A stretch of DNA of 64,000 bases, taken from NCBI GenBank assembly GCA_904063045.1, contig CAJFCJ010000007.1, forward strand, positions 4,223,404-4,287,403. The letters run 5' to 3'. The stretch comes from Dimorphilus gyrociliatus (Eukaryota; Animalia; Annelida). Below the pieces are notes generated by a model that was not told the DNA's origin, searched no databases, and saw only the letters and a list, made by a program, of their open reading frames with translations. Both the position numbers and the translations under genes were made by a program. Of the stretch, positions 1-64,000 are shown piece after piece; position 1 is the stretch's first letter; each line of letters begins with the position of its first letter.

Positions 1-12
1 CTTAATTTACAG

Positions 13-81
13 AAAAGGAAACATGAAATTCCTCGATATAGGAAGGATTTCCCTCTGAAGAGAAAGGGAATAAAATATTAA
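13..81 (+). CDS. possible terminal exon of an upstream gene (KRKHEIPRYRKDFPLKRKGIKY*)
   Basis: TTACAG acceptor at 7-12, then 22 open codons and TAA at 79-81; no homology recognised. Confidence 0.25.
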   Translation, partial: KRKHEIPRYRKDFPLKRKGIKY

Positions 82-440
82 TAACAAGATAACAGAATCT
101 ATACCATCATTGATTCTTCATTAATTACAATCAAAATGTTTAAGTTTTTCTCAAACTCTTCCTCTATTTCATACGTTATATTTTATAATAAACAGCATAT
201 TTCTTATGAATATATTTGTAAATACACAGTGATTAATCTCGTTTAGCATAGATTTATATGTTGTTTTTTTAGTTATTACTATTTCAAAACTATAGTCAAG
301 TTGCCAAAGGGTCAAAATATTACCGGTACACCTATTAATTGTAGTTTATCAGTCAATACTTAATATAGTAAAAGGTGAAGGTCAGTTTATTCTGAGAAAG
401 TGTGTATAAGTTCAAATCTTAGAGTAGACCAATAGTAAGA

Positions 441-985
441 ATGTCTCCCAGCGTTCTGTTAACACTATCGAACCCTGTGTTTGCAAAATTTGTATTCCAT
501 GCTACGCTATGTCTAGCGAAGATGTTGAGTCTTGGAATATTGACATCTATAAAGAGGTCAGCAACGTTAGTGATGAGTAGTCCAGAGGATAGATCGTGGT
601 CTTATTTTGTGGGTAAAACTCCTAAAGACGCTAAAATTATTCACAACGACGATAGAATTGAAAGAGTTAGAAGGTAAATCTTTGCTAATATTAATTGTTA
701 CCATTTAGCTTATAATGTCTTTCTTATTTTTACAGAAATCACCTGAACGATGTCGAAAACATCTACTTGTTTGTCCTAATTGGCTTTTTTTACGTACTAA
801 CTCAACCAGACCTTTCTACTGCTACGTGGCATTTTAGAATATTTACCATCTCTCGCTTTATTCACACACTCGTCTATCAATTAGCAGTTAAACAACCAGC
901 GAGAGGTTCCGCATTTTTTGTAGGTGTTTTGGTAAATGTTTCTATGGCTTTTAGTATCTTGTTTAACGGAGCTTTGAGCTTTTGA
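441..985 (+). CDS. MGST1: MAPEG family microsomal glutathione S-transferase 1-like, 2 exons
   Basis: Exons 441-673 and 736-985, GT-AG intron 674-735; the join reads ERVRRNHLNDVENIYLF, with SPED motif and RFIHTLVY typical of MGST1/PTGES. Confidence 0.88.
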
Positions 986-1308
986 TTTATTCGAATTCTA
1001 TACAAATTTTCCATAGTTAAACTTAACCAACTTTTCTGCATATTGAAATATAATTGACAAATAAAAGTCTTTAATACAAGTTTTTAATCAAATAAAATGT
1101 TATACTCTATTAATTGCGAAATATCTTGAAATCAGTTTGATAATTTAACAACAATTTTTATCTCATTCCCAGAAAACAGAGTTCTAAACAAATATACGGT
1201 GCTGCCATCTATATCGGACTACACAGGCAACTTAATATGCAAATAGGCTGCTCAGGTGCTCAGAGGAAAACAATTTATACTAAAGCAGTTAATTTTCAAA
1301 TGGAGGTT

Positions 1309-1450
1309 ATCTTCGCGCAGGAGCAATTCCGCCACCAGTGAAGTTATCTGAGGTGCGGATATTGCTAGTTGAAAACTATACCCAATTCCCCGCGATATTC
1401 GCTTGAAATATTAGTGAGTAATCGCAATTTTTGTCGGCTAGAAATAGCCA
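1309..1450 (+). ncRNA. RNU4: U4 spliceosomal snRNA
   Basis: 5' ATCTTCGCGCAGG (U6 stem II); kink-turn 5' stem-loop CCGCCACCAGTGAAGTTATCTGAGGTGCGG; TTGCTAGTTGAAAAC (stem I); 3' stem GCGATATTCGCT...AGTGAGTAATCGC; Sm site AATTTTTG 1426-1433; terminal hairpin GGCTA-GAAA-TAGCC 1436-1449. Confidence 0.93.
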
Positions 1451-2611
1451 AATATCTAAATAATAAAGACGAGAGGGTCTAAATTGCCTGTGCTATTAGA
1501 TCTAAACAACGGGCACTTTTTCTTATATATACTATGTAAATAGTGTATATCATATTTTCCATAGAGCTCAAATACACTTAAATTCATTATCTATTACACA
1601 AACGGCTTTCAATTTTGATGATCTTTTTTTATCTTCCTTATTCTCATTGAATCATATCACTTGGAATATTCGTGCTACTCTTACTAATTGGGTCAACATA
1701 AAATAATGTTTGGTAGAGGGGTTTACTCCCTCACAACAGATTTGAATTTATTATAGAAGAGACTATGTCTAAATCTTTTACTCGTTAAAATTCAATATGT
1801 TGCTTGGTCTTTAAGTACTTTATATAAGAGACTTAGCAGATTAATTTGCTGCATCTATACTTTCTTGACTTTGAGGTCCTGGCTATTTTTTAGGTTTCTT
1901 ATGATTGAAACTGCAAACTATTTGCAACCATCAGAAGGGAGAAAGAAAAGCGTGAAATAAATGAAAATAGAATATTTGAGGTTGCAAGATGTAGGAGAAG
2001 ATGTAAACTTTTTGCTGATACTTAAATGGGAAAGATTTTCAAAATAATCTGTCACAAATCTATCTATAAATATTATCTTAAAGGGATATTATAGTTTTTA
2101 CAATCCTCTAGATGGCATTTTCTTATTTGATAAATATTCATACCAACCTGTTCTGAATAAGAAAAGACCACTCTACAAAATCAATAGCGCCGTGAAAATT
2201 TAAATTCCGCTTCTCCCTATAAAAGAGTAATAAAAATCGGCTTTAAGGTGCCGGCATTTTTATTCAACTTAGCCTTTTGAGAGTTGTATCGATCAAGTCT
2301 GATTAGTGTTTTATTCTGGAAAGCGAAACGATATTTTTAATAATCGCCTATCGGCCAATCACTAATTAGATTTGAACACTTTTCGCCCAGTGCTCTCAGC
2401 TGGTCTACGTTCAAAGTAAATAATCTACGCCGTAAATCCTCTCATTCTATTGTAAAAGAATCTTTTTTATACACAAAAAAGAAAGAAAATCAAATGAAAA
2501 ATTGGCATTGTACAAAAAATGTTCGTTTTGGCAACAACTACTTTTGAAAATCTTACGATTCATTTTATACAAATAGAATATATCCGCTTTAGATAAGGAT
2601 TTCATTACATT

Positions 2612-4658
2612 ATGAGTACTGCATACCAGAGGATATTGTCTATTGCTTGTAAAAGTGATGGAAATAGATCGGATAAGGATATTGAGGAATTGAAGAGTTG
2701 GCTAAGGAAAACTTCGGATGTATTCAAAAATCAGAAGGAAGAAATTGTTGAGGTTGTGGCTAAGAAAAGTTGCTATGTCTCACGTAATTTAGACGATGTT
2801 GTTATAAGGCAAGGAGAAGTTGGAGATATCGTCTATATTGTCCTTCGTGGAAAGTTGTCCGTTTACGTTAGACCCCAAGCATCAGGTATCGACGATGCTC
2901 GCTGCGCGGAACTTCTGCGCAGAGTTGAGGCGGATTGCTCTCAAAAACGTGTACCTTTGGATAGAAAGGTATTCGGTAACGCCGTCGTCACTTTGGGACG
3001 AGGTTCAATGTTTGGTGAAGTAGCTCTTTTATCGGAAAACTCTATTAGAACAGCTTCCGTTATGTGTGACGAAAAGTGCGATTTGTTAGCTATCGACCGG
3101 CAAACGTACAATCAATCTCTTCGCTCCTGGCAGGTATCTATAATCCCTTTATTATTCTGACCACTCCTACTCATTGTTTAATCAAGGATATATTATTACT
3201 TTTAAGGAGGAAGAATTTAAAGAAAAAACCGAGTTTGTTAAGGAGCATTCACTGTTCAGAAACTGTTCTTTAGATAATAGGGTAAACATGGCTATAAGCC
3301 TGAGAAAAGTTGTTATTCCGTATGCGGGTAGTATTTGCCGACAGGGGGAACCTGCCAATACTGCCTATTTTGTATCGAAAGGGGAATGTAGAATCGTTAT
3401 GACGCCTAAAAATCATAATAGTCAATTCCATAATACATCTTATAATATTAAACATTCAAAAATCCCTGAAGCCTATGTAGGTGAATCTACAACTGGTCTA
3501 AGAAGGCCTAAATCAGCTTTTAATAAACTTCGAGTCAATACAGAAGAAAGTGACGACTTCGAAGTTGGAATTTCTTGTGCCGATACTATAATTGGCGATG
3601 TTGAATTAGTCCTCGAACTGTCTTCCTATATTGAAAGTGTTGTGGCAAATACTCATTGCGTCCTGTTCTCTTTGGATAAGAGGAATTTTGAGCGTTTAAT
3701 AGCAAAAAAAATGATTCAAACATTTGGTCAAATTCGCCAAGCGGCTGAACTTAAAGTTCAAAGACGATTGGATAGAATTCCTTCCCAAGTCACTGATTTA
3801 TTGAAGCATTGGCACGACCGGTTAGTCGCCATGAGTCCGGAAGTGAAAACGTCCAAAAAGAAATTAGCATTTCAGAGAAAGGTTGAACCTAAACAAAACG
3901 ACTTGAAAGCGTTAATGAGAATCAAACGACACGAAAGACTTCTTCATAGGGGACCAATAATTCAAATGGATAGGATGAAACCGCGTAAGCCTAGAAAAAA
4001 GATTATAGAAGAGAAGGAAGAACATATTCCTTCTACCACTCAAGTAGTTCGAAGCAGAAAGAGAACAGATTCTGAAGATGAACGAATGATATCTGCAAGT
4101 GTGTTTAGATCAAAACGCCGGTCGCAGAATCAAGACAAAGAGAAAATATTCATTACTCAAAGAGACGAAAGTGATGATAATGATGAAGATGATGAAGATG
4201 AAGATAATGAAAATAAAAACGACAATTCTGATGGTTTCGAAAAGTACGAGTTGACTTGTTTTAGAAATCATGAAGCTTCGCAAAAGGCTATGACTGCGCT
4301 GGAAGATAAACTTGGTCGATGGTACGACAAAGTCGGAAATCTAGTCAAAGATGACTCAACATACAGGAAGGCAAGCAGGGTACGAAGTTTATCAAGAGTT
4401 AAAGAACGTTCACCTAACGATGAGCCATTAAAGCACGGAATGGTAATTATAATGCGGCCCCATTCTCCCGTCTTTCCTAATGCACAAAGAGCAGTATCAG
4501 CACATCAACATCAAGTATATAGACCAATCGAATGGGGTTTAGAAGAGGATAACGTGAACGAAATACGATTCTTTAGGGTTCAATCGGCTCCTGCAAGAAG
4601 AGGAGCTGACGGATCTGCGAAAAGCAGGCCTAAATCTGCAATATGCTGGGATAAATAG
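2612..4658 (+). CDS. cyclic nucleotide-binding domain protein (CNBD2-like), two CNB domains plus charged tail
   Basis: Exons 2612-3133 and 3207-4658 (phase 0 intron 3134-3206); canonical phosphate-binding cassette FGEVALLSENSIRTASV in CNB-A, degenerate IGDVELV in CNB-B. Confidence 0.8.
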
Positions 4659-4663
4659 TTTTA

Positions 4664-6850
4664 TTAATCATTTCTTAAAGTAAAAGCGTCAATACGGTAT
4701 TGGCCTGCCAAGAATAGAGTTTCCGTTCCATTTGAAAAAACCGCAGCAGAATATAATCTATTAAAGTTTCTGTTACTTATGAGTTTTCCTTCCGTAGTAT
4801 AGATTGATATCTTTGTAGTTCTCCTCTTTTTTTGGCAAAGGAGAAGTCCCTGATTATGTCCTAACAAATAAACATTTCGAAAATATGAGTTTTTGTTGAC
4901 TTCTTTAATAGTTTTAAATATGCTGCCATCAGTTGAATCCAAAAGCAGTATACCTCGTATTCCAAAGATATCAGCGACCGCTACTTTATTATCGATTATC
5001 GCTATATTTGCTCGACCATCTGCTGTTATATTAGTCTTCCAGACAATAGTACCATTCATATGTAATCCTAATATATCGCAAGGACTAGTGGTAGAAACAA
5101 TTAACATTCCATCCGCTGTGGAACGAATTTGGGAGATACTATAATCCAATGAAAACAGAATTTCCCAATTAGCTCCTTTATCATGGGAAGAAATAACTAC
5201 ACCTTCCATTATATTGTTCTTTGTTGAGCATAAAGCTACTATTGTGCCATTCAATGTGATTGTAATAGATCTTAATTTACAATTTTTTTTCACTTGAACT
5301 TGTTCTATTGCCCCAAATTCAGGATTCATTACGTATAGACCTCTATTAATCCGATCGTATTTTGCCACATAGTATAAATTACCTTCTGAAATTATAATAT
5401 CATATATAAACTTTCCAAATTCGAATAGTTGTTTGGTCAATTTTAATTGGTAATTATTTAAATCCAATAGATGGCGTTCAGTAGTTGTTTGAACCGTTGG
5501 ACTTGAACCAATTGTGAAAAAGTTTGTCAAAGTTGATAAAGTTTCCAAATTAGTTTCTTCCGTTGAATTCAATTTGGTTGCCGTATGTTCCGCAGTTGGG
5601 AATATTTCAACGGATTCGGTTGTGGTAATAAGTTCTTGAGTCTGAGCTGTTGAAGTTTGCTTCACTAAACCTAAAGTAGCTTCACTAGTTGTTTCCATAG
5701 AAGTTGTAAAGGACTTGGTAGTCTTAATAGAGTTATTAAGTAGATGTTCGCTAGTAGAAAGATCACTATTGGTACTACTACTTCTACTACTACCACTACT
5801 GCTACTACTACTACTACTACTACCACTACTACTCTTCAAGACTTCAACTTTTTTAGCTTTCTTTAGATATCTTGTAACGTCGCTTTCAATAGGCCTAGTA
5901 GTTGTAGATAAGACAATGCTTTCTTCTCTAGTAGAATGACTATCTTTTGAATCGTGTGTATTTCTTTCCAAGTTTATGGTCGAGTCATTAGATTTAATAA
6001 ATATGAGTTTACCAGTTGAAATTTTCACATTGGAACTATCATTTATTAATAAGGTATTCGTAGTCACTTTTGAATTGCTCTTAGAACGTCCAGTAGTTAA
6101 GACTTTTAAAATAAAACTACCATTTGTTAAATCATCTGCAGTTGATTTTGAATGCATTGCAAAAGCTTTAGGAGGTCTGTTAAATAAAGTTTTAACTGTT
6201 GATAATTCTGTAATATATCTACCAGTTTTATAATCATCTTGAGAAGTTACTATATTTCCTTTTATCTTGGTTTTGATAGGTTGTGTTATTTGAGCTGTAC
6301 TTGATTTTATAGTGGAAGCAACAGTTGTTAAATCTTCATTATTTGCTTGTAAACTCGTTGTCAAGTTAACTCTGGTAGTTGTTTCGTTATCGCGAAAAGG
6401 TATCGGATTTGGGCTTGTCGTACGCCTGTCACTTTTTAAACTGGATTTAACCGTTTTTGTATTAGATTCAATAAAAACTTTGTCGGTACGATTTAACTTT
6501 GTTTTATTGATTAAATCCAGTTCTGGATATAGTAAATCAAGAGTTCTCGATTGTTTAATTACCGATTTTTCGTCCACTTCATAATGAGTCCTTTGTTCCA
6601 TTAGATTCGTAAGTGAACCTCTTAAAAAGTAGAAATAGATGATATTCACACAAACACCAATAAAAATAGCAGCAAGGAAAGTATAAAGTGAGCATAATCT
6701 ATTTAATCTTGCTTCTTGCTTTTGTAAGCGTTTCAAAATTTTCACTTGAAAGAATATAAAGTTCCTCGTTTCGTAATGTTCCCTTTTCATCCTATTATCC
6801 AAATTACGTACGTAATTCTTAATTCTATACATATTTCTTTCATCAGTCAT
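4664..6850 (-). CDS. uncharacterised 728-aa single-pass membrane protein: basic N-terminus, TM helix, Ser/Thr-rich stalk, C-terminal beta-propeller-like (NHL-like) domain
   Basis: Single uninterrupted ORF; hydrophobic LCSLYTFLAAIFIGVCVNIIYFYFL; Thr/Ser-rich middle with many N-X-S/T sequons; C-terminal ~250 aa of alternating beta-strand pattern. Confidence 0.7.
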   Translation of the reverse strand: MTDERNMYRIKNYVRNLDNRMKREHYETRNFIFFQVKILKRLQKQEARLNRLCSLYTFLAAIFIGVCVNIIYFYFLRGSLTNLMEQRTHYEVDEKSVIKQSRTLDLLYPELDLINKTKLNRTDKVFIESNTKTVKSSLKSDRRTTSPNPIPFRDNETTTRVNLTTSLQANNEDLTTVASTIKSSTAQITQPIKTKIKGNIVTSQDDYKTGRYITELSTVKTLFNRPPKAFAMHSKSTADDLTNGSFILKVLTTGRSKSNSKVTTNTLLINDSSNVKISTGKLIFIKSNDSTINLERNTHDSKDSHSTREESIVLSTTTRPIESDVTRYLKKAKKVEVLKSSSGSSSSSSSSSGSSRSSSTNSDLSTSEHLLNNSIKTTKSFTTSMETTSEATLGLVKQTSTAQTQELITTTESVEIFPTAEHTATKLNSTEETNLETLSTLTNFFTIGSSPTVQTTTERHLLDLNNYQLKLTKQLFEFGKFIYDIIISEGNLYYVAKYDRINRGLYVMNPEFGAIEQVQVKKNCKLRSITITLNGTIVALCSTKNNIMEGVVISSHDKGANWEILFSLDYSISQIRSTADGMLIVSTTSPCDILGLHMNGTIVWKTNITADGRANIAIIDNKVAVADIFGIRGILLLDSTDGSIFKTIKEVNKNSYFRNVYLLGHNQGLLLCQKKRRTTKISIYTTEGKLISNRNFNRLYSAAVFSNGTETLFLAGQYRIDAFTLRND
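5773..5833. repeat. imperfect (ACT)n trinucleotide repeat encoding poly-Ser on the minus strand
   Basis: tactactacttctactactaccactactgctactact... encodes the SSSGSSSSSSSSSGSSRSSS tract. Confidence 0.85.
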
Positions 6851-7764
6851 TCTTGTTTGCCAGCTATTATGTAAATGGTATAAACTTTCATAAAGTATAG
6901 ATGGAGTTTCTAATTACTTGTTACAATAAAAAAAATTATTAATATACATTTTTTTATTAATATAAAATATAGTTCATATTTCAAGATTAATCACTTCTCT
7001 TTTATTAATATTAACTGTTATTATCGGATAGTATTTAATCTTTAATTATTTTATTTAAGGTTAAACAATTCGTGTTTGATTTCTTAGTTAGTTTGTTTAT
7101 AATCTGTTTTTTTAATAGATTTATATCTCTTTTACGGATATTATAAATATTTATATTGATCGATATTAAGATATCAATTTTTTAAAAAATCGATTTAAAA
7201 GATCTCATCAAAACTTTGCAACATTAGACTATTAGCTAATAAATCAATTATCGTGTTAAAAAGTTCTAAAGTTTAATTTCATTTACATTCTAATTTTAAT
7301 TAAATTCCATTTCAACTGTAAAATTAAACAATTAAATTTCATTTAACTTTAACTTATTTATATTTCATATATTCTCTTTTATTACTATTGAATTTTATTC
7401 TATTGCAGCAGTTGTTGATAAATCGAATTTCTTTTCTGATTATTTAAATATATTAAATGTGAAGAACATATATATAGACACTTTTTAAAGGTTTTTTTGA
7501 TAATTAACCGTCTCAACTGTCTATATTAGATATTTTCAGACCTTACAACAGATTTAAGAATATAGTAAAACTTTATAAGAAAACTACAACTTATACGATC
7601 AGATAAAATGTTTGAAAAGTTTCTAATTAAAGGAAATTAATGAAAGAGAATATTAATAAATTATCGTTGGTCATATTCTCAATTCGTATTATTGGCGCCA
7701 ACATATCGCGCCACACTACAAAGGTACTCTTAAGAAATATGTAAACAATTCAAAAGGTTCAACT

Positions 7765-9532
7765 ATGTCGAATCGGAAGCTTCTCTCCTATGAAAACGCG
7801 TATGTGAAACAGCCACCACCTTATAAAAAGACAGATTTTCGATTACAACTTTGGAAAAATGAACGAAAAGAATTAAGATTGAAAGTAAGAAGAGAAAATT
7901 TTCATGTTGCTAGAGGCGATAACCTAACGAATGCTCCGGTATCTGTCGACACATCTAAAGCTAGATCTAATAGCGATGTCATTCGACTTTGTCTCAGGGA
8001 ACTTGGTTGGAATGAAAAGGAAACGGCGTCCAAAAAGAAATCTCATATTTACTGGTAACGCTTATTCCAATGTGATATCATATTTGTTAAATTTTATATA
8101 TATTTATAGGCATAGCCTCTCCTATGAAGATAACGATAATATACCTCCAGCTGCAAGAGTCAATAAATTTCCCGGAATGATAAATTGTTTAAGAAAAATA
8201 GCTCTATCCAGAACACTTGACGTTATGGCGCGTTTGTATCCAACAAGCTACGATTTTCATCCACAATCATGGATATTACCTACCCAATGGAGTACATGGT
8301 TTGAAGATTTTGAAAGAAAACCATCCATTTATATTGTAAAACCGAACGACGGTACTCATGGAAATGGAATTTACTTGTTAACCGATCCCAGACGCTACGA
8401 CGTTGGGGGAAATAGAAAGCATATTGTTCAAGAATATTTGTCAAAGCCCTTACTATTAGAAGGCAAGAAGTTTGACTTAAGAATTTATGTCGTGATTTCC
8501 AATTTAGAGCCTTTAACTGTTCACGTCTGTCGAGAAGGTCTTGTTAGATTGTGTACAGAAGATTATAGATCACCGAATACTTCTAATTTGCACAAGGTTC
8601 ACATGCACCTGACAAACTATTCACTGAACAAATCCAGTCCATCCTACGTTCACACGGACGATGTAAACGACGGTAACAAGAGAACTGTTACAGCTTTATT
8701 AAAAACTTTGAGGAGTTGCGGTTACGATGTCACTATGCTTTGGTCCAATATTGTTGATGTTGCAGCAAAAACTGCCATATCTATAGCCCCTCAACTGCAG
8801 GTAGAATTGCGTGCAATAACAGCACCTAGACCACAACCTTTTCAAATACTCGGCTTCGATCTACTTGTTCTGAATAATTTAAGTGTTTCGTTACTTGAAG
8901 TGAACGCCTGTCCATCATTGAGGATTGATTATGATCAGTCTATTGCTCCTGGAATAACTGAAACTATACATAGTGCCGTTGATGAGGAAATCAAGAAACC
9001 TCTTGTGCAAGAGACGCTCAAACTAGTAGCACCTCCTCACGCAAACGTCGATTGTGATGACACTATTCTGGAAGAGGTCTTACCCTTGAGAGCTGACGAG
9101 TACAGGTGTTATTGTATAATTGATCGTATTGTAAAGATATTCACAGCTAGTCTTGGAGTGAGGGCTACCCTACGCATGAATCATACAGCTTTCAGGAATT
9201 TTGCGCGAAGATGTAAACTAACAGGAATTACTGGAGGTGTTAGTTCAGCTTCGATAGATTTGTTATACTTGGAAGTTCAGAGAAGGTCAGAGCATGTTGA
9301 GGACTCTGGTAAATCAGGCTTGTGCTATCAAGGTTTCCTAGATGCTTTTCTCTCTTTGGCAAAGATTAAGTATTCATCCGCTGATAATCTACTCGAATCA
9401 GTATTAAGTTTGATTGGCTATTGCGAAACTCAATTAAATAATCACTCTCTTCCCCCGGCTTACAAGCCTCTTCTAAAGAAGAGAACGTCGTCTGGCAATA
9501 CATTTACAAAGCAACTTGTAGACGATCATTAA
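7765..9532 (+). CDS. TTLL11: tubulin polyglutamylase TTLL11, 2 exons
   Basis: Exons 7765-8054 and 8110-9532 (55-nt intron); IYWHSLS...VNKFPGM, KFDLRIY, LTNYSLNK, QILGFDLL, LLEVNACPS TTL motifs. Confidence 0.88.
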
Positions 9533-9684
9533 TTTTTTGAACTTTTCACAAAAAAGCCACATAAAACATGCAAATAATAATGATATTAATGTCAATAATG
9601 ATAATAATAATAAACACGCCCTACTTGAAACTCACAACAAAGAACCAAAATAAATTTAAAAAGAAAAAAACAGAATTATTTATT

Positions 9685-12600
9685 TCATTGTTGTTCCTCG
9701 TAAATGACGTATTCACCATCCTCTTCTACATGATCTATTATAACTTCCTGCGGTTGATTATTCGGATCAACTTTCTGAGGTGCATGTAAATGTTGGGCTA
9801 GGACATGGCCAACCAATTCATCTTGATTAGGAAATGTTAAGCTACAGAGATCACATGTTAATTTTTCTTCACTTCCTTCCGTCGCACAAAATTGAACACG
9901 TCTATCAGTGACTTCTTCCTGCTGTTCTGTACTTTCAGATGTTCCAGGGCCCTCTTCATGACGTTTCATATGTAATTTCATAGTCATAGAACGTTTGGTA
10001 GCAAAAGAGCAAAGGCTGCATTCCAAAGTTTTACCACTATCGTGAATAATTTGATGGTTTTTTAGATCCTTCTTTGTTTTGAATGATTTATTGCAATCGT
10101 CGCAAGTAAATGGTCTCCTATTTGAATGGGCAACTGTTAAATGCCTTACTAAAGATCCTTTTGTCAAAAGTTTCTTGTGACAAACGTGGCATTCGAAGCC
10201 ACGTTCGGCACCTGTTTGATCATGCATGACTTTATGAGCCATAAACCCAGAGTAGCTTCCGAAGGAGCGATTGCAAATATCGCAATGAAAAAGGCAAGTG
10301 TGCGATTTCATATGCTGATTTAATGACATTGGAGTTCTATAGTACTTGTGGCAATATTGACACATGTAGTTTTTGCTCGTAGCATGAGTAGTAGCATGCC
10401 TTTTCAAGTAGGCTTCATCTGGATAGCGTTTTCCACATTGTTCGCACTCATAAGGTCGGGCAATAGAGTGAACTCTTTTTGTATGGGCATTTAAATCGCT
10501 TTGTGCAGCAAAAGCTTGCTTGCATAAATTGCAACTGAACTTGTGAACAATTTCATTAGTTTTTGTATGCTCTGTCATATGAGCCGAAAGCTGAAGGTTA
10601 AAGACATTACAATAGTTTAGAATAAAAATAAAAATAGATTTTTTTTTCAATACCAACCTCCTTTTTAGTGTTAAATTGTTTAAAACAAAGGCTGCAAGAA
10701 GCTTCTTTACTGATAGCGTGCTCTTGTAAATGTTCTATCATATCATTTCTTATTTTACCTTCAAATATATATATATATATATATATTATGTATATAAAGT
10801 CATAAATGCATGATTAATTGCATCTTACATGTAAAATCGCATCTATTGCATTTCCACGGACTAATATCTGGATGATCAGCTTTCACGTGCTCCAGAAAAG
10901 TCGTCACGTTCCTGAATAGATGATCAGCGCAGATATCGCTTGAACAAAGCTTGCACATATACATGCTACGGACTTTAAAAGGGAAAATAAAGTTATTCGC
11001 GAATAAATAGCAACATATAATACTAATTTACCATGTTGTCCTGTTGTTGTAACATGTTGAACCATGCCACAGTAATCAGCCAAATCTGGGACATATTCTT
11101 CAACAGCAGTCATTTTTCCTTTCGATCTTGGCATTCTAGCGATAGGCTTTTCCGTAAAACTAGTATTTCCTGAATTGTTACTACTTTTAGCTTGCTCGTT
11201 GACCTGTAAAACAGCAGTTCCATCACTTTCGTGTTTCACAACAACTTCTGAAACGTCTTCGATCGGAACATCTAGTTGCACAGTGATTTCATCTTCATTA
11301 CCATCGCTTTCTATAGACATGCACTCTCCTTGAGAAGTGGTTCTCATTTTTTGTTTTCCAGGACTTCGATTCTTTTTCCCCTGCTTCTTAGAATCAACAA
11401 GCATGAGAGAACCATCTTTGCATTGGATGGTCTTATATTCTGACAATTTTGCCTCTTTATCTTCTCCCACTTCAAGCTGAACAACATTGTCTTCTTCAAG
11501 GGACAGATTATCAGTTTCTTTCAGCTTTTCGACGTACTCCTCGTTGACTATTTCGATACTAATTGTTTCGGTTTTTTCTTCACTTTTTGTCTTCTCAACA
11601 TATACCTGTTCTTCTTCTAAAATCTGTCCACTATTTATAATTGATTGCATTGTATCTTCCGTAACCACAATCGGATGTTTCTTCTGAGATGTATCCTTTC
11701 TAATTAAACCTTCTCTGCAATGAGAAATTATCAGTATTATTTTTAGAATCTAATTTTATATCAACTTACTTGTAGCCTTTAGTGTATTTGTCAGTTTTTA
11801 CTGCACCTCTGAGCTTAACACATCTTGATGCCGAGTATGTTCCACATATATCATTAGATTTTGGGACCTTCGATAGTTCTTTGATTTCTGCTGTAATAAT
11901 TAAAGATCGAAATTAAAAATTTGTATACCCCATCAGCCGCTTTAGATTGTATACCTTTAATGGTTTGGTCTTCGCTTCTTTCTTCCTCTTCAGCGTTCTT
12001 CTAAATTAAAATTTGAAAAAAATTATAAAATTTAGCATCACAAGCTGCATCCAAGATATATTTACAATGGTTTCGACCCTAATCACATGATTCAGTTCAG
12101 GTGGTTGTGGTGTACTCGATGAAGAGTTCTTCATAGCTTCCAGTTGTTCTTCAGTAACAAGATCTCCATCCAAAGTAAAATATTCAGGTTTAACCCATCC
12201 TCCTCTTTTAGAGCTTCCTGATAAGGTATACATTTGGAATGTTAGGAAGAAAACAAGAAAATTGTGATTAAATACTGACTTCTATCCAAATTATGAACAT
12301 GGAATAAATGAGTCTTCAATGTTTTCAGTTCATGGAAAGCCATGGCACATAACGGACACTCTTGATCTCGAACATTTAAATGATACTTCATATGCTGTTG
12401 AAGTTTTTGCTTAAAATTAAATCCTTTTCCACATTCTGGACATTCGAACAATTTTCGGTGACAATGGACATTCATATGCTTAACAAGAGTCGAACGAGCA
12501 GGACCTATTGGATGGATCATTAACTATTTATTTAATAAAGTTTATATTATTCCAATATACGTACATCCATATGAACATACAGGACAAGACCAAGGTTTAT

Positions 12601-13656
12601 ACTCTATTTCTTTATGAACTGATCGCATATGTGTACTCATTTCGGTCAATGAAGAAACACTTTCACTGCAATGTCTACATTGTCCAAGAAAGGCCCTTTT
12701 GGGAACTTGACGCATTTTGTCTGAATGTAATTGTATCTTGATTGGTACTGTCGTTAAAAAATTGAAATTCTTACTTTTTCGATAATCTTCGTCTTGGAAG
12801 TCGCTTGAAAAAAGTTTCACGTGTTCTTTTACGATATCCTTATTCATTTTCAAATTGGAAATCATATAGGACAGCTCTGTAGGTATTTCAGGTGACTGAG
12901 CTGCTTCGATATTTTCGTTGATGTAATCTATCGTTGCCATTTCTCCACTTTTTAGCATATGTCTCAATTTTTTCTCAGTGACATACTCGGGAACTTCTTC
13001 TATCTCGCGACGTTTAATGCCACGAGTACTTGGCGAATCTTCTGAAATCTTTGGTGTTACAATCTTTATCCACACTTCTTCATTTCCGTCTACTTCAAAA
13101 ACAAAAATATTTTTACTTGGACATTACATTTAATCAAATCACCTGTAGTCATTTGAGCTTCTGCTTCCTCGGCTGCCTTAAGAACATTACTAGAGGCTTC
13201 ATCAAGACCGTAGCCTTCTTCACATATCTCACCAACTTCAACAACCTCTTTCGAGCTATGACTTCCTATAAAGTCAAATATAAGAACAACACAGTATCAA
13301 TAATATAAATACTACCTGGTTCTTGTTTTGTAGCTGCTGTTTGTTGAAACTTTAAAAGTTGGCTGGCTGACTTCACCGACTTTGCTTTTCCTAAATTTAA
13401 AATCGTATGTTTTTTTGAATCAAATGCTATATTTTGCAAGAAAACGCGTAAGCACGTAAAAAACTGGGTAGTGACTGAAAACGGGCCTCCCCATTAATAT
13501 TAAAAAAATAACAAATTCGATGATTTTTTGTCGTAATGATTAGGAAATGTTAGATTTAGTCTTTTCCATATGAAAATTTATCAATAAAGTGCCTTAATTA
13601 GTTAAAATTTTACAGTTAAACTAAAATCGGAATATTTTACCTGGTGTCGACGCCAT
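9685..13656 (-). CDS. multi-exon C2H2 zinc-finger protein (~15 fingers in two clusters separated by an acidic linker)
   Basis: Start ATGGCGTCGACACCAG|gt at 13656-13641; phase-consistent GT-AG exons join the track ORFs; 4 N-terminal fingers (e.g. CPECGKGFNFKQKLQQHMKYH) and ~11 C-terminal fingers; stop at 9685. Confidence 0.8.
10765..10786. repeat. (AT)11 microsatellite in a ZNF intron
   Basis: Directly visible ATATAT run. Confidence 0.9.
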
Positions 13657-14154
13657 CTTTTTTCTGTTCATAAGGTCAAGGTCAACAGTCAAAAATTCTT
13701 TATGTTTGGCGGGAAATTTCGAATTTCTCTTTTTTCTAAGTTGAACAGCTGTTTAACAATAAATATTATACCATAAATAGCTAAAAGGCATATATATATT
13801 TTTACCTTCTCATCCTCATGCGAGACTATTGACTTTTCAGTTTTGTCGTTTTTTATTCTAAAAACTACTATCAAGCTAGAAAACAAAACATTTATTCAAC
13901 ATTAATTATAGCAACCATTTTGTCAAAATATCTTGTGAGACAAAAATTAAATATTCAACAAATTTACAGAGTAATTTATTTTAAATATGATGTTTAACAA
14001 TATAATTAACCCTAAACCGCACCAAATCAATGGGATCTTGAAGCAATGCTAATAGTAAGAATAAAGAAATTATAAAAGCACCCATCACATAATAAGGGAT
14101 ATACTAATTATTACATTTATCTTTCTGGTCTTTCTGCCAGCGGAATATGCTTAA

Positions 14155-14681
14155 TTAATTCTTTCCGGCTGATCTGTGACTTTTTACAAACTCCGTATAA
14201 TCGACGAAACCGTCCGCATTTCTATCATCTGAAGTAAGGACTTGATCAACCATTTCCGTAAGTTGTGCTTCAGAAATTGGTGGTGAACGATCTTCAGATT
14301 CTATTGAAAGCATTAGCCCTTGAAACAATAAGAAACAGAGATCTTTGATTTGTTTTTACCTCTAGTATAATGTGTCATTGCACTCATAATTTCAAGTCCA
14401 TCTAATTTATTGTTTTGATCATAGTCATGCAATTTAAAATAATGAAATTGAACTTCTTCGGACGACATATCTTCTAATTTCTTGCCAGCAACACGCTCTA
14501 AGTCTTCATTAATATGACTAAAAATGTTTTTTATGTATATCTTGATTGCCTAACAAAAAAATTAGAATATATACCCTCGATCCTTCAATTGTTCGTCAAA
14601 TTGGTTGCTGTTCATATTTACATCACTGCATAAAGCCGGCGCCAAAAACAGCAAAGACGAAATTAGGAGCCAGATGGACAT
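14155..14681 (-). CDS. MCFD2: MCFD2-like secreted EF-hand cargo receptor subunit, 3 exons (absent from the ORF track)
   Basis: Signal peptide MSIWLLISSLLFLAPALC; DRG|HINEDLE; QFHYFKLHDYDQNNKLDGLE (EF1); DDRNADGFVDYTEF (EF2); first intron 14518-14574, second donor at 14359. Confidence 0.88.
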
Positions 14682-15116
14682 TGGGACAGAATGTGAGCAA
14701 ATACGACACTATATAAATTTGTTCAAATGAAGTTTTGATACAGTAATAATCAATGATAAATAAATCTTCTTCCAATTACCTTAATATCAATAGTAAATTG
14801 TTCAAAATGAAAGTTTTCTGACTTTTTTGATATCACAACGTGTACAATTGTTCACCAGTTTTCAATGGCAAAAATGTATATCTCGGGAAAGGTATAATTT
14901 ATTTCGACATCCTTAATAACTGAACAGACCACCAGAATACAAAGAATCATTGCATGCTTTGTACCTTGGATATCATAACATCATTTTTGTTATTTGAGGA
15001 AATTGGTTGGTAAATTTATATTTATGCAAAGGTATTTTACTGTATAATGTCGTTTATCGCTCAATTGTTTGACCTAGGTCTACGTGGATGAACAAAATAA
15101 ACAGTATCAAGATAAG

Positions 15117-16712
15117 ATGAGTGTTGCTTTAGAAAAGGTTGGATCAAATGATCTATTTGTCTCTTTTCGTCGTCTAATGACACCTTCTAGATGGATAATA
15201 TTAGGAGGAACTCTAGGAGCCGGTTTGGTTGCTGTATTTGCAGTAGTTCTAAGACGAAAAAGACGTCGAAAGCCGTTTCCTAAGAATTCTGATGGAAGAA
15301 GAAATTACGTCGATCCAAGTGTGTGTACGAATTCAACTGTCCGAAGAAGATACACCGGAACATCCACTCCATCGTCTGCATATACTAGAACCCCAGTACC
15401 GCCTTCTCTTAATTCATCTCGTAGTCACACGCCAGCTCCAACTAGTTTTGGACAAGATCTTGAAGATTCAACGTTAACAGGATCTATTGTACAACAACAT
15501 TCCCCACAAATTATCGGGCCTGAGAAACTTTGTTCTCTAGGACTTGACTCACTTGCCCAAGCTATAAAACATTGGGAAGATGCTCTGGAGCTATTGGAAA
15601 TGGATGATGCTGATTCAATAGTTAAAAGCTTAAGCGAAATGGATATCATGCCTTTACAAGATCAACTACACAGTTTACTCAGCAGAACCTACAGAATTCG
15701 GGAACAATATGAAACTAACATATATAACAAGATACACTTTAGTGCTGCCGTTTCATCTGTAGTCCAAAGCTTAGAAAAAGCCGAAGAAGCAGCTATGAGA
15801 AGTGAAAGCGAATGCTCTGATACAGAATCATTTGTATCTGCTGTAGATATTGCAGATTTGTCTGACTTGGAAGAAGAAAAAGCAAGTAGTAGTGTGCTTT
15901 CTCAAGACCTGTATAGAATAGCCTTGAATGAATTGGATAATGGGAATATTCCCTGTAGAACGCTCAGAACAAAAACATTTGGCTGCAAATCGGATACTGA
16001 ATTCTTGGCAAAAATGTATTGCGTTCGCCTTGCTTTCAATGAAATATTCAAGTCAAAAGAAATCAAAGACTATTTCACAAAATATGGAAAACTAGTTATT
16101 GGCGAAATGATGATTAAATCAGAGAGAGATCCAGAAGATTTTTATAATGAATTCGATTCAATGGTTGAATGGGTCTCAGATGAATCAAACTGGAAAAGTA
16201 TGAGGGAGGAGTTAAAAGCAAGAGCCGTAGCTGACTTTAATTTTTTCGATATCGTATTAGACTTTATCGTATTTGATGCTTTCGACGATTTGGAAAATCC
16301 TCCATCTGCCATTACGACCATTATGAACAATCGTTGGCTGACCAATTCATTTAAAGAGTCCGCTTTAGCTACGGCTTGCTGGTCGGTTTCAAAGGCAAAG
16401 AGAAGTCGATTGCAATCTTCTACTGGTTTCTTAGCTCATTTTTACACAGTAACGGAATGCTGCAGTCCAATGTTTGCCTGGGCCTTTCTAGGGCCCCAGT
16501 CACCGGTGAAAGACTTATGTACATTCTTTAAGGATCAAGTAATATCCTTTATGCAACGCGTATTCAGCTTCCAACACGTCCGATTTACTACTGTTAACGA
16601 ATTAGCTACTGACATACTAAAGCAAGGTCAAATAGTAACAACGAATCTATTAGAAAATCTTAATATACCTACCGATGAGGCAGTTGTTGAATTGAAATTA
16701 AATAACTGCTAG
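15117..16712 (+). CDS. MIGA: mitoguardin (MIGA/FAM73), intronless CDS
   Basis: N-terminal TM plus basic RRKRRRK; FFAT-like SFVSAVD; FFDIVLDFIVFDAFDDLENPPSAI...NRWL conserved block; short 5' UTR intron ends at 15077. Confidence 0.9.
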   Translation: MSVALEKVGSNDLFVSFRRLMTPSRWIILGGTLGAGLVAVFAVVLRRKRRRKPFPKNSDGRRNYVDPSVCTNSTVRRRYTGTSTPSSAYTRTPVPPSLNSSRSHTPAPTSFGQDLEDSTLTGSIVQQHSPQIIGPEKLCSLGLDSLAQAIKHWEDALELLEMDDADSIVKSLSEMDIMPLQDQLHSLLSRTYRIREQYETNIYNKIHFSAAVSSVVQSLEKAEEAAMRSESECSDTESFVSAVDIADLSDLEEEKASSSVLSQDLYRIALNELDNGNIPCRTLRTKTFGCKSDTEFLAKMYCVRLAFNEIFKSKEIKDYFTKYGKLVIGEMMIKSERDPEDFYNEFDSMVEWVSDESNWKSMREELKARAVADFNFFDIVLDFIVFDAFDDLENPPSAITTIMNNRWLTNSFKESALATACWSVSKAKRSRLQSSTGFLAHFYTVTECCSPMFAWAFLGPQSPVKDLCTFFKDQVISFMQRVFSFQHVRFTTVNELATDILKQGQIVTTNLLENLNIPTDEAVVELKLNNC

Positions 16713-17086
16713 AAAGACTGGTTTACTCTAAGCCTAATACACAAATCCAACATCAATAAAAAATTGTTATCAATATTCTGACGTCCAGAAAATGCCACAT
16801 CTGCATTTAATTAGTATATATTTCAATTCCATCATCAATACATGATCTATTAGTAAATTATGTTTTAATGTTACGCTGATATAGGGTTTTATACACTTTG
16901 AATTTAGCGCGTTCGTAGCTTCAACTAATGAGCTTCTAGATTTTCTATATTAACTGGTTTAAAATATTTTGCCATGACGTTTTTTTCATTTATTGTCGAC
17001 CAGCAAGTGATTAATCATGACATTATTGTTTTGCTAACTTAAATAACTAAAGCAATAATATTTGTTACTAAAACAGTGGATTAAAT

Positions 17087-19368
17087 ATGATGGGAAAATC
17101 AACAATATTCATATTTTTAGTTACAATTGCGTACTCTATATTAATAACTAATTGTAATAAAGATATTAAAAATTCCAAATTTAATCCCTTGGTAAAGAAG
17201 AATAAACTGTTTGATAAAATATTTGAAAGACAAAAGCGAGATGGATCTGTTGTACTTGAGAATGCAACAACTCAAGACGTTTCATATAAGTTAGTATTTT
17301 ATATGGTTTATAAGCCATCTGTTTCCGTCTATATCTAATAATATATTGTTTTTACTTTCTCTAGCAATACCAGTACACTAACGCCTGAGATTACAACTGA
17401 AGAAAATAAAGGATTGCCACGGGAGCCCAAAAAAGAAGCGGAAAAGGAACATCAATACAGTTTTTCCATATTTTTTATTCTTCTTGTGATAGCCGGTAGT
17501 ATTCTTCTAGTTCATTTGCTCATTCAAACAAAATTCCACTACCTGCCTGAGAGTGTTGCTGTTGTTTTACTTGGTAAGTTGTCACAAAATGTTTTTCCAT
17601 TTCAAATTATATGTGTAATTAAAATGTAATTTTTAAAAATATAGGTGCCCTTCTCGGCCTCATATTGCAGCTTTTGGCTAAATATAAGCTGGGCAATTGG
17701 CAAACTGAAGAGCATTTTCCTCCAACTATGTTTTTCTTGATTCTATTACCACCAATTATTTTTGAGTCTGGTTACAACCTGCATAAAGTATTATTCATAT
17801 TCTTAATAAATAGCAAACGTTTTCAATTTTACCAAATTACAGGGGAATTTCTTTCAAAATATTGGAACAATATTACTCTTTGCCATATTTGGCACTGTAA
17901 TATCAGCTGTTATTGTTGGAGGTGGCATATATCTTTTGGGTAGAGCTCAGGTAGCTTACAAACTAGAATTAGAAGAAAGTTTTGCTTTTGGATCTCTAAT
18001 ATCTGCCGTTGATCCAGTGGCTACTTTGGCTATCTTTCAAGCTATCGATGTTGATCCAGTTTTGTATATGTTGGTATTTGGTGAAAGTATTCTAAATGAT
18101 GCAGTCGCCATCGTTCTTACAAATACGGTGCTCGGTTTATCGGAATTTAAAGAAATGAGTCCAGCTGCTACATTCTTCACGGCTGTAGGACACTTTTGCA
18201 TGATGTTTTTCGCGTCTGCCGCAATAGGCATAGCTTTTGGATTAATATCTGCTATGTTGCTAAAATTTATCGACTTGAGAAAGACACCTTCATTAGAATT
18301 TGGTATGATGCTTGTCTTCTCTTATGCTCCATATGGTCTCGCTGAAGGAATACATTTATCAGGCATAATGGCAATTCTATTTTGTGGTGTTGTAATGGCT
18401 CATTACACGCATTTTAACCTTTCTCCAGTCACTCAAATAACTGTACAACAAACTTTTAGAACAATCGCTTTCATAGCAGAGACTTGTGTGTTTGCTTATC
18501 TTGGGTTGGCCATATTTAGCTTTAAACACACTGTACAACCAGCCCTAGTCATTTGGAGTATAGTTAGTATATTCAACATTTCCTATTTGTTTATCATTAG
18601 TGATATATTGTTGTTTTAAAGGCCCTAATCTTACTTGGAAGAGCATTCAATATATTCCCGCTTTCCTTTTTGGCGAATTACTTCAGAGAGCATAAAATAA
18701 CAAAAAAGATGCAGTTTATTATGTGGTTTAGTGGTTTACGAGGAGCCATTGCCTTTGCTCTATCCTTACATATGGATATTGGAAACGAAGAGAAACGTCA
18801 AGTTCTTGTAACCACCACACTTATAATTATCCTATTTACTGTACTTATTCTAGGTGGGTCTACTATGCCCATTATGAAGGTAATGTTTCATTTATTAGCA
18901 GAAAAAGTGTTAGATGAATAGATTGCTCATAATTTATATATAAAAACCATAGTGTCTAAATGCTGAAAAGAGAAGGAGAGTCAGAAAAGGAAAAGAAGTT
19001 ACTTTATCTAAAACTAAAGAGATGGGAGAAACTATTGACTCTGAGCATTTATCAGAAATAACGGAATCAGAGGATGTAGAAGTTCATATCACTCAACAAT
19101 CGACCCTTACTGGCTTTATGAAATTAGATAAAAAATACCTCCGCCCGTTTTTTACTAGGCGTTTAACCCAACAAGTCAGTTTATTTTATTCTAAAATATC
19201 ATATTAAACTAATAATCTTTGTTTTACAATTTTTTTATTTTATAAATGTAGGAGGTTAGAGATGGGAGAACTCAAATGAATAATTTGACAAATCAGTGGT
19301 ATCAGGAAGTTCGTAATGTACCTTCGGAATCCGAAGATGAACAAGAGGAATTTGTTCAAACAAGATAA
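17087..19368 (+). CDS. SLC9A8: Na+/H+ exchanger NHE8
   Basis: FFLILLPPIIFESGYNLHK|GNFF, FGSLISAVDPVAT, VFGESILNDAVAIVL, WFSGLRGAIAFAL, KYLRPFFTRRLTQQ|EVRDGR; multi-exon GT-AG model, TAA 19366-19368. Confidence 0.92.
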
Positions 19369-19524
19369 ATCTTTAATCATGTTGATATTGTTAAATGTTG
19401 TCGTATAATCAAATGATCTTGATAATTTTTCTTGTCCACCAAGAAATATAAATGTAATAAATAATTATATTAATAGTCAAAATAGTAATTGTTACTTTTC
19501 ATAATAATTGTTGCTGTCTTGTCA

Positions 19525-19737
19525 CTATTTTTCTTCTTTTTCAAGGTCATTTTCTTGAAGAAAACTTTCAATAATATTTTCAATTGCTCTGTCTTGTAAA
19601 ATTTTCTTTTTCCTCCTTTCATGAATAACAATAGCAACTATTAAACTAATGATAACAACCACTAATATTATTATTAGTGGAGCAATTGCAATTTCAGAAA
19701 TTTCTGACTTCTCTAGCATTATTGAATCGTTTTTCAT
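19525..19737 (-). CDS. putative 70-aa single-pass membrane protein
   Basis: IAIAPLIIILVVVIISLIVAIVI followed by positive-inside HERRKKK; no homology recognised. Confidence 0.4.
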   Translation of the reverse strand: MKNDSIMLEKSEISEIAIAPLIIILVVVIISLIVAIVIHERRKKKILQDRAIENIIESFLQENDLEKEEK

Positions 19738-19956
19738 TTCCCTCTCAATGTTTTCTAGACGATAATCATGCAGTTCTTGCTTGGTTGTTTAGTCTTAAAG
19801 GTCTATTTAGACATTGTAAAAGATGTATTTAATGTGTATGAATATATATATATATATAAATGATGTATTATTTTTTTTGAATACAAAATGACATATTGAA
19901 AAAATCAAAGTATTCCTTTAGAGTTATTTTTTCATTAACAAGAAGAGAATTAACAA

Positions 19957-20449
19957 CTACTTCATTGTATCTTTTCTTATAGTCCTTATCTTTTTGATCT
20001 CTCTGTATATTACCCATTGCCGAACTGTTTCAAATATATTCGTTTAGGTATTGTATATTAATTTACAAGTTCTTAAAACTTACTTGTTGGATCTAGGCGG
20101 TATAATTCTAATTTATCACTTAATTTCGGCCGGAGTGCTGCAAATTTATGACCGGTTCCAGCTAAACTCTCCAAGAGTACCAAAACAAATCTAATAAAGA
20201 GGAATAAATGTATCGAGTTTTTCTATTCAATATTTCTATATGCAATTTGGATTATTAAAGAAATATTAAGCAAAATAGTAAAATAAATATAATTTTTAAG
20301 AGGATTTTGAAGGGTAACATTATTCGAAATCAGTAAATGGTTATTTTTAAGAAATGTAATTGTTAATAGACATCGAAAACAGAAAAAAGTTATTGCTATG
20401 TATTTTATTTCGAAATATGAAATATAACCTACTTTCCACTAGCACTCAT
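19957..20449 (-). CDS. MRPL33: mitochondrial ribosomal protein bL33m, 3 exons, 63 aa (absent from the ORF track)
   Basis: Exons 20449-20433, 20190-20084 and 20024-19957 give MSASGKFVLVLLESLAGTGHKFAALRPKLSDKLELYRLDPTIRQWVIYREIKKIRTIRKDTMK, matching the metazoan mRpL33 pattern; exon 1 is the least certain. Confidence 0.82.
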
Positions 20450-20829
20450 ATTATCTTAAAAAAATAACTTTATTCTATTTAGTAGCCACTGTGGAGGTCA
20501 AGGACACTAAATCTTTTGCACGTGAATAATCTATTTCCGTTTCCTGGTTGCCACATTATTTTAATAAAATTAAATGGAAAAGTTTGTCAGCAAATATATT
20601 AATTATATAGAATAAAATTTGTCTAAATATTCCCCATAACCATAATAATTAGAAATATAAAATAGATTTAAGTGGAAAACTTGAGAGTTTTATTTGAAGT
20701 AATTGTGTTTTTTTTGTTAAAACATTCGCAAAAATATATATAACATTAAAAATTCAATTTACTTAAATTTCGTGTTTGGTTTATTTTGTGATGTAATTGC
20801 TTTAACTTGTCAATTATTGAGAGATACTC

Positions 20830-22894
20830 TTATTTGTTCGACAGTTTTATATCTGACAAATAAACTTCTTCGCTATTTCCATATTCAAGAAACTTGACCA
20901 CGCAGGTATTTTCTCCAACAGCCTCAATTTTTGCATTGTAAAACTATGTTTAGACAAAAAGAAGAAATTATTTAGTGGCACAAAATAAAAAGTTGATAAA
21001 GTTTAATATTATTAAAGTTTTTTTTACCTGGTTGTCTTCCCAATACTTTGCTAAGCAATTTTCGCCAATACTGGGTATTCCTTGACGAGGATTCCTTCGT
21101 CCTCTCTTTCCGTTTTGATCGTTTCTTCTCCTACCTGGATTCCGGGATCCAGGATTAAATGGATCAGCATCCCAATGGCCGAAATCTTGGTCATTAGCTG
21201 GTGTTTGTTTTTGAACAGGAGGAGCATGTTCTTTCATGTTATGTAAATTTGGAAAAGAGGCGTTGTAGTTTGAATCACTTGCTGCGGCATTAAATCCTCC
21301 ACTTCTTGGAGTGAAATGAGCTGTTTTTACGAAATTCTTCTTTTGTCTACCATATCTACCACCCCCTTTGTCTTGATTTCTCTCATAACGTTCAGATGGC
21401 TCATATGATTTATATTGTTGACTATCGTTCGAGACACTCTTAGGCTTTTTATCATCTGGAAGGAAATCGAATAAAGTAGCAGCTGCATTTTTTGGTCTTG
21501 AGTAATGATGCATGGTTTCGTCGTCTTCCCTCTTTTCTCTTCGACTACGTCCAGTAAATTTTCTCTCGTTCTTTTCATGTTGTTGAAGCGCAGTCTTTTT
21601 CTTTACGTTTAGCGAGACTTTATCTAATGAAGCACCAACTTTTTCGACACTAGCTGGATCGACCTAAGAAAATAGGGTTTATATTATAAGTTTATAAACA
21701 TATAAATAAAAACCTTTTTTCCCGAAAATTTCTTTTTTGACTCCTGAGCAGCCACATCAGCAATATGAGCTTTTCTAGCTGCTTGAAATTCAGCATCTTC
21801 TTGAACAGGTGTGCTGGTTTGATTTGTTGCTTCAAGAGAACGAAAATTACTGTTGTGTTTTGGAGATGGTCGTTGTTGAAAATTCTTTCGTAATCTCTGC
21901 GAAAAAGGCACAAATTGGGGTGCACCATGGGAAGAAAAATGTCTAGATTGGGAGGCTAGTGCCTTTTTTAAACGCCAATTGTCAGCTAAAGTTTCCACTT
22001 CTCCTCCCAATAATTGACAGTTGCGATCATTTAGTAAAAGTATAGCAGATCGCACGGTAATAGGTCCCTTCAAAAGCATCTTCATTCCAGGAATTGTTCC
22101 AAGGCTACATTAAAAACAAGTATAATTTATCATTTAAAAGGGCTGGTTAAGTATTTTTCAACCTTAGATTTTTTATTGGTGTCAAACAAATCGCTTGAAC
22201 AGTTGTATGGCCGTCACTGAGTGATATTCTAAAGAGGGGTGGTGCAACACCAGATTCTTCGTTATCCTTCGGAGATGATATATTCCGTATTTTGGCAATT
22301 TGAAGTACAGATTTTCCTTCAAACTGTCAACATTATGTTTCTTATTATTATTTCTTACATGCTAAATAATTATTACATAATAATATATACAATTAAAATA
22401 TAACTGATTATAATTGTCGTAGACTTCAAAGTTAATTAAATAACCTACTTTTTCTTGTTTACCACGTGTCCAGTCATCTTGAAATTGTTTTTCCCCAGAA
22501 TGCTTCAGATCGTACTAGACAGTTGAAAGTTGTAAAATAAATTAGAACACGCTTTTGGAGCTAAATTGAAACCTTACATTCAGAGCTTTCTTAATCACAC
22601 TTGAAACATGTTCTCCTCCACATAATTCTGTAACCCATCCTTCTTTCAAGTGCCTATTACAGATAATCGGATAAAAATAAAGTAATTAAGAATATTAATT
22701 AAGAAAGTACATTACTTCTAGTGAAACGAATATAAAGAACTTGTTGAAAATTTCGCACAATTGATTTCAACTACTTTTTATCTTTTAAAAGCTTATTAAA
22801 GTCTTTATTTTTCACCTACTCTGTACTTTTTAAAATAAAGCCATAGCATTTCTACTCACCAGCCGGCATCACGCAGTTTTTGGTGGACAGACAT
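20830..22894 (-). CDS. TDRD3: Tudor domain-containing protein 3 (OB-fold plus C-terminal Tudor)
   Basis: MSVHQKLRDAGW|H; FEGKSVLQIAKIRNISSPKDNEES; LLLNDRNCQLLGGEVETL; ATLFDFL; CLAKYWEDNQ|FYNAKIEAV...VKFLEYGNSEEV. Confidence 0.9.
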
Positions 22895-23294
22895 TGCATC
22901 CGTAGACGCAGATGCGAATAAATTTGAGGACGTCTAACATATGAATAGATCTGGACAATCTATAAGATATTGGTGAAACTTGACGCAAGTAGTTTAAAAG
23001 GTTAATCATTTGACTAAGTCAAATTAATGGATACTAGATCCTTTCCTTCAATAAACTCTTTGATTTATATATTTTTTTGTTAATCTTATTAAGAGTCTTT
23101 GTTTGTTAAAAATTTATCCTTTATATGTAAAAGCTTAAATGAATGAATGAATTTTGTTTGTAAAAGAAGTTTCTTAGTCAAATGAACAAATAATATAGAC
23201 TTTTTAAGTAAAAAAAAATTGTCAATCAAAATTTAGCCATACCACTTTGGCTGAAATAATTCGGCTTGAGTGATAATGAGTGCATGAGCAGAAG

Positions 23295-25913
23295 ATGGGG
23301 ACAAAACGTCGAAAAATACCTGAAGTGCCTAGTGCAGATCCAGTGAAAAAACGATCAAAAAGCACAAAATCACATTCCCAAGTATCAAATAGCAGTTTTA
23401 TTTGGATTCTGATCCTGTCATCTATTCCCTTGGTGTTGATTTACGGGGCTTTTACCTGGTATTCATACTATCTTTCAACTCTGGTTATAGAGCCATTTAG
23501 TGGAGAAAATGTCATTCAGAGTTCTCGTAATACGCAAAATATAGAATGGGGAACTTTCCGACCGAACACGTACTTCGGTATCAAAGCAAAAATGCCAAAA
23601 TCGCCTATATTTGGGTTGATGTGGATGCCTCAATTTGGTGCGACAGAGAGGCCGCCCCCGATAAGGCATTGGTGTGATCAAGGGGACGGTATACTGAAGT
23701 ATGGCTGGACCAAACACGATGGAGAAAACTTTGGACGACAAGAAATATATGATAAATGGCTTGTACTTGTTACAGATTTCGTTCGAGTTGAATCTGGTTG
23801 GAAAGCTCGAGTTCGAGTGAAACCAAAGGTAAGTCTAACAGCATAAATAGATTATAAAACTATCTATCTAAATGAGACATATTTATAAATCTAATCTTTA
23901 AACTCAACATTCCAGCCGGGTATGGAACAAGGTGTCTTCTCGCTGTTCTTTTACGTAGCAATAGAAAATGATGGAGAACTCCTTCTCGATATAAATAAGA
24001 GAAATTTGAAATCTGTATCTGGTCGAACTAATAGTATCGGTTCATTTTCTTTAGAGTTCCCTACTGCGGAAAATGTAATACATCACGACTACCTTGAAAC
24101 CTTAACACCAGGCTTTCATCAGTTAAAAGAAGGACTTATTAATGGTATGGTTCTTAAGAAATTCAGAAACAACGATGAAAAGTATATAGCGTTGAATGGT
24201 CTTGTTGTTCCGGAAGAATTCCAAAAGTATCCCAGGAATTTTGTAGTCAAACAATACACTTTTAAAGGTAGCTTTGATATGGAAGTTCACTTTCAATCTA
24301 GTCCAGTCCCTAGTGATGGAGATGAAACATTTGATGATATTTTTAATAAATTTGCTACAAATTTTGACAAGAAATTCGAGGAAACATTCCAACTTAAGAA
24401 AAAAAACTATGATGATGCAATGATCAACTTTGCAAAAGCAACCCTATCCAATCTACTTGGTGGAATTGGTTATTTTCATGGTTCAAGTAGAGTTAAAAGT
24501 AAACACGTTAAAGAAGAGCCTTTAGATTATTGGGAAGCTCCTCTGCTTACAGCGGTTCCATCAAGATCATTCTTCCCAAGAGGTAAATAGTACATGTTTA
24601 TTATAAGAATCCTTATCTAATCGTAAAAATTTCTCATCAATTTATCTCTTCATCATTTGTACAGGGTTTTTATGGGATGAAGGTTTTCACAATCTCGTTA
24701 TTTCAAGATGGAACCCAGATATATCCAAATCAATTTTAGGTTATTGGATGGATTTAATGAATAACGAAGGCTGGATTCCACGTGAACAAATTTTGGGTGT
24801 AGAAGCAAGGGCAAAAGTACCCGATGAATTTGTTATTCAGCACAATGAGAATGCAAATCCCCCAACAATTATTTTGCCTTTGGAATATTTGATGAATTCT
24901 GGATTTTTAGATCAATCTTATCTTAATAGAATTTATCCAAGACTAGTAAGATGGTATGATTGGTTTAATAAAACTCAAACAGGAGATTTACCAGGTAATA
25001 TTTTTGGAATCGTTTCTAATGTTTTTAGCTATCTCTTTCATTATTTTTAGGATCCTATCGATGGAGGGGAAGAGACGAGAAAACTAAAAGAGAGTTGAAT
25101 CCCAAGACTTTAACTTCTGGCTTAGATGATTATCCAAGATCTTCAAATCCTTCAGATAATGAGAGACATCTAGATTTACGTTGTTGGATGCTGTTGGCCT
25201 CTAAAGTTATGGGAAATATTGCAGAAAAGATTGATAAGGATGCAAAGCACTATAAGGCAACGTACGATTATTTGATGGATGAAGATCTGCTAAACAATTT
25301 ACACTGGAGTGATAAAATGAAAAGATATGCTGATTACGGTTTACATAGTGATAGAGTGACTTTAGTTCGACCTAAGCCAAAACAACCCAATCCTCATGTA
25401 CGACTTGAAAAAGAAAGAGTCTTCAAATCTGAGCCTAAAAATCAATACGTTGATAAAACCTTTGGCTATTTAAGCTTATTTCCATTCGCAATGAAAATGT
25501 TTAAACCAGATTCAGATAAGTTACAATGGATATTGAGAGATTTACGAGATGAGAATTTGCTATGGACCAAATACGGATTGAGATCTCTTGCGAAGTCATC
25601 TCCATTGTATAAGAAGTATAATACAGAACACGATCCACCATATTGGAGGGGTGCCATTTGGATAAACATGAATTATATGGTTGTGAATGCTTTACATCAT
25701 TATTCAAAAATTGAAGGACCATACCAGGATTCTTCTAAAAAATTGTATTCTGAATTACGTAAGAATTTGATAGATAATATCTTCAAGCAATACGACCGAA
25801 GTGGCTTTGTTTGGGAAAATTATGATGATGCAACTGGGGTCGGAAAAGGATGTCATCCTTTTACCGGTTGGTCAAGTCTAGTGATAAACCTTATGGGAGA
25901 ATTGTATTATTAG
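23295..25913 (+). CDS. MOGS: mannosyl-oligosaccharide glucosidase (glucosidase I, GH63)
   Basis: Type II TM, WGTFRPNTYFG, LLTAVPSRSFFPRG|FLWDEGFH, TLTSGLDDYPR, YWRGAIWINMNY, HPFTGWSSL; 4 exons. Confidence 0.95.
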
Positions 25914-26474
25914 ACTGTTGAATCTTTGTTTTTGTAAATTAAAAAGGAAATGCTGTTTTTTTTTCAAGCTTAAAAAAAAAATGTTCGCTAAGCCTCTTAG
26001 CCTCTTAAACATATTAGAATTCAATTCGCATTGACACAATAAAAAATGTTTGTTGCGTTTAATTAACAAAAAAAGATCAAAAGTTTTCAAGCGCTCCATA
26101 CATATATAATTCTGATATTTGATTTTAGGACAAGTATTATTTGCATCAAACTAAAGAGGTATTATGGCAGCAAAACATCTTACTCAATACATTACACTCG
26201 ACATATATAAGACAAGACATACAAAGACATATTTTTTTGGGATGATTTCGTGCTTGTTAGACATAAAGTACAACAAAAAAAAGTATTGATAGATAATTAA
26301 TTGTTAATCATCTTAAATGATATTCAAAGCCAGAGAGAAACATAGTTTTTAAGGATACGGTAAAAAAAAATACAAACGATACAAATTGAGAAATCAGTTT
26401 AATAAACTGGGTACGTTGATAAACATTTGCCTTACTTAGCCTATAAAATATGAGGCGGTGATAATACAATTTCT

Positions 26475-26909
<435 letters not shown>

Positions 26910-27171
26910 TTAGTCTTTGTGAACAAAAAATATAAGCTTATAAGGAAAATTTTAAATGATGATGTTCTTTATAGGTTTAAGATATTATTAAATTTGAAAA
27001 AAATAACCCTTTGTTTAACTTAAATACGATAAACCACTAAACAATGAAACGTGAATATCCTATGACAGTTTTTTTAATTGTAATCCCGAAATATTCCGAA
27101 GCTTTGAGAAATCAACTTACCAGTTTTTAATTGTTTGTGATCTCGGATGTTTGTATAAATTTAGCTGAACT

Positions 27172-30100
27172 ATGGAGTCTATGCCGTCTTTAGAAGACAC
27201 CCTTAAAGCTTTAAATGCACTATATAACAACCCTGACACTTCTGTGAAAGAAGAGGCCAATTGCTGGCTCGAAAAACTTCAAAAATCTGTAAGTGACCCT
27301 GTTATCGCTCAAACTCAATACCGAATTTAGCAATCTTCAGGTGTATGCTTGGAAACTGGCCGATCAACTTTTGCAGACCCATTGTAACCTTGAATCATGC
27401 TATTTTGCCTCTCAAACAATGAGATCAAAAGTAAGTTAGAATTCTTTTTTTTTCGATAATTTTCTCATCCAAGTCAAACAATCAACCAGATGCAATATGC
27501 TTTTCACGAGTTACCTCCTGAATCTCACAATGTACGTATTAACTATTTTAATGATAAACTAATATTAATTATTCAATATTATAGTCGCTTAAGGAGTCTT
27601 TACTAATACACGTTAGTAGAATAAGTTCAGAAACCCCTCCGGCCATAAACACTCAAGTAAGGCTTTGATTATATTCTTTATTACCCAATTATTTAATATT
27701 TATTATTTTTAATTGCTACAGTTGTGTTTAGCGTTAGCAGATTTAGTTTTACAAATGCCGTCTTGGAACCATTCTTTGACAGAAATTATGAATAAGTGAT
27801 GACATTTAATCGATAAATCAAAAATGTTTTTTTTAACAATTATGCTTTCTAGGTTCGATTCAGCAGAACAGCATATGAATTTTTTATTGGAATTCTTAGT
27901 TGTTTTACCGGAAGAGGTTAGAAAATTAGCTGCGTATTTAAGTTTGCAATAATGTTTCTACTTTGTTTATCCTTTTAGCTAACATTTAGCAGGCATTTAA
28001 AACTGGGTGCCAATAGGCGAAATGAGCTGATGGAGGAGTTTGATCAATGTGCAGAAAGAGTTGCTGAATACTTGGCAACTTGCATAAGAATCAATAATAC
28101 TAAGCAATTGGGCTTGACATATAAATGTATCGGCAGTTGGTTCTCTATTGGGGATAAGTTTCACAGAGAAGTGGTTCAAAAGAATCTACTACATGCTGCA
28201 TTTCACACACTTGTCGACGAACGTACACCGTCATCTCTTCACGAACTGGCTGCTGATAGTATCTGCTCGGCACTGTATTCGTGCGAGGTATGTATTATAT
28301 TTTGAACAAAAAATATTAAACGTGGCCATGTAAAAAATGCTACTTAATTGTTTTTAGGATGTCGAAAGGCGGTCGCAATTGGTAAATTTAATATTTGATC
28401 GAGTTTCGGAATTAATGCAACCGTTTCTCATGACTGTTGCCAGGGAAGATTATGACAAGTTAGCTATTTTTTTATATACTTTTGAATAAAAACTAAATAT
28501 TTTCTCCATTGAAGGTCAATGAATTTCTGTAGAATATTTACTGAATTGGGTGAAACACTAATGGAGAAAATGGTTCATTCACCTAATAAGGTTAAATATA
28601 TTATTTTTTCAACTAGCAATATTAACTCTATAAAAAAGTTTTCTTTCTTTTACAGGGCTTTGGCTCTCTACAAACTTTAGAACTAATTTTGTTATGTGTC
28701 GGTCATCATCAATATGAAGTAATTTAGAATTATATAATAAGAATGACAATATAATTATCGTTTTATAAATAGGTGGCCTTGATTACCTATAATTTTTGGT
28801 TTCGTTTAGCCGAATGTTTATATAAAAAAGACGACGATGAAGTTATTAATCATTTTAAACCGTATATTGGTAGGCTAATTACGGCTCTTAGCAGGCATTG
28901 TCAAATGGATTCGGATTATGTAAGCTTTTAATTAGTTTAAACTAAGAAATTAACTATCTTATAATATTTGAATTTAAGGATTCTCTTTTGGAAGAAAAGA
29001 GCGATTTTGGTGATTTCCGAGTAAAGACTATTGAATTAGTGAAGGATGTTGTTTTTATAGTTTCTTCTTCCGCTGTTATGATGCAAGTTGGTATACTTTG
29101 ATTGATTGAACAATTTTTAACTATTCTCAATTAATCATATTTGTTTTCTATCTTTAAACAGATGTTTGATATCGTAAAATCCTCCAACTTAAGTCAATGG
29201 AATATCTGTGAATCAGCTATTTTTATTATGTCGGCTATTGCTCGTAACATTGTGCCGTAAGTATTGAGATGTCAAGTTTGTTATATATAGGGATAGTTGA
29301 TTAAAGAAAAGCGAATTTAACAGGAAGGAGAATGTTATCATGCCACCAATTTTACAATTTGCCATAAACCTCTTTAACCAAGATATACATATTGCACTTA
29401 GATATGTATGTTTACAATTTATTGGTCAAATTGGCGAATGGTTAAATAAGCATCCAGAATATCTACGTAAGAATGAATAAATATTTATTAATTATGTTTT
29501 TAATTTTCTTCCCGTTAAATTAGAAACTGTTGTACAAATTTTGTTATCATCACTGGAAAATAGAGAACTAATGGCAGTATCTTGTCAAGCTTTGCAATAT
29601 TTATGCGAAAATTGTAGTTCTCATATGGTACCGCACATGGATGGCTTATTACAACTGTCCAGCTCATTACCTGCTCAACATTTATCAACTGAAGGAACTG
29701 AAGCACTTTTAAGAGGTTTTACAAATTAGATATTGATACTTATCTTTAAAGCCATTTGAAAAAAGTCGATAAAACTCAATTAAATTCTAACAGGAACTGC
29801 GGCTGTCTTATCCAAGCTACCTCATGAGCAAATCAAACAAGCTTTGTTAATCTTGTGTGAACAACAACTAATTCCACTTCAAAAAGTACTCTTTGTTACT
29901 TTCTATATAATTTTCATATAAATTACACTCGTTCATATAAAAAATAATGTGAACAATTTTACGTTACAGTTGGTGGAGCAACCTAACGTTAAAACAGATC
30001 CAACTTCTTATATAGATCGCCTTTCTACTCTATTTCGAGCTACTCGTGTTAAACCTAATAGTCTTGAACATCCTGCTTGTCCTGCAATTGGCCAGTGTTG

Positions 30101-30988
30101 GCCTATTATATCGGCATGTTGTGAAAAATGGGCCGCCAATGTGAAAATAAGTGAAACTTCTTGCCGTTGTATTCGTTTTATGGTTCGATGTATTGGTCAT
30201 CAGACAGGAGTATGGTTAGGAGAGTCCGTAGCTAATCTTGTGGTGAAGTTATACGGCGGTCATAAACATAGCTGTTTTTTGTATTTGGCTTCAGTTTTAA
30301 TTGATGAGATGGGGTCAAATGAGCAGTATACACATGGATTGGTCGGGTTAGTATCAGCTCTATCAAATTCAGCTTTGGAGCAGTTGGGTAAAGGAGAAAA
30401 TGCTCTGAGAGACAATCCCGATACGGTAGACGATTTCTTTCGTATGTGCCTTCGACTAGTTCAAAAAGTCCCTGAGGCTTTCTTTGGGTGTGAAGCTGCT
30501 GAAATGATTGTTTCTTGTGCAACAGTGGCAGCTAAATTGGATCATAGAGATGCTAATTCTTCCGTTTGTAAATTCTTTGGCCAATTAGTCGATTGCGCAT
30601 CCAGTGGTATGCCAGCAGCAAGGCAACTACTTCTCAAACATGGACCTTTCTACGTTCAGAACGTAATTCATGCTTGTATCTTTGATTTCCCTAGTTATAT
30701 GATAGCAGGAACAGCTGAAATTCTCTTCGATATAATTGAACTCGAGCGACAATTAATGACTCAGTGGATAGGAAATGCCTTATCATCTCTTCCCATCACA
30801 AATTCTTCTGGAAGTGTTACAGTTACACAAGAACAGGTTGTTGATTTTAAAACTCAGTTTATCAGGTAAGGAAAGTTTAAGCTTCTTTGATTTACTTAAT
30901 AACACTTGTGTTTTATTTATGTTATAGCGCACAAGACTTTAAAACACTCTCAAGAGCAATACGGGAATTCAGATCTTTGTATCTTTGA
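27172..30988 (+). CDS. TNPO3: transportin-3 (importin-beta family), ~18 introns
   Basis: MESMPSLEDTLKALNALYNNPD...LQKS|VYAWKLADQLLQ; LKLGANRR; FRIFTELGE, ITYNFWFRL, DFFRMCLR; stop TGA 30986-30988. Confidence 0.93.
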
Positions 30989-31373
30989 CTTTTGTTTGCT
31001 TGCACAAGTTTTCCTCTTTTTTTTGTTATATCGATGTTCATTAGGATAATAATCATAGTCTGCAGAGTATTGTAATCCAGTATTTCAACTACCCTCCCTC
31101 TAGGATTATTTGTATACAACATACAAGTCAAGAAGCCTAAGACCAAGAACATTTTCAACCGCTCTTATTAAAAGTTTTGTTCAGTCTTTAACTTATCAAG
31201 ACACATAGCTACGCTAATGTTAAATGAATAAAATAACTCCTCTCATTGGTAAAAATAATCGAATCACGATCAAAGATGTATTTTCCATCTAGGAAGTGGA
31301 ATCTCTAATTAAAATAGTCATAACAAATTTTGCATGTTTATCTTTAACTTAAAACAGAAGGTCAAGAAAAAAA

Positions 31374-34300
31374 TCAAAGTTTACTGAGAATTGAATCGCT
31401 TAGTGTTTCACTTTTCTGCAACTTAGGAAAAGTTTGGTCAAAAGCGTATAGGATTACCTCTCGGACATTTTTAACGAAAACAAACTCGATATCATCCTGC
31501 AAAAATAAGCATAGATCAAAATTAAAGCAAGATTATTAGAGACTTTCAGCTCACCTTTACACTTTGTGGTACTTTTACCAAATTCTTTTCATTCTTTTCT
31601 GGTAAGATGACTCGGCGAATTCCAGCTTGGTGGGCAGCAATGACTTTTTCTTTGATTCCGCCGACGGGAAGAACGTAACCTCGAAGAGTTAATTCTCCGG
31701 TCATGGCTGTTCTGGAACGAACTACTTTATCTGTAAAGAGCGATACGAGCACTGTTACTATTGTAACTCCTGCAGATGGTCCATCTTTCGGAACAGCTCC
31801 TGCCGGAAAGTGAATATGAACGTCACTCTTTTCAACTGTTTCTGTGACAATATCCAAGAGTGGAGCATGTGACTTTAGCCAGTTTAGGGCTAGAGTAGCA
31901 CTTTCCTTCATTACATCTCCTAGTTGCCCAGTTAAAGTTAGCTTTCCTGTACCAGTGATACGAGATGCCTCAACATACATTATTTTTCCACCAACTGATG
32001 TCCAAGCCAATCCAATTGCAACCCCAGGTTGGGTAACGCTTTCCCACTTCTCGTATTCAAAATTCTCCGGCTACAAATCATAGCTGTTACCGAAAGATAT
32101 TGTAAAAAGCTTGAAATATTTACCCCCAATATTTGATTGATTTCTGTCACATCAAGTGTGAAATTAGATGCCTCAGGATTTTTACTTTCTGCAACTTTAA
32201 CCGCAATAGAGCGACAAACAGCTGCAATTTGCCTGTCCAGGTTCCTAACGCCGGCTTCAAGGGTGTACTTGTTGACTAAAAATTTGCATTAGAGTTGATT
32301 ACATGAGTTAATATATGAGCATTTCGGAAACTTACTTATTTCCATTAAGGCTTCATCTGTAAATGTAAGATTTTTATCGGTTAATCCATGTTCCTGTAAC
32401 TGTTTCTTTATGAGATGTCTCTTGGAGATATGCAGTTTATCATCTCTTGTATACCCTGGTACTGTGATTACTTCCATTCTATCAAGAAGCGGCCCTGGAA
32501 TAGTACTCTGTTGATTTGCTGTTGCTACAAAGAGCACTTGAGAAAGGTCAAAAGGGGTATTAACATAACTTTACGAGTTAAGGAATCCTTTATAGGTTAT
32601 TGTTAGAAAAAAAAATAAAGAGAATAACATAGGCTAAGGATACTGATCAGTAAAAGAAAAATTTTGAGCCGGATCTAAAACTTCAAGAAGCGCTGCAGCC
32701 GGATCACCATGAATGCCTCGACCCAATTTGTCAATTTCATCCAAAAGTATCACTGGATTTTTGGTCCCTGCTTGTTTAATCCCTTGAATAATTCGGCCAG
32801 GCATAGAACCGATATAAGTTCTTCGATGACCACGAATATCAGATTGATCGCTACAACCTCCCAGAGCAATTCTTTATTTTAACAAAACGAAGTTTTAGAG
32901 TGAAATTTTTAAATACTTTTAACACTAAAATTTAATCGACAGAGGTATACCTATGAAATTTCCTTCCAAGAGTTTTTGCTATGCTTTGACCAACACTAGT
33001 CTTGCCAACACCGGGTGGTCCAATAAAGCACAAAATTGGACCCCTTAATGAATTTTTTAAACGTCTGACAGCCAAATATTCAACAACACGCTTCTTTAAG
33101 TCGTCTAAGCCATAGTGATCTTCATCTAAATCCATCCTATTGGGAATAATGAAAAAGAATGTATTGATTTGATTGCAATAAAGGAAAATATATTTTTATT
33201 TGAATAACTTTGCTTTTTCAATATTTAAAGAATCTGTAGTTGACTTATTCCAGGGTAGATCAGCCATTAATTCCAGGTAATTTCTTTTAAAAAAGAGATG
33301 AGATTTCAGTACTAAATAATGTTTCGTTTTTGCTTTACCTTAACATTGCGTGTTCTGGCATTGCTGGAGGCATCTTCTTCAATCTCTTTAATTCCCTATC
33401 AGCAATTTTCTTTGCTGCTTCAGGTAATCCTGCATTTCTGAAGATTTTTTTAGGACAATTAAATTCGTATAAGAAAACTTGTACTTAAAATTGTATAGAT
33501 ATATGTATATATTAATATATATATTTACGATAATTTCTCATCTAAGTCTTCCGTATCATCTTCATCATTTGATCGACCTGGTAATCTAGTATCAATACGT
33601 CGCCCTCCTCGAATAGCAATTATAGAATCTTTGTCTTTTGGTGGTCGTTTTATTGATTCTAATGCTTCGATTTGTTTTTGGACAAGAGGAAGTAAACGAC
33701 TGATTCTTTTGTTTAAATCAATGGCGTCTAATATGCTTAATTTTTCATTGTGAGATGCTTGAACTAAGCTTAAACTAGCTGTTATATCTGGTAACTGGTT
33801 GTTTGGAACTTCCGATAAAATTTTCTGTTGAAATATCCGTCAAATAGTATATAATAACAAACAAAAATAAAAAATACCTTCATTTTTTGTAGAACGTTTG
33901 GGGATAAATTGAGCATATCAACTAATGTGTTAGCCTTGTTTCTTAATTCTTCTATAAGATTTGTAACGTTTTCTTCGAGAACTTCGTGATCTTCGGGCAA
34001 ATGATCTAGTTGAGTAACTGCTGCGACAACATAGGGTGTTTCTTGAATAATGGAGTCGATCTTGAATCTACATAATCCTTGAACTAATAGAGTATAGGAA
34101 GTTCGTGGCCAGTTTGTACCAGTCACCTGAACAACAACTGCGGCAACTCCGATAGGATGTAAAAGAAGGTCATCTGATGTTTGGGTCTGTATTTTGAATA
34201 TATAATTAAAGATGTTTAGTCTCAAGTTTCAGAACTTTACGGTATTATCAGTGTACTCTGAAGGTACTACTCCAACAATTGTGCTTGCCAATGTATTCCT

Positions 34301-34497
34301 ACCAAGAATTTTGCTCTGCACCAAGTTTAAACTGAATTGTTGTAAAAACAAAATTAGGGATTTTAAACAATCCTTGTTGGTAGGACCTACTTTTTTGTTG
34401 ATTGAACAGGAAGACGCATATTTGTTCCTGGAAGAAGTACTTTATTAACCGATAAAATCGGCAATCTTCTAGGAATTGCTATCTCCGTACTCGACAT
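31374..34497 (-). CDS. LONP2: peroxisomal Lon protease
   Basis: [13 protein letters not shown]; Walker [10 protein letters not shown]; PKDGPSAG and GGIKEK Ser-Lys dyad; C-terminal PTS1 SKL*. Confidence 0.96.
32569..32643 (-). other. U12-type (minor spliceosome) GT-AG intron in LONP2, 75 nt
   Basis: Donor GTATCCTT at 32643-32636, branch site TTCCTTAAC at 32585-32577, AG at 32570-32569; splicing restores FTDH|[13 protein letters not shown]. Confidence 0.9.
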
Positions 34498-35217
34498 TTT
34501 TAGACTATTTTAAAAATTTTATGTTCCAGTTTTCGTCCTCTGTCGCTGGTAAAATGCTGCATATGTTAGGCTAGGAAACCAGATGTTTTTGCAGACGATC
34601 TTGTCTGGTTCGTAAACACTAGCGGTTTTAAACACAAAAATAATAGTAACCGCTATGATTTATTTCATACTTTCCAAAAAATTTACCTTATTGAAGTATT
34701 GATTATACATTTTAACCAACTTAAAAGATTTTTCAATTCTTTATACAGCTAGTATTTAATATTTAACTTAGAACCCATATTATCCATATTATCGCTCATA
34801 TATTTTAGAATATTTCTCAGCTATAATTCACACTACATTCCTTATTTAATTAAATTTGGATCTTTGTATAGACTGCATAGTTATAAATAAAATAAATTTA
34901 TAGCTTAAAAAACTTTTTATAAAAACTGGAAAACAAAAAAAGAGCAATAACATTCTATATCAATAATTGTATTTACATTTTTAAAAATGAATACAGAACT
35001 CAATAAATATTTACTTGATTAATGTAAAATTTAGTAAAAGTAAAAAAGAAACAATAAAGTATGATCTTTGATTTAGAAAGTAAAAAATGTTTAGCTTTTA
35101 TTTTATATGACAAGGATAAAATAACTCGAATTTTTATTTACTGCTTTCACAACACCAAAAGTGTTTTCTCATCAAGATTAACTTTTTAACAATCTGTTCG
35201 TACCCTTCAAATGATAT

Positions 35218-35964
35218 TTATAGTAGTACTGCTAGTAGAATTATAGCAATAAGAAGGATCAGGAATGGTAACCACTGTTTTAGAGCTCCGATAAGGCTAG
35301 AGAAAAATAAAGTTTAATAAGTTTTTTGATAATAGATTATATAAATTAAAAAATTCCTATCAACCTGACATATTTTGCTTTAAAGAAAACTAAGAAGCAA
35401 AGTTTTATCATATTCCAGGAGCGACTTCCATCATATTCCATTTTATTCAGTGCCATAGCTACGTGAGAATGACAATTATCACAACACAAGTTGTGAATAC
35501 GTCCTTTATAAACTTCAGATGCATCGTCCACAGCTTTATCAAACGTATCATGTGATCCTCCCATTCTATAGAGCGGTAACTGCAAATATCTTGTAGGATT
35601 TCCGAAAGCCATATCATCTCTCTATAGAATTATGCAAAGATAAAAATATGTGTTATATCTGTTTCAAAACTTACAGAAACGTAATAGGGACCAGCGAAAT
35701 CTCTTATTACTCCATCTGTGTAGGCTATACCCATATGACCAATAAATGGAAATAACCACCTGAGAGGGAAAGAAAAGAAAAAAATCGAAATAAATGCACT
35801 TCACGAAATTAGGTAAAAAATATTTACGTTAGACAAGGAATTGGTGTCCATACGATACAGTGAGGATATCTCAGGTTTTTATGATCAATTTCCCTCATGA
35901 GGTCGGAGTTTTGGATGGCTTTAAATTCTTTTTGCGAATGCTGAAGACTACTTGGAAAATCCAT
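35218..35964 (-). CDS. TMEM222: transmembrane protein 222 (RTE1-like family)
   Basis: [15 protein letters not shown]|[11 protein letters not shown]...DFAGPY; [17 protein letters not shown]; 4 exons. Confidence 0.93.
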
Positions 35965-36406
35965 TAAATGATCAGTCACCAATAAGAGCAGTTATCTGCA
36001 ATCTATATAATGCATTTTTTTCTCTAAAGAGTGAAAAAAAACAATGAATAATCTCAAACATTAATATATAATTTTATTTTATAAATAGGCTTCTATAAGA
36101 AAATATATATATATACAACTACATTAAATTATGAGCTTATAAAGAAAAAATTCTAAGGAATAATGGAACATATAGGCCTATCTTGAGAGAAAATAGAACA
36201 TTTTCTTAAAAGATGTAAATGTTTCTTTTTTCTGTTTTCTTCAATTAATTTCTTTATTTAATGAAATTTTTTAAAAAAGAATAAGACAGACAATGAGTTG
36301 AATCAATTATCCTTATTATTATATAATGTATATATATAGCATCTATTTCTTAAAAGCGGGAAAAGATGGGTTTTATTCCATTTCTCTTATTCTTCTTTCC
36401 ATAAAA

Positions 36407-38093
36407 TTAGTTACGAGGCATTGGGTAGCTTTGTCTCGAATTATGAGCTATATTTCTTGTGGTAGAACTACCCCAGTTGTTTTGTCCTCTTTGCATGGAA
36501 GCGTAACCAGAAGGTCCAATGTTGGGAAGCATCTTCTCTCGGTGCAATGCAGCCATATTGGCAGGAGAGCAAGACGAAAAGTTTACCGAGCTGCTCACGC
36601 CGTGATTCGAGCAAGAGCATCTACCAGCTGATCCACCGCAAGGGCAACCTGCTTTGGGTAGCGCCGTTGCTGTGCTTTGGTATAGTGGGGGCTGGCCACA
36701 TGGAGTAGTTTTGCAGTAGTTGGTCATATCTCTTTTAATTGGTACGCAATCCGATACCCTTGGTGCGTACTTGATTGTTTCAGTTACGACAACGGGCTTA
36801 CTAGACAAGCTACAAACAAAAAATTAAAAGTCGTTTGTTTAGTTTACTCATGGTAACGTATTAAAACGCCATCTACCGTTTTTCTTCATTTTCCAATAGA
36901 GCGCGGTACGTATCAATCTCGTGTTTCAAAGTTGCCTGAGCCTCCTTTGCCGCGTTACATTCTCGAAGTTTACACATTAATTCTTCCTGAAGTTGAGTAA
37001 GCTTCCTTTCCAGTTCAGCTATCTTCTCGGCACATCTAGCTCTTTCCTGTTCAAGCGCTCTCCTAAGATTTTCATTCTCAGCTCTACAAGCTTGAAGTTG
37101 GGCTAGCAGTTCAGCCTCACGTCTCTGCAGTTCTTGAATTGCCGATTTTAAGCTCATATTCTCCTGGCGTAGAGCATCTCTTTCTCGTGCATCAGCCTCC
37201 CTTTGAGCGGCAGCCTCTTGTCCAGATCTTGCTAATGCTTCGTCCATTTGCGCTTTGTATCGTCTCATTTCTTCGGCATTAGCATCTCTAAGTTTTTGCA
37301 GTATAGGACCCAACTCATCGTTAGCTGGTTTGCTAAGCTCCGTTATACGTCTCTCTAAACAACTAATAATCTCTTGTTGTGATCTTATTCTATCTGCTGC
37401 CTCTTGAGCATCTCTTTGATTCTTTTGTTGAGCGTGGTTTAGTTCATCAACAAGTTGTTTGCAGCGCTGGAGAGATAATGATTTTTTTAAAATGTATTAA
37501 GTTTATTGAATTAAGGGATTGAATGCTTAGTTACCAACCTGTTCAAGCTGAGCCCTATTTGTTGCTTCACAATCGGCTCTCTTTCTCGCTTCGTCTAATT
37601 CTCTGCAGCATTTTTCCAATTGGGGTCTAAGAGATGTTACTTGCGTATCACAAGAGGCCAAAGCTGCCTTCAATTCGGCAATTTGTCTATCTCTATCTGC
37701 CAACAATCTTCTCAAGTCGTCTAGTTCTTGCATACATGCCTTATACTTTTGACATTGATCTTGAAGCTGACTCTGAAGCTGAGCAAGAGCCCGATTCTTA
37801 TTTTCCAGATCAGCCGATAAGGCACCGTTCATCTGTCTGCACTTATCCAACTCGTCTCTCAATCTTGTTAACTCGTTTTCGTAGTGGCATTTTAAGTTTT
37901 CCAAATCTCTTTCCAAGCCTCTAATCGACTCCAGATAAGCTGGTTCGCAAGCGTTACCTCCTGCTTTCATTTGGCGGACATTATTTAGATAATTAGTTAG
38001 TCTGTCGTTTAGACATTGTAAATTTCCTTTCATTGAGTCCGTAACCTGAGCAGCATCGGAACAAGGTCCGGGTTTACAGCCATACATGTTCAT
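36407..38093 (-). CDS. cytoplasmic intermediate filament protein, ~515 aa, cysteine-rich, 3 exons
   Basis: Exons 38093-37539, 37466-36877, 36809-36407; coil 1A LQCLNDRLTNYL; helix termination EIDTYRALLENEEKR. Confidence 0.88.
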
Positions 38094-38876
38094 TTTCTTG
38101 TTTAAAAGTAGCAAACTTGATGCTTTTTAGACTTTTCAAAAGTAAAATAAAATTTGAAATGCTTAATGCTCGTACTGAGACTGACGAGACTCGATTGAAG
38201 TAGTGAACGTACTGTTTGTTGCTTGGCGATAGTAGACGCCATAGTAACGTTCATGCGGTTTCTAGCAATGTCTTGGATTAGAAATGTTCGGCTAGACTTT
38301 GAAGAACTCAACCCAAAAGTAGATATCAGTGAAACCTAACCAAGCCTCAAATCGTTAAATGATAGGCTAAAATCATAATCTGTAGGTATTTTTCAAAATT
38401 TTAGGATGTTTTTGTGTTAAAGACTATAAAGTGTTTCAATAGAAAAACTAAGGTAAATATAGAAATACAGTATATAAATTTAAATACAGAGATTCCAAGT
38501 GAAGTAATTAATGAGAGGAAACTAATTAAAAAGAAAGTTTAAATAGGTGATGTAGCTATAATAATTCTTTAAACAGTCATTTTTTGTTATATTTTCAAAA
38601 AGTACTTAATTCTGAGGTAAAAGAAACAAACAATAAATGATAGAAGTAAAATAATCTTATTGATTGCTTCTATTTAAACATTTAGCATTTTATGATTTCA
38701 TTCAGCGGAAATAAATTATAACAGGCGGAAGTGAAAGTTCAAAAGCCTGAAAATTCTCTGACCAGATACAAAAATAAATCTGAAAAAAACAATTATAGGC
38801 TTTCAGCTACTTTTTTTACTACAATAGATATTATTTAATAGTGTGATTGAATTGTAATTTATACCTAAGAGAGGGA

Positions 38877-38891
38877 AGAGAGAGAGAGAGA
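38877..38891. repeat. (AG)n microsatellite
   Basis: Directly visible. Confidence 0.8.
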
Positions 38892-40152
38892 ATGAAAGCA
38901 GAATGTCCTATCGACAACAGGAAATAAGTATTAACAAGAAACATTTTAGGAGTAAAGCCTATTTAATTATTAATAACATTAGTAAACAATTACATAGAAT
39001 AAATACATTTATTTATGGAGACATTTATAATTGGTATCTATTAAATAATCCATTAATTAAATAACATATTTTGAAAGTATGTCTCATAAGTAAGCTAGTG
39101 TATACAGGAAGGAAGAAATAGAAAGTGATTTTTAAATATGAATACATACATAACTTCAAAATTAATTATATTCACATTCAAAATCCGCTGTTGTCATAAC
39201 TACTGAATAAATATCCAGTTTAAAAAAAAAATAAATCAGTGATAAACAAGCCTTTCAATAATTTTGATATGTACTTTATATTACATGTATAGGTTTTTTT
39301 TATTACTAATAAAGAAGATTTACAAATTCATTAATTAACCTTTTATTAAATAGATAGATAAAATACAGTATATAAAAATCTATTGAGTTGTTCTTATTTG
39401 ATTTTGAATGTGAAGAATTTAATGAAAAAAAAAATCAATTTTTTCTTATTTGTTCATTGAATTTAATGCTTTACTTACAAATTGTAATGAATATTACTTT
39501 CTGAAAAAAAAATTGGTACTGTTCATTAACATATTTCCTTCTTCACATATAATGAAAGCGAAACAATGAACATACAAAGATATTTAGATATTCTATTGTA
39601 AAAACACTAAAAGGATAGTTTCTTAATTAATAAATTTATAGTACTAATTATATCTTAATAGTACCTTGGTCGTTATAACTACTGTGGGTAAAGTCGATGA
39701 GGAATTCCCATTGAATATGATTGGTTTCAAAATTTTGATTCATAAAACTATTTAATACCTAAATATCTTTGGTTGTAAATTATCTAAGATAGATGAATTG
39801 TATTCAATTTTTCAAAAAATATTTAATGCTAAAATCATAAAATTGAAAGAAAATAGTATAATTAACATATTTTATTTAATGAAAATTAACACATTTTATA
39901 CAATCAGCTACAAATTAACGTATTTAGTTTACTTATTAAGATTTTCATTTTTGAATTTCTATACCAGATGTCACTTTCAATTGGATTATTTGGTGTAAAT
40001 AAGTTTTCTTATGAATCATTTAAATGATTACAAATATTCCTATTGCTATTAAAAACTAATATCCTATTACGGCATAAATAATTATATTTCCTAATATTTT
40101 CAAGTTTTGCGCACTATTGAATGTTTTACTTTATCACGTGACATAAACAAGC

Positions 40153-41634
<1,482 letters not shown>

Positions 41635-41867
41635 GTGTCTCTATCTCCTTTAACCAACTCCGTATTGTACAGTTCTGTCTGTAAAGGATTTATACTTTTC
41701 TTCCTAGGAAAATTATTACACATTATGGATATCATTTGAAGATGACTCCTTTTATAAAAATAAATGAGCATATAAAGAGTTCTTTTTAATATAATACAAA
41801 TTTTTCTGCAGTCTTATGCAAAAGATTCCAAGAAAAATATGGCAATATTCTTAGACTTTAACATCCA

Positions 41868-43680
41868 TTACAACTTCAGTCTCCTTTTCTTTTCTCCCTT
41901 TCTTATTTAATATCAATGAAGTAATGTTAATGATTGCATAAATAGCTGCATAGCTCACTAAAAGGTAACCACCTATTATAAAATTATACCTATACGTGCC
42001 AGTAATATCTCTGATTTTACCTAAGATTGGATAAAAGTAGTTACGAGTATGAAATGTATAAAAAACAATAGTAATATTTATAGGTTACCTCCAACGGTAG
42101 GACCAATAAGTAGTGGAAAACTATTTGTAAATCTGTAAATGCCAATAGCGTCTTTGACTTTGGTTCGATCAACTTTATCAGTTGTAACTGTGACCATTTG
42201 AGAATATATCATACTATTTACTAGACTTCTTGCAATAAAGATTGAAAAAAAGTAGATTCTACTTGTAGAATATCCCATAAAAGTAAGTAAGATTCCAGAA
42301 CAACCAACGAAAGATACGTAAAGTAAGGTTCTATATCTTCTTATGGATTTTCTATCCATAATGAAACCAACAACAAGTCTAGTAATAACATCAGGAGGAC
42401 AAGTTATTAAGATTAAATTAGCCATCGTTGACCTCTCAATATTTAATTCTTTAGCTAATCCATAGCTGAATAAATTAGTTCCCGACATAATGATTTCCAC
42501 TAGGAATAGGAATACCAGAAATAATGTAAATTGAACATCTTTAAATAGGCTTATATCAACGCTGGAGCTTTTTACAATATCTTTAAAAGAATGAAAAAGA
42601 CTTTTTTTTTCCATAGGAGTTTCTTTATCTCCCTTATCTAATGGTTCTTTTGGTCGAAATAACATACCAGAGATACAAACATTTAGACTGATACCAGCCA
42701 AAATTAATAGAGTACCAGAAAATGAGTACCGATCAAACAGTTTGGCAATAACAAGAGATCCCAAAATACCGCCAACTGGTGGACCACAAAAAGTAATTGC
42801 CATGGCTTTTCCTTTTTGTTTATCGAAGTATTCAGATACGGTAACGAGAGAAGATATTTGAAATAGAGCAGCACCAACAGCTAAACAGAATACAAATGAA
42901 AAGCTAAAACTTTATCTAACATAGAAATTAAAAGGATATTTAATTACCTCCAAGTATACTGAAACCAAAAAAAACTACTTTCAGACACGATGCGAAGGCA
43001 GTGACGATTATTCCAGTAGAGTAGATAAAGGTTCCAATTATAGTTAGCTTCCTTGCCGAAATCATTTTCAACAAGCCAGCAACTATAATTCCTGTTTTAT
43101 CCACAAGAAAACTATTGTTTCCTAGAAACTTTTTGAACATGCGTTACATTTTAAGTAGGAGATTCGAAGTAAAATTATTCACTTTCCTCAGTATTTGTAT
43201 TCTCTTCTGTATTTCTTAATATTATATGCAAACGCCTTATTTTTATTTAAAATTTTGTAGATAATGGAATACTGTACTGAGCGAAAGTTTCTATCCGAAT
43301 ATAGTATGCTCACCCAAGGAAAATCTAATAAGGTTATGAGTTGCCGATAGCCATGCCGTACTCTGAGCTGACGATTGAAACCTTTCTCTAATTTCTTCAT
43401 ATAAAATTGGGTAAATTCTCAAAAAAGATGTATAGGAGGCAAACATCAAAAAACTTCCAAAGGCAACTGCCCATCCCCATCCGCCTTCTTTCCTCTTAAA
43501 TTCTTTCTCTTCGGTCTCTTCTGTCTCTGGTACTATAACGTGAAGCGAAGAGTCGACCGAAGTAAAAAGATTTCCATCAAACTTTGAAAAGATTACCTTC
43601 TTAGCATCTTCACTATTCTTTCCACTTTGACTTGTCACAGATATACCCCTGTTTTTTATTACTACTTCATTAGCTGCCAT
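41868..43680 (-). CDS. monocarboxylate transporter family (SLC16/MFS) protein
   Basis: EGGWGWAVAFGSF N-terminal SLC16 motif; EYFDKQKGKAMAI; GKIRDITGTY; about 12 TM segments over 4 exons. Confidence 0.88.
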
Positions 43681-43950
43681 GTTTTTTTTTCACTTATCAG
43701 TTAATAGACTCCCACTTCTTCTGATGAGCATGTGATAATAGAAAATGTCGTTGTAGAAGTTATCGATTCGTCATTGTGATATTTAAATTCCTACTTTTGT
43801 TGACTAATCAAAGAAAATTTGTTGTCTACTGTCTAATAAAATATATTTCATAAAGCGTTAAATTATTATTTATTACTATAAAACTCATGACCTATATTGA
43901 CAACTAATAGTAGTGTTATAAATCTAGTTTCTCTTATCTATTAATAGTAT

Positions 43951-44388
43951 CTATTCGCTATTTTCTTGAGCTTTGGCAATTCTAACTAAAGATTTCAAAC
44001 CCTGAATTAATAAGAGAGTTAATTAAAAATTTAATTAATTTATTAATCTTACTAGATTTTCTGTATTTAATTGAAAATTCTTCCGTTTTACAAGAGCTTC
44101 TTCCTTTTTTAGATAATTTAATTCACTCTTATAGTTATCCAAGGCCGTTTTAAGATTTTCGTATTCTAACACGTTGTTCCTGTATTTTTGATCTAAACTT
44201 TCGCAACTTGCCTTAAGAATTTGTAACTTTGCTGATAATTTACAAATTTCTCCTTGCATTATATCAGCTTTAGCTTCTAAAGTTGCTTTTAATGTAAACA
44301 AATAATCTCTTTCACTTAAAAGCGTCTTATCACTTAGAATTGAATACGATTTGCTTAATTTATCGAATAAAAAATCCAACTTGTTCAT
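43951..44388 (-). CDS. small uncharacterised coiled-coil protein (~128 aa), 2 exons
   Basis: ORF 44388-44053, GTAAG intron 44052-44002, in-frame exon GLKSLVRIAKAQENSE*; heptad Leu pattern. Confidence 0.55.
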
Positions 44389-44678
44389 ATTTTCTTTAAT
44401 GTTTTATTGTTTTCTTTATGGTTTTCATTATTATAATTAATTTGAAATTTTTTAAACGAATTTGATTAAATATATTCCCTTAAATAAATAAATTGCTTGT
44501 TATTCGAATTATATTGATTGTAAGCTTTATTTAATAAGACTTTAATTAACTTAAAATCAACTGTTATGTGTTTCTAGGGCAGTTAGCAGACGACATAATT
44601 AAGAAACGCCATGTTCGTCAAGAAGACTGCAATACTGAAATGGATTTAGCATTTAATTAGCAAAACGGATTTTCTAAA

Positions 44679-46339
44679 ATGAATATTAATGATTTACCTA
44701 ATGAAGTTAGTATTAGAATATCAAATTCTATAAAAAGATTGTATTTAAAATAAAAAGCGTATTGTAATGAAAACTTTTGCAGATCTTATCAATTATATTT
44801 AGCTATTTAAATGTGAAAAATCGATACTATAATAGATTTGTCTGTAAAAAATGGAATACATTGCTTGCTGCTTTATTGGGCGATGATGGATGGATAATAA
44901 TTCATAAGGATATCAATGTACCAAAAGTTTCTAATAGATATAATATCGCTCTATATGATGCTGACATTAACATTAATCAACTTCTTCCATATGCAAACCG
45001 GGTTAAAGGTCTAAAAATAGCTTGTGCTATTAACTGGGAATCACTAGTTAATTTCCTAAAAAATATAAAAGAGCTAGAGCATTTAGATCTGACATCTTGC
45101 TCAGCATCTTCCTTTCCAAATATTCCATTGCATCATCTGAAAATATTACATATTGGTAGCCTATGTTCATTTGATTTGGGAAAAGTCCTTAGCAAAGCAT
45201 CTTCTCTGAAACATTTAACCTTTCATCAAAGCCATTATAATTCTTCTGTGGACAACTTCATTCGAAATTCAAAGTCATTAGAAGGAGTTCACTTTGAAAG
45301 GATTGTAGAAGAGAATAGAGATTTAATAAACCTATTCGAAAATGGTATTAATCATTTGAAAGTATTTAAACAAAGCGGAACTTTAACGAACGCCTTTCTT
45401 CCATATTCAAATGAAGTTTTAGAAAAACTAACTATTAGTGGAACGGGATTAACAGGGGATCTTTCATTGATGCTTCTTTTTAAGTTAGCATCTCAACTAA
45501 AGTTTCTCAAGTTAGCTACACCAGGTTTGAGAATTGATTGGAATATTCTTAAGAAAGTTACACAGTTAAAGGAATTACATATATCTAACAATTCAGGAGA
45601 ATTAGATAAATCGCTTTCCAGTTTAACATTACTTAAATGTCTTGACGTTGCGTCATTTTCTACAATTACCTCATCAACATTGAAAATATTACGAACAAAT
45701 TGTTCCTTATTATCTCATTTAAATATAAGCGGAACTTCTAATATCAACAACGAAGATGTAAATGAACTGGTAAAATGTTTACCAAAATTGGAAACATTAT
45801 TCTTGGATCATTGTTTCTCATTAACCTTTCAATGTTTGATTGACGTTCATATCTTCTGTAGAAATTTACGAGCTCTAAGCCTACAGAAATTGAAAAAAGA
45901 CGAGACTGCTTTAGAAGACGTTGCCAAATTAAAAAAGCTTGAATATTTGAATATAGCATTCTGTAAATTATCTAATTCATGGTTTCAATCGACCTGTTAT
46001 AAATTATTAACAGTTATAAAACTAAGTCATACGAATATAACTGACGAAGGAGTTTTACATTTAGTTAAAAATTCCTATAGAATTAGAGAAATCAATTTAA
46101 TGGCAACTGAAATAACTGGTGATTGTTTACGTTATCTAATAACTGTTCATTCATTACGAGTTCTTGATATAACTTCTTGCGAAAATATATTGGAAGAAGT
46201 ATTAAATGAAGTTAAAGACAACAATAGACTTAATCATTTATTTTCTTCAATACCAACACCTATGGCTTTGGATTGTCCTTGTATAGCTCTACATCAAAAG
46301 TCGAATGTTCCTTTTCATAAAATATTTACAATAACTTAA
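44679..46339 (+). CDS. F-box/leucine-rich repeat protein
   Basis: MNINDLPNE|ILSIIFSYL...VCKKW F-box split by intron 44706-44782; AMN1-like LRRs (LxxLdLsgc). Confidence 0.88.
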
Positions 46340-46980
46340 ATTCAAACAATTTATATATTGGCAAATTTTTAGTTATTGTTTTCTTCTTTTATAAAAAATA
46401 TAACAAAATTTTTAATGACTACCTATTAATTTAAGAATCCCCTGATCCATATTCTTTGAATATACTAAAACTTTAAATGCAGTTGGAAAACAAAACAATA
46501 CTTATTTGTATTTTAATACAAAATATGCTCCACGGAGCGAAATGCTGTTGTTTATTGAAAACATACAACAGTTAATTGATTCCAACGAAAAAAAAGGCTA
46601 CGGCGAAAAATGGGTTAGTACTTTTATCATAGATTCCCAATATTTTACAACTAATTTTAAGAGATAAGATAAGTAGGCTTATTTTGAAATTGAAATTTTA
46701 GGCCATTGATACTTTGCTCTTTCGAATTAATAAAAACACAAAATGTCTAAGAAAACTATCTTCGATTTGGTAAGCGCCCCTTTTATTAATATACAACCGG
46801 TTTGTAGCATAGATCAATTCAAGGTGAACCACACAAGGTCAATTTTGCAATCTTTGTGAAGAGTAAATCTTGAGAGAAAGTAGACACTAACAAGTAATTA
46901 TTTGCAAAAGAAATTAGTGACGTCTTTTTAATTTAAATATCTCTGATAGTCGAGCTTATATTTGTATCCAAACACAGAAA

Positions 46981-48059
46981 ATGACTTCAGTAAACCCGGA
47001 AAAAACCAGGAAAGAATTGATGTTGAAGGCTTCTGAGATCCACAGCACACCTCATGCAAAAGTAACTGTTGTAGGACTTGGAGCAGTTGGTATGGCCGGA
47101 ACATATGGCATGATGATACAGGGTGTAGCATCTGAATTAGTTCTTATTGAAGCTGAACATATGACTGACAAACTGGAAGGTGAAGTGATGGACTTACAAC
47201 ATGGAATGACTTTCTGCAGAAATGTTAACATAGTTGGAGGATCTGATTATTCCAAGACTGCAGGATCTAAAGTTTGTGTTGTTACAGCTGGATTGAGACA
47301 AAAAGAAGGACAAACTAGATTGGAGCTTATTCAGGGAAATGCACAATTATTTAAAAGTAAAGATATTTCATAATTTTTTAATTATGGTTATAAAATCTTT
47401 TGCTTTACCTTTCAGAAATTATACCTGAACTTGTCAAATACAGTCCAGATTGTACTCTGATAATAGTTAGCAATCCAGTTGATGTTCTGACCTGGCTAGC
47501 TTGGAAGATAAGCAAACTACCTTGGCAAAGGGTAATTGGTACTGGAACTATGCTGGATTCTTCTAGATTTCGCTATTACGTCAGCGATAAGCTGGGGGTT
47601 TCACCAAATAGTGTCCACGGCTATATTATCGGAGAGCATGGGGATTCCAGTGTACCAGTGTGGAGCGGATTGAACGTTGGAGGCACAAGAATTGTGGAAG
47701 CAAACCCAGACATTGGAACTGAAAAGGATGACGAGAATTGGAACTTAATTCACAAGGATGTTGTAGAAAGTGCTGGAACAATTATTAAGAAAAAGGGGTA
47801 TACCAGTTGGGCTATTGGAACAACCATTTCGCATTTGGTACACAACATTTTGAAGAATACCCACTCAGTTTTGCCATTGTCAATAAATGTAAAAGGGCTT
47901 TATGGTATTAAAGAGGATATGTTCTTGAGCAATCCATGTGTTATTGGCGAGAATGGAATTGAACAAATTTTCAAGTTGAGATTGAACGCTGAGGAGCAGA
48001 GTAAGCTGCAAAAGTCTGCCGATGCTATCGGAGAAGTCATGAAAGGTGTAAAACTCTAA
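46981..48059 (+). CDS. LDH: L-lactate dehydrogenase, 2 coding exons
   Basis: VGLGAVG Rossmann motif, TAGLRQKEGQTRL (LDH-type Gln), VSNPVD, LDSSR, GEHGDS, GYTSWAIG; intron 47357-47415. Confidence 0.96.
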
Positions 48060-48417
48060 CTAGTAACACTCTTTGTCAACAATTTCGCTTTCTTATTGCT
48101 CCTATGTCTCACCCGTGTTTTTGGCCAGTTACCACACTCTATCCACATTTACGTTTGTCTACCGTTTGAAAATAAGTTCTGATATGCTACTTATAAATTA
48201 TAAGGTTTAGCAAATGTCCTAGATATGACATTTAGCAATATACTCCAGTGGATATAGATTCTTTCTAGTAAATTCGATAATTTATGTGAAATACAATATA
48301 AAGATACTGATAATATTCGTTTATAACAAAGTCTTTGTAAAACATATTCTTTATTTATTATTTGACTACAAGTTGACTTTCCACAAAAAATAATACCTAT
48401 AACATTGAATACTTTAT

Positions 48418-49600
48418 TTATATTGACCCAAGCAATTTTCCCTCTAGTCGTTTTTTATCCTCGTCCGTCTTTTCCTTCTCTAGCTGAGTTAATTTAGCTA
48501 ATTGGATACGTACAGTTTTTTCGAGGCTGCTATCGAGTTTTGCCACTCTCTCAAAGTCAGCTCTAGCTTCTTTAGGATTCCACGCACCAACGTTGGCTTT
48601 GGCTCGGCGGAAGAGAGCTTTAACGTTATCTAAATAGCAAGAGAAAATATATGTATAATAATAGAGATGTTATCATAGAGCTTTTGCTCTACCTGGCTCA
48701 CGGTCGAGAACTTCGGAAGCAAACGTTATAGCTTTGTAGTAGTTTCCTATATTTAACTGGCATTGCGATAAATTGAGAAAAAAGGGTATCTTTTGATTAT
48801 CTAACTTTATCCATTCTACTTCTCTTGGCTTTTCTTTTAAAGTTAAATTTTCCAGAATGTCGAGGGCTTCTTCATACTTTGCACCTGCTTCCTTATTACA
48901 ACCGCATTTGTAAAGTTCATTTCCTTGTTCCTTAAGACGTGGGATTAGCGCCTCCTTTTCGCTGCTATTTAATGTCCAATTTTCCCTTTCATAGTCTTCT
49001 TGATCCGTGTAAGTCAGCAATTCAAAAATAAATTCCAAGTCTTGAGGTTCTTTTAGTAATTTATCCAAATCATCGTAACCTAATTGCAGATTTTGAAGAC
49101 CACCGCAACAGATAGACGTTTTAGTAACTGGTTTTCCAGCTCTAAAAATTTGGCAAAAATGATACTATTTTTTAAATATATTTTAATAATTTTAATTAAG
49201 AGATTGTATATTGTACCTGATATCTCTCAATTGCTTCATTGCCATGGGAAAACTAAATAACAAACTCTTATCCACGGTAAACGAAGATACTTCTCCAACA
49301 CCCATACTTTTTAAACATACTTCCCAAGATTCAATTTTAAAGCTATGACCCATAATGAGCTCCATCGGTTTTCCATTGTCTTTTCTACTATCGTCTATAA
49401 CGGTGTGATCATCATCGCATAGACGGACAACATAATGGAATGTAACCTGGAAAAGTAGCTGATTATTACAAAGGGCTCTCTTTCAAATTCTAATCTTATA
49501 CTTTTGCCTCATCTCTAAATTTGGATGGAGGATGTTTAGAAGGAGCTATAAATTTCTTCTTTATTCCATAATTACTGTCATCAAGGTGAACATCCGTCAT
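48418..49600 (-). CDS. AIP: AH receptor-interacting protein (FKBP-like plus TPR)
   Basis: VTFHYVV...DDSRKDNGKPMELIMGHSFKIESWEVCL; LKEQGNELY; LNLSQCQL; DNVKALFRRAKA; 4 exons. Confidence 0.92.
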
Positions 49601-50204
49601 TGCGAGTATTATGGTACTCTAAAGTATATACCCTACTATTCGTTGGAATTGCAAAATATATTTTCTACCTGTTATTTTTAAAAGGTTATTCCTAAATAGC
49701 AGAGCGTACAAAGGAGTATGGTGATCGAAAGCAGAAGCTATAAAACTATCATCAGAAACACATATCTATTTGCATGCTATAAATACCCAATCTAATGATC
49801 AATATATTACAAATTCAATCTCTCAATGGGTTTTAGTTTGGTTTGTTATAAGTTTGTTCAATATTTTCAACAAAACTATGGCATTCCTTATTAAACCATA
49901 AAAATCGTGTTTAGGTTATTAACTAAAGACGTAAAAATTCTTCTTAAACTCATAAAAAAGATCTTTTACAGTGAGGCCTAAATCAAACAAACAGAAAATT
50001 CCGTGGAAATTGTCAATATATTTAAAGCTAATAATTCAAAACTTTACTACAAAGAAATGACAAAAATTGAAAAGAATCTAGGGATAATGACGTACTAAAA
50101 ACAGTCATTGAGAAGAATTTTTATGAATATATATAGATATATAAATTACAATTCGAAATGTTACGGTTTTTGAACCATGGTGGGGAAGTATCTTAGCAAG
50201 CAAC

Positions 50205-50220
50205 AGAGAGAGAGAGAGAG
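50205..50220. repeat. (AG)8 microsatellite
   Basis: Directly visible. Confidence 0.85.
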
Positions 50221-51108
50221 GGCGCAAAAGTATGATTAACTTCGATAAGATAACAACATAAAAAAAGAAACTTGAAGATAGAGTCTCAGCAAATTTCGAA
50301 AGATAACTTAATAGCACAAAAAAAACAGAGAAAAAATCTTGTGTTTTGTACAGTTATAAATTTTATATTATAGGTTTAATAGGCCTACATAAATAGGTCG
50401 AGAATAACGAAGTGGGATAATAAAATGTCTATGATTTCTATTAGTAGTACACTTAACAATTGTAATTCATGGATGAAAGTGAAAAACTAACGACAACTCA
50501 TTGAAATTGTTTATGAAATTTTTCATTTAAAACGAATATTGGAGTATAGCCTTGTGTTTTCTCTTCGTTATTCTTAATTACGAACGTCGATACAATGTAA
50601 ATAGATGTAATTTCCTTTATTTTATCTATATTCTAAAAAAGATCAAATTGATTTTAATTTATTAAACATTTTTAAAACGGTTAATTTAAAAACTGTGAAG
50701 AGAGAATTTTTGAATAAATTAATAAACTTAAAGTTAATTTTAATTGGTAATCAAAATATTATTATTAGTTTTAAGAGGTCAATATCTTCTTTATGTTTAG
50801 TTTTTTATTATGGGATAAAAGTATCAGCTCAATGTAACTTTTATATATATATATATATTTACATATATAGAAGACATGCCTAGCTTATGTGTAAAGTTGG
50901 GGGCAGTAGCTTTCAGCAATTAGGGGTACCGATAGGGGTCGCTTCTAGGTTGAAATATCGTTAAACACGCCCCAAGCTGTCGCAGAGTTTTTCCAAATTA
51001 TAAATATCTCATTTATGCTAATATAAACCATTTAAGATAAAGTAGGATTTATAAAAGGATGCTATTAGTTATATTGTATTGACCAGCTGAAAAAGAACCA
51101 TAAGGAGA

Positions 51109-54100
51109 ATGTTTTTCTGCAATAATACAGCTACTGACGGAAGCCGGAGATTGTGCAAGTTTGATATCTATAGTTTTTTAGTCCATTTAGTGTTTAGTGG
51201 TATATTTCTGCTTGGAACATGTTACTTGATCTGGAAAAATTGGAATAAACGACTTGGTGAAGCGTGGCGGCCATTCTCCCACACTTCCCGCTATATATGT
51301 ACCATTGCTTTGATATATATTCATGTTTTGGAATTGGTTGAGGGAATAATAGCCGATTTAGAATTTCCTGGACGTCAGACACATTTGCACTTGACGACGT
51401 CTTTATCGATTGTTTCGGTCATTTTGTCTCTTATTTACTACAATCAAATAGAGGTGAACAGAGCTAGAGGTTTCCTCTTTTTTTTGCTATGCTATTGGCC
51501 GACAACTAGTGCGCTAAATACATTGCGAGCCATAGAATTATTGAAGTTAAATCTCACTGTTAAAAATGTGAGGTGCTGTCTAGTTTTTGCGTCAACCTTA
51601 TTACGATATTATGCTGGAATCTGGGAGGTTTATCTCTTTATACGGGAGAAATACATCTGTTGTAGATTTAAAAGGGAAAAATCATTTTTCGATAAGATAA
51701 AAGGTCACGAACATTATCATGCAAACTTTTTGTCAAGGTTAACGTGGAATTGGATAACACCTTTACTAGCTGGAGGTTTTAGCAAGAAATTAAATCTAGA
51801 AGATCTTGGTCAATTTTATCCCACCGAACAATCTGAATCAAATTCTCAAAGAATGAATGAAGAAATGATGAAACAAAGTTACAAAAATGGCGGCAAAATT
51901 AATTTATGGAAATTGATAATTAAATGCCATGGAAAATATTTTGCATTGAGGTATTTAAATTATTCGTTTATTGCTTATTACATTTTTCTAATTTATTACT
52001 TTTTTTTATTTAAGTGGTTTATGCAAACTGATTGCTGATATGTTATTATTCTTTGGCCCATTTGTACTAAATAGAGTCGTTATTCATGCTGGATTGTATT
52101 CTGAAAATAAAAATTTCTTGGGAAATTATTCAATGTCCTATCCAATTTCTTTCCATAGAAATTATAGCAATGAATACAATACTACCGAAGACTTTATTAC
52201 TAATTACATTCCACCTCAAAAACCTGTTTATCCTACTTGGGATTTATTGATGCAAAATGGATTTTTTCTTGCTGTTCTTGCCCTTGGAGTACAACTTATT
52301 CAAAATATTTTATGGCAAAATCATTTTTTCCTTGCTATCCGAGAAGGTATTCGCTGTAAAGGCTCCTTACAAGGTCTTATTTATCAAAAGAGTTTGAGGT
52401 TAACTTTATTTTCACTAAATGACGATGAATTCAGCGGAAAAATCCTCAATCACATGTCGCTTGATGCTTATCATATGTATTTCTTGTTCTATCTTGGTAA
52501 CTGCTCGTGGACAGTTCCAATTCAAGTTGGTGTTACAATTTTCTTATTATATCAACAATTGGGTGTTTCCGCTATCATTGGAGCTATTTTCCTTATTTTA
52601 ATTCTCCCTCTACAAATAACTGTTGGAGGTGTGATGTCGAAATTCCAAAAGAAGGCCATGCGCTACACTGATAAACGTATTAAACAATGTAACGAACTAC
52701 TACAAAGCATTAAATTACTGAAACTTTATGCATGGGAGTTGGTTTTTAGGGATAAATTAGAAGTCACGAGAATGAAGGTATTGTATTTCAGATACTGTAT
52801 TATTCTCTTGATAGATATTCATTATTTCTTTATTATCAGGAATTAAGAATGATGCTGAAAGCAGCGTGTATGAGAGCTATTTCACTTGTTCTTACAGAGA
52901 GTGCACCAATATTAGCTATTATGGTAACATTTCTTCTCTACTCTCAAATGTCTGGAGAATATCTGACTGCTAATAAAGTATTCTCAGGTGTGGCTCTGTT
53001 CAATTTACTTCTTATACCGTTGGTTGTAGTGACAATGATTGTTGGAGCAATAAGTCATGCAAAAGTTAGTTGTAGAAGAATTAACGATTTTCTTGAAATG
53101 AACGAAGTTGAAAAGGCAATGACATCCTTCTCTAATGCTGATCATCAAGCAACGGCTGTACAAGTTGCAGATGGTAATTTCAGCTGGAAAGTATCAGTGG
53201 AAGATGACAACGAGGAAATTGAAAAGCATTTGAGTGATATCAACCTGTCGATACCGGAAGGAAGTTTGACTATTGTTGCTGGTCCAATAGGAAGTGGAAA
53301 ATCATCACTACTATCAGCCATCCTAGGAGAAATGACTACAATTTCTGGATCAGTTAAATGGCAAAAAGGAGCTAAGGTGGCCTATGGATCGCAAAGAGCT
53401 TGGTTAATGAATGCCACTTTAAAGGATAATATCGTGTTTGGTTCTCCTTACGATGATTATAAGTATCGGAAAGTTATTGAGTGCTCTGCCTTGAAACAGG
53501 ATATTGATATATTACCTGCAGGAGATCAAACTGAAATTGGTGAAAGAGGTATAAACTTGAGTGGAGGGCAAAAACAACGAATCAGTATTGCCAGAACTTT
53601 ATATTCAAACTCTGATATAATTCTCTTTGATGATCCTATGTCGGCATTGGATGTTCATGTTGGAAGGCATATATTTGACGAAGCGATTTATAAATATCTT
53701 ATAAAGGAATTGGGTCGAACTGTTATTCTGATTACTCATCAAATGCAATATCTACCGAAGGCGGATAACATTATTGGTATGAGTAAAGGAAAAATTATTG
53801 CTAAGGGAACTTATGAGGATTTGAGTGAAAACCACCCAGAATTGATTGCATCATGGGAAAAAGGATCGTCTGAAAAAGAAGAAAAAAAGTCTCTCGAAAA
53901 ACGTCGTTCATTAACAGGTTCCGAAACCGATCTAGTTTGGAGCAGTAAATTCGCCCAGAGTATTTCTCGCTCAGGAAGTATTGCTACTCTTCATTTAGTT
54001 GGAAATGATCTTGATAATTCGGAGGACGTTGAAACAACACGAAAACAGAAGACTATTATTGATGAGAAAAAAACTGATGATGAAGCTGGAAAATTGATTA

Positions 54101-55878
54101 ATGAAGAAGAGAGAGAAGAAGGAGCAGTATCTCTAAATGTTTATAAACAATTCTTTTTAGCTGCTGGCATTCCTGCATCAATTGGAACATTCATGGCTTA
54201 CTTTATTAGGCAAGCCCTAAGAATTGGTTCTGATTATTGGTTGGCTCATTGGACGGAAGCATCGAAAGAAGTTCCTCATCTTCATAATATAACTTTAGAC
54301 GAATATCATCATAAATCTGTCTCAAATCTGATGTTGGTTTATGGTTTGATATGCTCTGGATTTGTTCTTTTCTGTATGGTCTGTGGATTTACTATTGAAT
54401 TTTCATGCTTGAAAGCTGCTAAATTTCTACATTCGTCTATGCTTTGGAGAATTGTTGATGCTCCCATGCGTTTCTTCGATACAACACCTTTGGGCAGAAT
54501 CGTAAACAGGTTTACAGGTGATACAATGGTTGTTGATGAACGACTTGCGCAAATTTTGGATGCCTTTCTTTACTGTACTTTCTTTTCAATTGGTGGTCTG
54601 GTAGTTATCGCTTCTTCAAGTTTTTACTTTCTGATAGCCGTCGTACCGCTTGCCGCTGTATATATAGCTGTCCAACGTTTTTATATTGCATCTTGCCGAG
54701 ATTTACAGAGACTTGATAGTCTTAGTAAATCTCCCGTATTATCCCACTTCAGTGAAACTATCGGTGGCCTAGCTACTATTAGGGCATATGATAGACAAGA
54801 AGCGTTTTTGGAAAAGAATTTCGAAGTAGTTGACAATAATAACAAAGCATTCCTTAACTTACAAACTGCAATTTTATGGATGGGAATCAGATTGGACTTT
54901 GTCGGATCATTCACTGTATTTGCAGCAACTGTATGTAGTTTGGTTTCAGCTTTAAATGGAGGAATTACGGAAGGTGTCGTTGGTTTATGTATAACGTATT
55001 CTTTGATGATTTCTGCAAACTTGAATTGGATGATGAAAGCGATGTCAGAAACTGAAATGTATTTCAACGCGGTCGAAAGAATTTGTCATTACACAACAAT
55101 TAAAAATGAAAATTTTGAAGATGGAGAAGCTCCAAGAGATTCTTGGCCAGAAAAGGGTGTCATTGCTCTGAACGATTTATCTCTAAGATATGATGAGAGT
55201 CTAAACAACGTTGTAAAGAGTCTTAATCTGAACATTAGCGGCGGAGATAAGGTTGGAATTTGTGGTAGAACTGGCAGTGGAAAATCTTCACTTATGTTGG
55301 GACTATTCCGATTGATAGATACATCAAATGGAAAAACAGAAATCGATGGACTTGATATCAGCAGAGTTCCATTAAGACAATTAAGATCTAGACTAGCTAT
55401 TATTCCACAAGACCCTGTATTGTTCGCAGGTACAGTGAGGTTTAATCTAGATCCAGCCCACAAGTATACAGATCAGGCTATTTGGAAGGCTTTGGAAATT
55501 TCTCAATTATCACCAACTATTCAAAAAGAAGGTCAAGGCTTAGAATTAGCTGTTTCAGAAGGAGGCGAAAATTTCAGTTTAGGTCAACGACAGTTATTCT
55601 GTTTGGCTCGGGCTTTATTACGTAATTCTAACATCTTAATTATGGATGAAGCTACTGCATCAGTTGATATGGTTACAGATAGAATTGTTCAAGAAGTTAT
55701 CAAGCATCATTTCAAAGATAGGACAGTTTTAACAATCGCCCATAGAGTGGCATCAATTCTAAACTATGATACCATAGTCGTTTTACAAAACGGCGATGTT
55801 ATTGAGACTGGTTCACCCGATGATTTAAAAACTAGGGAAGGAGGCATCTTTGCAGGCATGATCCGAGATAATCTGTAA
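51109..55878 (+). CDS. SUR: sulfonylurea receptor (ABCC8/ABCC9-like), ~1547 aa, 3 exons
   Basis: TMD0 starting MFFCNN; NBD1 GPIGSGKSS/LSGGQ/ILFDD; NBD2 GRTGSGKSS/FSLGQ/ILIMDE; introns 51951-52014 and 52778-52839. Confidence 0.88.
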
Positions 55879-56463
55879 AAAAACAGATCTTTGTATTTTT
55901 TATTTCTCTTTTTTTCCTTCTTGTGCTTGTTAGAATCTCATTACTAAACTTTCTTACTGCCAAACGTTCTGTTAAAAGAAAAGAGAAAAACATAGCTTTC
56001 GTTAAAAATTTCCCATTACTTTTAACTGGTTTGCTTTTTTGTTCTGTGCTTATTATCCATTTCATATCTTTTGTCTCTTTTATACAAATTATACTTTATT
56101 TTGTCATTCATGAAGGGCAAATTTCATTCCAACTACCTTGATGCATATTATTACTCATTAGAAAGTGCTTTCTTTTAAATTTTCCCTATCTGTCTATTAA
56201 AATCTTTCACTGTCTCTTTTTTTTTGTTTTTTTTTTTTTTGAAATTTACCAAAACAACGAATCAAAGATTTTTGTCTCCGTAACAGTTCAATATTTCCTT
56301 GTTTCTTATTCGTAACTAGATATTTGTTACTATGTTACATAAGATTTTATGAATTAACCATTTATTTTGCTGAATGTTAATTTCGCCTTTAATACAATTG
56401 AAACGAGAAAAACAATTATTTAGAAAAGTTATTATTCTGAGAATACTGTCAAAGCGAGATCCT

Positions 56464-58247
56464 TTATTCCGATAAGATTTTAAAAGGTTGTTCTCTGACA
56501 TTTTTCTTATAGAACTTGCAGATTTTTAAGTGTTCAGTAACTTTAGGCCTATCCATAGAAATCCAATTAACTTTTGAAAAAGCCGTTGTAAAATGCCAAG
56601 TCTTTTTTGTAACTTTCCAGCAACTTTTTGCATCTTTTTCCCATGTAAGATCGATTATACCTCTCTTTTTTACTACAGGTTCACATAATTCATGTAGTTG
56701 ATGGCAAGTTGATGATAATCTCCATAGAGACGATGAATCCAGGTAGCTCATGATGATTAAAAGAAGCTCTATTGGCAGACTTAACAGCTGAGACTGACAA
56801 AAAACGTTGGATGATGCTATCTCTTTAGGGGTTGATGAGCGACAACGATCTCTAGCGGGTGTTGATAAATCATTTGCAGTGACATTCGAGTTATAATCGC
56901 AAGAAGTATATATTTCAGGGGTTCCTTCTCTTGTTTTATGCATATGAATATCAACAACTGTCTGTTTGTTTTCATCATTTTTTTTGCAATTGTTCAATGA
57001 CGGTATGAAAGCATCAAGCTCAAAATCATAGTGCATTTGAGAATTGATTCCGGGTGCGAATCTATAAGTATGCCAGTTACAGCCAGCATAAGCCAGGGGA
57101 CACCTTATCTGATACCATCCATTGATATTGGATTGGACTTCGTTGTGAACATCTTCGTAATGTGAATGAATTTCATCGCGACGAAAACGTTTATTACAGA
57201 GGAGGATATTGTCAATTGAAGATATTGAGTATGCGAATGGGAACTCAATCTGGAGATCCAGTTTGACAATATCTTTGAGCTTTACCTCTTCAGAATTATC
57301 CATTTCTTCTTGAGTTATAGAACTGTTTATTTGAGCATGATCTTTCACAGTCTGAGTTGTTGATAAGAGATTTTGTATAATGCTTGACTTTAAACCAGGT
57401 GGATACTTCTTTTTATTCCAAACAGAATTACATCTATCATCATCAAACTTGAATTGCCTTGGAGTATCAGATCCAATGCTTGAACGTCGATTTGAATTTC
57501 TAGAAAAATTCTTAGTAGCTCCATTCCATGAGCATAATTCAATACAGCTTGGTGATGAGTTTTCCTTTTGCCTGAGAAGATGGTCATCTCTAACAGCAAG
57601 GGCAACATCTAATTGACTAAAGCGAACATGGTAATTCTTAAAGCCGCATCGAACCTGTTTTTCCTATATAAATAGAGATAAAGAAAACAATTTGTTGATT
57701 AATATTTTTGGTATTTTTACTGTACTTTTAGATACAGAAAATACTACTATATATATAGCATTTATAAGTAAACATCTCTATATTGTCTTTCTATTAAGAA
57801 ATATTACTTTTTATACTTGCTGATAAGACTAGTATCCTATTCCCTATGATTTTTACGTATTAATCATCTGTTGAATTTATGATTTCAAAGAGGTGAAAGC
57901 AAAAATACCTCAATTGGCCAACGGCACCAAACCCTTTTACAAAACACTATATTAGCGGGGCAATGGGGAAGATGGGAAGCTATTTGTCGGCGGCTCATGA
58001 AAGATGGGCAACCATAGACAGCATTTATACAGGGTATTTTATTCTCTAAGCAAATAATCAAATGATCTTCTAATTTCCAATCGTGCAGTTTAACCATACA
58101 TTGAGGACAATTAATCAGAGGATTTTCAGTATTATTGCAATGTATATCAACACAAAATTCATTTCTGTGATCTTTAGCTTTCTTAATAGATTTATCCGTA
58201 TCCTTTAATCTATAAATTTGATAGAGATCCTCATTTTCTGTATTCAT
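56464..58247 (-). CDS. F-box only protein 30/40 (TRAF-type zinc finger plus F-box)
   Basis: CMVKLHDWKLEDH...CINAVYGCP...CPANIVFC...RWP; QIRCPLAYAGC; F-box LLSLPIELLLIIMSYLD; exons 58247-57909 and 57663-56464. Confidence 0.88.
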
Positions 58248-59000
58248 GTTCTTTACTTCTGAAAGTAAAATAAGAAAAGGCCTGAATAATATAAATATTT
58301 AAGACTTTTCGTTAACCAGCCTTCCTTTTATACAAGCTAAGCAGAAATAAAAAAAAAACCATACATCACGAACAGTATTATACAGAGATTAGATTTCAGG
58401 ATTTAACATCATCTTAATCACAACGTAACATCCCATATATCAAAAATTTGTTTACTTATACAGACTTACAGACATGAAAGAAACCATAATTAAACTGAAT
58501 ATGTTATATTTCCTTCCTTATTTTCTACTTTCCATCACTCTTATCTTCTTATCTGTTTTTTTTTTTCAAAAGAAAAATAATAAACAAAAAATTTATTGTA
58601 ACACTTCATTAAATTATTTGCTTTCTCTAAGCGATCTCTTTGTTTCTCTTTGTTGGGTGAATTTTAAAAGCTTCTTTTACATTTTATTGTTGCATTTGTT
58701 GAAATATTTTTTAAGAATTTTTATCATGATTTTTTTAGAGAAAAGTTTTACACTATTATTTACTATATGATTTATTGTTATGCACGACGCCAATGTTTAT
58801 TAGAAAGCCAATACTACCTCAATCTATCAGAAAATAGAAGAATACGGGAAGAGTTTATGTACAAAAATAGAACACTGATAGCGTTCTCAATACACATGGA
58901 CACTGGAATATATTTGGAACTACATTCTGTTTTCGCCAATGACAACGGCGTAAACACCCGCTGATTTTTCTGAACATTTATATTCTTTTTCAAGAGTAAA

Positions 59001-62000
59001 ATGTCGGCCAATTCTTCTACTCATTTGCAAAAGAAGACAAAGTTTGGAGGGTAAAATTATATGAACTATTGTTTTGAAATTCTTTTACTTATCTCTGTCT
59101 TTAGGTCTAACATTCACTCAAACCGAACCAAGTATAGTCAAAAATCAACGAAATGGAGTAATCAACGCTCTCAATTCGGCGGATCTAGCGTACTGTCAGC
59201 AACATCTAGGAAAAATCTTGTTTTAGATAAGACTAATACAGAATTATGGAAACCAAAGTGTAGGGTAAGTAAACTAAACTGTAATAGTAATCCTTTTATC
59301 AAAAGTTTATCTGAACTTATAATAGGTCTATAATGAATCTGGCGACGATGTTACTCCTCTACCTTTGTATGCAATGGATCCTAACGTTAAGAGGAATCAG
59401 AGTTTTCTTATGGGGGATCATTCGGATGGAACGGTAATTATTGACTTTTATATGAATTATCATTTTTAATCAAACAATGTTCCATATTAGCCAACGGATC
59501 TTATGTCCCAACCTGGATCCAATATGGCACATCAAAGTACATTCGGTGCAGGCCCATTTACAAGATCAATAATCAGCGCATCCCAATCTGGAATATCTCA
59601 TTCACCGGAGGAGTCGTTAATCGATGATCTAACTGCTACTCAAGGCCCAAATGAAGATCAATCAAACTTTGTCTGTTAGTAATTATTATCAATCATAACT
59701 CTCCCATATGACTCCCAATATTTTTGTGCTATTTATTAGTTTCAAGAAAAGTCGAAGAAAAGATAGATACTTTAACAGAAGAGGATTTAGAAAAAGCTAT
59801 AAGGCTAGATTTATATGAAACAGAGACTATAGATATGTTTGAACTGCATCCTATATGTTTTTCTCAAGATTCTGAAGAAGCCAATCTCATTAGAGAAAGG
59901 AATGAAAAATATGCGGAGGTTTGTATTCATTATTATAATTGATAAGATCATCAATTATTTATGCTTTTACCTTCTTCTTGGTCAGTTGAAAACGAGCCGA
60001 GTTGGGAACGACCGTTATGTTGATAGAAAAATGAATACTTTCAACGAATATCCAAAGAACAAAACAGTTCAAACAATGAAAAGAACTTTTAATGTAAGGA
60101 TATTCGTAATAACCATGTACTTATTAATAACTTCTTTATAATTATATTTTAACAGGAAATTGGGGTTACTGCTACAACTTGGGATATGTATGACACGTAT
60201 AAAGCTCTTGAACCTCCACCAGGTTTAATAAATTTTGTAAATTCATCTCCTTGTTTATCTTTCAACTTAATTCAATCACTTTATAGAAAAAACTGATGAA
60301 GAAGACGAAGGTCTAGATGGTGATGAAAAATTGGATAGACTAGATAGGCCTCAAACAGGTTCAAAACCATTTGGAAAGAGTAATACAGAAATGTCGTTAG
60401 GCGATTCTATGGCTCAACAAACAGGAGTATCAACATTTGAAGACGATTTATCTGTTAGAACCAATTTAGGTTAGTCGTTTCCTACTTTTACAGAATTCTT
60501 GACCAATTAATAGATATCGTTGTATCCTAACAATTACTTTAATCCAAACCACTGCTTCTATCACCCTTTAAAAGGGAAATTTTTGGATATACACTGTATA
60601 TATACAAAAAATATACAGCGTGAAAAAAGCTTTAATACATTAAAAGCTAAATACTACGTTCACAATAAAAAATAAAAAAACTATTTTCTTTCCTGTTCTA
60701 CATAAAATATTTCCGTATAAATAACTATAGCAAAGACAATGGCCACAACCACTATGACGTCCAGCATGTTTGCACCTCTGCAATCTACTGTAGTTCGTCC
60801 TGGTACAGGTTCGTCGTTATTATAAGCAATTGATTTATGTTTGCAAAAAAAAAAACTATATGGAGAAAGACGCAGCCTCACAGCATGATTCAAAACACAC
60901 GATTTTTGCTGATTACTATTTAATTACAAAGATATCTTCATTTACTGTATGCCGTATATAAATATTTATACATGTAAAAGAAGTTATAAATTGATTAACT
61001 ATATTACAATTAAACTATTTGAATATATAATATTTACATAATATTGCACATAAAACATGTTTACATATACACGTATATATATACAATATATGGGGTACAG
61101 TATCTTTCGGTATATCAATTTCCAACCTTTTCAATATTTGTCCTATGGCTTTTCTATTAAATTTATTTACTATCAAAAAGTAGAAGGAAAGGTGTTCGCT
61201 TTCCTATGCACTTAAATATATTTTATTTATTTAAAAAGCACATGATATAAATTTCTTATCCCTCAGATTTTATATGAAATTCATTATATTGAACTATTAT
61301 ATTATATACTTATATTACTGTATAAAATATGCTTATTCTCATTTATTATTTGAACAGAGAGTCGCCTAACTATAACATCTGAATCAGCGTCTGTTCAGGC
61401 AAGAGCAGGAACATTTGAAACACTTAGCGAAGAAGCTAAAGATAAATACAGAAAGAAACAGTTTGGTCTAATTTCTAAAGTAAATTTTCATTACTTGCAC
61501 TTTGTTTCAACAATTTACTAGTAAACTATGCTTGCTATCTATTTGTTTAGTTACCAAATTTCAAAAGGGATTTAGTGATTATGGAAAGAGTTGTCAATTT
61601 AAATACTTATCAACCAAAATTAGCTACCTACCGAGACCTTCCAGTATTTCCCCCAGGTTAGCTAAATTTATTAATTTATACTATTAAAAAACTATAGTTT
61701 TTTCTTATTTATTTTTTTATTATAGATATTGAAGAAATTGTTGAATCCTTATCAGAAAAACCTGATGTTTCGAAAGACGGTACAACGTTTACTATGGGCA
61801 CTCCTACTCCAATTCCAAAGAGGGAGCCAACAGAGACTAGTATTTTGGTAATAAATAATTTTACTTATAATAACAGAAACTCTTTTCTCGATATAACCGA
61901 TTTATTCTTTCACAGTCTAAGAATATACAGGATGCCGGGGCAACACTTACAAGACTATGGATGTATCAATGTCCATTAACTAGGGGCCGTAATGTCTCCT

Positions 62001-64000
62001 GTATTGCATGGAATAAGAGTAATTTTGTTCGTATTCGCTTTATCATTTAAAAGGTTTTAGATTGATTAATGTATACATTATTCAGGATCTTTTGGCTGTT
62101 GGGTATGGTCAATTTGAATACACTAAGCAAAAACCCGGTCTTGTTTGCTGTTGGTCTTTAAAAAATCCTGAGGTTTTTATCACACATCTCTTGTCATTTT
62201 CTACTTTAGTTTTGTTTTAAACGATTTAGTTTCCTGAGAGGATTTATTATTGCCACGAAGGAGTAACGGCTCTAGACTTTTCCAAGGCACACCCAAGTTA
62301 TCTTGCCGTAAGTTTATTCAATATATTGTTTATGACCTAGTTTTTATTAATAATGGCATTAGGTTGGAATGTACGATGGCACAGTAGCAATATATAACGT
62401 AAAATCAACTAGTAACGAAACAGTTTTGGATACCTTGTAAGTATATTTATTAACATTTATTCATTTAAAATTCAATATCTTTTTTTATAAAAAAAAAACA
62501 TTTCATTTTTCTTTTATTATAAAAAAACTCCCTCAACAACTATCTCTTTTATTCTTTACTTTTTTTTTATTAAAAAAAAAACAAAATGTTAGAAAGGATA
62601 TGAGAACGGTCGACACGTAAGTAAAAATAAAGTAGTAAAGTTTTTTATTATTATTATTATTAAATAACTTAGAGGTTGAGGTTTGCATGAGCACAGCAAA
62701 AAATATTTAAAAATAAAATATTATAACTTTAATTGCTTTACAGTTTTCATATTAATATTTATAATTAATTTAATAATCAATCATGTGTATATGTGAAGAA
62801 TATTTATATAATGGTAACCATAATTAGTATTTTTATCACCTAATTACTATTCATATTTATACTGTTTATATATATATATGTAGATATAGATATATATTTA
62901 ATAACAATTCGGGTATAATGTTAACAACTAACTAATAGTGATTTTTTTCTTCGTTCTTCTGCCCCCTCCCCCTCCCTCTCCCCTAACCTAAAAAAATATC
63001 TGAAAAATCCTTTTCTCTCTCGTTCCCAAAAAAACAAACCCTTTACAGAATCTTAACAAAGAATAAAGCTCAGACGGTGTATGCACAAAATGTTCAATAG
63101 TTGTTTTATTGTCTTTAATATTATTCACACAAAAGTATACAGGCATGGTTCACTTGTTTTTTATTAAATTTTAACAATGAATGATTAACTGTTTATTATA
63201 CAAATAGGTGTTTTATGTTTAAAAAACAAACAAACAAACACACTTTTTTATTTATTAGTACTCTTAATGAATGTAGCGAATGCTTATACACTGGAATTTT
63301 TGATAATAAAAGTTGTTCGGTTCGCCTAATTTTTTTTATTTTTTATTATTTTATATTGTTAATTTGCATCATGACGATCTCTAAATAAAATTAAAGATAT
63401 GTAGATTAATTTCATTGTTACAGAGAATCGGCTGGTAAACACATTGCTCCTGTTTGGAGAGTAAATTGGGTAGAGAAGAATAGGGAACAAGATAACGAAA
63501 AATCTGAAGTTCTTGTTTCTATAGCCACTGATGGGCGAGTTATTCAATGGTCAATACGCAAAGGATTTGAAAGTTATGGTTGGTTGATAAATAGAATTTT
63601 GATGATAAGGAACCATTAACATTCCGATGGTTTTTTTTTTCCTGTTATTAGATTTGATGAAATTGAAAAGAATGCCTCAAAAGCCTATATGCCAAGGTTT
63701 AAGAAATAAAGAAAAAAGAACAGAAGCCTTTATATCCAAATTAGCCGGTGGATTATGCTTTGATTTTTGGCCTGTCGATACAAATATGTAAATATTTTCT
63801 TTAACGTATTTCTTATACATCAAATATAATATACAATAAATGAAACAGATATATAGCTGGAACTGAAGAAGGTTACATTCATAAATGTTCTTGTTCTTAC
63901 AATGAACAATTCCTGGAAACTTATACCGGCCATGCTGTAATTAATACTATCTAATGTAATTAAAAAAATAATAAAAGCTCCTTGATTTTTTGTTTTAGGG
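59001..64000 (+). CDS. DNAI4: dynein axonemal intermediate chain 4 (WDR78), many exons, 3' end beyond the window
   Basis: VYNESGDDVTPLPLY; IMERVVNLNTYQPKLATYR; TRLWMYQCPLTRGRNVSCIAWNKSNF|DLLAVGYG; WSLKNPE|FPER; AGTEEGYIHKCSCSYNEQFLETY. Confidence 0.92.

Follow-up and report, generated by a model that had tools for sequence, protein, structure and literature searches.

The compact genome of Dimorphilus gyrociliatus contains, within its gene for peroxisomal Lon (LONP2), a short intron with the appearance of a minor-spliceosome substrate. The locus raises the question of whether this intron is genuinely of the U12 type, whether the components that would remove it have persisted in the same genome, and whether its retention carries any regulatory meaning. 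Throughout, "the window" denotes the whole 64-kb stretch of DNA that was analysed. Regarding the first part, it can be stated with high confidence that, on the minus strand, LONP2 carries at window 32643-32569 a genuine U12-type GT-AG intron, the excision of which would fall to the minor spliceosome.

The LONP2 gene and the signals of its eighth intron

The gene model was built from stop-free segments and junction sequences, and all protein searches were conducted exon by exon. It extends over 31374..34497 on the minus strand and comprises 12 exons and 804 codons, from an ATG at 34497 to a stop codon at 31376-31374. Each exon was checked singly in its own phase, and all 12 are open with consistent phases from the ATG through SKL and the stop. 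Single-exon searches recovered the Pfam domains LON_substr_bdg (PF02190), AAA (PF00004), and Lon_C (PF05362, 245 bits) in this order, while the C-terminus reads ...SDSILSKL, ending in the PTS1 tripeptide SKL immediately before the stop. Because the domains stand in the expected order and the protein terminates in SKL, the gene is, as judged from its sequence, an intact peroxisomal Lon. Ten of its introns are U2-type, 53-91 nt in length, with GTAAGT-like donors. In intron 6 (window 33137-33208, minus strand), the donor GTTATT (aaa/GTTATTCAA, the slash here and below marking the splice junction) is weak, and the junction was placed only from the reading frame and from likeness to other Lon proteins.

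The remaining intron, number 8 of 11, is the U12-type GT-AG intron of 75 nt at 32569..32643 (minus strand), lying in phase 2 within a His codon and assigned from its sequence, the reading frame, and a strict genome pattern. In genome coordinates it corresponds to a strict pattern match at G000:C7:4255972-4256046(-). The intron starts with GTATCCTTAGCC... at 32643, and its 5' splice site, GTATCCTT (tca/GTATCCTTA) at 32636..32643 on the minus strand, is the predicted pairing site for U11 and U6atac, the motifs of which are intact in this genome. The branch-point box TTCCTTAAC, at 32577..32585 on the same strand, is complementary to U12 GUAAGGAA with one A bulged, according to the sequence and the U12 alignment. 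Towards the 3' end, the minus-strand order is TTCCTTAAC, then TCGTAAAG, then the AG of the 3' splice site at 32570-32569. The second A of the box is located 9 nt from the last base of the intron. At position +9 the intron has A, the base in most U12 candidates of this genome being T.

The original prediction had described an intron with this donor and branch box at exactly these positions, and both its coordinates and its description were correct. In one detail it requires adjustment, since the box was said to stand 8 nt before the AG: the distance of 8 nt applies to the exon, the distance to the AG being 6 nt. It had also pointed to the absence of a polypyrimidine tract, and the spacer between box and AG, TCGTAA, indeed contains none, yet the U2-type neighbours are alike in this respect. 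The pyrimidine fraction over the last 20 nt is 0.50 in this intron, compared with 0.45-0.70 in the ten U2-type LONP2 introns. As these neighbours have equally weak tracts, the missing tract, although real, has no diagnostic value in a genome as rich in AT as this one.

Exon 8 (32644..32871, minus strand) encodes the AAA+ module PF00004, reading IALGG...NFSFTD, and supplies the CA of the His codon, so that it ends ...TTT ACT GAT CA. Exon 9 (32336..32568, minus strand), open when translated separately, supplies the T and begins T TAT GTT AAT. The predicted spliced junction joins ...ACTGATCA to TTATGTT.... When the flanking exons are translated separately, the split codon CA/T gives His, and the conserved F-x-D-H-Y (F-T-D-H-Y here) is restored, as had been anticipated in the form of TDH-Y. 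These observations bear on whether the gene model itself is wrong, the stretch being coding or part of a pseudogene with no intron present. No support was found for such a reading. Translation straight through in frame gives Q-Y-P followed by a stop, the uniformly open exons and the order of the domains speak against it, and excision restores an invariant D-H-Y that matches intronless homologous fragments. An error of this kind is effectively refuted.

The frequency with which such signals occur was obtained from counts over the 77.9 Mb genome, in which the strict pattern GTATCCTT-N20-120-TCCTTAAC-N5-15-AG was compared with the reversed pattern as a control. The strict pattern gave 17 matches against 2 in the control, an enrichment of approximately 8-fold. 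From the 2 control matches in 77.9 Mb, a chance rate of ~0.002 per 64-kb window is obtained, and for this reason a chance origin of the U12 signals in the LONP2 intron is very unlikely. A loose pattern, RTATCCTT-N20-300-TCCTTRAC-N6-20-AG, was uninformative, with 64 matches genome-wide and 62 in the control, and thus no excess. Within the window, RTATCCTT was found 13 times where 6.8 were expected, a count reached in 0 of 100 shuffles, and TCCTTAAC was found 3 times where 2.6 were expected. The other RTATCCTT sites of the window stand without intron context. No second site in the 64-kb window combines donor, box, right geometry, and coding context, and the other ten LONP2 introns are U2-type. 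Two other ATATCCTT sites with weak branch boxes, at 12834-13613 (+) and 2682-2587 (-), were considered and rejected, having no coding context.

Minor-spliceosome components and other U12-consensus introns

The survival of U11, U12, U4atac, and U6atac, which the original prediction had deduced from the intron, was confirmed by profile search of the whole assembly (77,897,245 bases in 349 contigs), with Rfam gathering scores as the threshold. One full-length match was obtained for each minor snRNA, all above gathering: U12 at 91.7 bits, U11 at 113 bits, U4atac at 63.9 bits, and U6atac at 87.6 bits. The alignments display an unchanged branch-site pairing region AUGAGUAAGGAAAAU in U12, an intact 5' end AAAAAGGGC in U11, and an intact AAAGGAGAGA in U6atac. 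Sm-like sites are likewise retained, and U6atac ends in a run of U. Moreover, the four genes, which are unlinked, have in common an upstream element, A[AC]ATGCAAAT[GT]A, at -72 to -81, identified from the sequence at L001:1420-1500(+), L002:1646-1730(-), L003:1420-1500(+), and L004:1618-1700(-). U6atac has in addition a TATA-like TATTTAAAA near -33 and a terminal T run. The ATGCAAAT element is probably the snRNA proximal promoter element of the species, and the box of U6atac probably a pol III TATA. The presence of a common promoter-like element, with a TATA box on U6atac, argues that the four are working genes.

Regarding the proteins, at least two that are specific to the minor spliceosome appear to be encoded: PDCD7/59K, with matches of 51+24 bits, and CCDC84/CENATAC, with matches on three exons. 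SNRNP48, also named in the original prediction as a protein to look for, gave a different outcome. The sole matches to zf-U11-48K (PF05253) in the profile search, at L007:1189-1802(+) and L008:1450-1771(-), were rejected as SNRNP48, as both carry two tandem CHHC fingers and are thus GTSF1-like; no SNRNP48-like gene with a single finger was detected with this profile, which represents a short domain and was searched exon by exon. The ubiquitin-like domain of SNRNP25 (PF18036) and zf-SCNM1 (PF15803), likewise short domains searched exon by exon, gave no match, and the controls for them were also blank.

From what is established about minor splicing in general, recognition of the LONP2 intron as a unit by the U11/U12 di-snRNP would be expected. 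U11 would base-pair with the UCCUU in the donor, and GUAAGGAA of U12 with UUCCUUAAC, leaving a branch adenosine bulged 9-10 nt before the 3' splice site. Subsequently, U4atac/U6atac.U5 would join, and the AAGGA of U6atac would take over the donor from U11.

The LONP2 intron is accompanied by others of similar character elsewhere in the genome. Twenty pattern matches were fetched and their flanks inspected, and at least eight of them interrupt real genes at junctions with domain continuity. Seven of these are GT-AG introns: in a Snf7/CHMP1-like gene (83 nt, G000:C1:623960-624042, +), La (98 nt, G000:C2:3954550-3954647, +), Indigoidine_A (93 nt, G000:C5:1129364-1129456, +), a TFIIB/BRF1-like gene (81 nt, G000:C17:615624-615704, +), UDPGP (99 nt, G000:C17:781513-781611, -), vasohibin (131 nt, G000:C28:141602-141732, -), and Smg8/9 (100 nt, G000:C6:216718-216817, +). 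The eighth, in zf-HIT, is AT-AC (80 nt, G000:C19:3333488-3333567, +). Both VASH1 and BRF1 are listed as minor-intron genes in the human and mouse tables of the Minor Intron Database (PMC6717393). Minor introns of approximately 75-130 nt are the norm in this genome, with the LONP2 copy as the shortest validated.

Orthologous introns at the same His codon

In a word search with LONP2 exon 8, none of the fragments found came from this genome, the best identity being 81%, and hence there was no match spanning its junction. Among those returned, seven of plant-type Lon end ...FND-QYP, which is the in-frame read-through of CA/GTATCC. The donor that these fragments have at this site is thus of the U12 type, as was borne out in their contigs. 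Four animal-type fragments, of approximately 80% identity, continue uninterrupted across TDHYLNVPFDLSQ and are interrupted 31 nt downstream by a donor of GTAAGA type. Since they read straight across TDHYLNVPFDLSQ, some animals have no intron in this His codon of LONP2. L112:2096-2476 and proteins P0002-P0005 have no His-codon intron, and a U2-type, GTAAGA-like intron is located at SQ/V, 31 nt downstream. This SQ/V intron of some animal LONP2 genes is lacking in the present genome.

Metagenome contigs were then scanned for DPxQNxxFxD followed by CAGTATCC (CA/GTATCC). The branch box formed no part of the query. The labels "plant-type" and "animal-type" were assigned solely from the flanking peptide (...SKVIFVATANR and ...SQVLFIATANT, respectively). 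The scan gave 99 contigs (L013-L111), none of them regarded as human. Both intron ends were contained in 57, from which 45 complete introns of different sequence were obtained, all interrupting this His codon in phase 2; as GTATCC was required, these counts are silent on the number of orthologues converted to U2-type. Plant-type LON2 accounts for 28 of the 45, with lengths of 92-702 nt, and animal-type LONP2 for 17, with lengths of 87-1809 nt. Of the 45, 41 have a TCCTTRAY-like box at a distance of 8-19 nt from the 3' end. Such 8-mers are 29 times more common in the 8-19 nt zone than in the rest of the same introns (0.057 versus 0.002 per position). The box-to-exon distance of 8 nt in D. gyrociliatus falls at the short end of this range, and its intron of 75 nt is the shortest among those seen at this codon. 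Because orthologous U12-type introns occupy the same codon in both plant-type and animal-type sequences, the U12-type intron of peroxisomal Lon is ancient, and has been retained here and shortened to 75 nt. The comparison agrees with the retention that had been proposed from the single copy.

Several variations were observed among the animal-type contigs. In L014, L016, L035, L040, L043, L081, L085, and L090, an extra intron that is lacking in the present genome is located just before "SLHGDP". Several of these contigs display weakened U12 signals, with GTATCCA or GTATCCG donors and TTCCGTGAC or TTCCATAAC boxes, and no clear branch box was seen in L016 and L080. The weakened signals may represent stages of decay or conversion.

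Alternative readings and relation to known systems

The evidence above can be used to weigh how the intron is most probably removed and whether its type has consequences. It might be an ordinary U2-type intron, removed by the major spliceosome, that resembles the U12 consensus by chance. Its GT-AG ends and its length, which falls within the range of its U2-type neighbours, would fit such an origin, as would the absence of any excess in the loose pattern. The strict pattern, with its marked enrichment over the control and its minimal chance rate per window, points in the opposite direction, and GTATCC constitutes a poor U1 site. Furthermore, the branch box is kept at a fixed distance in orthologous introns from 45 distinct plant-type and animal-type sequences, and the genome has all of the minor snRNAs, which together render major-spliceosome removal highly improbable.

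A separate possibility accepts the U12 type and adds a regulated bottleneck, in which slow minor splicing or retention of the intron limits the output of peroxisomal Lon; the original prediction had suggested a rate-limiting switch of this kind. The concept exists for mammalian minor introns (PMC3728624), and the keeping of U12 type at one codon in plant-type and animal-type sequences is compatible with selection on type. No sign of regulation is present in the sequence, however, and much of minor-intron evolution is explained by neutral processes according to Larue & Roy (PMC10639083). LONP2/Lonp2 also does not appear in the complete minor-intron tables for human and mouse (PMC6717393), and as these tables list gene names, its absence is meaningful. 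Some animals have lost the intron and the mammalian lists do not include it, which argues that it can be dispensed with. A regulatory bottleneck is regarded as unlikely. Likewise unlikely is a broader proposal, namely that the U12 type has been held at one Lon codon since before the plant/animal split because the intron ties peroxisomal proteostasis to the activity of the minor spliceosome. If that were true, the 75-nt copy of this compact annelid would serve as a tractable minimal model both of such a switch and of the lower length limit for U12 splicing in animals. The reading preferred here remains that of a U12-type intron handled by the minor spliceosome.

The surprise implied by the original prediction is not sustained. 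The retention of minor introns in D. gyrociliatus has been published: Larue & Roy 2023 (PMC10639083) reported that the species had lost ~80% of the minor introns, for the most part through deletion, and had kept approximately a fifth. Far shorter minor introns are also known, with a median of 39 bp in Blastocystis (PMC10639083), so that a working minor intron of 75 nt would be unsurprising. LONP2 is not named in the text of PMC10639083, the supplement of which contains no per-gene or per-species list, and U12 is not mentioned in the D. gyrociliatus genome paper (PMC7854359). No literature was found that links Lon (LONP2, LON2, Lon protease, At5g47040) to U12 or minor introns. The LONP2 minor intron is of an ordinary type documented before, in a species for which a survey of such introns exists, and in our assessment these findings hold nothing surprising for a splicing specialist. 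They imply that introns became shorter in this compact genome while the minor spliceosome was kept, which fits both the compaction described as "conservative" (PMC7854359) and the survey (PMC10639083). A small addition is the occurrence of minor introns of ~75-100 nt in real genes of this animal. Moreover, the Lon minor intron occupies one and the same codon in plant-type and animal-type sequences, yet neither the human nor the mouse list includes it and some animals lack it, so that it is usable as a marker of loss or conversion.

In comparison with known systems, the LONP2 intron resembles those of animal minor-intron genes such as VASH1 and BRF1 (PMC6717393) in its /GTATCCT donor, in the TCCTTRAY box near the 3' end, and in its non-zero phase. 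As in genes of that type, a single minor intron stands among many major ones, and dependence on U11, U12, U4atac, and U6atac would be expected here. The vasohibin and BRF1-like genes of this genome also have U12-consensus introns. Unlike typical vertebrate minor introns, that of LONP2 is much shorter, and its gene is unlisted in human and mouse. With the plant-type LON2 and animal-type LONP2 introns it has in common the position and phase (F-x-D-CA/.../Y), the GTATCC donor, and the TCCTTRAY box, whereas those introns are all longer and several of the animal-type copies have weakened signals. The compact animal genomes of C. elegans and Oikopleura are not known to encode a minor spliceosome. 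D. gyrociliatus is similar to them in its small genome and short introns, but differs in having kept the four minor snRNAs together with at least two proteins specific to the minor spliceosome.
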